The notes beneath the pieces were generated by a model that saw nothing but the letters and a program-made list of their open reading frames with translations, did not search any database and was not told the origin of the DNA. The translations under genes and the position numbers were made by a program. Positions 1-64,000 of a stretch of 64,000 bases of DNA are shown here, piece by piece. The stretch is taken from NCBI GenBank assembly GCA_016840035.1, contig JAEOTC010000030.1:1-64000 (forward strand). Reading direction: 5' to 3'. The DNA comes from Candidatus Hodarchaeota archaeon. Lineage in GTDB: Archaea > Asgardarchaeota > Heimdallarchaeia > Hodarchaeales > Hodarchaeaceae. Each line of letters opens with the position of its first letter. The first letter of the stretch is position 1.

Positions 1-125
1 GAAAGTTAAGTCAGGCTCCGTTCTGATCTGTACTGTTGTGCTCGCGCCTACGGGAAAATCAGAAAGCTGAAGGTTCTTCGGCCAAAGGGCCTGAGTCACA
101 CCCGGTCTCATTCCGAACCCGGAAA
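1..125 (+). rRNA. rrf: 5S rRNA with halves in permuted order (3' half at 1-72, 5' half at 76-125)
   Basis: Conserved 5S motifs ACACCCGGTCTCATTCCGAACCCGGAA (98-124) and AAGTTAAG (3-10). Helix I 66-72/76-82, helix II 87-94/11-18 and helix V 21-27/58-64 all base-pair. Upstream flank is outside the window. Confidence 0.88.
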
Positions 126-386
126 CAGTATCCCCTGGTGAAATAAGCGCTTTGAGATTCAAACACTTTTTGCTCCTTTTTTTACTATTCTCCCTTCTTC
201 ATTGAATTGTTTACTTTTTCGATACCGATTCTGAATTTATCCTCGAAAAACAGCTCAAAACCCTTACTATTACTTCCAAAGGTGTGCTTAGTAATCAATC
301 CTAAAATTAATTAATTTCGCAGTAAATCGTATTTTGTTATTCACAAGTTAACAATTTGAAGCTTGCAATAATTTAGGGGCACATCG

Positions 387-1298
387 ATGGTTTTTTCAAA
401 TGTAGCAAAAAGTTTTTTTGATGAATTTCCCTTTCGTCATAGAAAGAAGCTTGCTATGTCATCAGATTACTTCTTTTTGTCTCATGCGCACAGTGATCAC
501 ACAGGTGGGATTAAATCAATACTTTCCTCCCCAGATGCAACAATTGTATGTTCAAAAGAAACAGCAGCTGCACTAAAGGTTCTTCACAGAATCCCTAAAG
601 AAAAATGTTTGATAATGGAGACAAATCAATCTTTAGACTTTGATAACTTCATAGTACACGCGATTGATGCGAATCATTGCTTAGGTAGTTTAATGTTCGT
701 TGTAGAATCATCTGAAAACGAGAAAGAGGTATATACAGGAGACTTTCGTTTAGGTGCGCCTATTTTAAACGAATTGGAGCTTTTAAGCAATCCAGATCAT
801 TTATGGGTTGATTACACATATGGTAAGAATCCAAAATACATTTTCCCCTCGAGGAAGGAGCTTATCTCTGAGATCTTATCCTTAATGCTAACCGAAGGGA
901 ATTATCCACAGAAGGAAATATGGATAGCTGCCTATCAAATAGGGAAGGAAAAATTATTGAAAACAATAAGTGACGCATTAAAAGTAAAAATATATGCTCC
1001 TGAAAAGAAAGTACAAATCTATAGTGAAATAGGAGGGGATTGGGATATCTTTACTAATGATCCTGATTCAGGGATCTGTGTTGAGAGTAGAAGACGAGTT
1101 GAAAATCTTTCTGGTCTTGATCAAAGAACTGAAGAGCGTTTAATGAACTCCCTACGAATTTCCCCTACAGGATGGGCAATCGAGTTGATTACAAAAAGAT
1201 TGGACGTGCATTATTTCCCATATTCTGACCATTGCTCATATAATGAAGTTCATGAGTTTATTGAACTTGTTAATCCGCAGGAAATCACAAAAATTTAA
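387..1298 (+). CDS. MBL/beta-CASP DNA nuclease, SNM1/Pso2/Apollo-like
   Basis: Motifs HAHSDH, DANHCLGS, YTGDFR, VDYTY, YQIGKEKL, PTGW, PYSDHCS. Confidence 0.82.
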   Translation: MVFSNVAKSFFDEFPFRHRKKLAMSSDYFFLSHAHSDHTGGIKSILSSPDATIVCSKETAAALKVLHRIPKEKCLIMETNQSLDFDNFIVHAIDANHCLGSLMFVVESSENEKEVYTGDFRLGAPILNELELLSNPDHLWVDYTYGKNPKYIFPSRKELISEILSLMLTEGNYPQKEIWIAAYQIGKEKLLKTISDALKVKIYAPEKKVQIYSEIGGDWDIFTNDPDSGICVESRRRVENLSGLDQRTEERLMNSLRISPTGWAIELITKRLDVHYFPYSDHCSYNEVHEFIELVNPQEITKI

Positions 1299-1370
1299 GA
1301 GAAAATCGTAGTCTAAATTATGATCTTATATTAGTTTTCTCCTTATGGCGTTAGATGAGCGGTAACAGAT

Positions 1371-3566
1371 TTGAATCAAATAAAACTTCGTGATATCAGG
1401 GGTATTGGGCCTTCCATTGAGAAGAGACTCGTTTCTCATTTTGGGAGCGAAAAACTAGTTCTTAATGCCTTAAGAGGATCTCGAATTGCTGAAATCTCTT
1501 CTATTGATGGAATAGGAGAGCGATTTGCACTTAGTTTATGCAGGAATTTACATTACCAGGAAACAGATGAACAAATACAAGATTTTCTGAGAACAGAGGA
1601 TACGATTCTAATTTATAACCGAATAATGGATATAATCTCGAAGTTCGGAAATACTTTCTATTCTCGCTCTAAGCTATTCTTGTACTTCCCATTACCCATT
1701 ACTGCACTAAACAAGATAAAAGAACGCCAAAAAACCACTCAACTCGGACAAGAGTTGTTCAGAACAATTGGAAATACTGTAGATTCGATTGATGAATTTG
1801 ATTCATTGTTAAAACAATTACTTCCACTAAAAGAGCACTCTGGATCAATCGATACAGCTTCACGGACTATTGCTACCACTGATAAAGGAATCTACAACGA
1901 GCTTCTCATGAGTATTGTCAGTCAGTATTGTGAAATTCAGTTCATTGAAGATTATGAAAAAATCAATGAAACCCTTGCTGGATCTGATGAGGTTATTTGG
2001 GTTGGAAGTGATTATATCATGGGTGATGAGCTTCCAAATATAATATCTATTCCAGAGTCACAAAGACATGATATGAATCGAATTCTCCCCGAAAAATCCT
2101 TGACATTTTTCGCTCAGAATAAAAATACCCTTGTAACTATAGCTAAACTCGCATCTTTACTCCGTAAAATTTCATCTGAGAAATTGACGAGTTTTATCGG
2201 GGATTTAGACTTAGGTATGTTAATTAACCTAGGAGAAGAGGTTAAGAATTTAGAAGAAACTGGGGAACCGAGTTCTAGTCTCAACTCAGAGTTTTCACGA
2301 GTTTTAACTGCAGAAAGATCGTTCGAAATGGTGTTAGAAGAAGTTCTACTCTCAGTGAATGAAGAATTAGAACAAAAACTTCAGGACACTACTATTCATT
2401 TAGAAGGTGAAAAAATCCTTGCTCTCCTAAAAGGTCTTTCTAATGAAGATCAGGGGTATTCTGCTAATTCCAGTCGTGAGGATTTACGTGAATATTTAGA
2501 TGATGAATTGTTTTTAGCTGTAGAAGAGATAATAAGTAATGCTGAAACTAAACTTGCCTCAAAACTTAATTTATCGAGCGAGGAAATCGATTATTTAACT
2601 GGAATCTTTCCCCGCGAGCTAAAGTTTCCTATTGATCCATTAGACGATATTAAGAATAGATTCACTGACTTCATTCGTAGGAAACGTTCTAGTAGAGCAT
2701 TTGAACTCAAAGTTGAGTTAGCTCAAAAACTTCAAGAATATGAACGCGTAGCTGTTGATGGTCTCCATTTTATGTTGGAATTAGATTATCTATTAATGAT
2801 CGGGAAGTTCGCTGGGAGTTATAATCTCTCTTTACCAACATTTGTTGAAGGTCAAGGAACTGGAGTATACTTTCGTAATGGTAAAAATCTTTTTTTAGCC
2901 CATCAAGAGCTGAGAGGTCAGTTGAGAGTCGAACCAGTCTCTTATGCTCTTGGTGAACTTGGGAGAGTTGAAGGTGGAGCTAGTGGAGAACGTATTGTAC
3001 TCTTATCAGGAGCGAATAGCGGTGGTAAAACAACCCTACTTGTAGCTATTGCTGTTATTGTTATTCTTAGCCAAATGGGATTACCAGTTCCATGTCAAGA
3101 CGCAAGAATTGGTGGTTTCAAGGAGTTACATTACTATCGGAAGTCTTCTGGGCATATGAACGCCGGAGCATTCGAATCCACACTTCGTATTCTCTCTAAA
3201 ATGATTATGAGTCCGAATTCACGACTAGTCCTTGCAGATGAGATGGAGAGCATTTCAGAACCTGGAGCCTCTGCAAGGGTAATAGCAGCATTTTTAGATT
3301 TACTGGGAAGATCGACTGATTCTGTTGGAATATTTGTAACCCATCTTGCCCAAGAGATAAGTAAATATACAAAAGAGAATCTACGAATTGACGGGATAGA
3401 AGCGAGGGGCCTTTCAGAAAATTTGGAGCTTATTGTTGACAGAACTCCCAAATATCACAAATATGCGAAGTCTACTCCTGAATTAATAGTACAACGATTA
3501 CAGCGTATCTCAAAAGGCTCTGAAAAAGATATCTATTCTTATATATTGGAGGCCTTTGATTCTTAA
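1371..3566 (+). CDS. Archaeal MutS-family ATPase with N-terminal helix-hairpin-helix
   Basis: HhH motifs (IRGIGP, IDGIGE); Walker A GANSGGKT; AGAFE; LVLADEMESISEPGA; FVTH. Confidence 0.85.
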   Translation: MNQIKLRDIRGIGPSIEKRLVSHFGSEKLVLNALRGSRIAEISSIDGIGERFALSLCRNLHYQETDEQIQDFLRTEDTILIYNRIMDIISKFGNTFYSRSKLFLYFPLPITALNKIKERQKTTQLGQELFRTIGNTVDSIDEFDSLLKQLLPLKEHSGSIDTASRTIATTDKGIYNELLMSIVSQYCEIQFIEDYEKINETLAGSDEVIWVGSDYIMGDELPNIISIPESQRHDMNRILPEKSLTFFAQNKNTLVTIAKLASLLRKISSEKLTSFIGDLDLGMLINLGEEVKNLEETGEPSSSLNSEFSRVLTAERSFEMVLEEVLLSVNEELEQKLQDTTIHLEGEKILALLKGLSNEDQGYSANSSREDLREYLDDELFLAVEEIISNAETKLASKLNLSSEEIDYLTGIFPRELKFPIDPLDDIKNRFTDFIRRKRSSRAFELKVELAQKLQEYERVAVDGLHFMLELDYLLMIGKFAGSYNLSLPTFVEGQGTGVYFRNGKNLFLAHQELRGQLRVEPVSYALGELGRVEGGASGERIVLLSGANSGGKTTLLVAIAVIVILSQMGLPVPCQDARIGGFKELHYYRKSSGHMNAGAFESTLRILSKMIMSPNSRLVLADEMESISEPGASARVIAAFLDLLGRSTDSVGIFVTHLAQEISKYTKENLRIDGIEARGLSENLELIVDRTPKYHKYAKSTPELIVQRLQRISKGSEKDIYSYILEAFDS

Positions 3567-3615
3567 TTGATAAATTAACATTGAAACAATTTTCCCATGA
3601 ATTGAGGTTCAAATT

Positions 3616-4365
3616 ATGATTATCCGGGAATTTCTCTGTATTCATGAATCAGGAACGGTTCTATTTCACAGGAAATATCAAACCGGAAACTCAACTGACA
3701 TTATTCTAAGATCAGGGCTGATCAGTGCTTTATACAATTACGCTACTGCCGTGGAAAATGATGCGATTGATATCTTGCAGATGTCCAAAGTGTCACTTTT
3801 CTTTAAAAAAAGGGAACAACCACTTCTATTTGTTTTTTTTATAGAATCGACAATTAATCCCCAATGGTGTGAGAAAGAAATCGATCATCTTCTAGAACGC
3901 TTTTTCAATAGATTTCCTGAAGTGATGTGGCAGAGGGAAGTTGTTGATCTCTCAAAATTTGACTCATTTATTTCCGATGCTGATGAAATCTTGATCCCAT
4001 TGGGGAAAAAAATTGCATTGCTTCTCTTTTTAATTGAGGATGGACTGATTACTGAAGAAGAATACCTGCAAGAGAGTCTTGATATGCTAGGACGAAAGAT
4101 TGGAAATAGATTTTTAGAAAAAAATCTTGATTCTTTCAAACAAGCTTTATCTAAAGGCCAAAATTTTGTTTTAGCACGAATCGATCAATTGATCATGCAG
4201 CTAGATGGTGAACATGTCAAAAGGGAAGATTTAATGTATTTTATTTATTGTAGGGAGTGTTACTTTTGTCGAATTGAAAGGAGTGGATGTTTTTTTGAAG
4301 AATTTCTCTCCTTCCTTCTCTCATCCCTTGGGTTTGATAACGTCGAAATAAGATTAATCGAATAA
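3616..4365 (+). CDS. Longin-like N-terminal domain fused to V4R/Bet3-like Cys-rich C-terminal domain
   Basis: N-term FLCIHESGTVLFHRKY...LRSGLISALYNYA fits a longin pattern; C-term LGRKIGNRFLE and CRECYFC-x6-C. Confidence 0.6.
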   Translation: MIIREFLCIHESGTVLFHRKYQTGNSTDIILRSGLISALYNYATAVENDAIDILQMSKVSLFFKKREQPLLFVFFIESTINPQWCEKEIDHLLERFFNRFPEVMWQREVVDLSKFDSFISDADEILIPLGKKIALLLFLIEDGLITEEEYLQESLDMLGRKIGNRFLEKNLDSFKQALSKGQNFVLARIDQLIMQLDGEHVKREDLMYFIYCRECYFCRIERSGCFFEEFLSFLLSSLGFDNVEIRLIE

Positions 4366-4366
4366 T

Positions 4367-5452
4367 TCAATGTTTTTTTGCTAAATTTCGCAACAAATTT
4401 ACTCTAAAACCTAAAAACGAGGATTGGTCGTAAACGAGAGGAGATGGAATTAATTGTGGGAGCTTTCGAAGTATTTTTGCAACTTCTGTTGCACCAACTC
4501 CTCTCGCAGAATATTCATCTGCCCAAATTTCAGCAAGAAAGATCCGATATCTGTGAACGAAATTTAAAAATGCTGATGAGAGGAATGCATTGAAGATCAA
4601 TCCGAGGAAGAGAATGGAATAAAGATCAAATTTAAGTGTCTCTAGGTGGCCTGAGATTACCAAAAGCATGATAATTATGATAAAAATACGTAGTGATCTT
4701 AAAATCACTTCTGTACCGATTATAAGATAGGCTTTCCTAATGTGATGGTTCTTAATATGGCCTACTTCATGTAATAGGACAGCTATTAACTCCTCATCAG
4801 TTAATTTCCAGTTAAAATATCTGGAAACTAAACATATATAATTATTTTTACCAAATGTTGTTACTCCTGCGGATAGGAATAGTGTTGGTATTTGGATATC
4901 AGCAAATCGATATTCGCTTATTGTTCTACTTTCTGGAAAATTTTCATAAAGTTCTTGAATAATAGTATCCTTAACAGGTTCTTGAGCTGTCTGAATTAGG
5001 GCTATTTTTCTTCGCATCCGAATGACAACCAAAATTCCTTCAAATAGAAGGGAAATAACAATAGAAACTCCAAGATAACCTGTCAGGGTGGTTGTTGGAA
5101 GATTGGTCAGAAAATTCTGAACAAAAGTAAACAGAAATCCTAGAAAAACAACGTAATATACCTGTTTAATCAAATGAATAAGTAAATCGGCTAAAGAAGG
5201 AGTGAAATGGTAGAAATCAACTTTTTTGGCATATTCATTGAGCTTACGAAAGACTATTTGATATAAAAATAGATTTATAATCAAGAATATTATCATAATG
5301 GCGTTTAATCCAATAAGCTGTGAAGTTTTATCATTAAAAGTGAAGAGAAAGAGTACTAATGTTGTACAAAAAGCTAGCGGGTAAATTATAACATAAAAAC
5401 TTATAAGTATCCAATCTGAGATTGGAACTCTTAATTTTTCTTGGTTTTCCAT
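4367..5452 (-). CDS. M48 (HtpX/Ste24-like) membrane zinc metalloprotease
   Basis: Multiple TM segments; ELIAVLLHEVGH and downstream EIWAD. Confidence 0.85.
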   Translation of the reverse strand: MENQEKLRVPISDWILISFYVIIYPLAFCTTLVLFLFTFNDKTSQLIGLNAIMIIFLIINLFLYQIVFRKLNEYAKKVDFYHFTPSLADLLIHLIKQVYYVVFLGFLFTFVQNFLTNLPTTTLTGYLGVSIVISLLFEGILVVIRMRRKIALIQTAQEPVKDTIIQELYENFPESRTISEYRFADIQIPTLFLSAGVTTFGKNNYICLVSRYFNWKLTDEELIAVLLHEVGHIKNHHIRKAYLIIGTEVILRSLRIFIIIIMLLVISGHLETLKFDLYSILFLGLIFNAFLSSAFLNFVHRYRIFLAEIWADEYSARGVGATEVAKILRKLPQLIPSPLVYDQSSFLGFRVNLLRNLAKKH

Positions 5453-5592
5453 CTAAGTTTTTAACTGCGAACTAAATAATAAGAATTTGTCTACTTTTAT
5501 CAAAAATCTAAAGAACGCGAAGAATAACCTAGTAGAGGATTAATTTATTTGTCCTCTTAATAATTTTAAGAATGTTGAGAGAATAGGAGTAG

Positions 5593-5666
5593 TGGGCCGG
5601 GGCAGATTTGAACTACCGACTTCTAGTGTGTGAGACTAGTGTCATACCGGGCTAGACCACCGGCCC
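5593..5666 (-). tRNA. tRNA-Val(CAC)
   Basis: Acceptor GGGCCGG/CCGGCCC; anticodon arm CTAGT-CTCACAC-ACTAG; T-loop GTTCAAATC. Confidence 0.95.
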
Positions 5667-5806
5667 GACATTTTCAAAACACGAAGACATACTATTTAGT
5701 GTGTAGTACTTTTTTGCAGCGTTATATGGATCGCAACAATCTATAGAGAGTTGGCTGTATCTCTTTCAAAAGAATTCTTGCATCAGTCAAACAATTTTTA
5801 TTTGTC

Positions 5807-6520
5807 CTAGGATTTTTCACTTCGAACCTTTAATATGAGACTCTTGTCTCCGGTTCCTATAATACGAACAGGGTCTCCTTCATTAATTATTGAGTCACTG
5901 GTTGCTCTCCAAATTGTTGTGCCGATTTTAACCTTACCATCATTCGTAGGTGAGATATCAGTAGTTGCTATACCACTTTCTCCTAAAATTGTTGATAATT
6001 CACCAGTTACTGGTGGTTTTTGTTGAGATTTCCTTACATTTATCCATAATACTAGGATAGCAATTCCAAGTAACCCCATACTATATACAATACCTCTAAA
6101 TGCATCTTCCCAGACGATCTGACCAAACACTAAACCAAGTAGGCTTAAACCGATAATAACAGGTAAAAATTGCATAATAAAGGTTAGATCTCCCCCTTGA
6201 AAGAGTATAAAAAAGAGTATAATTGCTAAAATGATACCTACTGTTGGCCAGGTGAGAATCTGTGTTGAACTAGATTGAGATACGAAATCACTACTTAAAG
6301 ATATGATTATAGTAAATATCAGGATAATAGGCAACCAATTTAATAATTCTATTCCCCCTCCGCTGACAATCCACTGTGCAATAATTAATACAAACCCCAT
6401 TGCGAATATTAGGAATCCAATATTATAGAGTTCTGGAATATCAAACAGAGATCCCAAGAAGAGAATTATAATACCCAAGACAATTGCAGATATCGAAATC
6501 TCCTGTAACTCTGAAATCAT
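5807..6520 (-). CDS. NfeD-family membrane protein (TM helices + C-terminal OB domain)
   Basis: Hydrophobic N-terminal region; C-term GKVKIGTTIWRATS...GDPVRII. Confidence 0.8.
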   Translation of the reverse strand: MISELQEISISAIVLGIIILFLGSLFDIPELYNIGFLIFAMGFVLIIAQWIVSGGGIELLNWLPIILIFTIIISLSSDFVSQSSSTQILTWPTVGIILAIILFFILFQGGDLTFIMQFLPVIIGLSLLGLVFGQIVWEDAFRGIVYSMGLLGIAILVLWINVRKSQQKPPVTGELSTILGESGIATTDISPTNDGKVKIGTTIWRATSDSIINEGDPVRIIGTGDKSLILKVRSEKS

Positions 6521-6700
6521 TGTTTTTCATAAAATGAGATCCATTTTTTATCTTAAAGTGTTTTACCTCTCGGAAGAGTTCTTTTAGCATTTTTCAACCA
6601 GTGCATAAATAATCAGTTTGAAAATAATGAAAAGATTAGATGACTGTAAGGTAATAAACAGGATATCTTGTAACAACGAATTAATTATAATTGATGAAAA

Positions 6701-8074
6701 ATGTTAGAAATTAGTGTACTCGGTGCTTCTGACTCGGTTGGGAAATCTTGTGTCATGATATCCGATAATGATCAACGACGAGTGGTACTTGATGTAGGTA
6801 TCCAATTACATCCCCGAAGAACAGGTAAGGTTTCTACACCCCCTAATATTGATAAATATGCAGAGGATACTGAGGCCGTTCTTATCTCTCATGCTCATAT
6901 CGACCATTCTGGATATACACCAGCTCTTTATAGAGCTGGATATCATGGAGATATCCATATGACAACTCCAACTAAGGATATTGTTAACATTTTATGGAAA
7001 GATCATTTAAAGATAGAAGGTCCTCATCATTACGGGGTTTCTCACCTTCAGACCGCTTTGATGAAAGTTAAAACTCACAACTACTACAGAAAATTCAAAA
7101 TTGCGGATGGGATAACGGCTGAATTCTTGGATGCAAGTCATATTCTTGGGAGTGCATTAATTCTGCTTGAATGGGATGGTACACGAATACTGTATACAGG
7201 AGATTTTAACAATGCAAAGACACCCTATCATGATCCTATTCAATATCCAGACCCAGATGATCCAATTGATATCTTGATTACAGAAACAACAAATGCCAAT
7301 AGGCGTATTGAAGGTCGTAAAACGGTCACATCCAATCTAACGAAATCCTTGTTGAAATGTTACTCTCGGGGAGGAAAAGCAATAATCCCTTCATTTGCCC
7401 TTGGACGTTCTCAAGAGATTCAAGCATATCTGGCAAGTGATTTTGATTCGTTCTTGAATAAGTTCCCCCTTTATGTTGATGGTATGATTTTGGATATGAA
7501 TGCTATCTATGAACGTTATATGAACGAGAAGTGGGTCTCTCCTCGAATTTTAATTGAGCTGAAAGATAATGGATATCGAACACCATTCGACCATGATGGG
7601 ATTCGAGTCATAGACGATGTTGCAATGAAAATGAAACGATTTAAGAAGCGAGAGCTCTTGATTGGTCGTGAGAAGCAAAGCATCATATTGACCACATCAG
7701 GAATGATGGAAGGAGGCCCTGTTTATGATTATCTTAGAATGGGGGGGAACGATAAGAGAAATGGTCTCTATATCGTTGGTTATCAAGTCGAAGGTACGAT
7801 GGGATCAGATATTGCCAATGGCCAGAAAAAAGTTGCCTTGGATAATGGATTTGGACAGGTATTTGATGTATCCTTAGACTTAGAAGTTAAAAGTTTTGAA
7901 TTTTCGGGGCATTCAACCCTTGAGGGTCTTGTTCAGATGGTCCAATATAGCTCTCCTAGAAAGATATACGCAATTCATGGAGAACCAAGCGCGCAAGAAC
8001 GATATGCTACTGAAGTAAAAAATCTTGGGTTTGATGTTAAGACACTAACAAGTCATGATGTCGTACATACGTAA
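6701..8074 (+). CDS. MBL/beta-CASP ribonuclease (CPSF73/aCPSF-type, no KH domains)
   Basis: SHAHIDH, ASHILGS, YTGDF, PSFALGRSQE, TSGMMEGG, GYQ, FSGH, IHGE. Confidence 0.9.
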   Translation: MLEISVLGASDSVGKSCVMISDNDQRRVVLDVGIQLHPRRTGKVSTPPNIDKYAEDTEAVLISHAHIDHSGYTPALYRAGYHGDIHMTTPTKDIVNILWKDHLKIEGPHHYGVSHLQTALMKVKTHNYYRKFKIADGITAEFLDASHILGSALILLEWDGTRILYTGDFNNAKTPYHDPIQYPDPDDPIDILITETTNANRRIEGRKTVTSNLTKSLLKCYSRGGKAIIPSFALGRSQEIQAYLASDFDSFLNKFPLYVDGMILDMNAIYERYMNEKWVSPRILIELKDNGYRTPFDHDGIRVIDDVAMKMKRFKKRELLIGREKQSIILTTSGMMEGGPVYDYLRMGGNDKRNGLYIVGYQVEGTMGSDIANGQKKVALDNGFGQVFDVSLDLEVKSFEFSGHSTLEGLVQMVQYSSPRKIYAIHGEPSAQERYATEVKNLGFDVKTLTSHDVVHT

Positions 8075-8108
8075 TCCATTAATAGTTTATCAACGGATAT
8101 CATGAAAT

Positions 8109-8543
8109 ATGAGATCAGATCTCAAATTGAAACTAGTAAATTCAGTATACGATGAAATATTAAACTTATTAAAAGTTGAAAGCAGATTTGAACGAGTAGG
8201 AATTTTATTTGGAGCATCAACGGGAGGAAGAATTCGGATTGAATCTTTTGTTGAGATGGAAAATTTGGATTCCTCAGCACGTAGTTTTTCAATTGATTAT
8301 GGAAAACTAGTAAAAGAAATTAACAGATTTCAAGAAAAAAATAAGAAACTTGTAGGTTTTTTTCATTCACATCCTTTAGGAGAGTCTACCTATCCTTCAG
8401 AGATTGATATAAACTATATGAAATTTTGGCCTTCTCCCTATGTTTGGCTTATTGGAGCATCGCCAAATAAACTTGATGCTTATACCATTGTAGATGATAG
8501 AGTAAACCATTTGAAGGTTGAGATTAAGACCAACGAATGTTAG
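8109..8543 (+). CDS. JAMM/MPN+ (Mov34) metalloprotease
   Basis: E..GILFG and HSHP-x6-PS-x2-D JAMM motif. Confidence 0.85.
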   Translation: MRSDLKLKLVNSVYDEILNLLKVESRFERVGILFGASTGGRIRIESFVEMENLDSSARSFSIDYGKLVKEINRFQEKNKKLVGFFHSHPLGESTYPSEIDINYMKFWPSPYVWLIGASPNKLDAYTIVDDRVNHLKVEIKTNEC

Positions 8544-8544
8544 A

Positions 8545-9564
8545 TTAAGTATTCCGCAGAATAATTGGAATTTTAGTTCCACAAGAGGAACAATTATTAC
8601 CGTTTAACCCTAATGCTGTTGTAAAAAATCTTTCCCTTTTGATGACAAGATTTCCACAATTATGGCAGTATGTGTGATTTCCTTTATGTCCTGAAACATT
8701 TCCAATGTATACATATCTTAATCCAACTTCGGTTGCTATTTTCATTGCATTTTCTAATGTTTTTACAGGAGTGTATGGTAGGTGATCTAGTTTATAGTCA
8801 GGTCGAAACGCAGAGAAGTGAAGAGGGACTAATGGGCTGAGTTTATCACGAATCCATTCACACATCTCCCGAATCATTGGTTCTGAGTCATTTTTTGTCG
8901 GAATTATAAGGTTAGTTAGTTCCAAATGGACTCCCTTTGTATAGAAAATCTCACAAGTGCGTAAAATTGGTTTCCAAGAGGGTGATGCACAAATTTCCTT
9001 ATAGAATTCAGAAGAAAATCCCTTGATATCAATATTAGCTGCATCAATGTATGGAGTAAGCGATTCAGCTAATCTTCTAGTAATATAACCGTTATCTACT
9101 ACTGCCATTTTAATATTATGCTCACGAGCTAGCTTAGCAATATCTCGAACAAACTCAAAGGCAATCATTGGCTCATTGTATGTGGAGGCTATTAATTTCA
9201 TGTTCCTTGTTAGACATTCTTGAACTATTTCAGCTGGAGTTACTTTCCTTAGCCTTGATATGTCACTGTTTGCTTTCTGCATCGAGATATGATGATTCTG
9301 ACAATGTAAACATCCCAAGTTACACCCGTATGATCCAAAAGAAAGTATTTTCTTCCCAGGATAGAAATGATAAAGCGGTTTTTTTTCAATTGGATCCTCG
9401 GCTAGTCGACCATGGATTAGGCCATAAGTTCTAGGTTCAATTTTAGTCCCCCTACGTACTCGTGCTCCACACCAACCGACTTCATTTTCAGTAAGTTGAC
9501 ATAAGCGCGGACAAGCTGTGCATTGAAGCGCTCCTGATTTTAATTCCCGATGGAAATCCCACAA
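8545..9564 (-). CDS. amrS: AmmeMemoRadiSam system radical SAM enzyme
   Basis: N-term CxxCPxxC, DPIEKKPLYHF, CNLGCLHCQN, C-term Zn knuckles. Confidence 0.9.
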   Translation of the reverse strand: MWDFHRELKSGALQCTACPRLCQLTENEVGWCGARVRRGTKIEPRTYGLIHGRLAEDPIEKKPLYHFYPGKKILSFGSYGCNLGCLHCQNHHISMQKANSDISRLRKVTPAEIVQECLTRNMKLIASTYNEPMIAFEFVRDIAKLAREHNIKMAVVDNGYITRRLAESLTPYIDAANIDIKGFSSEFYKEICASPSWKPILRTCEIFYTKGVHLELTNLIIPTKNDSEPMIREMCEWIRDKLSPLVPLHFSAFRPDYKLDHLPYTPVKTLENAMKIATEVGLRYVYIGNVSGHKGNHTYCHNCGNLVIKRERFFTTALGLNGNNCSSCGTKIPIILRNT

Positions 9565-9668
9565 TTTACGGTCAAAACTCCGATCTTATTTGTGAATGAA
9601 AGATGTGAGCTCTGATTTTATTTGAGGAGATAATTGAATAAAAATTTACCGAAATTTCTTGATTTTGA

Positions 9669-10403
9669 TTAGTTTGCACTATAAGTTTCATTAGTTTGGT
9701 GGAAAGTAATTAATCCCTTTTCCATCATGCGTCCTACTGTTCTAGTAATAATAACCGGAGAAGTACTTCCCTCTAAAGACGTTTTCAGCTGATCCAACGT
9801 AATTCTGCCTTTTCTCATTAATTCTGCTAATATATCGACCTCAGGAATATCTTCTGCTGATTCTTCAAGGAGGAAGGATAAAATTCCATTTTCACTCTGA
9901 ATTTGTTTTATATCTTGACTTAGTTTCGTCCATTCTTCCTCTTTTTGCTCCACTTCTTGAGTTAATTTAGTCTCGATAGTTTGAATTTTCATCCCGTAAT
10001 CAGTAATAGCGATTTTTGTGTTATCTACATCTAATTTAATCTTTTCTATCTCCTTTTTGATAGTTCCTGTACTCATTTCAACAGTTTTTAACTCTCTATC
10101 AATGTCACGAACTCGCATCTCTTTATTCTTTTCTTCATCTATGACTTGTGATTGTTTCTGTTTTAGATTCTGAATTAAATTTTTATTACTAGCAATATCG
10201 TCCTTGAATGCTGCAATTTTAGCTCCTTGCTCTGTTATATCTGTATCAACAGCCTCTTTTTCTTTTATGAGAGTCTCAAGATACTCTTGTGTAGTTTTAA
10301 ATTCCTGTATCCGTGTGTGAAGGAGCTGAGAAATATCCTCTCTTAATCGATTTAGCGCTTCATCACTTCGAATGTACTTTTCTCGTATTGTATCAGTATC
10401 CAT
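9669..10403 (-). CDS. Coiled-coil protein with C-terminal winged helix
   Basis: About 175 aa heptad-rich region, then PEVDILAELMRKGRITLDQL...GRMMEKGLITF. Confidence 0.7.
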   Translation of the reverse strand: MDTDTIREKYIRSDEALNRLREDISQLLHTRIQEFKTTQEYLETLIKEKEAVDTDITEQGAKIAAFKDDIASNKNLIQNLKQKQSQVIDEEKNKEMRVRDIDRELKTVEMSTGTIKKEIEKIKLDVDNTKIAITDYGMKIQTIETKLTQEVEQKEEEWTKLSQDIKQIQSENGILSFLLEESAEDIPEVDILAELMRKGRITLDQLKTSLEGSTSPVIITRTVGRMMEKGLITFHQTNETYSAN

Positions 10404-10406
10404 CGC

Positions 10407-11174
10407 TTATACTTCCATTTCAAATAAATCTATTTTATCCTTAACTTCAATAGATTCTAAAACTGGATCAAATGTAAGAACGTTCCTTTCAGCTAGCTTC
10501 GATAAAATCGTTTTCAGAGATTCGAGATCAGTTCCCAACGCTGATCGAATTTCGATGATTGTTGACTTGGGACTAGGTTTATTGGCTAAAAATCGGATCA
10601 GATTCACTTCAGGAGTTTGTAAATATGTCTGACTTAGGATTCTTATGGCTTTAAATCTATAAGTAAGCATGTCCTTGTCATTCTGTAACCGTTCACACCT
10701 ATCTTGGATTTTTTGAATTTTTGAATCATATTCAGGTTGTAATTCATCATATTTCTTTCTTAAGTCAAGAAGTTCGTCCTTATCCTTCTGCAATATTGTC
10801 GATAAAGAATCTTTTTCGGATTCTAATCCTGTAAGATGGTTTTGGTCAGTCGATAACCTTGATTGGAACTCGGAGAGTTTCTCATTCTGTAAATTTAGGT
10901 TAGATTCATGTGAGGAGATTTCTTTCTCAATTTCTTTTATTTCATTTAATAGGGCTTGCTGATCGTTTGTTAAATCGGAAATTTCACGAGTTTGTTCATT
11001 TGATGCCCTTCTTAAATCTCCAATATGGGTTTTAAGTGATTCGAGTTCATTGATTAGGGAATTTAAGTCATCCCGTATTAATTGAACCCTACTTTGGAAT
11101 TTTGTAACCAATTCCTCCAACGTGAGATGAATCTTGCGTATTTCTTCTGCGGATCTTGGAGTTTCTATTGTCAT
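10407..11174 (-). CDS. Coiled-coil protein with C-terminal winged helix (apparent paralog of neighbour)
   Basis: About 180 aa heptad-rich region, then PEVNLIRFLA...LSKLAERNVLTF. Confidence 0.7.
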   Translation of the reverse strand: MTIETPRSAEEIRKIHLTLEELVTKFQSRVQLIRDDLNSLINELESLKTHIGDLRRASNEQTREISDLTNDQQALLNEIKEIEKEISSHESNLNLQNEKLSEFQSRLSTDQNHLTGLESEKDSLSTILQKDKDELLDLRKKYDELQPEYDSKIQKIQDRCERLQNDKDMLTYRFKAIRILSQTYLQTPEVNLIRFLANKPSPKSTIIEIRSALGTDLESLKTILSKLAERNVLTFDPVLESIEVKDKIDLFEMEV

Positions 11175-11276
11175 AACCTCTGATTCTTTTTCTGTGCAAG
11201 GAGCTTAATTCTAGGTTCACGGACAGACGGGAGGTATAAAAAATATTCTTAACCATCTTTGGACGAATAAAATTTC

Positions 11277-11291
11277 TTCACTAGTTGTGAA
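11277..11291. promoter_or_regulatory. Palindrome TTCAC-N5-GTGAA upstream of hsp20; candidate repressor operator
   Basis: Perfect 5-bp inverted repeat about 35 bp upstream of a TTTATA box in the divergent intergenic region. Confidence 0.3.
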
Positions 11292-11407
11292 TAAAAATCG
11301 AAAAAATAAAATTATGTGAATAAATTTATAAATTCAAATTTCCAAGGATTACATAAGCATATATGATAAATAACAACTGATAAAAATCAAATAGGAAGAA
11401 ATATAAA

Positions 11408-12040
11408 ATGCCAAATTCAACAGGAGATAATTATGATGATGACCGCTTCCCAAGACGGAGACGAGGCTCTGAAAACCCATTCGATGAACTCATGAAGCAT
11501 TTTCTGAGCCAGTTCGGACAGGGTTTTGATTTTGAGAATTTATTTGACTCTATGGATTTTTTTATTGAAGATTTGCTTCGAAAATTTAATCGAAACTTCA
11601 TGCCTTCGACTGGTGACATTGAAGACAATCCTCCAGGTTTTGTATGGGGCTTTAGGATGACCAGTGGGCCTGATGGCCGTCCTAGAATTGAACGTTTTGG
11701 CAATACCCCCCAAAAAGTGGATTCTGGGAAAAGTCAATATCGACCATCTCCAGAACGAGAACCACTTGTTGATGTGATTGAAGATATTGAGGTATTACGT
11801 GTTATTGCCGAAATTCCAGGCGTTAGAAAGGAGAACATTGATTTATCCTCCACCGATAAAAGTCTCCTAATCCAAGCTGAATCTGATGATCATCGTCGTA
11901 AGTACTATAAAGAAGTGGACTTACCTTGTGAGATTGTACCTGAATCTGCAAGTGCTAAGTTTAAAAACGGAGTACTTGAGGTCGAACTGACAAAAGAAAA
12001 ATGTTTAGAAGAATCAGGTACTAGAATTAATGTATCTTAG
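11408..12040 (+). CDS. hsp20: Archaeal small heat-shock protein Hsp20
   Basis: WGFRMTSGPDGRPRIERFGN, REPLVDV, AEIPGV, AKFKNGVLEV. Confidence 0.95.
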   Translation: MPNSTGDNYDDDRFPRRRRGSENPFDELMKHFLSQFGQGFDFENLFDSMDFFIEDLLRKFNRNFMPSTGDIEDNPPGFVWGFRMTSGPDGRPRIERFGNTPQKVDSGKSQYRPSPEREPLVDVIEDIEVLRVIAEIPGVRKENIDLSSTDKSLLIQAESDDHRRKYYKEVDLPCEIVPESASAKFKNGVLEVELTKEKCLEESGTRINVS

Positions 12041-12076
12041 GAGCACGGATGCAGCTTTAACAAGGGACTGAATATA

Positions 12077-14263
12077 TTGAATTTAAGTGAATACCAGCTT
12101 AAGGTTGCTGAAGCAAAATATCGTGATGTGGGGAAGGGTATCGCTCGTATCCCCAAAAGGATTATGAAACAACTTGAGTTACGATCTGGAGATGTAATCG
12201 AATTAGAAGGTAAATCATCGTTAAAAACCTCCGCGATTGTATGGCCAGCATATTCAGAAGATGAATCTGTTGATATAATACTCGTTGATCGTATCACAAG
12301 ACAAAATGCAGGAGTCCATTTAGATGATAGCATTACACTTAGGAGAGCAATTACGCTAAATGCAACATCGGTTACTCTTCACGCTACTTCTACAAATACT
12401 TTAGGTAATGCAAAAGTCTTTTTCCACCAAAAACTGCAGGGAAGAGCGTTATCAGTTGGGGATCGAATGCGATTTGGTTCTATGGACAACATCTTTGAGT
12501 ACAGAGTAGTTGATGTACAACCTGATAACGAATCAGTCATGGTGAATAAAGAAACGAAAATTATAATCGAGTCTGAGGCTACATCCCTTCATGAAGATCA
12601 AGTGGAGAGTAAAGCGATCCCGAAGGTTTCCTACGAAGATATTGGAGGATTAGATGAAACCATTAAAAATTTAAGAGAAATGGTTGAACTCCCCATGCGT
12701 TATCCCGAATTATTCCAGCGTTTGGGGGTGAATCCTCCAAAAGGAGTATTGCTTCATGGACCTCCAGGAACAGGTAAAACATTGTTAGCGAAGGCAGTTG
12801 CCAGTGAGTCAGCTTCTCATTTTATACATGTTTCGGGACCAGAAATAATGTCAAAGTTCTATGGAGAGAGTGAACAGAAAATTCGAGAAATATTTGAAGA
12901 AGCTGCTCAGAACGAACCCAGTATTATATTTATTGATGAGATTGATAGTATTGCTCCAAAAAGAGATGATCAAGGATCCGGGGAAGTAGAGAGACGAATC
13001 GTATCACAAATGTTATCTCTGATGGATGGTTTGAGTGGAAGAGGAGAAATTATTGTTATTGGAGCAACTAATCGACCTAATTCAATAGATCCTGCATTAA
13101 GACGCCCTGGACGATTTGATAGAGAGATAGAAATTCCCGTTCCGACCTCGGAAGCAAGAAAAGTCATTCTTGAAATTCAAACTCGGTATATGCCATTGTC
13201 TGAAGATGTCAATTTAGATGACATTGTAGAACAAACCAAAGGATTTGTTGGAGCTGATCTTACCTCGTTGACAAAGGAATCAGGAATGAAAGCCATTAGA
13301 AGATTGTTTCCTCAGATTGTTTGGGGTGAGACTCTACCAATGGAATTACTTAATCAGATTTCAGTAACCTCTGATGATTTTGAAAAGGCCTTAAGGGGAG
13401 TAAAACCGAGCGCATTACGAGAAGTGCTGGTAGATGTTCCTAAAGTATCTTGGAATGATATAGGAGGACTTGATGAGGTTAAACGCAGACTTCGTGAAGC
13501 AATTGAATGGCCCACTATATTTCCTTCATTATATGAGTATATGGGCACAGATCCTCCTCGAGGAATACTCTTAACAGGTTCACCCGGCACAGGAAAAACT
13601 TTGTTAGTTAAAGCACTAGCTAATCAGTCTTCACGTAATTTTATTTCAATTAAAGGTTCGGAAATTCATTCAAAGTGGATTGGAGAAAGTGAGCGTACAG
13701 TACAAGAAATCTTTCGAAAAGCAAAACTGACAACTCCCTGTATAATATTTTTTGATGAAATAGAAACTATTTTCCCCATTCGTAAGGAATCTAATCCCAG
13801 TTCTGAGAGGCTGGTCACTACTCTACTCACCGAAATGGATGGATTAGTAGAGATGGATGACATTATTGTCATTGGTGCCACAAATCGACCTGATATGATA
13901 GATCCAGCAATTCTACGGCCGGGCAGATTTGATTATATCATCGATTTACCCCTTCCTGACATGACAGCCCGTGAAAAAATTTTAGAGATTCACATAAGGA
14001 ATAAGCCCTTAAATCCTAAAGTGTCAATAACATCACTAGCTAAACTTACAGATGGGTTTAGTGGAGCGGAATTAAAAGGAATCGTGAATTTAGCATCTTC
14101 ATATGCCACTTCGAGATTTTTATCTGGTATTAAGAAGAACTCCCCGGCCCCCACTGATTTAGAGATCCAATCAAGGCTCGAATCTAAAAAACCAACAATA
14201 GAAATTCATGATTTTGAGAAAGCGATAAACACTATTCGTACAACGTCGAAAAATCGTCTTTAA
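12077..14263 (+). CDS. cdc48: CDC48/VCP-family AAA+ ATPase
   Basis: N-domain plus two AAA modules (GPPGTGKT, GSPGTGKT; RPGRFD twice). Confidence 0.96.
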   Translation: MNLSEYQLKVAEAKYRDVGKGIARIPKRIMKQLELRSGDVIELEGKSSLKTSAIVWPAYSEDESVDIILVDRITRQNAGVHLDDSITLRRAITLNATSVTLHATSTNTLGNAKVFFHQKLQGRALSVGDRMRFGSMDNIFEYRVVDVQPDNESVMVNKETKIIIESEATSLHEDQVESKAIPKVSYEDIGGLDETIKNLREMVELPMRYPELFQRLGVNPPKGVLLHGPPGTGKTLLAKAVASESASHFIHVSGPEIMSKFYGESEQKIREIFEEAAQNEPSIIFIDEIDSIAPKRDDQGSGEVERRIVSQMLSLMDGLSGRGEIIVIGATNRPNSIDPALRRPGRFDREIEIPVPTSEARKVILEIQTRYMPLSEDVNLDDIVEQTKGFVGADLTSLTKESGMKAIRRLFPQIVWGETLPMELLNQISVTSDDFEKALRGVKPSALREVLVDVPKVSWNDIGGLDEVKRRLREAIEWPTIFPSLYEYMGTDPPRGILLTGSPGTGKTLLVKALANQSSRNFISIKGSEIHSKWIGESERTVQEIFRKAKLTTPCIIFFDEIETIFPIRKESNPSSERLVTTLLTEMDGLVEMDDIIVIGATNRPDMIDPAILRPGRFDYIIDLPLPDMTAREKILEIHIRNKPLNPKVSITSLAKLTDGFSGAELKGIVNLASSYATSRFLSGIKKNSPAPTDLEIQSRLESKKPTIEIHDFEKAINTIRTTSKNRL

Positions 14264-14296
14264 GATTATATGTGAAATAAAAAGTGACGTGATCTA

Positions 14297-15094
14297 TTGT
14301 ATCTGGAAAAATTAACAGAAGAAATTGAAGAATGGTTAGAAAAGGCTGATGAGGAGGAGACTCTTCGTTTTCTAGGGAGACCAGTACCTGGAGATACAGA
14401 TGGAATCATCATATTAGAATTATTGGGCTATTATGGAGCAGTAGCTCAATCTATAACAAAGGAACTGCAACAACTAAGTGAAAAAAGTATAAAACTAGCT
14501 GGAGTTTTTTCTAGTTACTTCAATGAGATGATTCAATTCATAGCTGGAGATATACTACTTCCTGTCTCATTGGTTCAAGTTCAAATTGGATCAAATCGTT
14601 TTATTCTCACAACAAGCAGCTTTGCTATTCCAGATGTAATTAGTTATCAGCTCTCTGAGGAATTATGGAAATATTATAAAAAGCTCAATCCTTCTAAAGT
14701 CATTATCATTGATGGTGTTCATAATTATCGTCGAGATACTACTTCGATTCCCGAAGTTCATAAACTAAATTCATCAAATTCTGGAGTGGAGTTCCATAAG
14801 AGGAATATTTCCGATTTCACAATGATGGGTCAGGCCGCCAGTTCTTTTCTAACATATTATTCCAATAATGAAAATATTCCCATTGAATTACTTACTGTCG
14901 ATTCATTTGCCGATTACGACCCAATATCTGCTTTAGAGTTATTAAAAGTAATTACAAATGATTATAACATAAAACATGATTTTTCCAATCTTCTAAAGGA
15001 AATCAAGATTTTTCAAAAGTCATTTCAAACCTCCAAAGGAAGTATTACTGATGAAAACAAAAATTCCCTACCTGATACTCAATTCTTTTTATAA
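14297..15094 (+). CDS. Divergent PAC2-family proteasome assembly chaperone
   Basis: GYYGAVA at the G..G.VG position, KVIIIDG, DPISALELL. Confidence 0.6.
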   Translation: MYLEKLTEEIEEWLEKADEEETLRFLGRPVPGDTDGIIILELLGYYGAVAQSITKELQQLSEKSIKLAGVFSSYFNEMIQFIAGDILLPVSLVQVQIGSNRFILTTSSFAIPDVISYQLSEELWKYYKKLNPSKVIIIDGVHNYRRDTTSIPEVHKLNSSNSGVEFHKRNISDFTMMGQAASSFLTYYSNNENIPIELLTVDSFADYDPISALELLKVITNDYNIKHDFSNLLKEIKIFQKSFQTSKGSITDENKNSLPDTQFFL

Positions 15095-15106
15095 CTGGTG
15101 AAGTAA

Positions 15107-15670
15107 ATGAACAATAATCCAAATGAAGAAATAGAAATAATTCTAAAGATCCTTTCCTATCAGATTGAAAGTAATAAATCTATAAATTTTCAAGAAATTG
15201 ATAAAATCCTTCATTTACTCTCAAATCGTACAAGAAGAAGAATGCTAGTTGAGTTGGCTCAGGAAGAAGGGTTCGTTAATGATCTTGTTAAACGCCTGAA
15301 TGATCACCCACAATCCATAATAAGACATTTAGATGTTCTTAAAAAACAAAATCTGGTCATTGGGAAAGAAAGGCAGGGAGAAGGTCCTGGACGGCCTCGT
15401 CTTTATTACACCCTCTTTCCAGGAGTAGCAAAGTTTATTCAGAAATCTGAAACGAAAAACAGTAGAGAGAATCAATCACATATTTGTAGCAGCTTTCCTC
15501 TGTTAAATACCATTAAACAACAGCTTAATAAGCGCATATCACATACTGAACAGAGAAAGATCGTCTCTGAAGTAGAATCAATTAAGAAAGAGCACGAAAT
15601 GGCACTTGAGGTGTGTAATGAAATCCTTGCTACAATGAAGAAAAAAGTAACAAAAATTCAAGTCGATTAA
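15107..15670 (+). CDS. ArsR-type winged-helix regulator, Phr/HSR1 heat-shock repressor-like
   Basis: LSNRTRRRML...FVNDL...HLDVL...GRPRLYY plus C-terminal coiled coil; lies in the hsp20-cdc48 cluster. Confidence 0.8.
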   Translation: MNNNPNEEIEIILKILSYQIESNKSINFQEIDKILHLLSNRTRRRMLVELAQEEGFVNDLVKRLNDHPQSIIRHLDVLKKQNLVIGKERQGEGPGRPRLYYTLFPGVAKFIQKSETKNSRENQSHICSSFPLLNTIKQQLNKRISHTEQRKIVSEVESIKKEHEMALEVCNEILATMKKKVTKIQVD

Positions 15671-15683
15671 GAGAAGAAGCAGT

Positions 15684-17936
15684 ATGCCGAGTAGCTCTCT
15701 GAGTCAAGATCAAATAATCAGCCATTCTCGGACAATTATTCTCTTTGAGAGTCTTGAGAGTGGAGTTAACTCTTTCTCTAACTTCTTCAAATCGCTTTAT
15801 GATTCAAAACGTTTTAGCATCAACGGTGCAATCATCGGGGAAGAGAATATACTTCATAACGGTTTCTTCAGCGCTATTGAGAGTCTCCTCCCATATTTTC
15901 CGAATGTACATAAGTATTCGCAAAATGAGACACATTTATTATTAGGTTCGACAAATGATTTCATTTTTCTTGATCTAACCCAGAATTTTAATCCTAATAA
16001 GTTAATAATTGCTATCGAAACCGTAATTGCTGGTGGAGTCATTGTACTCCTTGGTAAAGACTATGAAACTTGGCTTAAGACTGTAAATAAACACCGTTTC
16101 ACTTTTTCTCAGAAATCTAATTTGTTAAATCACTTTCTGAAAGAATTTCAACGTAATTCAGGTTGTATTAATGCAAACGATAAGGAATTCGATATTACAC
16201 CTTATTTCAAACCAGTATCATTGAAAAATATACTTTCAGAAGAATTCTTGGGAATTCCCATTTCCAATGATCAAAATACTTTGATCAAGTATCTTTCTGA
16301 AGCCCTTGAAGACAACAAAGGTAGTAATTTTATCAATGTTATTGTTGCGGATCGTGGAAGAGGAAAATCAGCTGCTACAGGTTTAGCCTTAGTCAATTTA
16401 ATTACATCCAATTCTTCACGAATATATCGAATTGTCATTTCTGCTCTGAGTATTTCTTCCACACAGAGAATTTTTTCATTTATTCAACAAGGGCTAGAAC
16501 GTAAAGAATTAAAATTTCATATCCAGATGAAAGATGGTAAAATTGCCGGAATATACATCTCAAAGGGAAGTAAAATAGAATTTCGCGTTTCAGGAGAGAT
16601 TTCACGAGATATAAAATGCGATATCTTAATTATTGACGAAGCAGCCGCTTTTCCACAAGAGAAATTAACAGAAATCCTTTCTAATACATCACAAAAGGTA
16701 TTTATTACTACAATTCATGGTTATGAAGGAACTGGTAGAAGTTTTCAATACAAGATCTTACAGATGATAGAACAGAGTTCCAAGTTCGATTACAGAAGAT
16801 TTACTCTCAGTGAACCAATACGGTATAGAGATGGGGATTTGATTGAAAAACTACTCAATGATACTTTCTTGTTAGATGTGGAACCTTCATCTCTTGATTT
16901 CACTGAAATTAGTAGTTTAAATAAGGATATAAACTTAATACACCTTAAACAACCTTCTGATCTATTTAATGCTGAAAATTTTGAGTTATTGAAAGAAATA
17001 ATGGGACTCCTCGTTTATTCTCATTATAGAAACCAACCAAACGATTTTCTACTAATTGCGGACTCTTATAGGCATTCTCTTGCTTATCTGAGTCATCCAA
17101 CAGGTGATAATAATGGAAGCAACATTCTCCTCGCATGTCAGCTAGCTGAAGAGGGGGGTTTGGCAAATGATATCATCAACAAAGGAAGGGAAGGGCAGTT
17201 TATTGAGGGTGAGATTATTCCAACGGTGGCAATAAGACATTTTTCGTCTGATTTTGCAAAGTTAAAAGGGCTAAGGATAGTAAGAATTGCAACACATCCA
17301 CGTTTTCGGAACATGGGTTTAGGACGAATTGCTGTAGAAGATTTGATAAGAAGTAACCAGACACTAGATTGGATCGGGGTGAGTTTTGGAGCAACAACCA
17401 AATTAGTTAAATTTTGGAAGAAGTTTGGATTTAGAGCAATCCATATTAGACCAATAAAAACTCCAGAGACCTCTGAATGGAATATAGTATTTGTAAAACC
17501 CTTTTCCCCACATGCACAGAAGTACATTCAAGATGCTTCGAGTGATTTTTTGTACCAATTTTTCCATTTGTTACGACAATCATTGTTTGAAATGAAACCT
17601 GAATTGGTACTTCAAATCATACGTTCTTGTGTTTCTCTACCAAATTACAAAGTAAGAACAACTGAAAGTGGACGATATCGCTTAAATAAATTCAATGAAG
17701 GAAATATCAATTTTTTGCTAGCTGTGGATGTAATTTACGAATTGACCGTTGCGTATTTTGTAAGGCCTCTCAAAATCACTCTGAGTCCTTCTCAGGAGTT
17801 ACTTTTGATTACTAGAATTCTTCAGGGAAGGACTTGGGGACAAACTTTAGGAAAAATAGGTCTATCATGGAATGAAGCGAACGCTTTGCTACTTAAAGCT
17901 GTGAAAAAAATAACACGAAGCATTTCAACAGAATAA
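15684..17936 (+). CDS. tmcA: RNA cytidine acetyltransferase TmcA/Nat10
   Basis: ADRGRGKS, IDEAAA, TTIHGYEGTGR, HYRNQPND, RIVRIATHP. Confidence 0.95.
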   Translation: MPSSSLSQDQIISHSRTIILFESLESGVNSFSNFFKSLYDSKRFSINGAIIGEENILHNGFFSAIESLLPYFPNVHKYSQNETHLLLGSTNDFIFLDLTQNFNPNKLIIAIETVIAGGVIVLLGKDYETWLKTVNKHRFTFSQKSNLLNHFLKEFQRNSGCINANDKEFDITPYFKPVSLKNILSEEFLGIPISNDQNTLIKYLSEALEDNKGSNFINVIVADRGRGKSAATGLALVNLITSNSSRIYRIVISALSISSTQRIFSFIQQGLERKELKFHIQMKDGKIAGIYISKGSKIEFRVSGEISRDIKCDILIIDEAAAFPQEKLTEILSNTSQKVFITTIHGYEGTGRSFQYKILQMIEQSSKFDYRRFTLSEPIRYRDGDLIEKLLNDTFLLDVEPSSLDFTEISSLNKDINLIHLKQPSDLFNAENFELLKEIMGLLVYSHYRNQPNDFLLIADSYRHSLAYLSHPTGDNNGSNILLACQLAEEGGLANDIINKGREGQFIEGEIIPTVAIRHFSSDFAKLKGLRIVRIATHPRFRNMGLGRIAVEDLIRSNQTLDWIGVSFGATTKLVKFWKKFGFRAIHIRPIKTPETSEWNIVFVKPFSPHAQKYIQDASSDFLYQFFHLLRQSLFEMKPELVLQIIRSCVSLPNYKVRTTESGRYRLNKFNEGNINFLLAVDVIYELTVAYFVRPLKITLSPSQELLLITRILQGRTWGQTLGKIGLSWNEANALLLKAVKKITRSISTE

Positions 17937-17954
17937 ATGATTTCTTGATACCAT

Positions 17955-18251
17955 TTACATGTTTTCGAGTAAATCATCCAATGGTGAGGTCGTTTTATGG
18001 GAAATCTTTTCTTGAATTGCCGTGTTTGAAAATATGGGCATTCCGTTATTAAATGTTTTAGCTTTATACTTATCTATCTGAATTATATTACAAAATAAAT
18101 TCATTGAGCAATTCATAAATGTTTTAAATTCTGAATTATCAATAACAGCTAATTTTCCTTTGTCACATTCACAAATAATATCGGAGGAGCCCTCTATTCT
18201 TTGTTTCGGAGTTTTTGTTAACTGGTTGAAAAATGATTGCCAAGAAGACAT
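17955..18251 (-). CDS. Hypothetical protein, 98 aa, 4 Cys
   Basis: ATG-started ORF filling an intergenic gap; no family recognised. Confidence 0.45.
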   Translation of the reverse strand: MSSWQSFFNQLTKTPKQRIEGSSDIICECDKGKLAVIDNSEFKTFMNCSMNLFCNIIQIDKYKAKTFNNGMPIFSNTAIQEKISHKTTSPLDDLLENM

Positions 18252-18652
18252 TTAAATTTCCTTCTATTCCTTGATGAATGGAAATTCACTTAATTAGAAT
18301 TAATAGAGGCATGTTTTCCAGATATTATGACAAAAATTCTAATCTCAGAACCTTGGGTGTAAAATAGATTTTGTAAAAGGAGAAAGTACTGTTTCCAGAA
18401 AAAGTTCAATCATGGAGATTTTTCTGATTTAGGAGTGCAGACATCAAAGATTTTTACTCAATAAGATAGTAATTTGGAGTACATATTCCGAAACAGAAAA
18501 ATCTTAAATAAATAAGGACAAAATATTATCCAAAGTCGCTAATCTAGCGTGTTGTATCTTTCAGTTGACTCTTAACTGTAAGTATTGCCCAAAAGTTCCA
18601 AAAACTGGTATTCGGATATAATAATCGAAATTTTGGCTGGTAATTTGTGTAA

Positions 18653-19954
18653 ATGGATACTATAACAATTTTAGTAATAATTGGGGTATTATTAATAATC
18701 ATTCGAAAGCTTTGGAGTTCTAAAGGCAGAAGAGTGCAGGATGCAAGAGAATTTGAAACTCAAGGAAGATATTTGGACGCATTAGATATCTACTCTAAAA
18801 TATCAATTAATGAAGCCATAGATATGGTAATGCGAACGCCGGAAGCATCACAAATTTTAGCACTGAGAAGCTTAGAAAGAAAATTTCCTCCGCGAGCCTT
18901 AGAGAGAGCTTTTCTTAATTTAGCTAGAACTTACGCTTCTAAGAACGACCCACATAAAGCATCAAAAGCATATGTATTCGCTCGAAAACCTTTTGCTGCT
19001 GCAAAAGCATATATTGATGTAGGGGGTTTGGATTTCGTTCCAGCAGCCATTCAAGTTTTAGATCAGAACTCACAATTTATCCATGATCGAGATCAAGCAA
19101 TTAGAAACTTAGCTAGACATGCCTATTCCAATCAAAAATTCATAGAAGCTGCCGAACTCCTTCGTGCAATAGGTGCTGAGGAAGAAGCTAACACTGTATT
19201 AATAGCAGCTGCTTCTGAATTAAAAAAGCAAGGTTTTGACTCCTTAGCTAAGCAATATTTGTCTACAACAAGCCACCCTAGGAAAGCTATTGTACGTTAC
19301 CTTCAAGATATACAAAAAAGTTTCACTAAGGGAGATATTGAACAGGTTAGGCGATCTTTAAGTATAACTAATGAATTATTAGGAAATTTAAATCAGACTG
19401 CCGAAAAAGGACAAGAAAATGAAAGTAGAAAAATAAAAGAACAGGTACAAGAATTTGATAGACGATTGAAGGTATTAGATTCCGCAAGAGACCTTTTGAG
19501 AAAGAAAAAATTCAATCAATCTGTGGCTCTCTATGAGGAGCTCGTTGAGAGCTTCGGAGAGGAAGTTCCAGGATTTATTTATGCAGAAGCAGCACTAGCG
19601 AACGAAGAACATAATCCTACCTATTCTGCTTCCCTATATCAACAAGCTGCAGAACTAGTAAAATCGAAGGAAGCAGCAAAAACATTTAGATTTCGGGCAA
19701 AGAATATCGAAACAATTGCAGCAGGAGGATCTTCATCCTTTTCAACGATAACCGATTATCCTTCCGACCAAGATGTGGAAGAGAATTGCTCAGTTTGTCG
19801 AACAAAAGTTACTGATATAACAACCTTAGTACGGTGTCCAGAGTGTGGATCGCCTGCACATTATGCGCATTTAGCTGAATGGCTAAAGATTCGTGGGTTC
19901 TGTCCAATTTGCAAAAAGAAAATAAAAGTGAAGAATCCAAAAAGAAGGCAATAG
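18653..19954 (+). CDS. Membrane-anchored alpha-solenoid (TPR-like) protein with C-terminal RING finger; putative E3 ligase
   Basis: N-terminal TM; Ala/Tyr-rich helical repeats; C-x2-C-x12-C-x2-C-x4-H-x2-H-(LAEWL)-CPIC. Confidence 0.75.
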   Translation: MDTITILVIIGVLLIIIRKLWSSKGRRVQDAREFETQGRYLDALDIYSKISINEAIDMVMRTPEASQILALRSLERKFPPRALERAFLNLARTYASKNDPHKASKAYVFARKPFAAAKAYIDVGGLDFVPAAIQVLDQNSQFIHDRDQAIRNLARHAYSNQKFIEAAELLRAIGAEEEANTVLIAAASELKKQGFDSLAKQYLSTTSHPRKAIVRYLQDIQKSFTKGDIEQVRRSLSITNELLGNLNQTAEKGQENESRKIKEQVQEFDRRLKVLDSARDLLRKKKFNQSVALYEELVESFGEEVPGFIYAEAALANEEHNPTYSASLYQQAAELVKSKEAAKTFRFRAKNIETIAAGGSSSFSTITDYPSDQDVEENCSVCRTKVTDITTLVRCPECGSPAHYAHLAEWLKIRGFCPICKKKIKVKNPKRRQ

Positions 19955-19962
19955 CTTAAGGA

Positions 19963-20643
19963 TCAATTTTGCATTTCAGATTGTTGTTCTTTATGATATC
20001 TCTTTGCAAATAATAATCTCTGAAAGGCTGAAATATTCGAAGCAACCCCGATTATTAATACGATGACTGAAAGAATACCAAAATCAACAATAGGCCAGAG
20101 GTCTGTCATTATATTCTCAATGAGTAGAATTTCTAAAAGACAACCAATTGACAACAATGTTAGTTTTTCTTTTCTCTCAAAAATACCTTGAGTAGATGTC
20201 ATATTAAGGCCACCTCGTAGCTCTGCAGTTGAACGAACATAACTGGCCAGGATCATACCTTCAAAGCAAAAGAAAACTAATTCTGGATTTACATATCCTC
20301 CAATCATTATACCAAGTAGGAAGAAAAACTCTGAAACTCGGTCTAGGGTACGGTCTAACAAAGCTCCAAAATGGCCTGCGATACCTCTTGCTCTTGCTAA
20401 ACTCCCATCCATCATATCTAATAATGAGGAAACACCGAGTAGAAATGTCCCCAATAGCAATCCTAAGCTAGCTCCCACTAAAGGTCCAGCAGCATAGGCT
20501 ATACAACTACATATACTAGCACCAACACTTAACATGGAAATCATGTTTGGAGTAATTCGTGTACTTGCTAAGAATTTTCCAAAAGGAGCAAAAATTTCTT
20601 CATATCTCTTTCGTAAACCTTTTTTAGGATTGGCGTCTGTCAC
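19963..20643 (-). CDS. CDP-alcohol phosphatidyltransferase (archaetidylinositol-phosphate synthase-like)
   Basis: TPN, DMMDGSLAR-x7-GALLDRTLDR, SYVR. Confidence 0.92.
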   Translation of the reverse strand: MTDANPKKGLRKRYEEIFAPFGKFLASTRITPNMISMLSVGASICSCIAYAAGPLVGASLGLLLGTFLLGVSSLLDMMDGSLARARGIAGHFGALLDRTLDRVSEFFFLLGIMIGGYVNPELVFFCFEGMILASYVRSTAELRGGLNMTSTQGIFERKEKLTLLSIGCLLEILLIENIMTDLWPIVDFGILSVIVLIIGVASNISAFQRLLFAKRYHKEQQSEMQN

Positions 20644-20805
20644 GATAGTTTCCCACTTATCTGAGGTATCTTCTATTCAAATCTCTTGGATTTTTAGTAA
20701 ATGATAAATTTTTTGCGCTAATCATTTATAATGAGCGATTTTCTCACTTAACTTAAGGTAATAGTTTCAAAATACCATCGCTATTAGTTTAGAAGGAATC
20801 CTTAC

Positions 20806-21618
20806 TTGAGATTATTGAAAGATCATTTAACGGCTATTATACTTCAAAATCTAAATTCTGAAAATGTTGGAATTCTATATAGTGGGGGAATTGACTCCTC
20901 GATTTTATTGAAGATTTTAATCGAAGAAATTGGAATAGATAGAATAATCCCAGTAACTGTTGGAGAAAAAGGCAGTTATGATCTTAATAATGCCCTAAGT
21001 GGAGCAAAAGAGTTAGGAATAAATCTAAAAACTTGTTTCTTAGAAAAATCATTAATCGAAATTACATTGGATAAAATTTTGGATCTTAATGTGATTTCAG
21101 AGGTAAATAAACTAGCCATTGCAATCCCGTTGTTTATAGGTATGAATTTTCTGAGCGAAAATAAGATAAAATGTGTTTTTCTAGGTCAAGGTGCAGATGA
21201 ACTCTTTGGTGGATACAAAAAGTATGCAGAGCTATACAAAAACTCTGGGAAGGATTCTATTCGGACATTGATGGATTCCGACTTAGCTTCTCTAATGACT
21301 AATCAATTAGTTATGGAAAAAAAGATTGCTAAATATCTGGGATTACGATCTATCTACCCTTTCCTTTCTCCAGATGTAATCAAGTATGCACAATCAACTC
21401 CAATAGACCATCATATTATCTACAAAGAGGATGATCCCATAAGAAAGGCACTTCTTAGAAAATTGGCTGTTGATATAGGTTTACCTACAAGAATTGCAGA
21501 TCAACCTAAGAAAGCTCTTCAATATGGATCTGGAACAGTGAAACTCCTACGGAAAATTACCAAGGATGCTGGTTTTCCGAATTTACGAATGTGGTTTGAG
21601 GAAACCTTCCACACTTGA
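20806..21618 (+). CDS. Asparagine synthase C-terminal (synthetase) domain only
   Basis: YSGGIDSS, GQGADELFGGY, KKALQYGSG; no Ntn glutaminase domain. Confidence 0.85.
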   Translation: MRLLKDHLTAIILQNLNSENVGILYSGGIDSSILLKILIEEIGIDRIIPVTVGEKGSYDLNNALSGAKELGINLKTCFLEKSLIEITLDKILDLNVISEVNKLAIAIPLFIGMNFLSENKIKCVFLGQGADELFGGYKKYAELYKNSGKDSIRTLMDSDLASLMTNQLVMEKKIAKYLGLRSIYPFLSPDVIKYAQSTPIDHHIIYKEDDPIRKALLRKLAVDIGLPTRIADQPKKALQYGSGTVKLLRKITKDAGFPNLRMWFEETFHT

Positions 21619-21621
21619 AGA

Positions 21622-22701
21622 TTAATGATGTTCTGGTCTCTCATAGGAAGCAATAATTGAATTCTGATCCGCTTGAATTATGAAAGTTGTGGATGTATCA
21701 CGAATCTGGAATTGTGTATTTTTTATATTGTTAATTACATGTTTGATTTCTTTAGAACTATGACGAATCGAGAAATGAATAGGAAGTAATAGAAATAATT
21801 TTTTAAAACCATTCAAAGCATCAATTAAGGATAGAAGGTCAGTATGAAGATCAAGATGATAGCTATCGTTTTTACTCAAATATGTTGTCTCATGAATGAT
21901 AATATTACAATCAGAAAAGAAACTTAGAACTTTAGGATTAAGTGTAGTATCACCAGAATACCCCAGGACAACTTCTAAATCACGAAAGATATCTGATCTC
22001 TTGATTGATTTACCTTTAATTATAATAGGCTTTGTATTTGTTTCAATTTGTCTGAGAGTAGAATTGAAAGGTATTTTCAATTTACGAGCTTTATCTACAT
22101 CAAGTTTTACTTTCTTAAAAGTGAATTTATAGGCGACAGATCCTTGGGGTAGATGAGAATTATTTTCACACCTCAATTTGTAACCTGCTTCTGGGATAAA
22201 TATATCTCCTACATCTATCACTTCAATGTTTACAACTAGGTTAATAATTGTGCCAACTTCAATTGCTAGGTATTTATAAAGAAATTCAGCATCAGATATG
22301 GGAAAATTCGAATCCTTTAGTGAAAAGACTTCTTTCATCCGCAACTGTAGCGGAATCGTTGATCCTTTCGGTATTACAATATTGAGCGGTTCTTGCTCTC
22401 GTTTTTCTCTTTCGAGTAAGATTATTCGATGTAATATGTGAGGAAGGCCTCCCCAATGGTCAAAGTGCATATGTGAAAGAATGATGTGTGATATTTTCCC
22501 GAATGTGGGTTTTCCTAACGCTTTGAGTTCTGTATTTTCTGAGCTTCCTACCACTTGAATCCAGTTATTCTGAAATTTTTGAAAAGCCTGAATGATCTCT
22601 GAAGGACACTCGAATAAAAATCGATTATCAACCAAAAACGAGGTTGTGGCATCATCAGCGGTCGGTACTGTTCCCCGTGACCCTATCACACCAATGATCA
22701 T
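21622..22701 (-). CDS. rnz: Ribonuclease Z-like MBL hydrolase
   Basis: GSRGTVP, SHMHFDH, YSGDT, HETTY, IHFS; ATG at 22701 preferred over upstream GTG at 22716. Confidence 0.8.
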   Translation of the reverse strand: MIIGVIGSRGTVPTADDATTSFLVDNRFLFECPSEIIQAFQKFQNNWIQVVGSSENTELKALGKPTFGKISHIILSHMHFDHWGGLPHILHRIILLEREKREQEPLNIVIPKGSTIPLQLRMKEVFSLKDSNFPISDAEFLYKYLAIEVGTIINLVVNIEVIDVGDIFIPEAGYKLRCENNSHLPQGSVAYKFTFKKVKLDVDKARKLKIPFNSTLRQIETNTKPIIIKGKSIKRSDIFRDLEVVLGYSGDTTLNPKVLSFFSDCNIIIHETTYLSKNDSYHLDLHTDLLSLIDALNGFKKLFLLLPIHFSIRHSSKEIKHVINNIKNTQFQIRDTSTTFIIQADQNSIIASYERPEHH

Positions 22702-22800
22702 TATTTGTGGACACACCTAATGGTTTAAAGGAAGTAATCATGGCAAGAATATTTTTTGTCTTTAGGAGACAATTTTCTACCAAAATTAAAAAACTTAAAA

Positions 22801-22869
22801 TTAACCTTTTCTTCTTCGTTCTTTTCTTTTCCTTCTTCTTAGCCGTTTTTTCTTCCATTTTTCTCGCAA
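22801..22869 (-). CDS. rpl41e: Ribosomal protein eL41 (eS32), 22 aa; not in ORF track
   Basis: Manual translation from TTG: MREKWKKKRLRRRKRKERRRKG*, matching the eL41 pattern MRxKWxKKRxRRxKRK. Confidence 0.88.
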   Translation of the reverse strand: MREKWKKKRLRRRKRKERRRKG

Positions 22870-22914
22870 AATACTTCACACTACTTAGGAATTTGTTATA
22901 CGTGAATTTAAGTT

Positions 22915-23355
22915 TTATGCACTTTTTGATAGAGTTTCTTCAATCCATTCTTTAAATTTAGCTCTTGGAGCCGCACCTGCTCTTTGTGCTAATCTGTTAC
23001 CTGCTTTAAATAGTATAAAAGTCGGTACAGAAAATATACGATATTTGCCAGATGCTTGGGGGTTATGATCAGTGTTAATTTTAAGAAAAACAACCTTATT
23101 GGAGTATTCTTTACTTAACTCTTCATAAACAGGAGCCATCACTTGACATGGTCTACACCATGCATCTGCAGAAAAATCTACTAAGACAGGTAAGGGAGAA
23201 GATTGAATTAATCTATCAATGTTTGAATCGTCAACATGAGTGACACCCATTTGATTTACTTCATTAAAGAAAGATACGTTCTTTTTTAGCGATGAAGCCT
23301 TCTTTTTCAAAATCTCTTGAAGTTCAGGATCAAGGTCGGTCAATTTATCTACCAT
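22915..23355 (-). CDS. trxA: Thioredoxin
   Basis: WCRPC active site, SVPTF. Confidence 0.93.
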   Translation of the reverse strand: MVDKLTDLDPELQEILKKKASSLKKNVSFFNEVNQMGVTHVDDSNIDRLIQSSPLPVLVDFSADAWCRPCQVMAPVYEELSKEYSNKVVFLKINTDHNPQASGKYRIFSVPTFILFKAGNRLAQRAGAAPRAKFKEWIEETLSKSA

Positions 23356-23724
23356 TCTCCTATCTGGTTGACGTATTTGTCACCATGTTCTTGGAACACT
23401 CTAAGCTACCCGAGAAAAAGAGGTTTTAAAAGGATTTCAGAGAACATTAGATTGAAATAAGTGATTCTGTTAAAGGATGATTCAAAGGAAATTCGATTTC
23501 TTGAACTCAAAGCATTCATCCAATAAAATGGATAAAATATGAGGAACCCCTACAATATATTTATCAGTCAGAGTAGGAAGGAAAACTGTATTCAGGAAAT
23601 ATCAGAAAATTATGAGACATCAACGAATTTACCAATGTAAAATGATTGATAAACAAACCCCAGGTCTCCTAAAACTAATACGATTTTAGCTCTCAACACC
23701 TCTATTTGCGCTGGAGGAGTCTCT

Positions 23725-24600
23725 ATTAAAATTCTGATTGGCATTCCACTACATAATGAACAAGCATATCTCCGTGAATGTCTTGTCTCTCTTTACGAGT
23801 ATCTACAATCAGAATGTCCAGATTACGACATTATTGTCCTTTTAGCTGACGATGGAAGCACAGACCAATCTCGTGAAATATATGAAGAACTCTCGTTGAG
23901 TTATAATCTAAAAACAATACGTCATGAGCAAGGGCCATTAGGGTATGGAAATACAATCCTCACTCTGTTCAAAGAAGCACGAAAAGGATATGATGTATTA
24001 ATTACGTTCGATGCCGATTTACAGCATGCTCCGTTTTCCATCAAAGAAATAATTGACAGAATGAAGGAGGATCCTCTTCTAGATTTGGTTTCTACTAGTA
24101 GGTATTTATCATACAGGTTCTGGAAAAATAATACAAAAGTTCCAGTCGATAGGTATGTTACAAATATGTTCCTTACGAGAACGATCAACGAAATTTTTGA
24201 TCTTAAAATTACAGATGCCTTTTGTGGATTAAAGGGGTACCGAGTAAAAATTCTTCCTTCTCAAATGGATCATGCAGGGTATTCTTTTCCATTGGTATTT
24301 TGGCATTACGTATATCAAAATAAATTATCTGTAGAGGAAGTAGAAACACCTATTATCTATAGAATAGATAGAAGATCTAGAGGTGAATGGAAAACAAGAA
24401 CCAATGATTATTTTCAGAAACTTGAATCTTTAATCGACACTGACACTTTGAAGAAAATAGTATCAGAATTTCAAAAGAGGACTATAACACAGATAACAGA
24501 AATAATTGACCATTATTCTGATTTTCCTATTTACACATATACTGACTTCTTTAAGATAAAATGGTTAGATGAAGAATCTAATAATCAAATAGAGGAGTGA
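23725..24600 (+). CDS. Glycosyltransferase family 2 (DPM1-like); probable ATT start
   Basis: Frame stays open upstream of the 23896 TTG and encodes IKILIGIPLHNE...DDGSTD; also DADLQH and DAFCG; GGAGG precedes ATT at 23725. Confidence 0.85.
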   Translation: MKILIGIPLHNEQAYLRECLVSLYEYLQSECPDYDIIVLLADDGSTDQSREIYEELSLSYNLKTIRHEQGPLGYGNTILTLFKEARKGYDVLITFDADLQHAPFSIKEIIDRMKEDPLLDLVSTSRYLSYRFWKNNTKVPVDRYVTNMFLTRTINEIFDLKITDAFCGLKGYRVKILPSQMDHAGYSFPLVFWHYVYQNKLSVEEVETPIIYRIDRRSRGEWKTRTNDYFQKLESLIDTDTLKKIVSEFQKRTITQITEIIDHYSDFPIYTYTDFFKIKWLDEESNNQIEE

Positions 24601-24705
24601 AGCTGCTGGTGGGACTTGAACCCACGGCCAACAGATAACTCGGAAAAATCATAATTGAAGAGGAATCTTACGAGTCTGTCGCTCTACCAACTAAGCCACA
24701 GCAGC
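24601..24705 (-). tRNA. tRNA-Thr(CGT) with 32-nt intron at 37/38 (24637-24668)
   Basis: Acceptor GCTGCTG/CAGCAGC; ACAGA-CTCGTA|intron|A-TCTGT; BHB central helix CTCG/CGAG. Confidence 0.93.
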
Positions 24706-25245
24706 TTATTTTCCTAATCTAAGCGTAAAGATTTATGATAAATACTATTTCTATCTATTTTGTATAATCTTAATAAATAGTCATTCATTTAGAAAAGAGG
24801 TATAGAGGAATCAAATATCTTGGAGATATATTGAGACATTCAAAAGTGAGAAAAATAAAGCGAATTTATGCTGTTCAGGTGAAGTTTGACCTCATAATAA
24901 TGAATTCGGGTTGCAGAATTCAAGCAATGATATTTCGAATTCAAAAACATTTAAGATTAGTTAAAAGATGAAAATATAAATAATTCTAATGTTGTTGCGT
25001 ATATGAAACTGATTTTCTTATTCTATTGTCATATTGAATTGTACCTACCCTCTGAAATCCATTCAAACACTTCTTAGCCTATTTAGTAAATTTGTCAGTT
25101 AGAAAGTTATATGAATTATATATAAAAAAGGTTAAACTTGAATTTAAGCAGAATTTAAGGCACCATTCCGTTCATGCAAAGATTTGTGTATATCTTCTGC
25201 TTTTATCTCATTAGATGTATTATCTAATTAAAGGAATGAATATAG

Positions 25246-25524
25246 ATGGCTGCGATTGAAGTTGGTAGAGTTATTGTAAAGACCGCCGGACGCGAGGCGT
25301 TAATGAAAGCAGTGATCGTTGATTTAGTTGATCAAAACTTTGTTTTGATTTCCGGTGGTGGTGTATCCGCTGTAAAGAGACGTCGCTGTAATATTAAACA
25401 TATTCGCCCGTTAGATACCATTATTAGTATCAAACGGGGTGCTAAAGACGATGATATTCAGAAAGCGATAGATAAGGCGGGTCTTATTGACCAGATCAAA
25501 GAATCTTTACAAATTACTATCTAA
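25246..25524 (+). CDS. rpl14e: Ribosomal protein L14e
   Basis: IEVGRVIVKTAGREA...VKRRRCNIKH. Confidence 0.95.
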   Translation: MAAIEVGRVIVKTAGREALMKAVIVDLVDQNFVLISGGGVSAVKRRRCNIKHIRPLDTIISIKRGAKDDDIQKAIDKAGLIDQIKESLQITI

Positions 25525-25553
25525 AATCACTTTTTCTTTTTTGGGGTCTTTTT

Positions 25554-26528
25554 ATGACTTCCCCTTTTTTTGAGAAGGTATCGAATTACCAGACAAATCC
25601 TGAGTTTGGACTGTCCCCTGAGAAACGTGACATTTCAGATTTATTAAATCGAGGAATCATTAATTTAGATAAACCTGCAAATCCTACCTCCCATGAGGTC
25701 ACTGCGTGGATTAAACATATTTTAAGTATTAATAAAGCAGGCCACGGTGGTACATTAGATCCCGCTGTTACGGGATGTCTACCAGTAGCTCTCGGTCGTG
25801 CAACCAAATCGTTACAAGTATTATTACCTGCAGGAAAAGAGTATATTTGCGTAATGAAACTCCACGAGCCGAAAACCCAAGATGAAGTAGAAGAAGTACT
25901 CAAAATCTTTCGTGGGAAAATTTATCAAACTCCTCCAGTAAGGAGTAATGTAAAAAGACAATTACGTGTAAGAAAAATATATTCCCTTGATCTCCTTGAA
26001 CATCTTGATTCACAGTTTACATTGTTACGAATTAAATGCGAAGCTGGAACGTACATTCGAAAATTGTGTCATGATATAGGATTAATATTGGGGACGGGTG
26101 CACACATGCATGAATTAAGACGTACACAGACTGGACCATTCAATGTTGAGAATAGTGTTACACTTCAGGATCTTGCTGATGCATGGTATTATTATAATCA
26201 GGAGGGTGAAGATCAATATATCCGTGAAATAATTAAACCCATTGAAGCGATATGTGTTCATTTACCTAAAATTTACATTCGTGACTCTGCGGTCGATGCT
26301 ATATGTCATGGTGCCCAGCTTACCCTTCCAGGAGTAATTAAATTTTCTAGAAATATCGATAAAAATACCCTGGTAGCTATTCTTACAATGAAGGGTGAAT
26401 TAGTAGCCTTTGGACGTAGTACCTTGACAAGTAGAAAGATTGCAGAGCTAAAAAACGGTATTTGTACGAAACCAATTGCTGTATTCATGGAAAAGAATAC
26501 ATATCCACCATCGTGGAAAGAAATTTGA
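25554..26528 (+). CDS. cbf5: H/ACA pseudouridine synthase Cbf5
   Basis: LDKPANPTSHEV, GHGGTLDP, GTYIRKLCHD, PUA domain. Confidence 0.96.
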   Translation: MTSPFFEKVSNYQTNPEFGLSPEKRDISDLLNRGIINLDKPANPTSHEVTAWIKHILSINKAGHGGTLDPAVTGCLPVALGRATKSLQVLLPAGKEYICVMKLHEPKTQDEVEEVLKIFRGKIYQTPPVRSNVKRQLRVRKIYSLDLLEHLDSQFTLLRIKCEAGTYIRKLCHDIGLILGTGAHMHELRRTQTGPFNVENSVTLQDLADAWYYYNQEGEDQYIREIIKPIEAICVHLPKIYIRDSAVDAICHGAQLTLPGVIKFSRNIDKNTLVAILTMKGELVAFGRSTLTSRKIAELKNGICTKPIAVFMEKNTYPPSWKEI

Positions 26529-26622
26529 TATCTGATTCTTCTCCTTCTAGAAACGGGTTGTAAACCTAAAAATGCATTTGTAACTGGTAAAAGAGTCCTT
26601 TAATCAATGTATTATTGAATTC

Positions 26623-27024
26623 CTATACCCTACGTCCTCTTCTTCCACCACGTTGTCTTGTACTATCGTGAGGAATAGGTGTTACTTCTTCAATTCTGGT
26701 AATCTGTAATCCTGAACGTGCTATTGCTCTGATTGCTGCTTGAGCTCCTGGACCGGGATTTCTTGCGCCAGAACCTCCTGGGGCTCGAACTTTTACTACA
26801 ATCTTCCTTATACCTTTTTCTTTGGCAGCTCTAGCAATCTCATGCCCAACTTTCATTGCGGCATAAGGAGACGATTGATTTCGATCTGCACGAACTACTT
26901 GTCCACCTGAAGACTTTGCAATCGTTTCAGCGCCAGTCATATCGGTTAAAGTAATAATTGTATTATTATACGAACTTAAGATGTGAGCGATACCAGTGGA
27001 AGGATTTTTACTTGCTTTAGACAT
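26623..27024 (-). CDS. rps11: Ribosomal protein uS11
   Basis: [28 protein letters not shown]. Confidence 0.97.
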
Positions 27025-27046
27025 TTCTTATAACCAACGTGATAAA

Positions 27047-27610
27047 TTAATTTTCTCTGTCCTCGGTAGGAGGAGGACCTACAGCTCTTGAAGTTGGAAC
27101 ACTCAATGCTGGATGTGTGGAATCATTGTATGGAGAGCTGGGAGAATAAGTAATAAGTTCTTCTTCTCCACGTTTGACGTGATAACTAGGAGCAGTAACT
27201 TTACGGCCTTCAAGAGCAATGTGTCCATGACAGATCATTTGTCGAGCTTGCCACGGAGTATTTGCGAGTCCAAGTTCATGAACAATCGATTGTAATCTTC
27301 GTTTTAAGAATTGTTCAACATTTAGCGAGAGAACATCATCAGTTAATCCCTCTTCGTTCGCCATGATTCCCATTCGGAATAATTTCCTTACGAGAATATT
27401 CCTTTCAACTTCTCTTTGTGATTCGGGCATGGCGAGGGAAGCACGAGCTCTTGATCGATATTTTCGGAGGACAGTTTGTGCTTTCCATATTTCTTTCTTG
27501 TTTCTGAGACCAAATCGTCCCATATATTGCATTTCCTCTTCAATTCGAGTTTTGTTGAATGGATGGCGAGGACCTTCAAGCTTTTTCCGTAATTTTCTTG
27601 GATCTCCCAT
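27047..27610 (-). CDS. rps4: Ribosomal protein uS4
   Basis: MGDPRKLRKK, GLRNKKEIW, RRLQSIV, ARQMICHGHI. Confidence 0.96.
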   Translation of the reverse strand: MGDPRKLRKKLEGPRHPFNKTRIEEEMQYMGRFGLRNKKEIWKAQTVLRKYRSRARASLAMPESQREVERNILVRKLFRMGIMANEEGLTDDVLSLNVEQFLKRRLQSIVHELGLANTPWQARQMICHGHIALEGRKVTAPSYHVKRGEEELITYSPSSPYNDSTHPALSVPTSRAVGPPPTEDREN

Positions 27611-27620
27611 AATTTTCACT

Positions 27621-28070
27621 TCATTGTTTTTGCTTCTTCTTGGATACTCCTATTGTGGTTCCTCCACGTCCAGAAGTTTTTGTTCTCTGCCCTCGGACTG
27701 GGAGTCCCAAATAATGCCGAATTCCTCTGTAAGAACGCGTCTTTTTCTCACGTTCAATATCAAGACGGATAGTATCAATCAAATCATTACTAATAATATG
27801 TAAGTCTTCACCCGAGACAATGTCTTTCTGCCGATTTAACATCCATGTAGGAATATCGAAAGCGGAACAGTTAGTAATAATATCTTCAATTAATTGAACT
27901 TCCTCCTCAGTTAAGAATCCACATCTCATCTCAGAGTCGATCTCGGCTTTTTGACAAATTTGAGTAGCAAGACGGTAGCCTACTCCCCTTATTTTGGTTA
28001 TGGCATGAGCTACAAGCCAATTTCCTGGACAATCAGCTCCTGCAATCCTTAATTGGTGATTATACTCCAA
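27621..28070 (-). CDS. rps13: Ribosomal protein uS13
   Basis: IRGVG, WMLNRQKD, YRGIRHYLGLPVRGQRTK. Confidence 0.97.
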   Translation of the reverse strand: MEYNHQLRIAGADCPGNWLVAHAITKIRGVGYRLATQICQKAEIDSEMRCGFLTEEEVQLIEDIITNCSAFDIPTWMLNRQKDIVSGEDLHIISNDLIDTIRLDIEREKKTRSYRGIRHYLGLPVRGQRTKTSGRGGTTIGVSKKKQKQ

Positions 28071-28372
28071 AATTCATTCCAACTAATATTTGTTTAATAA
28101 TGAATAGTTTGAACGTTAAACACTTTTCGTGGTTATCCGTTTTGCTATTCTCCTCTGCTTAATAAGGAGTTTGACTACCCTATATTATGGTTACGAACCT
28201 AAAGCAGAAAATTCTGAAAATTAATTTCCTAAGAATTTGATTCTTAAATTCGTTCTAAATGCTCAAACTCGTGATGAATGCTTCTATCCTTGATATCACT
28301 TGTTTTAATTGTCACACTTACCTTTTTCGAAAAATACTGAGTGAGACTCTTACATGAGAAATTAGAATTGAG

Positions 28373-28489
28373 CGCCGGGGGAGAGATTTGAACTCTCGAG
28401 CTCAAAGAGCACATGCTTTGTGGTAAAAAGGATTCCTCCTGACCACAGTATTTCCAGGCATGCTTCCTGCCGGACTAGAATACCCCGGC
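28373..28489 (-). tRNA. tRNA-Ser(GGA) with 34-nt intron at 37/38 (28418-28451)
   Basis: Acceptor GCCGGGG/CCCCGGC, discriminator G, long variable arm GCTC-TTT-GAGC, CATGC-CTGGAA|intron|A-GCATG. Confidence 0.92.
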
Positions 28490-29003
28490 TGTCCGAATTG
28501 TTGTTTATTCGAAGTTTACGAATGTAAATAGGTCTTATTGGAACTTCTGTAACTAAACTTTAACTTATTCTCAATTACTGTAATGAGATCGCTTAATTAA
28601 GCAGCTCTCCTTCATTTTTCAGGTTTTTAACAGTTGTTTTTTGATCTTTTCTTGAGACTTTTTAGAATTATGATTTCAACGAAATATTTAAGCAGGATTT
28701 TTTATTTAAGGCTGAAATTCAAGGTAAATTGTATTTTACCTAAATTAAATCACCTTAGGAATTATAAAATTGTACATGTGTTATGATACTGGGTGAATAA
28801 GAGAGAATATTTAGCCATTACAACTGATAAGCGAAATTAGTCGTAAATAATCATTTTAGTGATGGAATTTATGGACTTGCCTTGAATATTCTTTTTTTGT
28901 CGGCATTGGGAAAATATTTGAAATAAGACTAGACTTATATTAGTAGGTATTAGACCTATTCCTAAACAGATTTATCTGAACTTGCGATAAGGAGATTTAT
29001 TTT

Positions 29004-30689
29004 TTGAGAGAAACATTTGTAAAAACTTCAAGAGGACTTCTCACATTAACAGCGGTTGGCATTTTCAGCATTGTACTTGGTTTTCTCTATTATTCTGGCG
29101 TGGCTTCGGCAGATAGGTTACTATTAGGACTAGATTACAAAATCCTGTTTGCTTTCGGCTTTTACCTTACAGTTATGACTTTACTACCTTCTTTGTCAGT
29201 GATGGATGCCAGAGGGAAAACAAATGTAAAGAAGATATATCCTCATTTAATACTCTTTTTCTGTATCAGTATTTTAGTCATTATTTATTCATTATTAGTT
29301 TACGGAGAATTTATCACTTCAGTTGACACAGAGATAACTACCTGGTTTGATTTCTTTTCAATTGCTGGCATTATCTATTGTATAAGTTTATTACCATTAC
29401 TGTTTGGTGTTCGTGATCGTGATCGATTGTGGAATCTCAAACTTGTTTACTTACTCCTAATTATTGTTGGATTGGTTTTAGAGATACTCTCTATGCTAGT
29501 TTATGGCCATTATATTGACGAAATTCTTGAAGGACTCCCACTAATAGGAGGTACATCTTGGGATGTCTTATTCTTTGGTGGAGGGCTTTTTCTAATCCTT
29601 GGAATTTTTCCGTTACTGTTTTCTGCTAGCCATGGCTTTCGAAATTTTCTTGATAGCACTCGGATACTTTGGTTAATCGGAGTTATCAGTGGACTAGTAT
29701 TGGTATTCATATCGTTCTTAATTAGTATTGAGGTTCTTGAATCCAATTTCCTTCTGGATACTGAATGGCAGGTAATTTATTCTTTCAGTGGTTTATTGCT
29801 ATTTTCAACAGCAGCTTTTCTCTCAAGTTCAAGAAAATTTAGTGGTATTTTAGGAAAATTAAAGATTCTATGGTTTTTAACACTGCTTATCGGCGTTCTT
29901 ATGGTGATAATTTCTTTCTTCCTTCTGGTAGCGTCTTCTTCTGAAATACAAGATCTGTTAGGCATAACAAGTCAAATATATACATTTATGGGTTATTCTT
30001 GGGATATAATGTTTATGTTTGGAGGTGTATTTTCCTTCCTCTCCATGATTTTCATTACTTCAATTTTATATTTTGAGACTGAAGAGGTTAGTGGAGATTT
30101 TCAGACTTCAGATGTTTCTACCGACTCTTTCCTTGATTTGAAGACCACTCCAACAGAAATGGTTACTTATCTTGAAATCTTGAGTAATAATGAGAGTAAT
30201 CTGATTAATCAATTCAAAGAAGCTGTTCGGGATGATAAATTCCGTCCACGTGTTTACGAATCTCTTGTGAAACATTACGAAGGACGTATTAAATCTTATA
30301 AAACAAAGATTGGCAGTCTTAGAAAAGCTAAACCCGGGACTGCAGAAGCTGACAAGGTTGGTGCACTTTTCGACTCCGTACTTGGTGAATCTCCTTCAGC
30401 AAAGCCAGCAACGAAACCTCCTGTAATAGAATCGAAACCCGTCGGTCTCCCATCATCACCACCACCCCCCCCCTCTACACCACCTGTTGCCCCTCCTACG
30501 ATACCAACAGCAGCTCCCGTTCCCCCAACTTCAGCTCCAGCGATACCTGAACCTGCAATGCCAACTGGACAACCGAGTGATTCTCCCTTAGATTTAATTG
30601 CTGATGCAAGATCAACGAGTATTGCAGAATTACGAGGAGAAATGCTTAAAGAACTTCGTCGGTTAAGAGAAATATTCAAAGAGGAATAA
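29004..30689 (+). CDS. Polytopic membrane protein with repeated TM hairpins, polyproline region and C-terminal amphipathic helix
   Basis: About 10 TM segments in aa 1-355; helical domain; PSSPPPPPSTPPVAPP; tail SIAELRGEMLKELRRLREIFKEE. Confidence 0.8.
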   Translation: MRETFVKTSRGLLTLTAVGIFSIVLGFLYYSGVASADRLLLGLDYKILFAFGFYLTVMTLLPSLSVMDARGKTNVKKIYPHLILFFCISILVIIYSLLVYGEFITSVDTEITTWFDFFSIAGIIYCISLLPLLFGVRDRDRLWNLKLVYLLLIIVGLVLEILSMLVYGHYIDEILEGLPLIGGTSWDVLFFGGGLFLILGIFPLLFSASHGFRNFLDSTRILWLIGVISGLVLVFISFLISIEVLESNFLLDTEWQVIYSFSGLLLFSTAAFLSSSRKFSGILGKLKILWFLTLLIGVLMVIISFFLLVASSSEIQDLLGITSQIYTFMGYSWDIMFMFGGVFSFLSMIFITSILYFETEEVSGDFQTSDVSTDSFLDLKTTPTEMVTYLEILSNNESNLINQFKEAVRDDKFRPRVYESLVKHYEGRIKSYKTKIGSLRKAKPGTAEADKVGALFDSVLGESPSAKPATKPPVIESKPVGLPSSPPPPPSTPPVAPPTIPTAAPVPPTSAPAIPEPAMPTGQPSDSPLDLIADARSTSIAELRGEMLKELRRLREIFKEE

Positions 30690-30740
30690 AGAGTAATACT
30701 TGGGTAGGAAGGGAGATCTAAAGATTTTTCATTTTCTTTT

Positions 30741-32612
30741 CTATTGCCATAGAATAGCTAAATTATCATCTTGGAATGCTCGTTGAAAGATTTTAGCACT
30801 TTCACTATTAGTTCCTAACTTAATTTTTCCAGATTTTGATGTGGTTGCGGTGAAAAACTCGACTGGGAAGGAATCTTGAGACTCCTGGTAGAAAAAGCTG
30901 ATATCTTTATTTTTTAATCGTTTAGGAAAATTGATTGTAATCGTCCGTTTTTGAAAAGCAATATTTTGTCGTTTAAGATGGCTCAATCTTGAATTGCTAA
31001 GTTTGGTAGGAGATTTATTTACATCAAGTTTGATTCTCAAAATTCTCTCAAGCATCTTTATAGTTGTCCCTTTCTGGCCAATAATAAGAGGTATATCTTC
31101 TTCATGGGCATGTATTACAAATCGATGCCCAAACTTATCTTTGGGAACAATTTCAACTGATTGGGTTGTGTATTGTTCAACTACCTCCTTTATCTCGGAA
31201 ATCTGTTCGTAATTTACTTTTTTCGTGCTTTTATGTGATTCTTCTAATGGAATCACTACGGTTTGTTCCCCAAATGTGTACATCTCATAAACAATGTTGT
31301 CAGTCAAAAAATCACGCACTTCAACAACTGGTCGTGCAAGATCACTTTCAACTAACCCTGATGGAACCTTCACAGTCATCTTGACTTCGAGAATTGTTTG
31401 TATTTGGCCAGAATCAATATATAATATTGTATCAAGGACACTAGGAATTACTCCTAATTCAAGTTTGCCGATGAATCTTTGTATGGCATCTATAGCGGTA
31501 CTCGAATGAATAACTCCAATTAGACCAATTCCAGCTAAACGCAGATCTGTGTATAGTCGAAAGTCATCGTGATCTCTGATTTCATCAAATATAGTATAAT
31601 CGGGTCTTGATAATAAGAGAATATCGTGAATTTCTGAATGCGTACCAAAATTCTTCGAATATTGTGTAATCTCTGCCTTTAAATCAAGATCTCTGGGGGA
31701 TTCAATTGTTTTGATGATTTTGCCCTTTTCATAATAGAATAGTGCTAATGCTCTTGTAAAGGTAGTTTTTCCTGCACCAGGACTCCCTGCGACCAAGATC
31801 CCCTCAGCTTTTTCTTCAAGGCGCTGTATTAAACGTGATTCTAGTTCATATTCCTCTAATGCCATCCTTTTCAATGGACGAACCGCAGTAATTTCCCACC
31901 CATCTGAAAACGGAGGACGGATTATCACAATGCGTCTATCCTCAAACTGAACAATTGTCGAATTTTCTCTGGCTATTTCGATAAATGTATCAGGAAAGAA
32001 ATTCGCTTTTTCGATGATATCCTCAGCAAACTCAACTATCGTACTTTTGGAAATAATTTCAGAAGAAAATTGTGTAAATCGAATACTACCCGGTTTTCCT
32101 TTTTTTACGAACACATTTGTACCTTGTTTGATGTGAATGCTCATTGTTTCATTATCAAAAAATTTATCAATTTTCAATTGTTTATCAAGTTGTTTTATCA
32201 GTCTTGGTTCGACATATATGGTTTCTACTCCCATTGATTGAGCACTCATATCTTGAATCTTATCCGAAGTAACAAGAATGCCTCCTTCTTTCCATGCTAA
32301 TTCACGAATTAATGCATCGATCTCTCCCAGTTCAAATTGGCGTGGTTTTCTTCCTGCTACAGAAAATATAACATCGTTTTCTTCACAGATGGATTTTATT
32401 AGTTTAAGCTCTTGGAAACCTTCAGTTCCCTTTTTTTTTTCTTGGTTTGCCTGATTTTCGAGCTCTAAAATAAGTGCAAGATGGATAATCACAGATGATC
32501 CTGGAAGAATTTGATCATTTTCAATTAAATTCCTTAATCCTCCATTAATGACCGTAGAAGTGTCTGGAATGTAGCGATTCTGTTCTGAATCGATATTATA
32601 TCTTCCTACCAT
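30741..32612 (-). CDS. PIN-domain P-loop ATPase with KH domain (PINA family)
   Basis: PIN motif IPDTS...ELENQAN; GSPGAGKTT; RPDYTIFDEIR; KH IIGQKG. Confidence 0.9.
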   Translation of the reverse strand: MVGRYNIDSEQNRYIPDTSTVINGGLRNLIENDQILPGSSVIIHLALILELENQANQEKKKGTEGFQELKLIKSICEENDVIFSVAGRKPRQFELGEIDALIRELAWKEGGILVTSDKIQDMSAQSMGVETIYVEPRLIKQLDKQLKIDKFFDNETMSIHIKQGTNVFVKKGKPGSIRFTQFSSEIISKSTIVEFAEDIIEKANFFPDTFIEIARENSTIVQFEDRRIVIIRPPFSDGWEITAVRPLKRMALEEYELESRLIQRLEEKAEGILVAGSPGAGKTTFTRALALFYYEKGKIIKTIESPRDLDLKAEITQYSKNFGTHSEIHDILLLSRPDYTIFDEIRDHDDFRLYTDLRLAGIGLIGVIHSSTAIDAIQRFIGKLELGVIPSVLDTILYIDSGQIQTILEVKMTVKVPSGLVESDLARPVVEVRDFLTDNIVYEMYTFGEQTVVIPLEESHKSTKKVNYEQISEIKEVVEQYTTQSVEIVPKDKFGHRFVIHAHEEDIPLIIGQKGTTIKMLERILRIKLDVNKSPTKLSNSRLSHLKRQNIAFQKRTITINFPKRLKNKDISFFYQESQDSFPVEFFTATTSKSGKIKLGTNSESAKIFQRAFQDDNLAILWQ

Positions 32613-33244
32613 CAGATTTCCTCCTCCTCAATGTTATTAGACGGAGAAAACTCATCTTTAAATTCATATTCTAGGTTATTATACTCTAGCTCTAATTGAG
32701 AAGCTTGGTAGTATGTGACATCTCCCAACCTATCAATAACAGATAAAAGTAACTTTTTTCTATCAATCTTTGCCTGTTTTACAATTTGATCAAGCAAATC
32801 GAGATCAACGTCCTCACCTTCAGGAAGCGGATAAATCACGGTTTTACTTACAGATTCTCCAGGTTTACCCCCTCTTGAGTATATTCTGAACGGAGCAGTT
32901 ATTCGAGTGCCAATACTTACCACATATCCTCGATTGCGTAAATCTTTGTAAACTAAATATCGACTCCAAAATTTAGGGTTGAGTTTTGTGAAATGAACCA
33001 CTAGTTCATCTGTGGAAAGAGTTTCTCCCGTTTTTTCTGTTTCTAATACAATCCTCCCTCTATCTAAAAGTAATAATATTTCCTCAGGTTCTAAATATAA
33101 TGTCTCCTCTGAACTCCAACGGCCAAAATACCCATTTTCAAAAATTTCAGTAGCTAGTGGTTTGTTTAATTGTAGCTGAGACATGGACAGACTAAAAGGT
33201 ATAGATGGTGGAGATTCATCTTTGGATGATGGTTCTATTGTCAT
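32612..33244 (-). CDS. endA: tRNA-intron endonuclease subunit (possibly non-catalytic)
   Basis: YLVYKDLRNRGYVV, FRIYSRG, RKKLLL, GDVTYY; no His at the expected catalytic position. Confidence 0.85.
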   Translation of the reverse strand: MTIEPSSKDESPPSIPFSLSMSQLQLNKPLATEIFENGYFGRWSSEETLYLEPEEILLLLDRGRIVLETEKTGETLSTDELVVHFTKLNPKFWSRYLVYKDLRNRGYVVSIGTRITAPFRIYSRGGKPGESVSKTVIYPLPEGEDVDLDLLDQIVKQAKIDRKKLLLSVIDRLGDVTYYQASQLELEYNNLEYEFKDEFSPSNNIEEEEI

Positions 33245-33687
33245 TTCTCTTAATTCCAGTGATTGATTTGGGTGACATCGTGAGAAATGTGAAATCAGAT
33301 AATTTTTCTGTTCCGTTACTAATTTCTCCTCATTTAAGACAATGTAAAGATCATTTTTTAAAATAAATACAATATTAGGTCAAACGATCCTTGACTCTTA
33401 AATGAATGAATAGTGTGATTTTTATCAGAAATAACGACCCTCTAATTTCTATCAATAATATTGTATTCTAATCAGCTGTCTCTCTGTAATTCTTGACTTT
33501 ATATCTCCGAATAGATTTTTCCTCCTTAAAATCATGGAAGAAAAACAAAGAATACCAATAGAGAAAAACAAAAACAAAAAAACCCCAAAGAAAAAGCAAG
33601 AGATAGACGTGTATTAGATTCTACAAAGATATACGGTTCTCAATTGAAGAAATTTTCAAATTATAAAGAGATAGGAGAGCGTAAACG

Positions 33688-34686
33688 TTGGGTCACAGAA
33701 AAAAACATGCACCACATCGAGGATCTCTAGGATATCGAAGAAAGAAAACAAGACGTCATACTTCTCGAATAAGAACTTGGTCTTCATCTACTGAGTCAAG
33801 GTTACTTGGTTTTGCTGGTTATAAGGCTGGAATGACGCATATTGCTTTGATCAATACTGATCGTAGATCCCCCTATTACAAACAAGAACAATTTGTACCA
33901 GTAACTGTAATTGAAACACCTCCTATTGTCATATTTAGCATTAGAACATATATTAAAGATCCAGTGACAAACCAGATCAAAGTTCGTAGCCAAATTTGGG
34001 GTGAGAAAGTTGAAAAAGACCTTGGTTTACGATTACAAGTCCCTAAGAGCAAGCAGAAATTAAAACAAGCTCTTGCATTGGAGAAGGAGACCCTTAATAA
34101 GGTTGTTGAAGTAAGAGTATTAGCTCATACTCATCCAAGAGAAGCTGGACTTTCACAGAAAAAACCCGATATCATTGAAATTAAGGTCGGGGGTAAGGTT
34201 TCAGAAGCATTTGATTATGCTGTCGAAATATTGGATAAAAAAATATCTTTAGATGACGTTTACAAAGCTAGTGATTTTGTAGATGTAAATGCAGTAACTA
34301 AAGGAAAAGGATTTGCTGGGCCTGTCAAGAGACATGGAATTAAAATATTACCTAGAAAAACTCGTAAAGGAAGACGAGTTGTTGGATGTATAGGTCCTTG
34401 GCATCCAGCCAGAGTTATGTGGACTGTACCTAGGGCTGGGCAGCTAGGAAATTTCAACAGAACCGAGTACAACAAGCAGATATTAAAGATTGGAGAGGAT
34501 GGAGAAGAAGTCACGCCTTCTAATGGGTTTAAACGATATGGTAGAGTTTCTCGACATTGTCTAATCCGTGGAAGCGTTCCCGGTTCAACAAAAAGATTAA
34601 TCCGATTACGGGACCCAATTAGACCAAAACCTGTTGATATCGAGGATTTACAAATAACATATATCAGCACTGCTGCGAAGAATTAG
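33688..34686 (+). CDS. rpl3: Ribosomal protein uL3
   Basis: APHRGSLG, GYKAGMTH, TKGKGFAGPVKR, GCIGPWHP. Confidence 0.97.
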   Translation: MGHRKKHAPHRGSLGYRRKKTRRHTSRIRTWSSSTESRLLGFAGYKAGMTHIALINTDRRSPYYKQEQFVPVTVIETPPIVIFSIRTYIKDPVTNQIKVRSQIWGEKVEKDLGLRLQVPKSKQKLKQALALEKETLNKVVEVRVLAHTHPREAGLSQKKPDIIEIKVGGKVSEAFDYAVEILDKKISLDDVYKASDFVDVNAVTKGKGFAGPVKRHGIKILPRKTRKGRRVVGCIGPWHPARVMWTVPRAGQLGNFNRTEYNKQILKIGEDGEEVTPSNGFKRYGRVSRHCLIRGSVPGSTKRLIRLRDPIRPKPVDIEDLQITYISTAAKN

Positions 34687-34699
34687 CAAGTTTGAAGAG

Positions 34700-35506
34700 A
34701 TGTGGAAAGAAATGAAATCTACAAAGGTACCAGTTTTCGATACTGAAGGAAAAGAAGTTGAAAAAATACAGATTGCAGAAATATTTCAAACTCCTTTTCG
34801 GCCAGATTTAATAAAAAGAGCGGTTCTCGCTAGTCGTCGTAACAGACAGATTCCCTATGGAGTCGATCCAAGAGCAGGAAAGCGAACATCTGCAGAAAGC
34901 TGGGGAACTGGTCGTGGTGCAGCCAGAGTACCACGTGTAAAAGGATCCAGAACTCATTCGGCAAGTCGCGCGGCGTTAATCCCATTTGCAGTCGGTGGTC
35001 GAAGAACTCATCCACCAGAAGCTGATCAGAATTTCACTGAAAAGATTAATAAAAAAGAAAGGCTCATAGCTAGAAGCTCGGCAATTGCAGCTACATCCGA
35101 TCCAGTGCTGGTGGAATCACGAGGACACATAATTGAAGAAGTTAATTTCTTACCTTTAGTTGTATCTGATGACCTTGAATCTTTGAAGAAAACTAAAGAA
35201 GTTCACTTAGCATTTAAAAATTTAGGATTATCTTATGATTTGGCCAAAGCAAAACGTAGAAATTCTCATGTGCGTGCAGGAAAAGGTAAACGACGAGGAA
35301 GAAAATATAAAACTGGAAAATCCGTTTTACTTGTAGTAGCTAATGATATGGGGATACTTAAAGCTGCTAAAAACATTTCTGGTGTTGATGTTGTATTTAT
35401 CGATCAATTAAATACTGAACATCTTGCTCCAGGGACACACGCTGGACGCTTAACAATATGGACCAAATCTGCAATTAATTATCTTAAAGAATTAGAAAAG
35501 AATTAA
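34700..35506 (+). CDS. rpl4: Ribosomal protein uL4
   Basis: SAESWGTGRG, RAGKGKRRGR, LAPG. Confidence 0.97.
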   Translation: MWKEMKSTKVPVFDTEGKEVEKIQIAEIFQTPFRPDLIKRAVLASRRNRQIPYGVDPRAGKRTSAESWGTGRGAARVPRVKGSRTHSASRAALIPFAVGGRRTHPPEADQNFTEKINKKERLIARSSAIAATSDPVLVESRGHIIEEVNFLPLVVSDDLESLKKTKEVHLAFKNLGLSYDLAKAKRRNSHVRAGKGKRRGRKYKTGKSVLLVVANDMGILKAAKNISGVDVVFIDQLNTEHLAPGTHAGRLTIWTKSAINYLKELEKN

Positions 35507-35540
35507 ATCTAAGAAATTGAAATACCTAGGTTGGAGTTAA

Positions 35541-35816
35541 ATGAAATTCGACCATCCTCAAGACATAATTAAATACCCTCTAATCACAGAATCGGCGTTC
35601 AACAAGATGGACGACATAAATGAAAATGCCTTAGTTTTCATTGTCGATCGTCACGCTACAAAACACCAGATCAAACAGGCTTTCGAGTCACTATACAAAG
35701 TCAGTGTGGTGAAAGTAAACACACTTATCACTCCACAAGGTAAAAAGAAGGCCTTTATCAAGCTTGTTCCTGAAAATAGTGCTTTAGATCTAGCAACAGA
35801 AGTAGGAATAATATAA
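35541..35816 (+). CDS. rpl23: Ribosomal protein uL23
   Basis: PLITE, LVFIVD, KVNTLITPQGKKKAF. Confidence 0.96.
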   Translation: MKFDHPQDIIKYPLITESAFNKMDDINENALVFIVDRHATKHQIKQAFESLYKVSVVKVNTLITPQGKKKAFIKLVPENSALDLATEVGII

Positions 35817-35829
35817 AAAGGTGATTTAA

Positions 35830-36576
35830 ATGGGAAAAAGAATTTTAGTACAAAGGCGAGGACGTGGATCCCCAGTTTTCCGTGCATTATCGCATCGAAG
35901 AAGAGGAAAAGCACGTTATCTACCTATTAAAGAACCAGAACTCACAGGTAAAATCGGATTTACGATAATCGATTTCATTCATGAAATGGGTCGTGGACTT
36001 CCCTTAATGCTTGTACGGTATGATGATGGGGATGAGTGTCTTTTACCTGCTCCTGAAGGAGTTCATGTAGGTCAAAAATGCGAACAAGGAGAATCAGCAG
36101 AATTAGAGGTTGGAAATGTTGTCCCAGTACACAAAATCCCTGAAGGAGTTTGGATCTGTAACATTGAGATGCGACCCGGAGATGGTGGAGCACTTTGTCG
36201 CGCATCAGGGACACATGGTCAAGTTCGTGGTCAATCTAAATCTGGACCTTCAATTCAACTCCCCTCAAAATATACGCGACAAGTTCACAAAAATTCCCGA
36301 GCGATGGTTGGTGTAATTTCTGCTGGTGGTCGCCCTGATCGTCCGTTTCTGAAAGCCGGATTAAAAAGAGCATTTATGAGAGCAAAAGGTCATAAGGCAT
36401 TCCCTGTCGTCCGAGGCGTCGCAATGAATATTGTATCACACCCATTTGGTGGTGGGGCACATCAGGGGCCAGGACAACCTACTACAGTTTCGCGAAATGC
36501 TCCTCCAGGTCGAAAAGTAGGCTTGATTGCTGCACGAAGAACTGGTCCGAAAAGAGGACGAATAAGAAGAGAATGA
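35830..36576 (+). CDS. rpl2: Ribosomal protein uL2
   Basis: MGKRILVQRRGRG, VRGVAMN, HPFGGG, GRKVGLIAARRTG. Confidence 0.97.
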   Translation: MGKRILVQRRGRGSPVFRALSHRRRGKARYLPIKEPELTGKIGFTIIDFIHEMGRGLPLMLVRYDDGDECLLPAPEGVHVGQKCEQGESAELEVGNVVPVHKIPEGVWICNIEMRPGDGGALCRASGTHGQVRGQSKSGPSIQLPSKYTRQVHKNSRAMVGVISAGGRPDRPFLKAGLKRAFMRAKGHKAFPVVRGVAMNIVSHPFGGGAHQGPGQPTTVSRNAPPGRKVGLIAARRTGPKRGRIRRE

Positions 36577-36584
36577 GGGTAAAA

Positions 36585-37229
36585 TTACCCAGATATTTTC
36601 TTTTTCACTTTTTTTAACCTTACGAAAGATTCTCTCTCACGTTCGGCTAAAGTTAGGCGTATCCACTTTACAGTTGCTACAATTCTTGGAATGATTATGT
36701 AGTTTAATGCATTAACTCGTCTTTTTGTCTCAATTATCTCTTTAGATAATCGAGAAATAGCAGACTGGACTTCTGCTAACTGAATAATTGCTTGTAAGCA
36801 TTCTTTAAATAAAAATAGATTTTTATCAAATTTGGCTGTTGTTCGTTTCAATGAATATGAAATATTCTTTTGATTATCTTCCTCCGTATCAATTAGATTA
36901 AACATTGGAACTGAAATACCCATTAGACTTCGTTTTTTACTTTCTAGTTGATATGCCTGTTTGAAGTTAGATACAACTCCTCTTAATTCTGTAATACCCA
37001 ATTGAAGCTCTAATTTCCTATATTCATCTTGGGCAAGTCTAGTTTTTTCCAGAGCTTTCTCTCGTTTTTCCTTGTAGGTATTCACAGAGGTAAGAAGTTC
37101 TCCAGTCAGCGCTTCAAGTTTTTCGCTAAGTAATTCATATCCTTTTGTAGCTAACTCCAATCGTTGATTGAGCTCCAATAGCTGCATACGAGTTGGGGTA
37201 ATTCCTGGAATAATCTCTTCCGTACTCAT
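36585..37229 (-). CDS. atpD: A/V-type ATP synthase subunit D
   Basis: PTRMQL, GYELLSEK, TKRRVNALNYIIIP, ERERESFVRLK. Confidence 0.93.
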   Translation of the reverse strand: MSTEEIIPGITPTRMQLLELNQRLELATKGYELLSEKLEALTGELLTSVNTYKEKREKALEKTRLAQDEYRKLELQLGITELRGVVSNFKQAYQLESKKRSLMGISVPMFNLIDTEEDNQKNISYSLKRTTAKFDKNLFLFKECLQAIIQLAEVQSAISRLSKEIIETKRRVNALNYIIIPRIVATVKWIRLTLAERERESFVRLKKVKKKISG

Positions 37230-37377
37230 CTTGGAACCTCTAAATTCATTTGGTTAATCTTTATAAACAGAATCAGTAAAAGTCTGTTATTTCTGACTTC
37301 TATTGGGTTTTAATGGGTTTATTTCTTACAAGCTTTGATTTTATTACTGATCTTTATCACTTTGCATATTTTATTAA

Positions 37378-37492
37378 TGCGGGGGGTGAGATTTGAACTC
37401 ACGAAAGTCTACACTAACAGATCTCTTCATCTATCTCTTGATGAGAACAAATCTTGAGTCTGTCCCCGTTGACCTGGCTAGGGAACCCCCGC
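37378..37492 (-). tRNA. tRNA-Leu(CAA) with 30-nt intron at 37/38 (37423-37452)
   Basis: Acceptor GCGGGGG/CCCCCGC; ACAGA-CTCAAG|intron|A-TCTGT; long variable arm. Confidence 0.92.
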
Positions 37493-37592
37493 TATCAGTA
37501 CCATATCATCTACATAATTTTTATGTGAGTATCAATCAAATAAGAAGGAAATTTAAAGATTTCGGGAATGAAAATCGCTGATTTCTTACCCT

Positions 37593-38465
37593 TCATATAT
37601 CCTCAAGTCGACTAAACGTAATCATCATTGCCTCTTCTAATCTCAATGATCGTGTACCATATTTTTCCAAAATATTTACACATGTATCAAAGATATCCGT
37701 TATTTTTTTTCCTTCAGCTTTCAGTAATTTGGGAATTCCACTATATGGCCCTCCAAATACAATTATCATATCTTTTTTCATATCTATCTTCTGATTTAAG
37801 GTAGAAAAGGGTTCACAGGTTCTGGAGGTTGCTATTTTGTATTCAGATCTGTTTGCTAATACTTTACTCAGTGTTTGCTGATAAGCATTTACAGAATAAC
37901 CCCAATATTCTTTTTTGGGAGGACTGGCTAAGACCTGTGCCTTGAATCTTCCATTAGCCTTGATTATCTGCACTGTGACACGGATAGTCTTATCTTTTAG
38001 TGATTTTTTCCATCCCACGACCTCAAGAAGTTCTTTTCCTCCTACATCAGCAACTACACGATTTTGATTTAGAAAAATCACGCCCTCTCGTATTTCATTT
38101 CGTTTTAAATCACGAGTTTTCATGTGATGAGGAATGGCAAGCGGGGATAATATTCCAACAGCTGCAGTATCTCGTGAGAGAGGAAAAAGTCGTTTTCGTA
38201 AGTACTGAGGGCATTCAATATATTTTAAGATTCTAGTAATGATTCTTCGCTCTCGATTTGCACGAGCAGGTTTTAATAGAGGATCATGATATATTATAAT
38301 GTTACTAATCTGAAATATGGCTGCTATCCTGCTTAATTGAAAGAGCTTTTCAGTTTTTGACCGTAGATCGCTGTTATCGCTTACAGCGGAATCAGGTATA
38401 GCTATGGAGCGATGTAGAGGCATAATTCTCATCAACCTTCTGGTGATGTAATAAAGTAATAACAA
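37593..38465 (-). CDS. SPOUT RNA methyltransferase (DUF171/SPOUT1 family); true start probably 38423
   Basis: SIAIPDS, YIECPQYLRKRLFP, YWGY, VFGGP, GTRSLRLEEA. Confidence 0.9.
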   Translation of the reverse strand: MLLLYYITRRLMRIMPLHRSIAIPDSAVSDNSDLRSKTEKLFQLSRIAAIFQISNIIIYHDPLLKPARANRERRIITRILKYIECPQYLRKRLFPLSRDTAAVGILSPLAIPHHMKTRDLKRNEIREGVIFLNQNRVVADVGGKELLEVVGWKKSLKDKTIRVTVQIIKANGRFKAQVLASPPKKEYWGYSVNAYQQTLSKVLANRSEYKIATSRTCEPFSTLNQKIDMKKDMIIVFGGPYSGIPKLLKAEGKKITDIFDTCVNILEKYGTRSLRLEEAMMITFSRLEDI

Positions 38466-38506
38466 TCAAATTAATTTGAATTTAGTCTAATTCTTCCTAT
38501 GACGTG

Positions 38507-39409
38507 TTATGATTCTCTCTCCTTGTCATATTCAAATATATATGCGCGGATAATATCTCTTGTGTTGATAATCCCCAAGATATCACCACTGACACTAACT
38601 ACAGGCATTTGATCCAGATTTTTCTGAACCATTTTTTTAGTAACTTCATGAATTGTCGTTCCAGTGTAGCAGAGTTCGACATTTCTTTCCATAATATCAA
38701 TTACTTTCATATTGCTAGGAAGAGTAAGCGTCTTTGATCCAATAATTAGTACCGATTCACTATCCCAAGAAGAACTATCATTTTCCGCACCATGCCCAGT
38801 ACGGCTGGTACTTTGAGAATCCAAAATCTCTGCCACCTTTAAGAAGTCATTCTGAGTAATAATCCCAATCATCCCAGACTCATTAAGAACTGGTAATCCT
38901 TTTTGGTGACTAACTCGAAGTATCTTAGCCGCGATATTTACCGGTGTTTCTTCCCATATCGTTGTTACATTAGGATTAAAATAACTCTTGACATCTAATT
39001 GAATTTTTGCTTTAAGAATAACTTTTTTGATGATATCATTCCTAGCCACTAATCCAAGGAGAGTTTTATCATCCTCATCAACAATAGGAATTCTTTGGAA
39101 TACATTGTCTCTATATATTCTAGCGGCATCGATTACAAGATCAGTAGGTTTTAGAGTAATAACATCTCTTTTCATCAATAATGATAGTTGAGTTTCATCA
39201 GGATTTCTGAATAGATCGGATCTAGATAGGATTCCGACAAATTCATCAGAATCTTTTCTTAATACAGGGTAAACACTCAAACCTGTTTTACGAATAGCTT
39301 CAATCAATACATCTCTATTACCAGGGATTCTCATCGTAACGAGATCTTCTTTTTGAGTCATTATTTCAGAAATAGGAATATTTTCCATTATCATACTCAG
39401 CCTATTCAT
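38507..39409 (-). CDS. CBS-domain protein (two CBS pairs)
   Basis: Four repeats of the PV...GI...D CBS pattern. Confidence 0.9.
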   Translation of the reverse strand: MNRLSMIMENIPISEIMTQKEDLVTMRIPGNRDVLIEAIRKTGLSVYPVLRKDSDEFVGILSRSDLFRNPDETQLSLLMKRDVITLKPTDLVIDAARIYRDNVFQRIPIVDEDDKTLLGLVARNDIIKKVILKAKIQLDVKSYFNPNVTTIWEETPVNIAAKILRVSHQKGLPVLNESGMIGIITQNDFLKVAEILDSQSTSRTGHGAENDSSSWDSESVLIIGSKTLTLPSNMKVIDIMERNVELCYTGTTIHEVTKKMVQKNLDQMPVVSVSGDILGIINTRDIIRAYIFEYDKERES

Positions 39410-39474
39410 ATTGTATTTATTTAACTTCTAGAAGCATGCAGAAAAAAATTCTGCTAAAAATGTTAGATCTGATG

Positions 39475-39651
39475 TTATTGAAGCAGATTTAAGATGAGAA
39501 TAAGTCCTACAAATGCGATCGCTAGTCCAACTGTCCAATAAGGGCCAATTTTTAACCCTGGTGAATCCGATTCGGAATAAAACCTAATTAATCCTGCACC
39601 TGTGGCAGGCATCGGAGAATCATCACGTTTTTTCGTTTTTCTGACACTCAT
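39475..39651 (-). CDS. secG: Preprotein translocase Sec61beta/SecG, 58 aa; not in ORF track
   Basis: Manual translation MSVRKTKKRDDSPMPATGAGLIRFYSESDSPGLKIGPYWTVGLAIAFVGLILILNLLQ*. Confidence 0.92.
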   Translation of the reverse strand: MSVRKTKKRDDSPMPATGAGLIRFYSESDSPGLKIGPYWTVGLAIAFVGLILILNLLQ

Positions 39652-39872
39652 ATTCTAAGCTCCTGTCTTAAATGCCTAGATCGATGTGAACATCGTTTCA
39701 AGTAGTCTGATTCCTGATTTACTTAAGAAGTTTTACATCCAGATAAACATTTGGTTGAGACTGCAGTTAGTTATTGAGTCTTAATATCCGAAATTCTTCT
39801 TAGCATTCGAATTGTCGATTGTTTATCAATTAAGAATATTTTGTAGAGTTCAATTTCGAAGGGTTATCTACC

Positions 39873-40676
39873 TCATTCTGACCAAATCAATCCAGAAATA
39901 AAGGCGACTCCTTTATCTAATCGCCACCATATCCAGTCTAACCAATCTGCGAACTGGTCAATTATTGGAACGCCCATTCGCTCAATGATTAGGGCAAACA
40001 AGATCGTTCCGAAGAATCCAATTATTTTAGATGAAACATCATGTGCCCAGTAAAAGGCTGTTTCGGAATCCATTCCAAATTGTGTAACTAAGAAAGATAC
40101 ACACCAAAGATGGAATGTAATTCTTAATGTATTTCCAATGAATAAGGCAAAGAAAAACACAGCGCTTGCTTGAATCTTAGCCTTCCAAGTTGCTTCGGCA
40201 ATCATTATAATAGCAATGAGTAATCCTCCAGCTTGCATGCCAGTACATGCCTTTACAATCCAATAATCACCATTTGTAGATGGAATATGAATTCCTGGAG
40301 TTTGTGATGTTGCTTCAAGAAATGGAAATTCCCCTCCTTTCAAAAAATCAGGAATAACAGAAGTTGGATCAAGAGTTGGGATAGGTGAGTTTTCAATGTT
40401 TAGAAAAGTAAGTATTTCGTGAATAATGTTTCGTGTAGGGATTTCTAAAAAGACCCAATCAGGAACAGTATAAATCAAAAATGTTATTAAAGTGGCTATT
40501 AGCAAAGATGATACCATTAATTTGTCGTTATGGAATCGTTTAAGTTTGGTGGAAGGAGTTATTTCTTCAATTAAATGACCTTTTCCTTCTTCTGGTTGAT
40601 TTCCCACAAATTCATTGTTTGATTCACTGCTACTAGTCATCACATTACACTTCGAGTACCCTTTTCGATAGGCCAT
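39873..40676 (-). CDS. Exosortase/archaeosortase-family membrane transpeptidase
   Basis: IVKACTG (catalytic Cys), NTLRI (Arg), AHD (His); multiple TM. Confidence 0.85.
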   Translation of the reverse strand: MAYRKGYSKCNVMTSSSESNNEFVGNQPEEGKGHLIEEITPSTKLKRFHNDKLMVSSLLIATLITFLIYTVPDWVFLEIPTRNIIHEILTFLNIENSPIPTLDPTSVIPDFLKGGEFPFLEATSQTPGIHIPSTNGDYWIVKACTGMQAGGLLIAIIMIAEATWKAKIQASAVFFFALFIGNTLRITFHLWCVSFLVTQFGMDSETAFYWAHDVSSKIIGFFGTILFALIIERMGVPIIDQFADWLDWIWWRLDKGVAFISGLIWSE

Positions 40677-40866
40677 TTTGTTGTTTAGATTAATACTTTA
40701 TTTCGAATGCAAAATTCGATAATTAATCCACTAATATGAGAAGTTCGATTAGTCCTTAAAATTGTTTATTTTCGTTTCTCAAATTAAATTAACTTCAGTA
40801 GACTACGAGATTACTCGAGAATTAGTATTTAAACAATTCTTTCTTCTGATCTGAAGTTCTTTCGGT

Positions 40867-42513
40867 TTAGGAAATGAAATGGTCTGGATTTTTAAGTGTA
40901 TACCAGCCATAAGTAACCTTACAGATATCTTTATCAACAAGCTCTCGTAATACCTGTTTAATCTGATCTTTTGACAATTTTACTTCTGAAGTTAGAAGAT
41001 TAGACTGCGCTTTGTATTGTGGACGTTGTAATAATGCTTGAATAACTTGGATTTCGGAGTTTGAAAGATCTACTCCCTTTGGGACTTTTAAATCAGGTCT
41101 AGTAGAAGTCGTAGAATCTGGACTTTGGGTACCTCTTCTCTGCTCCAAAATATGCTTATCTTTCAAAATATACCAACCATAAGACACCCTTAAAATACCT
41201 TTATCAACTAGATTTCTTAATACTTCCTTTAGAATACTTTGTTTTAGGCCTGTTGGGCGTGTTAATAAATTTGATTGGGCCTTTAAGTTTGGTCTTGATT
41301 TTATTGCTTTAATTGTAGCAATTTCTTCTGATGTAAGACCTTCTCCTGTCCGAGAAATTCGTGGGGATTTTTTCTTCTTCTTTTTCCGATTAGAGTCCGA
41401 AAATGTTTTTTTGAAGAACGGTAAATGACTTTTCTTTATTATAAACCATCCAACTTGCGTCCTAAGAAGGCCCTTTGATATCAAATTCCGTAAATGTTTT
41501 TCTGCTTCTTCTATCGGAACGTCCATATCTTTCGCTAGTATTTCAGGTTTCGTGCGATGTTTTATTCGGGCGAAAGTTCTATCTAGAATTTCCATTTCCA
41601 TTTCTGTAGGTAAATCTTCCTCCCAGTTATCCTTTCGGAATAATCCTGTTGTTTGTTTTAAATATGGGGCAACATCATCAGAATAGGATTTTTCAGGGGG
41701 TTCCATTTTAAATAAATCTGCTTCTGGATCTTGATCTTTGGATGTAGTTTCAGATACATCAGAGGGGGGTTGTTTAAACAAACTTTGCTCATCAAAATCG
41801 TCTGTATCTTTTTCGAATTCAGACATGTCATCAGAAGAAGTGTTGTTATCCTTCAATGGTGGTTTTTCCGAGATTTCGGGAGTAATGGGTTTGTCAATTT
41901 TCTTAATTTGTGGAGTTTGTGTTTCTAGAGTGCTTTTACTTGTTTTAGTCTCCGTTGACGATTTTGGTTTCGCTTTAGTCATTACTGGAGAAATAGTTGG
42001 CCGTTTTTGTCTTTCTCCCAGCTTTGATGCATTAGATATCTGTGATGGCCGTTTTTGTTTCGGAACAGGTTCTTGTGTTGGTTCTGAACCGAAAATTAAA
42101 GTCTTCTGTGTTTTATCAAGGTTGACCTGTGCAACATTGAATAATGCCTCGATTTTTTCCAAAAATGAATCGAATGAGGATCCCATCCCTGTGACTTCGC
42201 ATATAATTTCCTCATTAGTTTCAGTGATTAAGTGAAACTTTGATCGAACTTTTTGTGTATTTAATTTATTTAGGCTGAAAAACTCCCTAATTTCTCTGTT
42301 CATTACACTTGATTCATTACCATGAATCTCTAGAACATATTGTAGAAGTTTTGGTTCAGTACGAGTCTCTTCGATATAGAAAATAATCGAAGGGAAATCA
42401 GGTATACGAGGAGTAGCATGAACGCTATTATCGATAAATTCTATCTCCCGAAATCTTCCACGCGCTTTTAGAAAGTTCACAAAATCATTTAAAACAGAGT
42501 TTTGCCGGAACAT
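40867..42513 (-). CDS. Protein with N-terminal domain, disordered linker and three tandem winged-helix repeats
   Basis: Three ~60-aa repeats each ending LR.L..K......GW[FY].[IL]K. Confidence 0.75.
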   Translation of the reverse strand: MFRQNSVLNDFVNFLKARGRFREIEFIDNSVHATPRIPDFPSIIFYIEETRTEPKLLQYVLEIHGNESSVMNREIREFFSLNKLNTQKVRSKFHLITETNEEIICEVTGMGSSFDSFLEKIEALFNVAQVNLDKTQKTLIFGSEPTQEPVPKQKRPSQISNASKLGERQKRPTISPVMTKAKPKSSTETKTSKSTLETQTPQIKKIDKPITPEISEKPPLKDNNTSSDDMSEFEKDTDDFDEQSLFKQPPSDVSETTSKDQDPEADLFKMEPPEKSYSDDVAPYLKQTTGLFRKDNWEEDLPTEMEMEILDRTFARIKHRTKPEILAKDMDVPIEEAEKHLRNLISKGLLRTQVGWFIIKKSHLPFFKKTFSDSNRKKKKKKSPRISRTGEGLTSEEIATIKAIKSRPNLKAQSNLLTRPTGLKQSILKEVLRNLVDKGILRVSYGWYILKDKHILEQRRGTQSPDSTTSTRPDLKVPKGVDLSNSEIQVIQALLQRPQYKAQSNLLTSEVKLSKDQIKQVLRELVDKDICKVTYGWYTLKNPDHFIS

Positions 42514-42679
42514 TTTTGGTTATTTCCTTTTTTATTTCAGAATGAACCCCAAGATGAATAAAGTAATACTTTAATGCCGTTAGAAGCTAAATTAACTTAT
42601 AATGAAAAACTTTTCTTAAATTCCTTCGTTAAGAGATGATTTTTGGCCTTTATTTAATGTAATAGAGAGAGAATATAGA

Positions 42680-43123
42680 TTATTCTTCAAGTTCACCTTC
42701 ATTTTCTTTTCTGAAAAGAGGTTTCAAAGGTCCAGGAACCGTGAAAGTGGTGTTTTCTAGCTCTCGAATGTTAATTTGATCATTCTCTCTTGAAATATCC
42801 TCCCATAGTTGATTATATTTATTTAAAGGAAGTCCTAGGGGCGGAAATTGAGCTGGATTCAGGTTGGTTAAATCATGTTCAAGTAATTTTCCAGATTTAG
42901 GATTTTTTTCATTATTTGCATGTTTTGATGATGTATCAGATAACTCAATTAGGCCAAACCTCTGTAGTTCAGCTATAAATGCAATAAGTGTTTGCGGATT
43001 TACACCTTGTATTTTTTCTATCATTTGAGAGATGGAGAGATCATTATCAACGAGATGTTGTAAGACTTCTTTTACCAATGGTTTCTCTAGCAACCTTTGA
43101 ATCATAGAGTCAATTTCATTCAT
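42680..43123 (-). CDS. Hypothetical winged-helix protein
   Basis: EVLQHLVDNDLSISQM...IAELQRFGLIEL. Confidence 0.55.
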   Translation of the reverse strand: MNEIDSMIQRLLEKPLVKEVLQHLVDNDLSISQMIEKIQGVNPQTLIAFIAELQRFGLIELSDTSSKHANNEKNPKSGKLLEHDLTNLNPAQFPPLGLPLNKYNQLWEDISRENDQINIRELENTTFTVPGPLKPLFRKENEGELEE

Positions 43124-43371
43124 AATTTAATTTCCATTTGTGTTTATCACAAATAACTTGCACCCTGATTATTCTTTATATATTTCCGAAGGTATCAATT
43201 CAGATTCTTATCAGAATTTAGGTGTGATCTTACTAAGCTTTGAACGCTATGAAATAACAGATTTTTTTCATGAATAAAAATGTTAATAACTCCAAAGTGA
43301 ATCGCTCCTTTGACCTAGTAATCAACTAAATTGTAATATTCAATCATATAGAGTTGTTGAAGGCGGTTTAA

Positions 43372-44073
43372 ATGGCATCAGGACAAGAAATTGTTGTAGA
43401 ATGTAAAAATTTAAGGAAATCCTACATCTTAGGAGAAGTGAGGGTAGATGCTTTGAGAGGGATAAATATGCAAATTAATAGAGGCGAAATGATTTCAATA
43501 ATGGGCCCAAGCGGATGTGGAAAAACAACTCTTCTAAATATTGTTGGTTCATTAGATAATCCCTCTTCTGGACAAGTTTTACTTGAAGGGAGCGATATTT
43601 CACGCGCGAGTGAGCAACAACTTACAGAAATTCGACGAAAAAGTGTCGGCTTTATTTTTCAATTTTATAATCTCCTACCGGTTCTTACCGCATTAGAAAA
43701 TGTTGAACTGCCTATGCTAATTGCAGGAATTCCAAAAGATAAACGTGTGAAAAGAGCAACAGAACTACTAGAGAAAGTAGACTTGCTGAGACGAAAGGAT
43801 CATAAACCTGATGAGCTAAGTGGTGGAGAACGTCAGAGAGTTGCAATTGCACGGGCTCTCGCCAACAAACCAACAATATTGCTAGCGGATGAACCTACAG
43901 GCGATTTAGATACTGAATCTGGGCAAGCAGTTTTGAGTTTGTTGAAAGAAGTAAACAAAACAGAGAACCAAACATTGATTCTAGTAACTCATGATTCCAA
44001 CATCGCTAGAGAAGCGAATAGGATCTTCCATATTAAGGACGGAATCGTAGCTTCTGTTGAAAATGTATCATAA
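43372..44073 (+). CDS. ABC transporter ATP-binding protein (LolD/MacB type)
   Basis: GPSGCGKT, LSGGERQR, ADEPTGDLD, VTH. Confidence 0.95.
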   Translation: MASGQEIVVECKNLRKSYILGEVRVDALRGINMQINRGEMISIMGPSGCGKTTLLNIVGSLDNPSSGQVLLEGSDISRASEQQLTEIRRKSVGFIFQFYNLLPVLTALENVELPMLIAGIPKDKRVKRATELLEKVDLLRRKDHKPDELSGGERQRVAIARALANKPTILLADEPTGDLDTESGQAVLSLLKEVNKTENQTLILVTHDSNIAREANRIFHIKDGIVASVENVS

Positions 44074-44088
44074 AACAAAATTAATGCT

Positions 44089-45027
44089 CTAAACAAGCAA
44101 AGATTGGAGCGGATCGTGACCATCTTTTGACGATTCGGCATCAATAATTCTTACTAATTCCTTAAAGCGGTTTCTGATTGTTACTGGGGTTATTTTGGCT
44201 GCAGTAGCGATTTCTTGTTGTGTACGGCGTTCTCCAGTCTGTATGGTTGCAATGTATAATGAGGCTGCGGCAAGACTCATTGGGTTTTTGCCAACTGTAG
44301 CTCCCCGTAATCTAGCAATGTTTAAAATTTTCACTGCTTGACGACGTGCTCTCATGGTAACACGGAGATTTATCCCGAGACGGTGAACTAAGGCAGAATA
44401 ATCACTTGGACTAACTTTCAAGTCTAATTTTTGTAAAATAATTCTTATACACCGGCCTAGTTCTTTGGATGATATATTCGATACGGAGGCTATGTCTTTT
44501 AAGGTTTGAGGAAGTTTTTTCTTTCGACAGGCAAGATAAAGACTTGCTGCGATCATCCCGTCAATAGAGCGTCCACGAATTAAGTTTTTTTTCAAGGCCT
44601 TCCTGTAAATCATGGCACCCATTTCAGCAACATCTTCAGGTAATTCAAGCTGGCTTTTAATCCGTTTGAGCTCCTTTAGAGCGAAGCGTAGATTTCTGAT
44701 TTCCGACTTTCTAGTTCTATTATCAATCCGAGAAAGTCTTCGGTATTTTGTTTGTGAAGAAAAAGGAAGAGTCCTTCCCGAAATATCTTTCCTAATATTT
44801 CCTATCTGAGTTCGCAGTCCCATTTCTGCTTTAAGCGGAGTTATGGGACCTCCAGCTCGAGCCCGTTCTTGAAGTTCAGTTGAATTATAAGCACGCCACT
44901 CTGGTCCCATATCAATTTGTAAGTCAATAACAAGTCCACAAGAGGCACAAATTGAAGTGCCTTTTGTCATATCCATGACTATATCGTTACTACCGCATTC
45001 GGGACATTTTTGTTCAGGTGGTGACAG
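44089..45027 (-). CDS. tfb: Transcription initiation factor TFB; probable CTG start at 45027
   Basis: GPEWRAY, two cyclin repeats, VTIRNRFKEL; first Zn knuckle CPECGS is in frame upstream of the 44976 ATG. Confidence 0.92.
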   Translation of the reverse strand: MSPPEQKCPECGSNDIVMDMTKGTSICASCGLVIDLQIDMGPEWRAYNSTELQERARAGGPITPLKAEMGLRTQIGNIRKDISGRTLPFSSQTKYRRLSRIDNRTRKSEIRNLRFALKELKRIKSQLELPEDVAEMGAMIYRKALKKNLIRGRSIDGMIAASLYLACRKKKLPQTLKDIASVSNISSKELGRCIRIILQKLDLKVSPSDYSALVHRLGINLRVTMRARRQAVKILNIARLRGATVGKNPMSLAAASLYIATIQTGERRTQQEIATAAKITPVTIRNRFKELVRIIDAESSKDGHDPLQSLLV

Positions 45028-45368
45028 GATACTTGCCCTCCAGTTGAGACCTCCGATGGGATTTATATACTAGATAGGCTTTTAAATAAGTATTGGAAAA
45101 GAACCCCACTTTTCATATCAGATGTAAAGCACTGTTCTAGATTAGGAAATTCAAAAGTCATTAATCCAGTATTTATACATTTTACTTGGAAATTTTACAT
45201 AATTCAGCCACTTACAGAGCAAAAACCTTGATATTAGGGTTTTGCTGGAATTTTCAGTTGTCTTATTAGTAATTCTTCTTATTCCAAAGAGGAGGAAATT
45301 TTCTAACCTTCGGGAACTGGCTGTATTAAGTTTCATTTGAATTAATGGTAAATAAAATCCTAGCTCAG

Positions 45369-45394
45369 CTTATAAACCTTATAAATGCTTATAA
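45369..45394. promoter_or_regulatory. Triple CTTATAA TATA-like repeat between divergent tfb and tbp
   Basis: CTTATAA at 45369, 45378 and 45388. Confidence 0.4.
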
Positions 45395-45509
45395 GTTTGG
45401 TTTTTAAATAAGTAGAAGGGTCTGTATATATTCTCAGAAGAATAGAATTTCCCTTAATTTTTCTTCATATTGTATTCTGGCTCTTAATCTTGTTGTGATT
45501 GTGATTATT

Positions 45510-46103
45510 ATGTCAAATGAGTCAAATAAAGATGATTTGTTTGCTGAGGTACAGAATGTTGTAGCTTCAGTAGATTTACGTTGTAAAATTAAACTTGAAA
45601 GAGCTGCGAGTCGTCTTCCCGGGGATGTTCAAGTATCGTATATTCCAGAGCAGTTTCCTGGAGTCGTAGTCAAAATAAAAAAGCCTAAAGTGTCCATATT
45701 AGTGTTTTCTTCAGGAAAGCTAGTTGTAACCGGTGCTAAGTCAGTAGAAATGATTGAAGAAGCAGTTGAAGTTATTTCAGAACTCTTACGCCAAGCAGGG
45801 CATAATGTAAAGCATGAAGCTACAATTACTGTACAAAACATTGTTGCTTCTGGAACTTTAGGAAAACGAATTAATCTTGAATTGGCAGCGTTATTATTAG
45901 AACATTCTATGTATGAACCAGAACAATTTCCTGGTTTAATCTACCGAATGCAAGAACCTAAAGTTGTTCTTCTCCTTTTCCAATCAGGAAAGCTAGTTTG
46001 TACAGGTGCGAAGAAAGAAGAATATGTTTATCAATCCATTCACAAAATATATTCAATTCTTGAAGAAATAGATGCATTTGAAGCAGATAGTTTGCAGTTT
46101 TAA
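45510..46103 (+). CDS. tbp: TATA-box binding protein
   Basis: Two repeats of QN[VI]VAS...Y.PEQFPG...SGKLV.TGAK. Confidence 0.97.
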   Translation: MSNESNKDDLFAEVQNVVASVDLRCKIKLERAASRLPGDVQVSYIPEQFPGVVVKIKKPKVSILVFSSGKLVVTGAKSVEMIEEAVEVISELLRQAGHNVKHEATITVQNIVASGTLGKRINLELAALLLEHSMYEPEQFPGLIYRMQEPKVVLLLFQSGKLVCTGAKKEEYVYQSIHKIYSILEEIDAFEADSLQF

Positions 46104-46105
46104 GA

Positions 46106-47617
46106 TTAATCTTCGTTAATAAAATCCCAACTCAATTGAATTGCTTCAGGAATCTTCGATACTAAGTTCATTGTCGAAAATTCTCTAAAAGCAAGCTCAC
46201 CAGCTTTTCCGTTAATAAAGGCTGCAATCGATGCGGCGTAGAAAAGTTCGCTAGTTTTGTTTGCATAACAAGCAGCTAAACCTGCCAGTATATCCCCTGT
46301 GCCTCCCCGTGACATTTCAGGTATACCTGTCTTATTGATTTTGTATCTTTTAGAGTCAGATATAATATCCCAAGGACCTTTTACTAACCAGACAGCCTTA
46401 GAATTTTGGGTGATACTTCTTACTTCTTCAATTCTTCTAGCAAATGAAGAAAAGCCAGAGGGTAAAGTTTTTCCAGAAAGAACAGCAAATTCACCAGCAT
46501 GGGGTGTAAGAATAACCCCTGAATATAATTGTTTTTGATTGATCATATGTAATGCATCGGCGTCGATTACAATAGGAATTTTTTTTGTTTTCGAGAATTT
46601 GAGAATTTCTTTAACAGCTATCTTTGAATCGGAATGACGACCTAATCCTGGTCCAAGAACTATTGAATCTGTATTTTCTATCAAGTGATAGGGTATGGAA
46701 TCAGATGTTAAATGTGGATGTGGGTAATCTACAACGATAAATTCTGGTGTGTAAGACCGAATCGCTTGTGTAACTTGTTCTGGAGCAAAAATTGTTACCA
46801 AATCCGAACCCGCATTTAGTGCTCCCATTGCGGATAAAGCGGGAGCTCCAGAATATTTTTCATTCCCTCCGATTATCAATACCTTCCCTTGATCTCCTTT
46901 TCTCTGCCATTTAGATTTATCGGAAATCGCTAGTAAATCTCCAGGACCGGCAATAAATTCTGCTTCTGGGGGAATACCGATTGGAACAATTTTAATTTTT
47001 CCTGAATTTCTTACATTCAACCCCTTTTTTTGTTTGTGGAAGACTACTGTATGGTGAGCGTTTATAGATAAATTTGCTCTTTTCCCCGTATTTGGATCGA
47101 CTCCTGAAGGGGTATCTACAGAGATGATAATTCCACCTTGAGCATAGTGTGAATTTAGCTTTTCAATCACCTTTGCATAAAGCCCTCTGACATTCCCATG
47201 GACCCCGGTACCAAAAATTGCATCAATAATGATTGAATCTTCATGAATTTTAATATTATCAAGTTCTGTTGAATCTTTCACCTCATCTAGACAAAGAGAA
47301 TGACTCATATTTTCCAGAATTTGCCAATTTTTTCGAGTTGATTCTTTTTTGATATCTCTTTTCTCTCCTATTAAGTAAAGGGATACTTTGGCCTTTTTGG
47401 CTAAATGTCGTGCAGCTACCATCCCATCACCCCCGTTCCCTCCTTTTCCAGCGATGATTACAATGCCTAACCTATTAGTTTCCTGACTAACCTCCCAAAT
47501 AAAATCAGCAAGTCCTTTACCTGCATTTTCCATTAGAAGAAGTCTTTTAACACCTAGAAAATCTGCGTTGACATCTACAATAGACATTTCAAGAGTGGAA
47601 ATTGTATTATTTCTCAA
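46106..47617 (-). CDS. nnr: Bifunctional NAD(P)HX epimerase/dehydratase
   Basis: LMENAG, GGNGGDG, DAIFGTG, GPGLG, TPHAGEF, GGTGDILAG. Confidence 0.94.
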   Translation of the reverse strand: MRNNTISTLEMSIVDVNADFLGVKRLLLMENAGKGLADFIWEVSQETNRLGIVIIAGKGGNGGDGMVAARHLAKKAKVSLYLIGEKRDIKKESTRKNWQILENMSHSLCLDEVKDSTELDNIKIHEDSIIIDAIFGTGVHGNVRGLYAKVIEKLNSHYAQGGIIISVDTPSGVDPNTGKRANLSINAHHTVVFHKQKKGLNVRNSGKIKIVPIGIPPEAEFIAGPGDLLAISDKSKWQRKGDQGKVLIIGGNEKYSGAPALSAMGALNAGSDLVTIFAPEQVTQAIRSYTPEFIVVDYPHPHLTSDSIPYHLIENTDSIVLGPGLGRHSDSKIAVKEILKFSKTKKIPIVIDADALHMINQKQLYSGVILTPHAGEFAVLSGKTLPSGFSSFARRIEEVRSITQNSKAVWLVKGPWDIISDSKRYKINKTGIPEMSRGGTGDILAGLAACYANKTSELFYAASIAAFINGKAGELAFREFSTMNLVSKIPEAIQLSWDFINED

Positions 47618-47773
47618 ATCGTCACATCAGGAGAATGATTGAGGTTTAATAGTTCTGTACTTCATTTTAGTTTTACTTAAACTGAGAAATAGAAATCTCG
47701 TGTTGAATCAGAAACAACCACAAATTAAATATTTCTTTTTCTTGTCTAAATATGTAAGGTGGATGACAAGTAG

Positions 47774-49234
47774 ATGGATCTCTTTCTTTTTCTAATTCTA
47801 TGGTTAAATCTAATTTCTGCTCTGATCATTATCCCTTATCCGATAAATTTACTCTTTCTAACCATCTGTTCAACAAATTGGAAAGATCCAGTGCCTGTAG
47901 AAAATTATAGCGAATTAGAGCTTCCTTCTGTTACTATTCAAATACCTATATTTAACGAGGAGAAAATAATCCAAAAAACACTTGGGCATCTCGAAAATAT
48001 CAATTACCCATTAAGTAGTTTAAAGATTCAAATTTTAGATGATTCTACCGATGATACTTCGCAAATAATTGATAAATTTACCACCAAAATCAAAAAAAAG
48101 GGAATTTTAATTGATGTAATTCGAAGATCATCGCGAGAAGGATTCAAAGCAGGGGCGTTGGGAAATGGATTGACGCAGGACGATTCTGAGTTCGTAGCAG
48201 TATTTGATTCGGATTTTGAAATTAGCTCCGATTTTCTTGTGGATTGTATCCATTATTTTAAAGGCAATGCTGAAATAGGAGCCGTTCAGACAAAGTGGGG
48301 ATATTCAAATCTGGACTTCTCATTATTCACACGTTCCATGTCTATTGGTTTGGATGGCCATTTTCTTGTTGAGAAATTAGGACGTAAGAGTTTAAATGCT
48401 AATATTACATTTAATGGAACAGGAGGAATCTGGAGACGGGCTACAATTGAAACTAGTGGAGGATGGTCTTCAGAAACTTTAGCTGAGGATTTAGATCTTG
48501 CTTATAGATCTCAAATGAAGGGATATAAAATAATTTATCTTTCTGATGTGGTTAACAGGCAGGAAATCCCTCCCACTCTACGATCATGGATCATACAACA
48601 GAGTAGATGGTCCAAAGGTTTTTCACAGAATTTAAGGAAGAATTTTAGGACATTCTTAGCTTCTGATTGCTCTATAATGTGTAAGATTCAAGGAACTTTT
48701 CACTTAGGTCAGTATCTAATCCCCTTGATGATACTTCTTAATATAATATCGGGAACTCTTCTCATTCTTCATCCATCGATAGACAAAGGTATTTTTTCCT
48801 TTTTTGGATTTCTCTTTGCAGTATCAGCTACATGCGGGATACTCGCCTATTCAGTAGCTGTAGTTCGTGCAGGTAGATCGAAAACAGACCTACTTCTCAT
48901 TCCATTATTTCTCTTCTGGGGAGGAGCATTGATCGTACGTATGACCCTGGGTACCCTTGTAGGTTTCATCAAAGAGGGAGGAGAATTTGAACGAACCCCC
49001 AAATATAATCTATCCAAGAATCTTCCTCAATCAAAACCAAAAATTCATGATCATATTCCTTTAGACAAAATCACAATAGTTGAAATAATATTTTTGTTTT
49101 TCCTTATTTTTGGAGCCTTCCAGTATATATCTCTAGGAAGTTTTTTTCTATTCAATGCAGTTTACTTATTGTTTCTTAGTCTAGGGCTAATTAATCTAAT
49201 TATATCAGAAATTGTACACGCACTGGCTTCATAA
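47774..49234 (+). CDS. Processive GT2 glycosyltransferase (cellulose synthase-like)
   Basis: DDSTD, FKAGAL, FDSDF, AEDLD, QQSRW, FERTPK; TM helices. Confidence 0.92.
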   Translation: MDLFLFLILWLNLISALIIIPYPINLLFLTICSTNWKDPVPVENYSELELPSVTIQIPIFNEEKIIQKTLGHLENINYPLSSLKIQILDDSTDDTSQIIDKFTTKIKKKGILIDVIRRSSREGFKAGALGNGLTQDDSEFVAVFDSDFEISSDFLVDCIHYFKGNAEIGAVQTKWGYSNLDFSLFTRSMSIGLDGHFLVEKLGRKSLNANITFNGTGGIWRRATIETSGGWSSETLAEDLDLAYRSQMKGYKIIYLSDVVNRQEIPPTLRSWIIQQSRWSKGFSQNLRKNFRTFLASDCSIMCKIQGTFHLGQYLIPLMILLNIISGTLLILHPSIDKGIFSFFGFLFAVSATCGILAYSVAVVRAGRSKTDLLLIPLFLFWGGALIVRMTLGTLVGFIKEGGEFERTPKYNLSKNLPQSKPKIHDHIPLDKITIVEIIFLFFLIFGAFQYISLGSFFLFNAVYLLFLSLGLINLIISEIVHALAS

Positions 49235-49241
49235 ATGGAAT

Positions 49242-49655
49242 TTACTTGTATAAACCTGTGCACTCATGTTTTTCCGGGAGACGATGATCAGTACAAAAAT
49301 AATTTCCACAATAGGAACACGTGAAACCCATAAGAGTTGTCGCACTACAATACTTACATCGACCCTCCATTTGCGTTTTCTTCTTCATTTTAGATGGTGG
49401 GATAATATTTGGTCGAAAAGAGTCACCTCTTAAGAAATTGCGATGTGATTTAGGATGAGTATCTCTCAAATTCTCCGCTTGAAAAATAAATACATAGGCA
49501 ATTAGAATAGAGAAGAAGATTGAAGTTAGACCCCATATTACAAATAATATTGAAGTATCTGTTCCTGAAAAGATAAGATATGAAAGGATTAAACATAGAA
49601 TAAGTCCAGTGGCAAATACAAGTGAGCTTCGTTCCTTTGGTGTAAATGAATTCAT
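49242..49655 (-). CDS. Two-TM protein with C-terminal AN1-type zinc finger
   Basis: CKYC...FTCSYCGNYFCTDHRLPEKHEC. Confidence 0.85.
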   Translation of the reverse strand: MNSFTPKERSSLVFATGLILCLILSYLIFSGTDTSILFVIWGLTSIFFSILIAYVFIFQAENLRDTHPKSHRNFLRGDSFRPNIIPPSKMKKKTQMEGRCKYCSATTLMGFTCSYCGNYFCTDHRLPEKHECTGLYK

Positions 49656-49657
49656 AT

Positions 49658-50239
49658 TTAAAAAACCCCCAATATACCTCGAGGATGAAAAAGCCAAATT
49701 ATAGCAGTAAAGCTAAAAACAATGAAGAAAAATACCTGATTCCAATTGTAGACCTTTGCTCCATCTAAAATCGAAAAAGGCAGAAGGTTGAATATCGCAA
49801 TATCAAACGAAGCTTTACTGATAAATAGAATGATTCTGGACCACGAAGGAGGAAGGAAGGTTGAGATGATTAGTAAAGCACCTCCCATAAATATATTTAC
49901 TAAAGGACCCATAACAGCAACATTGGCCCGAATCCGAGAACTAGGAGTTCCAAACCATATTACTGCACCAGGTGCAATTATTTTAATCGGTAAAAGTGCG
50001 GAAAATAGTGACATGAGAGCCATGTTTTGGTCTAAGTAGAATTTTGCGGGATACCCGTATCTAATTGCTGTGTATTTATGAGCTAATTCATGTAATGCAA
50101 ATAGTGGCAGAATCAAGAGACCAGCGATGAATAATTCAAAGAAATCTGAGTCAAAAATTAGTAATGATAGTTCTACTATTACAAAGATCATAGATGCGAT
50201 CAATAGTTGTTGTTTTTCTTCATCAGAAAATGAGTACAT
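49658..50239 (-). CDS. M50/site-2-type intramembrane zinc protease
   Basis: HELAH, GPLVN, FNLLPFSILDG. Confidence 0.88.
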   Translation of the reverse strand: MYSFSDEEKQQLLIASMIFVIVELSLLIFDSDFFELFIAGLLILPLFALHELAHKYTAIRYGYPAKFYLDQNMALMSLFSALLPIKIIAPGAVIWFGTPSSRIRANVAVMGPLVNIFMGGALLIISTFLPPSWSRIILFISKASFDIAIFNLLPFSILDGAKVYNWNQVFFFIVFSFTAIIWLFHPRGILGVF

Positions 50240-50251
50240 AAAACATCAAGA

Positions 50252-50437
50252 TTATTCTTTCTGGGAAATCTGATCTACTAATTTATCCCATGTCTCTCTT
50301 TCCTGCTTCAGCAATTCCTCAATAGCTATTCGCAAGAAATGAGATCTTGATTCATATTGCCCCAAACGGACAAAATTATCAATGAGGATAAGAATTTGAT
50401 CAGGAATTTTGATACTTATTGGCTTCTGACGCATCAT
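50252..50437 (-). CDS. Ribbon-helix-helix (CopG/MetJ) protein
   Basis: ISIKIP...IDNFV..GQYESRSHFLRIAI. Confidence 0.85.
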   Translation of the reverse strand: MMRQKPISIKIPDQILILIDNFVRLGQYESRSHFLRIAIEELLKQERETWDKLVDQISQKE

Positions 50438-50640
50438 TTTCTATCCATCACTTATTTCAGATTATTCAATATAGGTTTTACTCTTGAAAATATTAAAAGT
50501 GTGTAAACTCGCGGTACTATTATCATAAAGCGAGAGATACTATTTTATTTCTAGAAAAATTTTCTGTTCCAGATGATCTTTAAAGAAAGAATTTTATCTA
50601 AGTGCAGATTCGCATAGAATAATTAATCGGGTGAGTAAAA

Positions 50641-51927
50641 TTGAAAAGTGTATTAGTTTCAGCAGCAGGAGTAATCTTTGGAGAAATTACTTCCGATTCG
50701 GCAAATATATTAGATTCCCTCATGTTCAAAGATAATGACACAATATTAACTGATGAATTTCTAGTTTTCCTTAAAGAACATGAGGAAGAATTACGAAGGA
50801 TATTGCCAGATATAAAAGAAGAGATTGCTTCCGATAATGCAGTGATTATCGAACACTTACGTCAAATAGGGTACGAAGAAGTCCGTTTTGCTAGCACTGG
50901 AGAATTTTCCACATTTAGATCAGAAGTAAATGATTATCTTATAAGAAAATTAGATTTAGCAAGCCCCGCAGAACTTATTTCTATACTAAGAGGTAAATCA
51001 TTAGCTCACACTCAATCACTTTTACGGGAGGACGTTGAGGCAAGGGATAAATATCTCGCTCAGGCAATTAATAGTATTGATGATATTAACTCAATACTTA
51101 ACTTAATTTATGCACGATTATCAGAATGGTATGGAATTCATTTTCCAGAGTTAGTAGATTTAGTGAGAGATAATAATCAATATATACGCCTTGTGTCAAA
51201 AATGAGGGGGAAAGTAAGATCAGAAATAGTCACCGAAGAAATTTCATCACTATCTGAGAGAAGACAAGAGCTGATTCACCATGCAGCTGAAAACTCCTTA
51301 GGAGCTAATATTTCCTCGTATGATATGAACCCGATATCAAATTTGGCCTCATTTGGAGTAGAGATTTTAAAAACAAAGGAAAGCCTAGAAAGCTACATTG
51401 AAGAAAGTATGAAAGAGGTAGCACCGAATTTACAACATCTTGTAGGAAGTTTGCTAGGTGCACGCCTTATTTCTTTAGCTGGAAGTTTAGAGAATCTTGC
51501 AAAACGATCATCGGGAACAATTCAAGTTCTAGGGGCAGAAAAAGCTTTATTTAGGCACCTACGATCAGGAGAAGATCCACCCAAGCATGGGGTTATATTC
51601 CAATCACAATTGATACATTCAGCAAAAAAACATCAGAGAGGAAAGATTGCTAGAGCTTTAGCAGGAAAATTAAGCATTGCTTCGCGTGTTGATTTCTTTA
51701 GTGGTGAATTTATTGCTCCAACTCTCTTGGAAGATGTAGAAAAAAGAGTAAATGAGATAAAAGAATCCTTTCCAGAACCTTCGGAAAAGCAAAGGGCCAG
51801 AAAACAGAAAAAGAAAGAAAAGAAACCAAAAGGAAGACGTGGCAAATATCAGAAAAAAGGTCCAAAGTGGTCTGGATCAAAAAAGGATTTTAAAAAGAAA
51901 AAACACCGCAAAAATAAGAAAGAATAA
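50641..51927 (+). CDS. nop5: C/D box RNP protein Nop5 (Nop56/58)
   Basis: EWYGIHFPEL, IQVLGAEKALF, PPKHGVIF, GKIARALA; Lys-rich tail. Confidence 0.95.
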   Translation: MKSVLVSAAGVIFGEITSDSANILDSLMFKDNDTILTDEFLVFLKEHEEELRRILPDIKEEIASDNAVIIEHLRQIGYEEVRFASTGEFSTFRSEVNDYLIRKLDLASPAELISILRGKSLAHTQSLLREDVEARDKYLAQAINSIDDINSILNLIYARLSEWYGIHFPELVDLVRDNNQYIRLVSKMRGKVRSEIVTEEISSLSERRQELIHHAAENSLGANISSYDMNPISNLASFGVEILKTKESLESYIEESMKEVAPNLQHLVGSLLGARLISLAGSLENLAKRSSGTIQVLGAEKALFRHLRSGEDPPKHGVIFQSQLIHSAKKHQRGKIARALAGKLSIASRVDFFSGEFIAPTLLEDVEKRVNEIKESFPEPSEKQRARKQKKKEKKPKGRRGKYQKKGPKWSGSKKDFKKKKHRKNKKE

Positions 51928-51954
51928 GTATTTTCCTCATTCCTTGGTGTAAAA

Positions 51955-52635
51955 ATGAAAATAAAGGAAACAATAATAGAGGGTATGTATCAAATAAAAA
52001 TTGATCAAAAAAATCGCCTTGCAACACGAAATAAAGTCCCAGGTACAAATGTTTATGGTGAGCGATTAGTCAAGATAAATGATGAGGAATACAGACTTTG
52101 GGACCCATTTCGATCGAAATATGCAGCAGCCTTTTTATCTGGAATGAAATTCCTCCCTCAATTAAAGAAAAAGAACATCCTATATCTGGGAGTATCAACA
52201 GGGACAACCCCATCACATTTCTCCGATATTTTAGATAATGGATATATATATGGAGTTGAATTTTCTCCAAAAATCATGAGGAAGTTTTATCGTCTTGCTG
52301 AACAGCGACCCAATTTGATACCGATTCTTGCTGATGTAAGAAGGCCAGAAGAATATTCTTCATATGTTTTTGATGTTGATTTGCTGTATCAAGATGTTTC
52401 TCAACCAGAACAAGCAACCATCTTTGGGAGAAATGCTCAAGAGTATCTTAAGCCAGGAGGAGATGGTGTTATCGCTATCAAATCTCAGAGTATTGATGTT
52501 TCACTCGAACCAGAAGAGATTTTCTCCAAGCAGATGAGTATTTTAGAGGATAAATTCGACCTAAAAGTGATCGAGCATTCCTCAATTGATGCATTTGAGA
52601 AAAAACACGCAGTAATTGTAATAAGAAAAGAGTAG
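51955..52635 (+). CDS. flpA: Fibrillarin
   Basis: VYGE, WDPFRSK, LYLG..GTTPSH, YQDVSQP. Confidence 0.96.
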   Translation: MKIKETIIEGMYQIKIDQKNRLATRNKVPGTNVYGERLVKINDEEYRLWDPFRSKYAAAFLSGMKFLPQLKKKNILYLGVSTGTTPSHFSDILDNGYIYGVEFSPKIMRKFYRLAEQRPNLIPILADVRRPEEYSSYVFDVDLLYQDVSQPEQATIFGRNAQEYLKPGGDGVIAIKSQSIDVSLEPEEIFSKQMSILEDKFDLKVIEHSSIDAFEKKHAVIVIRKE

Positions 52636-52649
52636 TTTCTCCACAATTC

Positions 52650-52994
52650 CTATCCATAATCACGCCATGTGAACTTGCACTTCTTGCAACGATAGAAGGT
52701 TGTCGTTGCTTCGTCTGCACTCCTAGTTTGAAGTTGCCAATATACTGCCTCATGATGTCCACATTTTTCGCAACTCGCAGTAGCCGTTGGCATTGTTTCT
52801 ACGGCGTTTTCATCTTCAATTATGACCGTTTTTTCTAGCTCGGAGTGTCGTATGGTTTGTTTTATTTCAAAAGCTTTAGAATTTGTTTGTGAATTAGCCC
52901 CAATTTTCTTCCCACAGGCATTGCATTTCATTACAACAGATCCATCTGGCTGTTTATCAGGGACAAGAAGGGCTCCGCACTCACAAAAATCCAT
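52650..52994 (-). CDS. tfs: Transcription elongation factor TFS
   Basis: Two Zn ribbons; QTRSADE. Confidence 0.93.
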   Translation of the reverse strand: MDFCECGALLVPDKQPDGSVVMKCNACGKKIGANSQTNSKAFEIKQTIRHSELEKTVIIEDENAVETMPTATASCEKCGHHEAVYWQLQTRSADEATTTFYRCKKCKFTWRDYG

Positions 52995-53168
52995 TAAAAT
53001 TGTCTCCAGTCAATTTGTGCTCAGTACAAGCAGAAATCTCCCGATGTTTTAAAGAAGCTGTGATTTTTATGTAAAACACCCGATATTTCCAAAAGCTAGA
53101 TATTCAAAAAAATGAGAAATATTAATTATTTCAATGATCAATTTGGAATAAGAGTACTAGAGAGGAGT

Positions 53169-53480
53169 ATGTTGCACAGAACTTCTATTAGACCCTATGA
53201 GGAAATTACTATTTTATCTCTCGATAGTCTTGCTTCAGAAACGAAATTTCAACTCTTTTGCAAGATAAAAGAGAAGGAAGATGCACATATAATATTATCA
53301 GATGAGAAGGCTGAATATAAATTTGCTTCTAAAGATTTAGATCTAGAAGATATTGATGTAGGGGATACAATTCTAGTTTTTGGCCAAAAGGAAGAAGATA
53401 ATATAAATTTGGAGAAACTCATTAAACTTAATCTTGATTGGTCTCTTCTTGTTAAAGCTAGAACTATTGAACAGTTGTAA
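53169..53480 (+). CDS. Single OB-fold protein, RPA14 (RPA3)-like
   Basis: OB pattern ILSD...VGDTILVFG plus C-terminal helix; ATG at 53169 preceded by GGAG. Confidence 0.6.
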   Translation: MLHRTSIRPYEEITILSLDSLASETKFQLFCKIKEKEDAHIILSDEKAEYKFASKDLDLEDIDVGDTILVFGQKEEDNINLEKLIKLNLDWSLLVKARTIEQL

Positions 53481-53734
53481 AATCCATTCATATATTCAGA
53501 TACATCAGTTCAAGTGGATTCAGATTTAAAAAGCGACCATCTATCTCAATTATCGTTTTTCGCTAAAATAAGTTCTCTTCCTCCATAGATGCGGAAATAA
53601 ACTTCAGAAAAAATATATATACAAGATAATTGCACATTTAACGAACCAGATTACCGTTACGAAGCAAATTTAGGTTGAAAATCTAAAGGTTTTATTAATA
53701 ACGAAATCTGCTTGTTCTGTAAGGAGGCTTATAC

Positions 53735-54178
53735 ATGTCCATGGTCGGTCAAGCCAAAAGAACTTTTCAAAAAGAAATCTCTGCATTTAACAACAAAAGA
53801 GTAGCAGTTATTCTCAAGAATGGTACAAAATTCGTTGGGGAACTTAAGGGATTATCTCCTGAAACTCTTACGTGTGTACTAATAAAAGCCAAGCGTGATG
53901 ATGATACTAACGAAATTCATCGTATTTGTCTTAATGGCGATCAAATTGCAGAGATCTACTTAGAAGAAGCCCCATTTGATCTTCTAGGTTTAAAAGATGA
54001 ACTTGAACAGATCTTTCGGCGTCCTGGAGACGTGAAAGTCTATGATGAGGCTGGATTGATCGTCGTACTTGAAAGAGTGAAAGTCTCTGAAACAGGTGTG
54101 GAAGGAACAGGCCCCGTCGCAGATAGAGTTAGAGCCATATTTAACCGATATGCAAGTGATCAAGCTTCAGAAGAGTAG
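53735..54178 (+). CDS. Sm/Lsm protein with C-terminal extension (SmAP3-type)
   Basis: VAVILKNGTKFVGELKG...LNGDQIAEI plus C-domain (VSETGVEGTGPVADR). Confidence 0.88.
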   Translation: MSMVGQAKRTFQKEISAFNNKRVAVILKNGTKFVGELKGLSPETLTCVLIKAKRDDDTNEIHRICLNGDQIAEIYLEEAPFDLLGLKDELEQIFRRPGDVKVYDEAGLIVVLERVKVSETGVEGTGPVADRVRAIFNRYASDQASEE

Positions 54179-54186
54179 GAATTTAT

Positions 54187-54543
54187 ATGCTAATAAATGC
54201 AGAAGTATTTCAACTAGAGGAAGATATTGATAATAATCTCTGGTTAATTGACTTTAGAGATGAGAAGTTAGGTCTCAGAGGAAGAATGGAAATACCCTCA
54301 AAATTAGTTGATCTACACGATGCAAAGAATCTTCAAATTGAAGTTGTTGCCGTTAAAAAAAAGACCCCATCGTTTAAAGATGCTAAAGTAGCCTTGAATG
54401 CTATTAACTATAGAACCAAACCCGTTGGAAAAGAGAAAATCTACTCATTTTCCTCAGGTGGATTAACATTCCGGCTATTCTCTGGAAAAGTCATTCCAGA
54501 GTTTAAACTACCACTTAAAGAGTATTTGATTATAGTGCGCTAA
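54187..54543 (+). CDS. rpoG: RNA polymerase subunit RpoG (Rpb8)
   Basis: SSGGLTFRL matches the Rpb8 SxGGL motif; size and SmAP3 neighbour fit. Confidence 0.72.
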   Translation: MLINAEVFQLEEDIDNNLWLIDFRDEKLGLRGRMEIPSKLVDLHDAKNLQIEVVAVKKKTPSFKDAKVALNAINYRTKPVGKEKIYSFSSGGLTFRLFSGKVIPEFKLPLKEYLIIVR

Positions 54544-54555
54544 AAATTTTAGTGT

Positions 54556-54640
54556 GCGGGGGTTTCCCAGCCAGGTCAAAGGAGCTAGGTTGAGGTCCTA
54601 GTCGTGTAGGCGTTCGTGAGTTCAAATCTCACCCCCCGCA
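54556..54640 (+). tRNA. tRNA-Leu(GAG)
   Basis: Acceptor GCGGGGG/CCCCCGC; CTAGG-TTGAGGT-CCTAG; long variable arm. Confidence 0.95.
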
Positions 54641-54800
54641 TTAGCATGTATCACTCTTCTTTTGTTCACAAACCCAGAAACTAATAAGGGGTTGTTGATC
54701 ATTATTTTTATTGCGGAATATTGAATCCAAGAAATTTTTATTATGGTTTGAATTTCTTTGGAAATGAAATCCTCTTAATTGAAATGGCTGGATTTTAATT

Positions 54801-55592
54801 TTGAAAATAAATTTACGGTTTGATTCACTAATCTATAAACTTTATGAACGTAGATTATGGAATCAAATAAAGGGTGGCATTGAGGAGGGTATTCATCCAA
54901 CTCACGTCGCTCTAATTATGGATGGAAATCGACGATATGCTCGTGCGAAACGTCTTCCGAGCACATATGGCCATCGATTAGGACGTGAGAAATTAAAGGA
55001 TATTTTACAATGGTTTTGGGATCTCGAGATTGATTATGTTACACTCTATGCTTTCTCAACAGAAAACTTCGAGAGGTCCAATGGGGAGGTAAATGAGTTA
55101 ATGAATCTATTTGAATCAACCTTTCAGGAACTTATCGACCATCCAGAGTTTAAAAAAAGAAATGTGAAAATTAAAGTCATTGGCCGAACTCATTTATTAC
55201 CGATGAGAGTCCAAGAAGCAATTAAGAGGGCAGTAAATAGTACTGATACAGAAAAACAAGGCCCGACATTAATCATCGCAATCGGGTATGGAGGTCGAGC
55301 CGAAATGATTGATGCAATGAAATCAATTGCTAGAAAGGTTGTTAACAATGAAATTGATGTTGAGGAGATAGATGAGCTAGTAGTTGAGCGACATCTTTAC
55401 ACCAATGGAATTCCTGATCCTGATTTAATTATACGTACATCAGGTGAAGAACGATTATCAGGGTTCCTTACTTGGCAATCTGTCTATAGTGAACTCTATT
55501 TTGCTGATGTTTTCTTCCCTGGATTTAGAAAGATTGATTTGTGGAGAGCTATTCGTACCTATCAATCACGAAAGCGACGTCATGGACGGTAA
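54801..55592 (+). CDS. uppS: cis-prenyltransferase (polyprenyl diphosphate synthase)
   Basis: IMDGNRRYA, YAFSTENF, IRTSGEERLSGFL. Confidence 0.96.
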   Translation: MKINLRFDSLIYKLYERRLWNQIKGGIEEGIHPTHVALIMDGNRRYARAKRLPSTYGHRLGREKLKDILQWFWDLEIDYVTLYAFSTENFERSNGEVNELMNLFESTFQELIDHPEFKKRNVKIKVIGRTHLLPMRVQEAIKRAVNSTDTEKQGPTLIIAIGYGGRAEMIDAMKSIARKVVNNEIDVEEIDELVVERHLYTNGIPDPDLIIRTSGEERLSGFLTWQSVYSELYFADVFFPGFRKIDLWRAIRTYQSRKRRHGR

Positions 55593-55608
55593 ATTCTTAG
55601 AGTTTAGA

Positions 55609-56364
55609 TCAAGTATACATACGCTTATTTGCTAAATTTTCACCTTGACTTTCCTCAATTGGAGCAAGTTGACGTTTAATTTCCTCTTCTATTGTCTGAG
55701 CATTTTGAACTAATTCGTTCGTATTGATGCTGATATTTAGGACTTCGTTGAGTTTCTCAATTGTTGAAACGGCCCCAAGTGGATCAGGACGCTCCCTTTG
55801 TGCATATGCTAGAAGGCCGATAGCTGGAAACATACTCATATCAAGATAGCCTAACATTATTGCTAGAGGGCCAGCCACAAATAGACCTGGATCAAGTAAA
55901 TTCATCTTGACTTCACTTAGGAAATCAGAATTAAGGGATGTCGATTGTAAAAATGCTCTTGTTGGAATATATTGGATATTATTCTCAGAAGCTTTCAACC
56001 GTGCATCAACTCCTCCAATAAAATAAGCCTCGGAGAATGTGTTCTGTTTTAGGATCCATTCAGACATTTTTTCGGAAAATTCGATTTGTACGTGACGATA
56101 TGGTTGAAGGTGAGGGATGAAGACCGCAAAATCGTATTCATCTTTTCCGTATATCTCAAAAGGTAATCTCAATTGACTATTTTGTACAGAAATGAAGGGA
56201 GGAGCTCCACTTGACATGATAGTTGCTATTCTTTTTAATTTGAGGTCCTCAATCATGTGAGATACTGTTATATATCCAATCTCCCCTAATCCATGCCATC
56301 CCGCTATAAATCTGTTACACTGATTTAATATTTCTTGATCTTCATGAAAAATTTTGAATTTCAT
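55609..56364 (-). CDS. PAC2-family proteasome assembly chaperone with HbYX tail
   Basis: GWHGLGEIG, IGG, GPLA, PDPLGA; ends M-Y-T. Confidence 0.88.
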   Translation of the reverse strand: MKFKIFHEDQEILNQCNRFIAGWHGLGEIGYITVSHMIEDLKLKRIATIMSSGAPPFISVQNSQLRLPFEIYGKDEYDFAVFIPHLQPYRHVQIEFSEKMSEWILKQNTFSEAYFIGGVDARLKASENNIQYIPTRAFLQSTSLNSDFLSEVKMNLLDPGLFVAGPLAIMLGYLDMSMFPAIGLLAYAQRERPDPLGAVSTIEKLNEVLNISINTNELVQNAQTIEEEIKRQLAPIEESQGENLANKRMYT

Positions 56365-56387
56365 TCGTTTTCAACCATCAATTCTGT

Positions 56388-57041
56388 TCATTCAAGTCGA
56401 TCTTCTCGTGCTATATATCGTGCACGACTTTGGATTTTTTTCATCTGTTCATAAGTATTCTTCCCCTCAGGATACACACTTAGATACCCATCTAAAAATG
56501 TGCTGAAGAGAATTTTTGACGCTGGCTGAATAGCTTTCAATGTTGAATAGAAAGTGAGTATATCATCAGCCTTTGACTCTATTTCATTAGATATCCTCCC
56601 CAGTCCAAAATCAATTATTATTGGTTTATCCTCTAGTTGAATAATTACGTTAAAAACCGTTAAATCTCCGTGAATTATGTCATTACAATGTAAAAGACCA
56701 ATTTGTGATCCTAGACTGGAAAAAATCGGTTTTAGTCTCTGAATAGGGAGTAAATCCATTGTTTCATAGAGTAATTTTCCATCAATCTCCTCTATAAGCA
56801 AATAACTCTCTTGAATATTAATACCAATAAGACTTGGAACAGAAGCTCCAATTTTTCTTGCAATAGACATGACTTTAGCTTCTGATCTTAATCGGTGTAA
56901 TCTTATCCGATGGTCAATTTCTGGGTGTCGGTATGTTTTTGGTAACCGTTGTTTGATTATTACTGGATTTTGAAGGTAAGTGCCTTGATAGATTATTGCC
57001 TCTGCACCTTTGGCAATTCTAGCAGCTTTATCTAATCTCAT
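56388..57041 (-). CDS. bud32: KEOPS kinase Bud32
   Basis: GAEA, KTYRHP, HGDLT, IDFGL. Confidence 0.94.
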   Translation of the reverse strand: MRLDKAARIAKGAEAIIYQGTYLQNPVIIKQRLPKTYRHPEIDHRIRLHRLRSEAKVMSIARKIGASVPSLIGINIQESYLLIEEIDGKLLYETMDLLPIQRLKPIFSSLGSQIGLLHCNDIIHGDLTVFNVIIQLEDKPIIIDFGLGRISNEIESKADDILTFYSTLKAIQPASKILFSTFLDGYLSVYPEGKNTYEQMKKIQSRARYIAREDRLE

Positions 57042-58030
57042 TCTATCCACCCGACCTGAACTTGATCAGTTCTCCATCTAGGTTTCACCTGACTGTCCTC
57101 AACAGAGAGAATTTTCCCAGTGTTAAATAGATGAGTTCCTGCGAAAGCAATCATAACACCATTATCCCCTGCTAGGTTTCTTGGAACAGCCTGAAATGAA
57201 GTGTCTTGCTCTTGAGCGACTTTCTGGATAATAGTCTGTAAATGAGCATTAGCTGCTACTCCTCCTGTTAATAATACTGAAGGCTTCTTAGTGCAGGATA
57301 AAGCGCGTTCAGTAGCTTCAGCAAGTATTGCAAAAGTATACTCTTGAAAAGAATAACACACATCTGGAATTGAATGATCATGAAGGAGCTTCTTTGCTGC
57401 AGTCACCATTCCCGAGAATGAAAATGACATTCCCTTTATCGTATAAGGAAGCGTGAGGAGTTTATTGCCCGATTGTGCTTGTTTCTCGATGTGAGGACCT
57501 CCAGGATGAGGTAAATTCATTTCTCTTCCAAGTGTGTCTAGTGCATTTCCGATTGCGATATCCAAAGTTTCTCCTAATACTCTGTACCGCCCATTTAAGA
57601 ATGTAATAAGTTGAGTATTTCCTCCGCTCACATACAGAACCAATGGGTCATCTACAGGAGTCACCGTTCTTCCTAGTTCAACATGAGCAATACAATGATT
57701 AACTCCTAGAAGTGGAATGTTCAATCTTAATGAAATTGCTCGCGCGACCGTTGCTGTTGTTCTTAAGCACGGTCCTAATCCAGGGCCTTGAGAAAAAGCG
57801 ATTCCATCAATCTTATCGATTTTAAAAGGTAATCGTTTGAATACTTTATCTATAAGAATCGGGAATTCTTTTGCTAGAAAGATTGCAGCTTCTCGTGGAT
57901 GAATGCCCCCTTGAGGAGGGAAATAAGTTGCTGATTCATTGACAATAACTTCCCTTCCTTTTATCACAGCGACCCCTGCAGTATGTGCTGTACCTTCTAA
58001 TCCTAGTATAATTGGTTCGATAGATGCCAT
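57038..58030 (-). CDS. kae1: KEOPS t6A synthase Kae1
   Basis: EGTAHT, GGIHPREA, NHCIAHVE, YVSGGNTQ, DNGVMIA; ATG at 58030. Confidence 0.96.
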   Translation of the reverse strand: MASIEPIILGLEGTAHTAGVAVIKGREVIVNESATYFPPQGGIHPREAAIFLAKEFPILIDKVFKRLPFKIDKIDGIAFSQGPGLGPCLRTTATVARAISLRLNIPLLGVNHCIAHVELGRTVTPVDDPLVLYVSGGNTQLITFLNGRYRVLGETLDIAIGNALDTLGREMNLPHPGGPHIEKQAQSGNKLLTLPYTIKGMSFSFSGMVTAAKKLLHDHSIPDVCYSFQEYTFAILAEATERALSCTKKPSVLLTGGVAANAHLQTIIQKVAQEQDTSFQAVPRNLAGDNGVMIAFAGTHLFNTGKILSVEDSQVKPRWRTDQVQVGWIE

Positions 58031-58050
58031 ACTGATTTCATGATTCAAAA

Positions 58051-58236
58051 TTAGAATTCTGTATATCCACATAAGCCACAAGATGCTCTTCCTTTGTGTT
58101 TAGCTAAAAAAGACCCCTTACATCTTGGACAAAATTTATTTGTTCTTTTTATGGTTCCTTTTTTATAATCAACCTTATAATATGATTGAACTGGATTTCT
58201 ACGAACTGGCATTGTTTTAGTCCTCTTTTTGCTCAT
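58051..58236 (-). CDS. rps27ae: Ribosomal protein S27ae (eS31), no ubiquitin fusion
   Basis: YYKV...CPRC..FLAKH..R..CGLCG. Confidence 0.93.
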
Positions 58237-58519
58237 TTTCTATAATTTTATTTCTCTTAAGAAGGAATTTAGGTTCGTAAACAGACACATCCTCCACTTT
58301 GTCATAGCAGTGTACAGTTAATTGTGATTTTGGTTCACCAAAATGGCCTTCTATTTTTTGGATTACAACACGTTCAAGATCAAAATTCATTTGTGCTGCT
58401 ACCTTGGACCTTACAGCTTCTCTAGTGGGTGTGATTTCCCCTAGATGCGTAATAAGGGCTTTAATTTCGTTTCGGCCAATAAGTGGATTGTGTTTTTCTT
58501 CAGTAATCGTAATCTCCAT
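58217..58519 (-). CDS. rps24e: Ribosomal protein S24e
   Basis: [23 protein letters not shown]. Confidence 0.93.
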
Positions 58520-59069
58520 TTCTATATTCCTCGTGAAATTCGAATTTATCTAATAAGCCTTGTACTTGTTCCTTCAGGGAAGTAGTAATCACTGCTACAA
58601 CAAGGCCTTCTTCAGTGGTAATGGGAGGTTGTCCGTAAATGACAATGCTTCCAAGAGGTAGGGAAATTATCACAGGGATAATTAATAAATCCTCTTCACC
58701 GTCAATCCTTACTGCTATGCGGCAATTGTTGGAGGTAGAAAAAGCTATTGCATTTTCGATTTCCTGAATCGCACTCTTAAGGATCCACTCTTTAGGATTA
58801 GATGTACGATATATTGAATATTTTTCAAGATTCATTGAAACTGGGCCAGTTCGTTGAGTTTTTCCATCAAAAATAATAACATTAGGATAATATTCTTGAT
58901 CAAGGAAAGATTTTGCACATACGTCTCCAATAGCTACAACTAAACCTTCATTCGACTTTCTAATGTAATTTATTGCGTTCCTAGCTGATGCAGAATGCTC
59001 TCCAGTAAATAATTTACCAATAGGCGTTCTTAATGATTTTCGAAGAGAAATGGGGAGCTTATATCCCAC
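58500..59069 (-). CDS. GTP-dependent dephospho-CoA kinase (DUF359)
   Basis: IGDV, DGKTQR, DGEEDLL, YGQP; conserved position between spt4 and rps24e. Confidence 0.9.
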   Translation of the reverse strand: MGYKLPISLRKSLRTPIGKLFTGEHSASARNAINYIRKSNEGLVVAIGDVCAKSFLDQEYYPNVIIFDGKTQRTGPVSMNLEKYSIYRTSNPKEWILKSAIQEIENAIAFSTSNNCRIAVRIDGEEDLLIIPVIISLPLGSIVIYGQPPITTEEGLVVAVITTSLKEQVQGLLDKFEFHEEYRNGDYDY

Positions 59070-59079
59070 CAGAAATCCC

Positions 59080-59274
59080 TCAACGAACTTTAATAGCATA
59101 TTTTCCGGGACGGTTAATATTCAGCCTCTTTGCAATCTTACTATCTTTAGGCTCACGAATGATTACCATCCCAACAAAGCTCTTGGATAGGTGATTGTGT
59201 GTTTTACAGATAGGACATACTTCCTCTCCATGGACGATGCTATTACATTTTTTGCAGGCTTTGATTTTTACCAA
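59080..59274 (-). CDS. spt4: Transcription elongation factor Spt4 (RpoE'')
   Basis: KACKKC...CPIC...SKIAK...PGKYAIKVR. Confidence 0.94.
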   Translation of the reverse strand: MVKIKACKKCNSIVHGEEVCPICKTHNHLSKSFVGMVIIREPKDSKIAKRLNINRPGKYAIKVR

Positions 59275-59820
59275 CTAGGCTGCCTCCTTTTGTTCATCAA
59301 TCCAACTTTTCAGACCTAATCCCTCACCTTTCATGGTGACAGCAATTTTCATGCTTACGTGATCAACGGTTGCAGTAATTATTTTTCCACGGACTAAATC
59401 CCCTGGTCTAATAGTTCTACCTGATTCTCTTCCTACTAAAACTCCTGAAGATCTAGAAGACATTTGAAAATATTCATCAGCAATTTGACTTATATGTGCT
59501 AAAGCATCGGTACAACCGATTCGCATAAAAAATCCAAATTTCGTTGTTTCAACAACTTCTCCTTCTGTTACTTCATCATCCAAAGGACGAAAAGTGATCG
59601 CTTCATATTCCACATCATGAAAAGTTGCTCCGTCCCCAGGAACAATTCTTCCTGGAGAAATTTCTTTAACTGCCAAGATAGCAACAATCATTCCTACATC
59701 TCCTCCAATTGTGGTTTCATTCTTTGATCTTGAGATATCAAGAATAACCTCTTCTAAAGGCTGTCCGAATCTGTTTGGGGGAATGCGGATTGTTTCACGG
59801 ATTTGAGTCATGTAATACAT
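59275..59820 (-). CDS. rpoE1: RNA polymerase subunit RpoE' (Rpb7)
   Basis: IRIPP, GDGA, S1 domain HISQI, GLG..W. Confidence 0.95.
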   Translation of the reverse strand: MYYMTQIRETIRIPPNRFGQPLEEVILDISRSKNETTIGGDVGMIVAILAVKEISPGRIVPGDGATFHDVEYEAITFRPLDDEVTEGEVVETTKFGFFMRIGCTDALAHISQIADEYFQMSSRSSGVLVGRESGRTIRPGDLVRGKIITATVDHVSMKIAVTMKGEGLGLKSWIDEQKEAA

Positions 59821-59996
59821 TTATCCAGTGCCTCTTTACGCTGACCTCAGTCAAGCTATACTGAAAATAGAATCATTAAAGGCTTTCTTTATTGGACTAT
59901 TGAGTCTTTCCAAGTGAGTTTATGATTCGAGAGGTATCCAAAGTAATAAAAAAAGGAAAAAAAGGGGAGGATGAATATTTCAGGGTTGTTAGAAGT

Positions 59997-62429
59997 TTAT
60001 TCATCTTCAGTGTTGAAGGATATTGCTGACTTTCTGGAACTTTTTCTATAAGCCCATACGAAAGCGACAAAAAGTAATGCACCAACTATTGCTAAAATGA
60101 AAGTTAGCGTAGAATCCTGTGTTGATTGAACTAGCAGCGGAGCTAGTATAAGACTAATCAAATTAATCACTTTTATCATGGGATTCAATGCTGGGCCAGC
60201 TGTGTCTTTTAATGGATCTCCGACTGTATCTCCAACAACACCAGCTTTGTGACGCTCCGATCCTTTTCCTGTATTCTTTTCTAGATCTCTTGGCTCATCT
60301 TCAATAGCCTTTTTGGCATTATCCCATGCTCCACCGGCATTAGACATGTATACAGCGAGTAATTGTCCACTAACAATAATTCCTGCTTGAAAACCACCCA
60401 GTACTTCAACACCAGATCCAATTAATTGTGCATTGTCTACCTGCCCAAGAGCAATGGTAAAGAATATCGCCATAAAAATTGGTACACTAACAGCGATAAT
60501 TGTCAGGCTAATTAGTTCTCTTTGAGCAGCAGCTGTTACAATTTTGACAACATTCCCATAGTCTGGCTTCTTGGTACCCTCCATGATTCCTGGAATTCGG
60601 AATTGCCTTCTAACTTCATTAATTGTTTGACCAGCGGCTCGATTTACTGCTCTGATATTAAAAGCGGAAAAAAGCCACGGCAGTGCTGCTCCAATAAGTA
60701 ATCCAATAAAGACTGCAGGAACATTGATTCGTAAACCATAAGCAAGTGGACTTGTGATTTCCAGGTTTTCAGCAACAATTCCCACGTCTATTACAAACGA
60801 GGCGAATAAGCTAACTGATGCTATCACAGCAGATGCAATTGCAACTCCCTTGGTAATTGCTTTTGTAGTATTACCTACAGCATCTAATTCTTCTAAGACG
60901 TGTCTAGATTCTTTGTCCATACCTGTCATTTCTGCAATACCTTGTGCGTTATCACTGATTGGACCGAACGAATCCATTGCAACATTATTACCTGTGTGAG
61001 AAAGCATTCCTATTCCTATCAATGCAATTCCATATAGTATTGCTGTTCCTAGATCCTCCTGTGAAACTATCAGATTATGCTCCAATCCATTGACAAATGG
61101 TAATCCAGTATTATCGGGGAAAATTGCATATGTTACAATTGCGAAAATAAATGAAATACAAATTGCTACAACAGCCCATACACTACTTTCATATCCCAAG
61201 GCAATACCACTCAATATTGTAGTTGCTGGACCTCCTTCGGTGGATTCAAATACTTCAACGACTGGGCCACCAGCTTTTGCAGTAAACCGAGCCGTAATGG
61301 GATTAAATGATACTGCTAACAATACTCCGACTGCGATTAGGAAACCAAGTCTCCAATCACCAGCGTAAAATGTGGCAAGAATTAATGATGTAATTATTGT
61401 GATAGCACTAGAAATTTCATAGGATTGAAACATAGCTTTTTCTGCATCAGGAGTTTTCCATAATGCAACCGCATAAGTACCTACAATCGAACTGATTACA
61501 CCCACAGCTCTGACAATTAGGGGAAACATAATCCAAACGATTCTTCCATCGATTCCAAAAAGAACCAGTCCTAATATTAAAGAGGAGACAATAGTAACTT
61601 CATATGACTCGAAGATATCTGCGGCCATACCTGCACAATCCCCAACATTATCCCCAACAAGATCCGCAATAACACCAGCATTCCTTGGATCGTCCTCTGG
61701 AACGTCTTTTTCTACTTTACCAACAAGGTCTGCACCGACATCGGCTGCCTTGGTGTAAATACCTCCTCCAACTCTCATAAATAGAGCTAGAATCGTACCA
61801 CCAAAACCAAAACCAAGCAAAGCATCAGGAGCGGCTTTTCCAAAGATAATGAAAATAAGAGTACCACCTAGTAATCCAAATCCATCAGTTAGCATTCCTG
61901 TGACAGTACCAGCATGATATGCCACAGATAGTGCTTTGTTGTATCTCTGTCCAACATCTAATGGGTTACCAGATTCATCAGTGGCTTGAGATGCAGTAGC
62001 AGCTACTCTCAAGTTACCTTGAACTGCAATCCGCATACCAAATTGGCCAACCATCATTGAAAATGAGGCACCCATTATGAATGCAAGTGTACGCCCGAAT
62101 GCTATGATAAGTACTGGATCCAGTCCTTCAAATTCATCTACCGCTGCGTGAGTTGGTTCAACAAGATATACACTAAAAAATAATGCTACCGTGAGAATAA
62201 GTACAATAGGTAGAATCGTTTTGAGTTGACGCATCAGATAGGCATTTGCGCCTTCATTGATAGCTTCCCATACCTCTTGCATCTCCTCCGAACCTGTATC
62301 ATGGCTGAGGACATCTTTACGAAGCCACCATGAATAGATAAAGGAAATAATTGCAACAACGATTACAACACCAAGGGTTAACTGTTCAATGGGGGCTAAT
62401 TCCAAAAAAGTTTTAAGCACTGTTTTCAC
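59997..62429 (-). CDS. hppA: Membrane pyrophosphatase, likely K+-independent H+-translocating type
   Basis: DVGADLVGKVE, DNVGD, GNTTKA (Lys at the K+-independence position), GDTVGDPLKD. Confidence 0.94.
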   Translation of the reverse strand: MKTVLKTFLELAPIEQLTLGVVIVVAIISFIYSWWLRKDVLSHDTGSEEMQEVWEAINEGANAYLMRQLKTILPIVLILTVALFFSVYLVEPTHAAVDEFEGLDPVLIIAFGRTLAFIMGASFSMMVGQFGMRIAVQGNLRVAATASQATDESGNPLDVGQRYNKALSVAYHAGTVTGMLTDGFGLLGGTLIFIIFGKAAPDALLGFGFGGTILALFMRVGGGIYTKAADVGADLVGKVEKDVPEDDPRNAGVIADLVGDNVGDCAGMAADIFESYEVTIVSSLILGLVLFGIDGRIVWIMFPLIVRAVGVISSIVGTYAVALWKTPDAEKAMFQSYEISSAITIITSLILATFYAGDWRLGFLIAVGVLLAVSFNPITARFTAKAGGPVVEVFESTEGGPATTILSGIALGYESSVWAVVAICISFIFAIVTYAIFPDNTGLPFVNGLEHNLIVSQEDLGTAILYGIALIGIGMLSHTGNNVAMDSFGPISDNAQGIAEMTGMDKESRHVLEELDAVGNTTKAITKGVAIASAVIASVSLFASFVIDVGIVAENLEITSPLAYGLRINVPAVFIGLLIGAALPWLFSAFNIRAVNRAAGQTINEVRRQFRIPGIMEGTKKPDYGNVVKIVTAAAQRELISLTIIAVSVPIFMAIFFTIALGQVDNAQLIGSGVEVLGGFQAGIIVSGQLLAVYMSNAGGAWDNAKKAIEDEPRDLEKNTGKGSERHKAGVVGDTVGDPLKDTAGPALNPMIKVINLISLILAPLLVQSTQDSTLTFILAIVGALLFVAFVWAYRKSSRKSAISFNTEDE

Positions 62430-62837
62430 CTTATATTTTAACTAAGAAGAATTCATATAGTATAAATTCTATGGACCTATAATGAGAATTAGGTCATAAC
62501 TAAGTAAGTTGCATTTTTTGCCTATGGTTAATAAAAAATATCAATGAAAATTACTAGTTAGAAATGTACTAAAATATTTGTAAAGTAATTAAAATCAATA
62601 AATCTTCATTTACAGATGAATTTTAACCCAAAAATTATTGAATAATTCTCAGTGAATCGTAGAATCAAAAATAATCTAAATTTTTTTACAGTTCGAGATT
62701 TGAGTATTTTTAAGGTAATGAGATACAAAAACTTAACATCTTCTCCTTTACAGTAGTTTCTTAAGCCCACTTTCAATTCCTATTATTTAATAAGATATCA
62801 CATGATTAATGAATTTATATTGGAATCGTGGAATAAA

Positions 62838-63287
62838 ATGGCTGAAAGGACTTTATTAGTAATTAAACCAGATGCAGTGCAAAGAGGTCTCATAGGAAAT
62901 ATTATTTCCCGAATTGAAAGAAAAGGGTTAAAGATAATTGCTCTTAAAATAATGATGTTAACAGACGATGAAGTAGATAAGTTATATGACATCCATATGG
63001 ATAAAGTATTCTATCCTCTTTTAAATTCCTTCATAATATCTGGACCATTGGTAGCTATCGCCATTCAAGGGAAAAATAGTGTTAAAATTGTACGAAAGCT
63101 AGCAGGTGTCACTAATTCACCTGAAGCTGAACCCGGGACCATTCGTGGAGATTTCGGAGTGGATCTTACGAAAAATATCATACACTCTTCGGATAAACCT
63201 GAAAGAGCAGAATATGAGCTCAGCGTACTATTTAAGGAAGAAGATTACGTGTCTTATAGCTTAATAAATGAATCATGGGTTGAATAA
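62838..63287 (+). CDS. ndk: Nucleoside diphosphate kinase
   Basis: IKPDAVQR, PGTIRGDF, NIIHSSD. Confidence 0.96.
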   Translation: MAERTLLVIKPDAVQRGLIGNIISRIERKGLKIIALKIMMLTDDEVDKLYDIHMDKVFYPLLNSFIISGPLVAIAIQGKNSVKIVRKLAGVTNSPEAEPGTIRGDFGVDLTKNIIHSSDKPERAEYELSVLFKEEDYVSYSLINESWVE

Positions 63288-63310
63288 CTCCCACGTGCGA
63301 GACGGCATAG

Positions 63311-63967
63311 ATGAAAAGACGATCTCCTTATAAACGAATTAAGATTAGGAATATCACTGGTTCAGAGCTTTTAAAAGATAATGAAGAACGTTGGCGTCTA
63401 AGAAGTTCAAATGGATCCAGCTTATTTCGTATTTGGATTGTTGGGGTAATTACGGAAATTTACCAGGGGCAAAATAACTATATTGGATTGAAAGTAGAAG
63501 ATGGGAGTGGTGCAGCAATTGTTAAATCTTGGGATGGTAATCTAGAATCATTCTCTCAGTGGGATAAAGTAGAAATTCTTGGTCAAATTCAAATTTCTGA
63601 ACAAGATGAGAAAATTGACGTATTTATAACCCCAGATATCATAGAAAAGATTGTGGATGACAATTGGTTTATCTATCATCGATTGAAAATTGCTCAACAA
63701 AACGCTTTTCTTGACACAGAAATTACAGTAAAATCTGCCGTCGTTGAAGGAATCGATCTTGGAATAGCGTCCTTAGAAGATTTGAAAACTAAACTTAAGA
63801 AACTTGTTAAGCAATTAGATAAAGGTAGTGGAGTTACAATGGATGACATCATCGAAAAATTACCAAAAATAGATGAATCACAGATTTATGATGCAATTAC
63901 CGAATTATTGGAATCTGGAGAGTTTTTTGAACCTCAAGTCGGTATATATTCGATCGCATTTGAATAG
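63311..63967 (+). CDS. RPA32 (RPA2)-like OB-fold + C-terminal winged helix
   Basis: RIWIVGVI...EDGSG OB fold; C-term wH ending LLESGEFFEP. Confidence 0.82.
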   Translation: MKRRSPYKRIKIRNITGSELLKDNEERWRLRSSNGSSLFRIWIVGVITEIYQGQNNYIGLKVEDGSGAAIVKSWDGNLESFSQWDKVEILGQIQISEQDEKIDVFITPDIIEKIVDDNWFIYHRLKIAQQNAFLDTEITVKSAVVEGIDLGIASLEDLKTKLKKLVKQLDKGSGVTMDDIIEKLPKIDESQIYDAITELLESGEFFEPQVGIYSIAFE

Positions 63968-64000
63968 GACCCGAATTTACGGCCTATTCCACTGGAACAC

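What the first reader, a model, noticed from the sequence alone, without database searches (positions are those of the whole stretch)
1..135. 5S rRNA gene in circularly permuted order with a candidate bulge-helix-bulge at the break
Seen in sequence: the 3' half of 5S rRNA (AAGTTAAG...GCTGAAG, 1-72) comes before the 5' half (CTTCGGCC...CCGAACCCGGAA, 76-125). The normal termini are joined by only GTT (73-75), so helix I (66-72/76-82) becomes a closed hairpin. Helices II and V still pair across the halves. After 125 the sequence leaves 5S (CAGTATCCCC) exactly where AGTTAAG should follow. Both break ends read G-AAA, and GTT (5-7) can pair with AAC (116-118). This is the geometry of a BHB: helix CCGG (119-122) with AAA bulges at 2-4 and 123-125. 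Established: archaeal EndA plus RtcB cut and ligate BHBs, permuted tRNA genes exist (Thermofilum), and 16S/23S precursors circularise via BHB. Inference: this 5S may be transcribed permuted and spliced into a circle (junction CCGGAAAGUUAAG, one A more than the usual AA bulge) that stays circular or is reopened at the GUU loop. I do not know of a described genome-encoded permuted 5S gene. The alternatives are a normal gene followed by a truncated tandem copy, or a contig-end assembly artefact.
Basis: partly seen in the sequence, partly recalled or inferred. Interest (0 to 1): 0.9.

Follow-up and report, generated by a model that had tools for sequence, protein, structure and literature searches.

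The report
Back-to-front 5S rRNA gene, Asgard
This Hodarchaeales-type Asgard archaeon encodes its only detectable 5S ribosomal RNA back half first, between tRNA-splicing-type cut signals, so a normal 5S can form only if the transcript is cut and its ends re-joined, most likely into a 120-base ring; this explains why 5S genes look "missing" in these relatives of eukaryotes.

Summary
Window 1-125 holds a complete 5S rRNA in swapped order: 3' part at 5-72, a GTT cap at 73-75, 5' part at 76-124.

The window starts a contig. Another contig of the same genome ends with the identical 127 bases and supplies the upstream sequence. That sequence has no 5S 5' half.

Leader and trailer form a bulge-helix-bulge (BHB) motif. 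Cutting two bases 3' of the central helix on each strand and joining the ends gives CCGGAA|GUUAAG, the canonical 5S sequence.

- The same layout is full length in 75 of 83 genomes of the class and in most other Asgard families sampled.
- Canonical 5S (Rfam) is found in Thorarchaeota and a few other families instead.
- Compensatory changes support every helix, including the leader/trailer stem and the BHB central helix.
- EndA (two paralogs) and RtcB are present in this genome.
- No RNA data could be obtained, so cutting, joining and the final form (ring or reopened) are inferred.

This scan has reported the same feature before on other DNA: 188 notes in at least 111 genomes. No paper describing it was found.

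The parts
1..4 (+). Last bases of the leader. G1 and A2 are positions 3-4 of the 5' strand of the BHB central helix (C-2, C-1, G1, A2 pairing with C119-G122; A2.C119 is a mismatch here and G-C in half of the genus). A3 and A4 are the first two bases of the 5' bulge. The predicted cut is after A4. The rest of the leader lies on contig C28: outer helix 5' strand at L002:1490-1498 and a TATA-like box at L002:1400-1411.
5..72 (+). 3' part of 5S rRNA: GUUAAG (lower helix III / loop B), 3' strand of helix II (11-18), helices V and IV with loop E (21-64), and 3' strand of helix I (66-72).
73..75 (+). GTT cap joining the native 3' and 5' ends of 5S, which closes helix I (66-72 with 76-82) into a hairpin.
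   Evidence: In other lineages the cap is often UUCG or a longer hairpin.
76..124 (+). 5' part of 5S rRNA: 5' strand of helix I (76-82), 5' strand of helix II (87-94), helix III (102-105 with 119-122), loop C (106-118) and the AA bulge (123-124). The predicted 3' cut is after A124.
119..125 (+). 3' half of the BHB: CCGG, the 3' strand of the central helix (119-122), and the 3-base bulge AAA (123-125).
126..134 (+). Trailer strand of the outer BHB helix. CAGTATC (126-132) pairs with leader GATATTG, with one U.G pair at 128.
   Evidence: (all 9 pairs show changes on both sides within the genus)
135..164 (+). Distal trailer, which pairs with the distal leader in the predicted precursor fold: AGCGC 146-150 with leader GCGCU, and UGAGAUU-CAAAC 153-164 with leader GUUUG-AAUCUCA. 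Together they form a long processing stem.
   Evidence: minimum-energy folds of -45..165 and -75..185
167..183 (+). Two T runs (167-171 and 177-183), a likely archaeal transcription stop for the roughly 250-nt precursor.
   Evidence: inference from the known oligo-T terminators of archaea
32612..33244 (-). EndA paralog, 210 aa, with both tRNA-intron endonuclease domains but Ser where the catalytic His should be. It is probably the structural subunit. The catalytic paralog (182 aa) lies just past the window end at C112:63977-64525.

Best explanation
This is the genome's only detectable 5S rRNA gene, written in circularly permuted order. It has its own TATA-type promoter about 100 bp upstream and T-run stops downstream, and gives a precursor of about 250 nt. 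Leader and trailer pair into a long processing stem. The inner end of that stem is a BHB motif: an outer helix (leader GAUAUUG with trailer CAGUAUC), a 3-base bulge AAA (123-125), a 4-position central helix (leader CCGA with CCGG 119-122) and a 5' bulge AAG (3-5). The splicing endonuclease EndA cuts after the second base of each bulge, that is after A4 and after A124. The RNA ligase RtcB joins A124 to G5. The product is a 120-nt covalently closed RNA. In it helix III, its AA bulge and GUUAAG have the canonical sequence, and helix I is capped by GUU. Shown here: the permuted order, the absence of any canonical gene, the conserved and covarying BHB and stem, the exact restoration of the canonical sequence by the BHB rule, and the presence of both enzymes. 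Inferred: the cutting, the joining and the final form. I rate cut-and-join at about 0.78. Given a ring, I rate its persistence as the mature 5S at roughly 0.55.
For: The upstream sequence from the overlapping contig shows no 5' half and does show the predicted complement. R1, the covariance model of the permuted layout, matches full length in 20 of 21 other genomes of the genus, in 75 of 83 genomes of the class, and in 20 of 27 families of a 151-genome phylum sample. RF00001 clears its cut-off in Thorarchaeota (26/26) and five other families. In the permuted families it clears it only once, at 38.4 bits, and that hit is spurious. In near-complete genomes of the genus (G010, G008, G012) and in the 70%-complete single-contig G016, RF00001 finds only fragments of at most 20.8 bits, at or immediately flanking the permuted locus. 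Within the genus, all 9 outer-stem pairs and 3 helix-I pairs show changes on both sides, and 96.9% of cells pair. Phylum-wide, 40 of 42 pairs do, including all 4 pairs of the central helix: 94.5% of cells pair, against 59% after shuffling and at most 46% after sliding the partners. The central helix changes together with the 5' strand of helix III (CCGG/CCGG, CUGG/CCAG, CCGC/GCGG, CAGG/CCUG, CGUG/CACG). An unsupervised search finds a strict BHB in 27 of 33 loci and a relaxed one in the other 6. The cut rule always gives GGAA|GU(U/C)AAG or GGA|AGUUAAG. After rotation, 26 of those 27 predicted products align to canonical Asgard 5S with no indel at the joint. The predicted ring folds into the standard three-arm 5S structure. 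Two EndA paralogs and RtcB are present. In public metagenome contigs, 7 carry the permuted 3' site and none carries the canonical-order joint. Wu et al. 2022 could not predict 5S genes in closed Heimdallarchaeum genomes (PMC8813620).
Against: In this genome the central helix has an A.C mismatch and the inner helix is weak (G5-U7 with A116-C118). The minimum-energy fold pairs the leader CCG with 103-105 instead of 120-122. The genome is 87% complete, so absence of a canonical gene rests on relatives. The phylum-wide alignment was fitted to the model, which favours its pairs.
Confidence: 0.78

Rival explanations
1. The ring is only an intermediate. After BHB cutting and joining, an unknown nuclease opens the cap of helix I (73-75), and the ribosome carries an ordinary linear 5S of about 117-120 nt. 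Permuted tRNA genes and circular pre-16S/23S are handled this way.
For: Known archaeal rRNA rings are mostly treated as intermediates (PMC12918454; PMC7758197). Permuted tRNAs of C. merolae are reopened (cited in PMC4267664). Helix I in this genome is short (7-8 bp).
Against: The caps share no motif. They are often UUCG-type tetraloops or extended hairpins of up to about 45 nt, which looks like structural capping rather than a cleavage site. No enzyme is known for such a cut.
Confidence: 0.15
2. The ends are never joined. The ribosome uses a permuted linear 5S with its ends at the AA bulge of helix III, either untrimmed or cut by EndA without ligation. This would resemble the permuted mitochondrial 5S of brown algae, which is permuted in the final product.
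For: Valach et al. 2014 show that a 5S permuted in the mature RNA can work (PMC4267664). No junction reads were obtained here.
Against: A covarying BHB, with cut sites that leave exactly the canonical bases, is conserved across the phylum. RtcB is present, and the BHB-excised archaeal RNAs whose fate has been studied, such as SRP RNA and pre-rRNAs, are joined (PMC4731332). The break sits in a conserved helix, not at an open junction.
Confidence: 0.06
3. This is not a working gene. It is an assembly artefact at a contig end, or the remnant of a tandem pair (a normal gene plus a truncated copy), or a pseudogene.
For: The window starts inside the gene, and the contig breaks exactly there.
Against: The upstream sequence is known and lacks a 5' half. 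Both flanks are syntenic with single contigs of relatives. The layout is mid-contig in closed genomes and conserved with compensatory changes. No other 5S exists in near-complete relatives.
Confidence: 0.01

Closest known systems
Permuted SRP RNA gene of Thermoproteus tenax (Plagens et al. 2015, eLife, PMC4731332)
   Same: Both are essential structured non-coding RNAs encoded in swapped order, which standard gene finders miss. [quoted passage not shown]
   Different: That case is SRP RNA, in one crenarchaeal genus, and is proven by RNA-seq, Northern blot and in vitro cleavage.
Circularly permuted tRNA genes (Cyanidioschyzon merolae, Soma et al. 2007, cited in PMC4267664; Thermofilum pendens, from my own knowledge)
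   Same: In both, the 3' half precedes the 5' half, the native ends are linked by a short spacer, a BHB forms at the new termini, and expression goes through a circular intermediate.
   Different: The tRNA ring is reopened at the native ends by RNase P and tRNase Z. For the 5S no reopening signal is visible, and the caps look structural.
BHB processing stems of archaeal 16S and 23S pre-rRNA, and the circularly permuted 23S of Pyrococcus furiosus (PMC7758197; PMC12918454)
   Same: Both have a leader/trailer stem carrying a BHB, with EndA cutting and RtcB joining to give rRNA rings.
   Different: Those genes are colinear, and any permutation arises after transcription. The Background of PMC12918454 states that 5S is not processed this way. 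Here the gene itself is permuted, so joining is needed to rebuild helix III.
Permuted mitochondrial 5S rRNA of brown algae (Valach et al. 2014, PMC4267664; Rfam mtPerm-5S)
   Same: It is a natural 5S rRNA whose helix I is a closed hairpin.
   Different: Those are organellar. The ends lie at the three-way junction, there is no BHB and no joining, and the RNA is permuted in its final form. No Rfam family, including that one, reaches its cut-off on these loci.

Membership tests
5S rRNA (Rfam RF00001) | Score at or above the 38-bit gathering cut-off on the gene as encoded | tested here: not met
   23 bits for window 1-75 and 20.8 bits for window 74-158. There is no hit at gathering level. This is expected for a permuted gene.
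5S rRNA (Rfam RF00001) | Three-arm fold with helices I-V, and conserved loop C and GUUAAG / GUACUG / GGGAA motifs, in the mature RNA | tested here: met
   The predicted ring (G5-A124) and the rotated linear form both fold into the standard structure. Rotated products align colinearly with canonical Asgard 5S that score 77-85 bits. All helices covary.
5S rRNA (Rfam RF00001) | Rfam score of the re-ordered sequence | not testable with these tools
   cmscan accepts only the window or fetched loci, and Infernal is not available in the script box.
BHB substrate of archaeal splicing endonuclease (hBHBh') | Two 3-base bulges on opposite strands, separated by a 4-bp helix | tested here: met
   Bulges are A3-A4-G5 and A123-A125, and the central helix is CCGA/CCGG. 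In this genome that is 3 pairs plus an A.C mismatch; in 8 of 16 aligned genus members it is 4 pairs. A strict motif is found in 27 of 33 loci across the phylum.
BHB substrate of archaeal splicing endonuclease (hBHBh') | Flanking helices on both sides | tested here: inconclusive
   The outer helix is 7 bp here and 5-15 bp elsewhere, with all pairs covarying. The inner helix is only G5-U7 with A116-C118 and competes with the mature fold.
BHB substrate of archaeal splicing endonuclease (hBHBh') | Actual cleavage by EndA | not testable with these tools
   The enzymes are encoded, but no biochemical test was possible.
Permuted RNA genes expressed through a ring (Thermoproteus SRP RNA, permuted tRNAs) | Swapped gene order, with the native ends linked and a BHB at the new ends | tested here: met
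Permuted RNA genes expressed through a ring (Thermoproteus SRP RNA, permuted tRNAs) | Junction-spanning RNA reads or RNase R resistance | not testable with these tools
A scan of metagenome contigs for the joint found none.
Brown-algal permuted mitochondrial 5S (mtPerm-5S) | Match to the Rfam model, with ends at the three-way junction | tested here: not met
   No Rfam family reaches its cut-off on 10 permuted loci. The break here is in helix III.

The most novel reading that the evidence does not exclude
The covalently closed 120-nt ring is itself the 5S rRNA of the working ribosome in Hodarchaeales and in most other Asgard archaea. If so, the lineage closest to eukaryotes depends on the tRNA-splicing machinery to make an essential, circular ribosomal RNA.
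Probability: 0.42. Interest if true: 0.92.

Novelty: new variant of a known kind. Interest (0 to 1): 0.85.

Why it matters
It resolves a practical puzzle. 5S rRNA genes "could not be predicted" in closed Heimdallarchaeum genomes (PMC8813620). Rfam-based annotation misses them in most Asgard genomes, which also affects genome-quality standards that ask for a 5S gene. A covariance model of the permuted layout finds them at once.

Biologically, it would be the first cellular rRNA gene that needs splicing-type cutting and joining to gain its fold. It may also be the first ring-shaped 5S in a ribosome. It occurs in the archaeal group nearest to eukaryotes. The split between permuted genes (Heimdall/Hod, Odin, Jord, Baldr and Atabey groups and others) and canonical genes (Thor) is a discrete character that could be useful for Asgard phylogeny.

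It is directly testable with outward-facing RT-PCR, RNase R treatment, or a ribosome structure from the cultured Asgard strains.

Tried and rejected
- **Scan for the joint:** a scan of JGI metagenome contigs for the predicted joint in the genus's own sequence found nothing. The control pattern for the permuted 3' site found 7 contigs. This argues against a canonical-order copy but says nothing about RNA.
- **Poor patterns:** my first genome contigs pattern was too loose and mostly hit bacteria by chance; only its Asgard titles were useful. The pattern had a wrong gap length and found one chance hit. It was corrected.
- **Alternative pairings:** RNAalifold and the minimum-energy fold pair the leader CCG with 103-105 and form a small hairpin at 111-124. 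I prefer the BHB register because the leader bases covary with 119-122 across lineages, but both folds may form.
- **A spurious canonical hit:** one RF00001 hit cleared the cut-off in a permuted family (G067, 38.4 bits). On inspection it was a 5' half followed by unrelated flank, not a canonical gene.
- **Rejected readings:** the tandem-remnant and artefact readings fail.
- **Literature:** searches for a described permuted or circular archaeal 5S found none.

Full report
**What is in the sequence**

A 5S 3' part comes first, a GTT linker follows at 73-75, then a 5S 5' part, and 5S-like sequence ends after 125. Rfam matches window 1-75 to 5S model positions 48-120 at 23 bits, marked as cut at the 5' end. 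It gives window 74-158, which covers the 5' part, a 20.8-bit sub-threshold alignment. Neither reaches the 38-bit cut-off, and no 5S is found anywhere in the genome at that level.

**Upstream sequence and the artefact question**

The window is the start of contig C112. Its first 127 bases are identical to the last 127 bases of contig C28 of the same genome, which is a de Bruijn k-mer overlap. C28 therefore supplies the upstream sequence. It reads ...GAGATATTG-CC, then G1 of the window.

There is no 5S 5' half upstream. GATATTG is the complement of trailer CAGTATC (126-132), with one U.G pair. Both flanks are colinear with single contigs of two close relatives, so the C28-C112 join is real. A TATA-like box (AAATATATAAAG, about -101 to -90) is conserved in 14 relatives. 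T runs follow at 167-183. The unit therefore has its own promoter and stop.

**Conservation**

BLAST finds the same colinear layout in 19 of 21 genomes of the genus. I built a covariance model, R1, of leader stem plus permuted 5S plus trailer stem (145 positions, 42 pairs). Its results are:

- full-length matches in 20 of 21 other genomes of the genus;
- full-length matches in 75 of 83 genomes of the class, covering six of its seven sampled families (none in the one f6 genome) and two closed genomes with two copies each;
- matches in 20 of 27 families of a 151-genome sample of the phylum.

On the same sample, Rfam's canonical 5S model gives the complementary picture. It clears its cut-off in family f11 (26/26), f17 (17/19), f20, f15, f27 and f28. 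In the permuted families it clears it once, at 38.4 bits in G067. That hit turned out to be a 5' half plus unrelated flank.

In near-complete genomes of the genus (G010, G008, G012) and in the 70%-complete single-contig G016, the canonical model finds only fragments of at most 20.8 bits, at or immediately flanking the permuted locus.

Record titles name the groups:

- The genus is labelled Candidatus Hodarchaeota, Heimdallarchaeota or Promethearchaeota.
- Permuted genes also occur in Odinarchaeia, Jordarchaeia, Baldrarchaeum, Asgardarchaeum and two complete Atabeyarchaeia chromosomes.
- The canonical family f11 is Thorarchaeota.

**Structure and covariation**

Within the genus plus one sister family (16 sequences), 96.9% of cells pair. 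All 9 leader/trailer pairs show changes on both sides, as do 3 pairs of the capped helix I. No shuffle out of 500 reaches the observed values.

Across 34 loci from 21 families, 40 of 42 pairs show compensatory changes, including all four pairs of the BHB central helix. Here 94.5% of cells pair, against 59% after shuffling and at most 46% after sliding the partners. That alignment was fitted to the model, which favours its pairs.

The central helix changes together with the 5' strand of helix III: CCGG/CCGG, CUGG/CCAG, CCGC/GCGG, CAGG/CCUG and CGUG/CACG. This is what one expects if the leader competes for the same partner strand.

**The BHB and its product**

In this genome the motif has four elements:

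- an outer helix from -9..-3 pairing with 126-132;
- a 3' bulge at A123-A125;
- a central helix of C-2, C-1, G1, A2 pairing with C119-G122, where A2.C119 is a mismatch here and G-C in half of the genus;
- a 5' bulge at A3-A4-G5.

From established knowledge of archaeal tRNA introns, EndA cuts after the second base of each 3-base bulge. That rule gives an RNA from G5 to A124, 120 nt long. Joining its ends gives CCGGAA|GUUAAG.

An unsupervised search over 33 loci found a strict motif in 27: an outer helix of 5-15 contiguous pairs, 3-base bulges and a 4-position central helix. It found a relaxed motif in the other 6. The exact joint shifts by one base between lineages (GGAA|GUUAAG or GGA|AGUUAAG), but the product is the same. 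After rotation, 26 of those 27 predicted products align with canonical Asgard 5S with no indel at the joint. The predicted ring folds into the standard three-arm 5S.

**Enzymes**

The genome encodes RtcB (553 bits) and two EndA paralogs, both on this contig. One is 182 aa and keeps the Tyr and His context (YRRGPGIDH). The other, at window 32612-33244, is 210 aa and has Ser at the His position. This suggests a catalytic plus structural pair. From my own knowledge, that type tolerates relaxed BHBs.

**What is not shown**

Public metagenome contigs hold 7 permuted loci of this genus and no contig with the joint. Cutting, joining and the final form are therefore inferences.

The caps of helix I share no motif. 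They are often UUCG tetraloops or longer hairpins. This fits a structural cap that stays closed better than it fits a cleavage site, so I lean towards a persistent ring, though only at about even odds.

**Literature and earlier notes**

The only permuted 5S described is the brown-algal mitochondrial one, which is permuted differently and is not joined (PMC4267664). The closest known mechanism is the permuted, circular SRP RNA of Thermoproteus (PMC4731332). A 2026 paper on archaeal rRNA rings states in its Background that 5S is not processed by circularisation (PMC12918454). Wu et al. 2022 reported that 5S genes could not be predicted in closed Heimdallarchaeum genomes (PMC8813620).

This scan has noted the same feature before in at least 111 other genomes. 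Some of those notes claim junction reads in environmental RNA. I could not test that claim and do not count it as evidence.

Noticed in passing
L176:1501-1690 (G001) and L022 (G017), same genus: These two species carry a 30-nt insert in loop C of the permuted 5S, between CCGAA and CCCGG. It is flanked by a BHB-like motif: central helix UCCG/CGGG, bulges AAA and AAC, and an inner hairpin AUGAAG/CUUCAU. The usual cut rule would remove exactly 30 nt and restore the canonical loop C, so this is a likely mini-intron inside the permuted gene.
   Followed up: partly
L158:1154-1304 (G009): A degenerate second copy of the permuted gene (37.6 bits against 166 bits) lies about 350 nt upstream of the intact one. 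Its 3' part is recognisable and its 5' part has decayed. It is probably a pseudogene left by a duplication.
   Followed up: no
L167:1344-1483 and 1501-1640 (G023, WAPZ01000510.1); G067 contigs C77, C90, C106, C132: G023 has two permuted copies in tandem, 17 nt apart, with different leader/trailer stems: one strict BHB and one relaxed. G067 has at least two copies of an identical 140-nt unit with different flanks, and its contigs break at the gene.
   Followed up: partly
window 1-127 and G000:C28:147048-147174: The two contigs of this genome overlap by exactly 127 identical bases, which contain nearly the whole gene. Several relatives (G004, G017, G018) also have contigs ending inside the gene. 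This fits conserved rRNA sequence shared between co-assembled strains breaking the assembly graph.
   Followed up: partly
window 32612-33244 (-) and C112:63977-64525 (-): There are two EndA paralogs, 25% identical, on the same contig as the 5S gene. The one inside the window lacks the catalytic His.
   Followed up: partly
window 387-1298 (+) and 1371-3566 (+): The genes next to the 5S unit are a metallo-beta-lactamase/DRMBL-fold protein (303 aa) and a 731-aa protein with a MutS domain V and a helix-hairpin-helix domain. This neighbourhood is syntenic in the genus.
   Followed up: no
L202:101-272 (G197, family f14) and L203 / L244 (Atabeyarchaeia-1, CP147779.1): G197 has an insert of about 45 nt in the cap of helix I. 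In Atabeyarchaeia-1 my search found only a 4-bp outer helix and a 4-base 3' bulge, so its processing motif is atypical.
   Followed up: no

Follow-up and report, generated by a model that had tools for sequence, protein, structure and literature searches.

Arcadin-2 of Pyrobaculum calidifontis is described as having a conserved C-terminal helix behind an unconserved and presumably unstructured linker, and its last 17 residues alone bind in the hydrophobic groove of crenactin (PMC5173319). A comparable arrangement is encoded in the stretch of 64,000 nucleotides of a Candidatus Hodarchaeota genome that was analysed here (the window), by an open reading frame located at 29004..30689 (+) whose product we name the membrane-anchored proline-arm adaptor. 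Like arcadin-2, the adaptor ends in a small conserved helix which is separated from the body of the protein by an unconserved linker. However, arcadin-2 is soluble and is encoded beside crenactin in the arcade cluster, whereas the adaptor is polytopic and its gene is found among housekeeping genes, with actin on another contig. The tail of the adaptor also has no tryptophan, the residue that is stressed in the arcadin-2 peptide (PMC5173319). In 2022, the Asgard machineries that would use profilin and polyproline were still described as 'yet to be discovered' (PMC9433394). Our search of the literature, which extended to texts outside supplementary tables, found no description of a family of proline-arm adaptors.

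Tethers of bacterial cytoskeletal filaments offer a further comparison. ZipA has a P/Q-rich linker, and FtsZ has a C-terminal linker followed by a conserved C-terminal peptide. The likeness is one of design: a membrane anchor or the body of a polymer is joined, through a disordered linker whose length and composition are preserved, to a short docking element that is conserved. However, neither protein is related to the adaptor in sequence, the putative docking element of the adaptor, a C-terminal helix, is part of the membrane protein, and the adaptor family is confined to Asgard archaea.

Architecture and membrane topology

The open reading frame encodes 561 amino acids plus a stop from a TTG start, and the hexamer AAGGAG, read directly at 28989..28994 (+) and situated 9 nt before the start, is a putative Shine-Dalgarno element. 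A total of 38 homologues match the protein with 38–80% identity. Our alignment A1 consists of the query and 26 of these 38 matches (n = 27); the near-identical full-length P0003, P0005 and P0006 and the shorter or partial P0009, P0022, P0024, P0025, P0030 and P0036–P0039 were left out. In A1, the homologues share their first aligned residue with the query. An antisense open reading frame at 30296..30679 (-) was taken as spurious, being a Gly-rich mirror of the proline-rich part of the gene.

From the N-terminus, the protein consists of ten transmembrane (TM) helices, a helical domain, a 64-residue arm with 38% proline and an end segment of 35 residues. An earlier note on this DNA had claimed such a layout (about ten TM helices, a helical block, a Pro-rich stretch and an end module), and hydropathy together with the translated sequence bears it out. 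Mean pairwise identity in A1 is 0.98 in the tail, 0.72 in the helical block, 0.50 in the TM part and 0.32 in the proline arm. The architecture is confirmed as real, with conservation far above chance. Searches of Pfam and NCBIfam with the whole protein gave no match above threshold.

The polytopic membrane block extends over residues 1–362 (29004..30089, +) and is predicted by hydropathy and the positive-inside rule to cross the membrane ten times, with both ends inside. Hydrophobic segments in the Kyte-Doolittle profile are located at residues 11–33, 47–65, 82–100, 118–136, 148–166, 188–206, 224–242, 256–274, 291–309 and 337–355, the eighth being weaker than the others. The block is made of five tandem hairpin repeats of two TM segments each (residues 1–70, 71–140, 141–212, 213–280 and 281–362); comparison of the units by hhalign gave 79–97% probability in seven of the ten pairs and 6.5–13% in the remaining three, against 0.2–19% for reversed-unit controls. 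The same block is also found as stand-alone proteins of 370–383 residues, and no paralogue of it was found in the adaptor's own genome. Against the PDB, a profile of the whole family matched designed toroids and, weakly, an ABC transporter and nothing else, both of which were dismissed, and an ESM Atlas search with the TM block of the homologue P0007 gave no usable neighbour (TM-scores <=0.35).

Application of the positive-inside rule places the tail in the cytoplasm in all 27 aligned sequences, with 11–19 K and R residues in the predicted inside loops of every sequence against 1–5 in the outside loops. It is conceivable that the proline arm and the end helix instead extend outwards as a surface stalk contacting the S-layer or a partner cell, as extracellular proteins often have Pro-rich stalks. 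However, the loop charges of all 27 sequences, the ten TM segments and the basic N-terminus of the 10-TM protein speak against such an orientation; furthermore, 1-TM relatives carry their basic residues after the TM segment, on the tail side, and the same arm and tail occur in many relatives that lack TM segments altogether. We consider an extracellular arm hardly credible, and the cytoplasmic tail, which the earlier note had wished to see confirmed by topology prediction, stands.

The last TM helix is followed by an acidic juxtamembrane stretch (residues 363–380; 30090..30143, +; mean identity 0.42), and the 25 residues after TM10 hold a mean of 6.6 D and E. The cytoplasmic helical domain comes next (residues 381–438; 30144..30317, +; mean identity 0.72) and contains columns that are invariant in A1, including the block QFK.A.R.DKFRPRV.E; the helical block YLEIL...YESLVKHYEGRIKSYK is present as written in the earlier note. 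When residues 378–462 of the 27 sequences were aligned by hhalign with the 120 residues after the TM part of 12 relatives having 1–3 TM segments, the match reached 91% probability with an E-value of 1.1e-6 over 60 columns. At the level of sequence profiles, the helical domain is homologous to the post-TM domain of these membrane-anchored relatives with few TM segments. The domain has no match in Pfam. SHOCT (PF09851) was rejected as its identity, since the query (P0001) had no match to this model at E<=10 and only the relative P0121 scored at all (E 0.27; 11.5 bits against a cut-off of 27 bits). The short block ..DKVGALFDSVLGE.. at residues 439–462 (30318..30389, +) is semi-conserved, with a mean identity of 0.51, and has counterparts in distant relatives.

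Proline arm, end segment and family

The proline-rich arm (residues 463–526; 30390..30581, +) contains one run of five prolines. Across the 27 sequences, the length of the arm varies from 61 to 80 residues and its proline content from 32 to 49%, while a run of at least five prolines occurs in only eight, which means that this run is not conserved. The alignment indicates that the arm is kept for its composition and length and not for its sequence. In the pan-Asgard relatives described below, too, the tail is immediately preceded by a Pro-rich arm of low conservation.

The end segment, SPLDLIADARSTSIAELRGEMLKELRRLREIFKEE (residues 527–561; 30582..30686, +), is of a different character: 33 of its 35 positions are invariant in A1, variation being limited to I532 (I/V) and E561 (E/D). 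We compared the tail-coding DNA of relatives by pattern matching in 22 loci (L003–L024), where 20 stretches were matched and those without an exact match were left uncounted. The 20 tails have 20 distinct DNA sequences with a single amino-acid change (E to D), and all 34 of the 34 codons other than Met vary synonymously. This pattern points to extreme selection on the end helix at the protein level. Within the segment, the core IAELRGEMLKELRRLREIF (residues 540–558; 30621..30677, +) is shared by Asgard archaea in general and is predicted to form a helix, one face of which is conserved and the other variable. In the tail alignment A3 (23 sequences), L and M of the core are invariant (23/23) and R, E, L and R are each present in 22, and the variable residues are located at core positions 2, 5, 9, 12 and 16. 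Hydrophobic residues of the tail at i, i+3, i+7, i+11, i+14 and i+18 form a straight stripe with an 11-residue periodicity. With a value of 0.50, the hydrophobic moment of the helix does not stand out from that of shuffled sequences, a fraction of 0.10 of which reach this value, and an ESM Atlas search with the tail gave only single-helix matches, which are meaningless.

The search for the same tail on other Asgard proteins that the earlier note had called for found it on many of them. The core motif, hydrophobic-x-x-L-R-x-E-M-[LM]-x-E-L-x-R-L-[KR], is present in the query tail, which scores E 1.1e-15 against A3, although it is itself among the sequences from which A2 and A3 were built; independent relatives score between 1e-10 and 1e-18 against these two tail profiles. 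A2 at E<=0.01 matches 239 of 400 genomes of the phylum, and A3 at E<=1e-4 matches 287 of the 400; among 90 high-quality genomes it matches 67. In family f31, which scores weakly, a divergent 1-TM form is present in 5/5 sampled genomes. Every match of the tail profile for which the source was named is from an Asgard archaeon. The heads that precede the tail differ, being of the 10-TM type, of 1–3 TM segments or soluble, and a Sec23/24-like protein carries the core motif internally (Sec23_trunk 39.8 bits, Sec23_BS 37.7 bits). The relative P0079 has three copies of the tail in tandem. At least two tail matches are present in 21 of 22 genomes of the genus, own genome included, which encodes the 10-TM form and a soluble, tail-bearing paralogue of about 250 residues.

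These sequence criteria assign the 561-residue protein to a pan-Asgard family built of a head, a Pro-rich arm and an end helix, within which it represents the polytopic type of Hodarchaeales. Synteny with rpiA, the PIN-ATPase-KH gene and the tRNA intron endonuclease gene is common to loci of families f1 and f4, and we propose that the 1-TM forms of sister families and the Hodarchaeales form are positional orthologues, the latter having had its anchor replaced by the 10-TM block. The family shows a single putative docking module that has moved between 10-TM, 1-TM, soluble and Sec23/24-like anchors. Pfam gave nothing significant for ten soluble or 1-TM relatives. A match of an Odin protein to CCDC53, a subunit of WASH, was not used (16.5 bits against a cut-off of 24.6 bits, in coiled-coil sequence). 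PF27509 is listed for the relative P0137.

Gene neighbourhood, actin and profilin

The neighbours of the adaptor gene encode ribosomal proteins S13, S4 and S11, a tRNA, a PIN-ATPase-KH protein and the tRNA intron endonuclease. Comparison of 17 loci revealed housekeeping synteny only, with no cytoskeletal gene nearby, and no trafficking or ESCRT gene is adjacent to the adaptor gene. The premise of the earlier note that actin and profilin are available holds for this genome, which encodes an actin (439.7 bits) on another contig (C289:26249–27355) and a heimProfilin-like profilin candidate (C229:7113–7379) matching PDB entry 6YRR with an E-value of 1.8e-25. The latter entry is the heimProfilin reported to bind polyproline weakly, with a Kd of 0.3–3.3 mM for a VASP peptide (PMC8410842). 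In the main text of a co-immunoprecipitation study of Lokiactin, profilin, five gelsolins and an ARF GTPase are the partners named, and no such adaptor is among them (PMC13716822).

Distribution across the phylum indicates that actin does not require the adaptor family, because families f24 and f25 have actin in 10 of 12 genomes and a detectable tail in none of the 12. No tail was matched in any of the 14 genomes of families f22–f25, whose actins are the most divergent ones (best E 1e-115 to 1e-142). In addition, f8, f10 and f30 lack a tail match although their actins look canonical, and are counter-examples to co-occurrence. Co-occurrence of actin and tail was not counted as evidence, being confounded by phylogeny.

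Possible roles of the end helix

We suggest, with a probability of about 0.55, that the gene encodes a protein of the cytoplasmic membrane which acts as a membrane-fixed docking arm. The ten-helix anchor with its five hairpin repeats is predicted to hold the protein in the membrane with both ends inside. The proline arm would be an extended and flexible spacer, which may also provide weak polyproline sites, and the end helix would be the docking peg, inserting its conserved face into a conserved cytosolic partner that is so held or concentrated at the membrane. By analogy with arcadin-2, actin is an attractive candidate and would be the leading one, and profilin-actin might use the proline arm. 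The predicted topology, selection on the tail, conservation of one face, the breadth of the family, the portability of the module, the homology of the helical domain, the shared synteny, the arcadin-2 precedent and the presence of actin and profilin in the genome are counted in favour of a docking arm. Against this reading are counted the unremarkable hydrophobic moment of the helix, the lack of similarity to actin-binding elements in Pfam and to any solved chain, the absence of a nearby cytoskeletal gene, the lack of such an adaptor among the named Lokiactin partners, the tail-less families f24 and f25 that have actin, the weak affinity of heimProfilin for polyproline and the unconserved run of five prolines.

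The earlier note had read the tail as VASP/WH2-like. Proteins with WH2 domains (WASP, WAVE, WIP and thymosin beta-4) do combine a Pro-rich region with a short helix and a basic L-x-x-hydrophobic stretch behind it, and the tandem copies in P0079 resemble nucleators with multiple WH2 domains. However, the conserved core of the adaptor is about 19 residues of continuous helix. Its L-R-R-L motif (L-K-K-hydrophobic in relatives) lies inside this predicted helix and follows its first hydrophobic position by about 15 residues, a spacing that is probably longer than in WH2 domains, where an LKKT/V-type motif comes at a fixed short distance behind a short amphipathic helix. Ena/VASP proteins also end, behind a Pro-rich region, in a short, charged and Leu-rich helix at the extreme C-terminus, and this archaeal lineage possesses a profilin that can bind VASP polyproline. 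In contrast, they are recruited through EVH1 while ten TM helices anchor the adaptor, and the proline runs of the adaptor are short and not conserved. True homology of the tail to WH2 and/or to the EVH2 end of Ena/VASP would be in line with this similar layout (a Pro-rich region and, behind it, a short L-, K- and R-rich helix that includes an L-basic-basic-hydrophobic stretch), with actin and profilin in the genome, and with the LKKT-like motifs discussed for Asgard gelsolins (PMC9433394). However, the Pfam models WH2 and VASP_tetra had no match at E<=10 to the whole protein, to its 45-residue tail or to five relatives. Genome-wide, WH2 (PF02205; cut-off 23.1 bits) had 0 matches at E<=10 with 21 candidates scored, and VASP_tetra (PF08776) had a single match (E 2.46) in another gene, on contig C2. 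The only sub-threshold Pfam match of the tail and the five relatives was to the unrelated OAR motif (14.8 against 20.1 bits) and was judged to be chance, and EVH1 is absent by Pfam, the N-terminal 362 residues being the ten TM helices. The tail profile A2 had 0 matches at E<=10 among solved PDB chains, in a library whose floor of 20 residues lies above the 17 residues of the crystallised arcadin-2 peptide. Kinship with WH2 or VASP is very improbable on these results; the earlier interpretation is upheld in its architecture, cytoplasmic tail, wide occurrence of the tail and genes for actin and profilin, and finds no support in its claim of WH2/VASP kinship.

Two other readings keep the cytoplasmic tail and change its partner. 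The end helix might be an element of self-association, the tails of family members such as the 10-TM form and its soluble paralogue zipping into a helical bundle that clusters them at the membrane. The straight hydrophobic stripe with its 11-residue periodicity, the two or more tails in 21 of the 22 genus genomes, the three copies in P0079, which could fold back on each other, and the use of one motif by many heads are all consistent with this. However, the charged residues that flank the stripe (R, E, R and K) are as conserved across the phylum as the hydrophobic ones, fixation of 33 of 35 positions in the order goes beyond the usual need of a simple coiled coil, and the VASP_tetra model has no match, and we regard self-association as doubtful. 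Alternatively, the tail could dock not on actin but on a hub of trafficking or membrane remodelling (an Arf/Sar-like GTPase, a COPII-like coat or ESCRT/Vps4), with the proline arm as a spacer or as a ligand of gelsolin-like or other domains. The MIM helices of ESCRT-III are likewise placed at the C-terminus behind a Pro-rich linker, and the core motif is found inside a Sec23/24-like protein. However, the tail, compared by eye with the MIM1 consensus, fits it in no register. Moreover, no ESCRT-III C-terminus resembles the tail, because the tail profile finds nothing else in the own genome below E 0.3. Co-precipitation of an ARF GTPase with Lokiactin (PMC13716822) would also fit a trafficking hub, but genes for trafficking or ESCRT are not adjacent, and docking to such a hub is in our estimate unlikely.

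The docking arm bears on a gap in the biology of Asgard archaea, which have actin, profilins and gelsolins, namely the filament nucleator, the elongator or the tie to the membrane. A tentative extension, which we think would probably not hold in full, is that the family represents the missing membrane-proximal machinery of actin assembly in Asgard archaea, where the head would fix the site, the proline arm would gather profilin-actin and the invariant end helix would grip the hydrophobic groove of an actin monomer or filament end. If this is true, the 10-TM form of Hodarchaeales would be a membrane-embedded functional analogue of elongators of the Ena/VASP and formin type, one that arose independently of the eukaryotic elongators or before them. 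What the adaptor offers is a membrane-fixed proline-arm protein whose end helix selection has kept nearly unchanged throughout an order and, for the most part, throughout the phylum; this helix defines a bait peptide of 20–35 residues for finding the partner. That partner, whether actin, a GTPase, a coat or another member of the family, would be a hub of cell organisation in the Asgard archaea.

Layout, topology and membrane block

The gene is a forward-strand open reading frame of 561 amino acids (29004..30689), read from the window with a TTG start; AAGGAG lies 9 nt upstream of this start in the window sequence, and the same aligned residue is the first residue in the homologues of our protein alignment (the query and 26 of 38 homologues, 27 sequences). 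Hydropathy reveals ten hydrophobic segments within residues 11–355, and these are followed by an acidic stretch (residues 363–380), a helical block (381–438), a short semi-conserved block (439–462), a Pro-rich arm of 64 residues with 38% proline and one P5 run (463–526), and the end segment SPLDLIADARSTSIAELRGEMLKELRRLREIFKEE (527–561), called the tail here. All elements described in the earlier note, namely TM helices, helical domain, Pro-rich arm and end module, are present where it had placed them.

Lysine and arginine residues were counted per loop across the alignment. Per sequence, 11–19 of them lie at the N-terminus or in loops following TM2, 4, 6 and 8, against 1–5 in those following TM1, 3, 5, 7 and 9, and the first count is the higher one in 27/27 sequences. 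Because of this bias, the protein is predicted to be N-in/C-in with its tail in the cytoplasm, as the earlier note had supposed. Relatives carrying the same arm and tail either have one TM segment, with basic residues after it, or lack TM segments altogether, which independently supports a cytoplasmic tail.

For analysis of the membrane block, residues 1–362 were split into five units of two TM segments (U1–U5), whose sub-alignments were compared pairwise by hhalign together with ten reversed-unit controls. The hhalign probability was 79–97% in seven of the ten unit pairs, 6.5–13% in the other three (U1-U3, U1-U5 and U2-U5) and 0.2–19% in the controls. Judged from these comparisons, the block consists of five tandem 2-TM hairpin repeats. 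Neither Pfam nor NCBIfam has a match to it, a structural search of the Atlas found no neighbour (TM-scores of 0.35 or less), and no paralogue was found elsewhere in the genome under study. Stand-alone TM blocks of 370–383 aa, ending just after TM10 and lacking arm and tail, occur in three proteins (P0062, labelled Hodarchaeota, P0069 and P0073).

Distribution and genomic setting of the family

A word-indexed search returned 38 relatives at 38–80% identity, labelled, where a source is given, as Heimdallarchaeota, Hodarchaeales, Hodarchaeota or Promethearchaeota, and phmmer, run exhaustively against 1.84 billion representatives, gave 30 proteins at E<=0.001. Distant relatives (27–34% identity), from MAGs labelled Hodarchaeales, Odinarchaeota or Thorarchaeota, keep the same plan, in which numerous TM helices precede a helical domain, a long stretch of polyproline and the tail seen here. 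The tail recurs far more widely on other Asgard proteins with varied heads, a point the earlier note had wished to see checked. Among 400 genomes from the phylum, 239 match a profile of 11 tails (E<=0.01) and 287 match one of 23 tails taken from DNA references (E<=1e-4), the latter including 67 of the 90 high-quality ones. Searched against 5.8 billion proteins, the 23-tail profile gives 247 matches, and all those with a source name are Asgard (Hod-, Heimdall-, Odin-, Hel-, Loki-, Baldr-, Sif- and Thorarchaeota labels). It finds no tail in two families, f24 (0/7 genomes) and f25 (0/5); in the weakly scoring family f31, 5/5 sampled genomes have a 1-TM form whose tail is divergent.

Membrane-anchored and soluble relatives all follow the order of head, Pro-rich arm and C-terminal helix. 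The anchored ones, of about 260–365 aa, mostly have one TM segment and in a few cases 2–3 TM windows; they come from sister families of the class as well as from further families. The soluble ones, from other Asgard families, measure about 200–260 aa and have a helical head. The genome under study itself encodes a soluble paralogue with a helical head, cut by the contig end (C263:2590-3327, equivalent to locus L002:1489-2229, both minus strand), whose Pro/Thr-rich arm of about 150 aa precedes a variant tail; it is complete in relatives at 238–250 aa, with shorter related forms of 201–218 aa. A 344-aa protein with the NCBI label Odinarchaeota MAG (P0079) carries the tail motif three times in tandem at its N-terminus; behind these copies come a block similar to the short semi-conserved motif and an unassigned C-terminal domain.

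In an hhalign comparison with 12 relatives that have 1–3 TM segments, their post-TM helical domain aligned with the helical block of the 10-TM form (91% probability, E 1.1e-6, 60 columns). Neighbours of the gene encode ribosomal proteins S13, S4 and S11, a tRNA, a PIN/T2SSE-type ATPase/KH protein and a tRNA intron endonuclease, and none of them gives a functional pointer. In family f4, the 1-TM form is likewise flanked by the PIN-ATPase-KH and endonuclease genes and, in some genomes, by the ribose-5-phosphate isomerase A gene (rpiA). We interpret the 10-TM gene as positionally orthologous to the 1-TM gene, the two differing by an exchange of the anchor. Upstream of the 10-TM gene in the window, a 930-bp gap contains a tRNA of 117 nt (28373-28489, minus strand; Rfam RF00005, 41.5 bits), not detected by ARAGORN, which presumably carries an intron; the endonuclease gene (32612-33244, minus strand) lies about 4 kb from it. 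Counting the genome under study, the genus is represented by 22 genomes, and five of them (G060, G065, G067, G071 and G074) carry a second 10-TM copy in tandem; one such copy is interrupted by a stop and one amounts to just a short ORF. At locus L062:8289-12187, an 87-aa endonuclease remnant lies between the two 10-TM copies, and rpiA comes after both copies; the corresponding place in the window has a single 10-TM copy without rpiA.

Selection on the tail and its possible partners

In the protein alignment, mean pairwise identity rises from 0.32 in the Pro-rich arm through 0.50 in the TM block and 0.72 in the helical block to 0.98 in the tail, where 33 of 35 positions are invariant. A pattern search of 22 same-genus loci (L003-L024) yielded 20 tail-coding stretches, all different from one another in DNA, with synonymous variation at all 34 non-Met codons and a sole amino-acid change, the final E to D in 2/20. 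Tail invariance is therefore due to purifying selection at the protein level rather than to one DNA segment having spread recently. In the arm, length (61–80 aa) and proline content (32–49%) are kept and sequence is not; a run of at least five prolines occurs in only 8 of the 27 arms.

Among 23 Asgard tails, core L and M are invariant and core R, E, L and R are each kept in 22. Core positions 0, 3, 7, 8, 11, 14, 17 and 18 are hydrophobic, and positions 2, 5, 9, 12 and 16, which form one helix face, vary freely. This pattern fits a helix that would pack via about three quarters of its surface into a partner groove or a bundle. Its hydrophobic moment of 0.50 is not exceptional, being reached by a fraction of 0.10 of shuffles.

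The genome encodes both partners proposed earlier, an observation of presence alone and not of interaction: a single actin (C289:26249-27355, 439.7 bits) and a profilin candidate (C229:7113-7379, 17.4 bits against Pfam Profilin) that matches PDB 6YRR at E 1.8e-25. This structure is the heimProfilin of PMC8410842, for which that paper gives weak polyproline binding, with a Kd of 3.3 mM for the full-length protein and of 0.3 mM after N-terminal truncation. Actin identity is 96–100% within the genus and 74–86% across the phylum. Several observations weigh against an actin role. No sequence or gene-context link of the protein to actin was found, and the main text on Lokiactin co-IP names one profilin, five gelsolins and an ARF GTPase, with no such adaptor there (PMC13716822). 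In f24 and f25 together, actin is present in 10 of 12 genomes and a detectable tail in none. Families f22–f25 (tail in 0/14 genomes) show the strongest actin divergence, with best E values of 1e-115 to 1e-142 where most other families reach about 1e-190 or better; this association is confounded by phylogeny and has single-genome counter-examples in f8, f10 and f30.

The closest functional precedent documented is arcadin-2, whose last 17 aa bind a hydrophobic groove of crenactin, as described in PMC5173319. Unlike arcadin-2, the 10-TM gene does not adjoin its own actin gene and its tail lacks tryptophan. Kinship of the tail with WH2 or VASP, as proposed earlier, fails: neither WH2 nor VASP_tetra matches the protein or tail at E<=10, WH2 also has no match at that threshold on five relatives or genome-wide, VASP_tetra gives one match of E 2.46 elsewhere in the genome, and the tail profile matches no solved chain. 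The protein therefore belongs to none of these families, and true homology is very improbable. The only recurrent sub-threshold match, to the OAR motif (14.8 bits against a cut-off of 20.1), is taken as chance. An extracellular stalk is more improbable still, against both the C-in prediction in 27/27 sequences and the TM-free relatives with the same tail.

Two other explanations deserve more weight. The tails might self-associate, which we consider unlikely, or, with somewhat lower probability, the tail might dock onto a hub of the trafficking, GTPase or ESCRT kind. The tail core motif recurs internally, at aa 475-489, in a 552-aa Sec23/24-like protein (L045:1365-3020, minus strand, genome G196 of family f20; Sec23_trunk 39.8 bits, Sec23_BS 37.7 bits), and a similar 559-aa ORF in genome G146 also scores (E 1.1e-5). 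With the motif inside such a protein, a general docking or zipper motif fits as well as an actin-specific one.

Of the earlier membrane-actin linker, then, the architecture, the predicted cytoplasmic tail and the recurrence of that tail stand, and the WH2/VASP kinship does not. We favour, at a probability of about 0.55, an arm fixed in the membrane on which a conserved cytosolic partner docks; actin would be the single most likely candidate for this partner, though less likely than not. The protein would be held in the membrane and extend its arm, so that the tail at its end may dock this partner.
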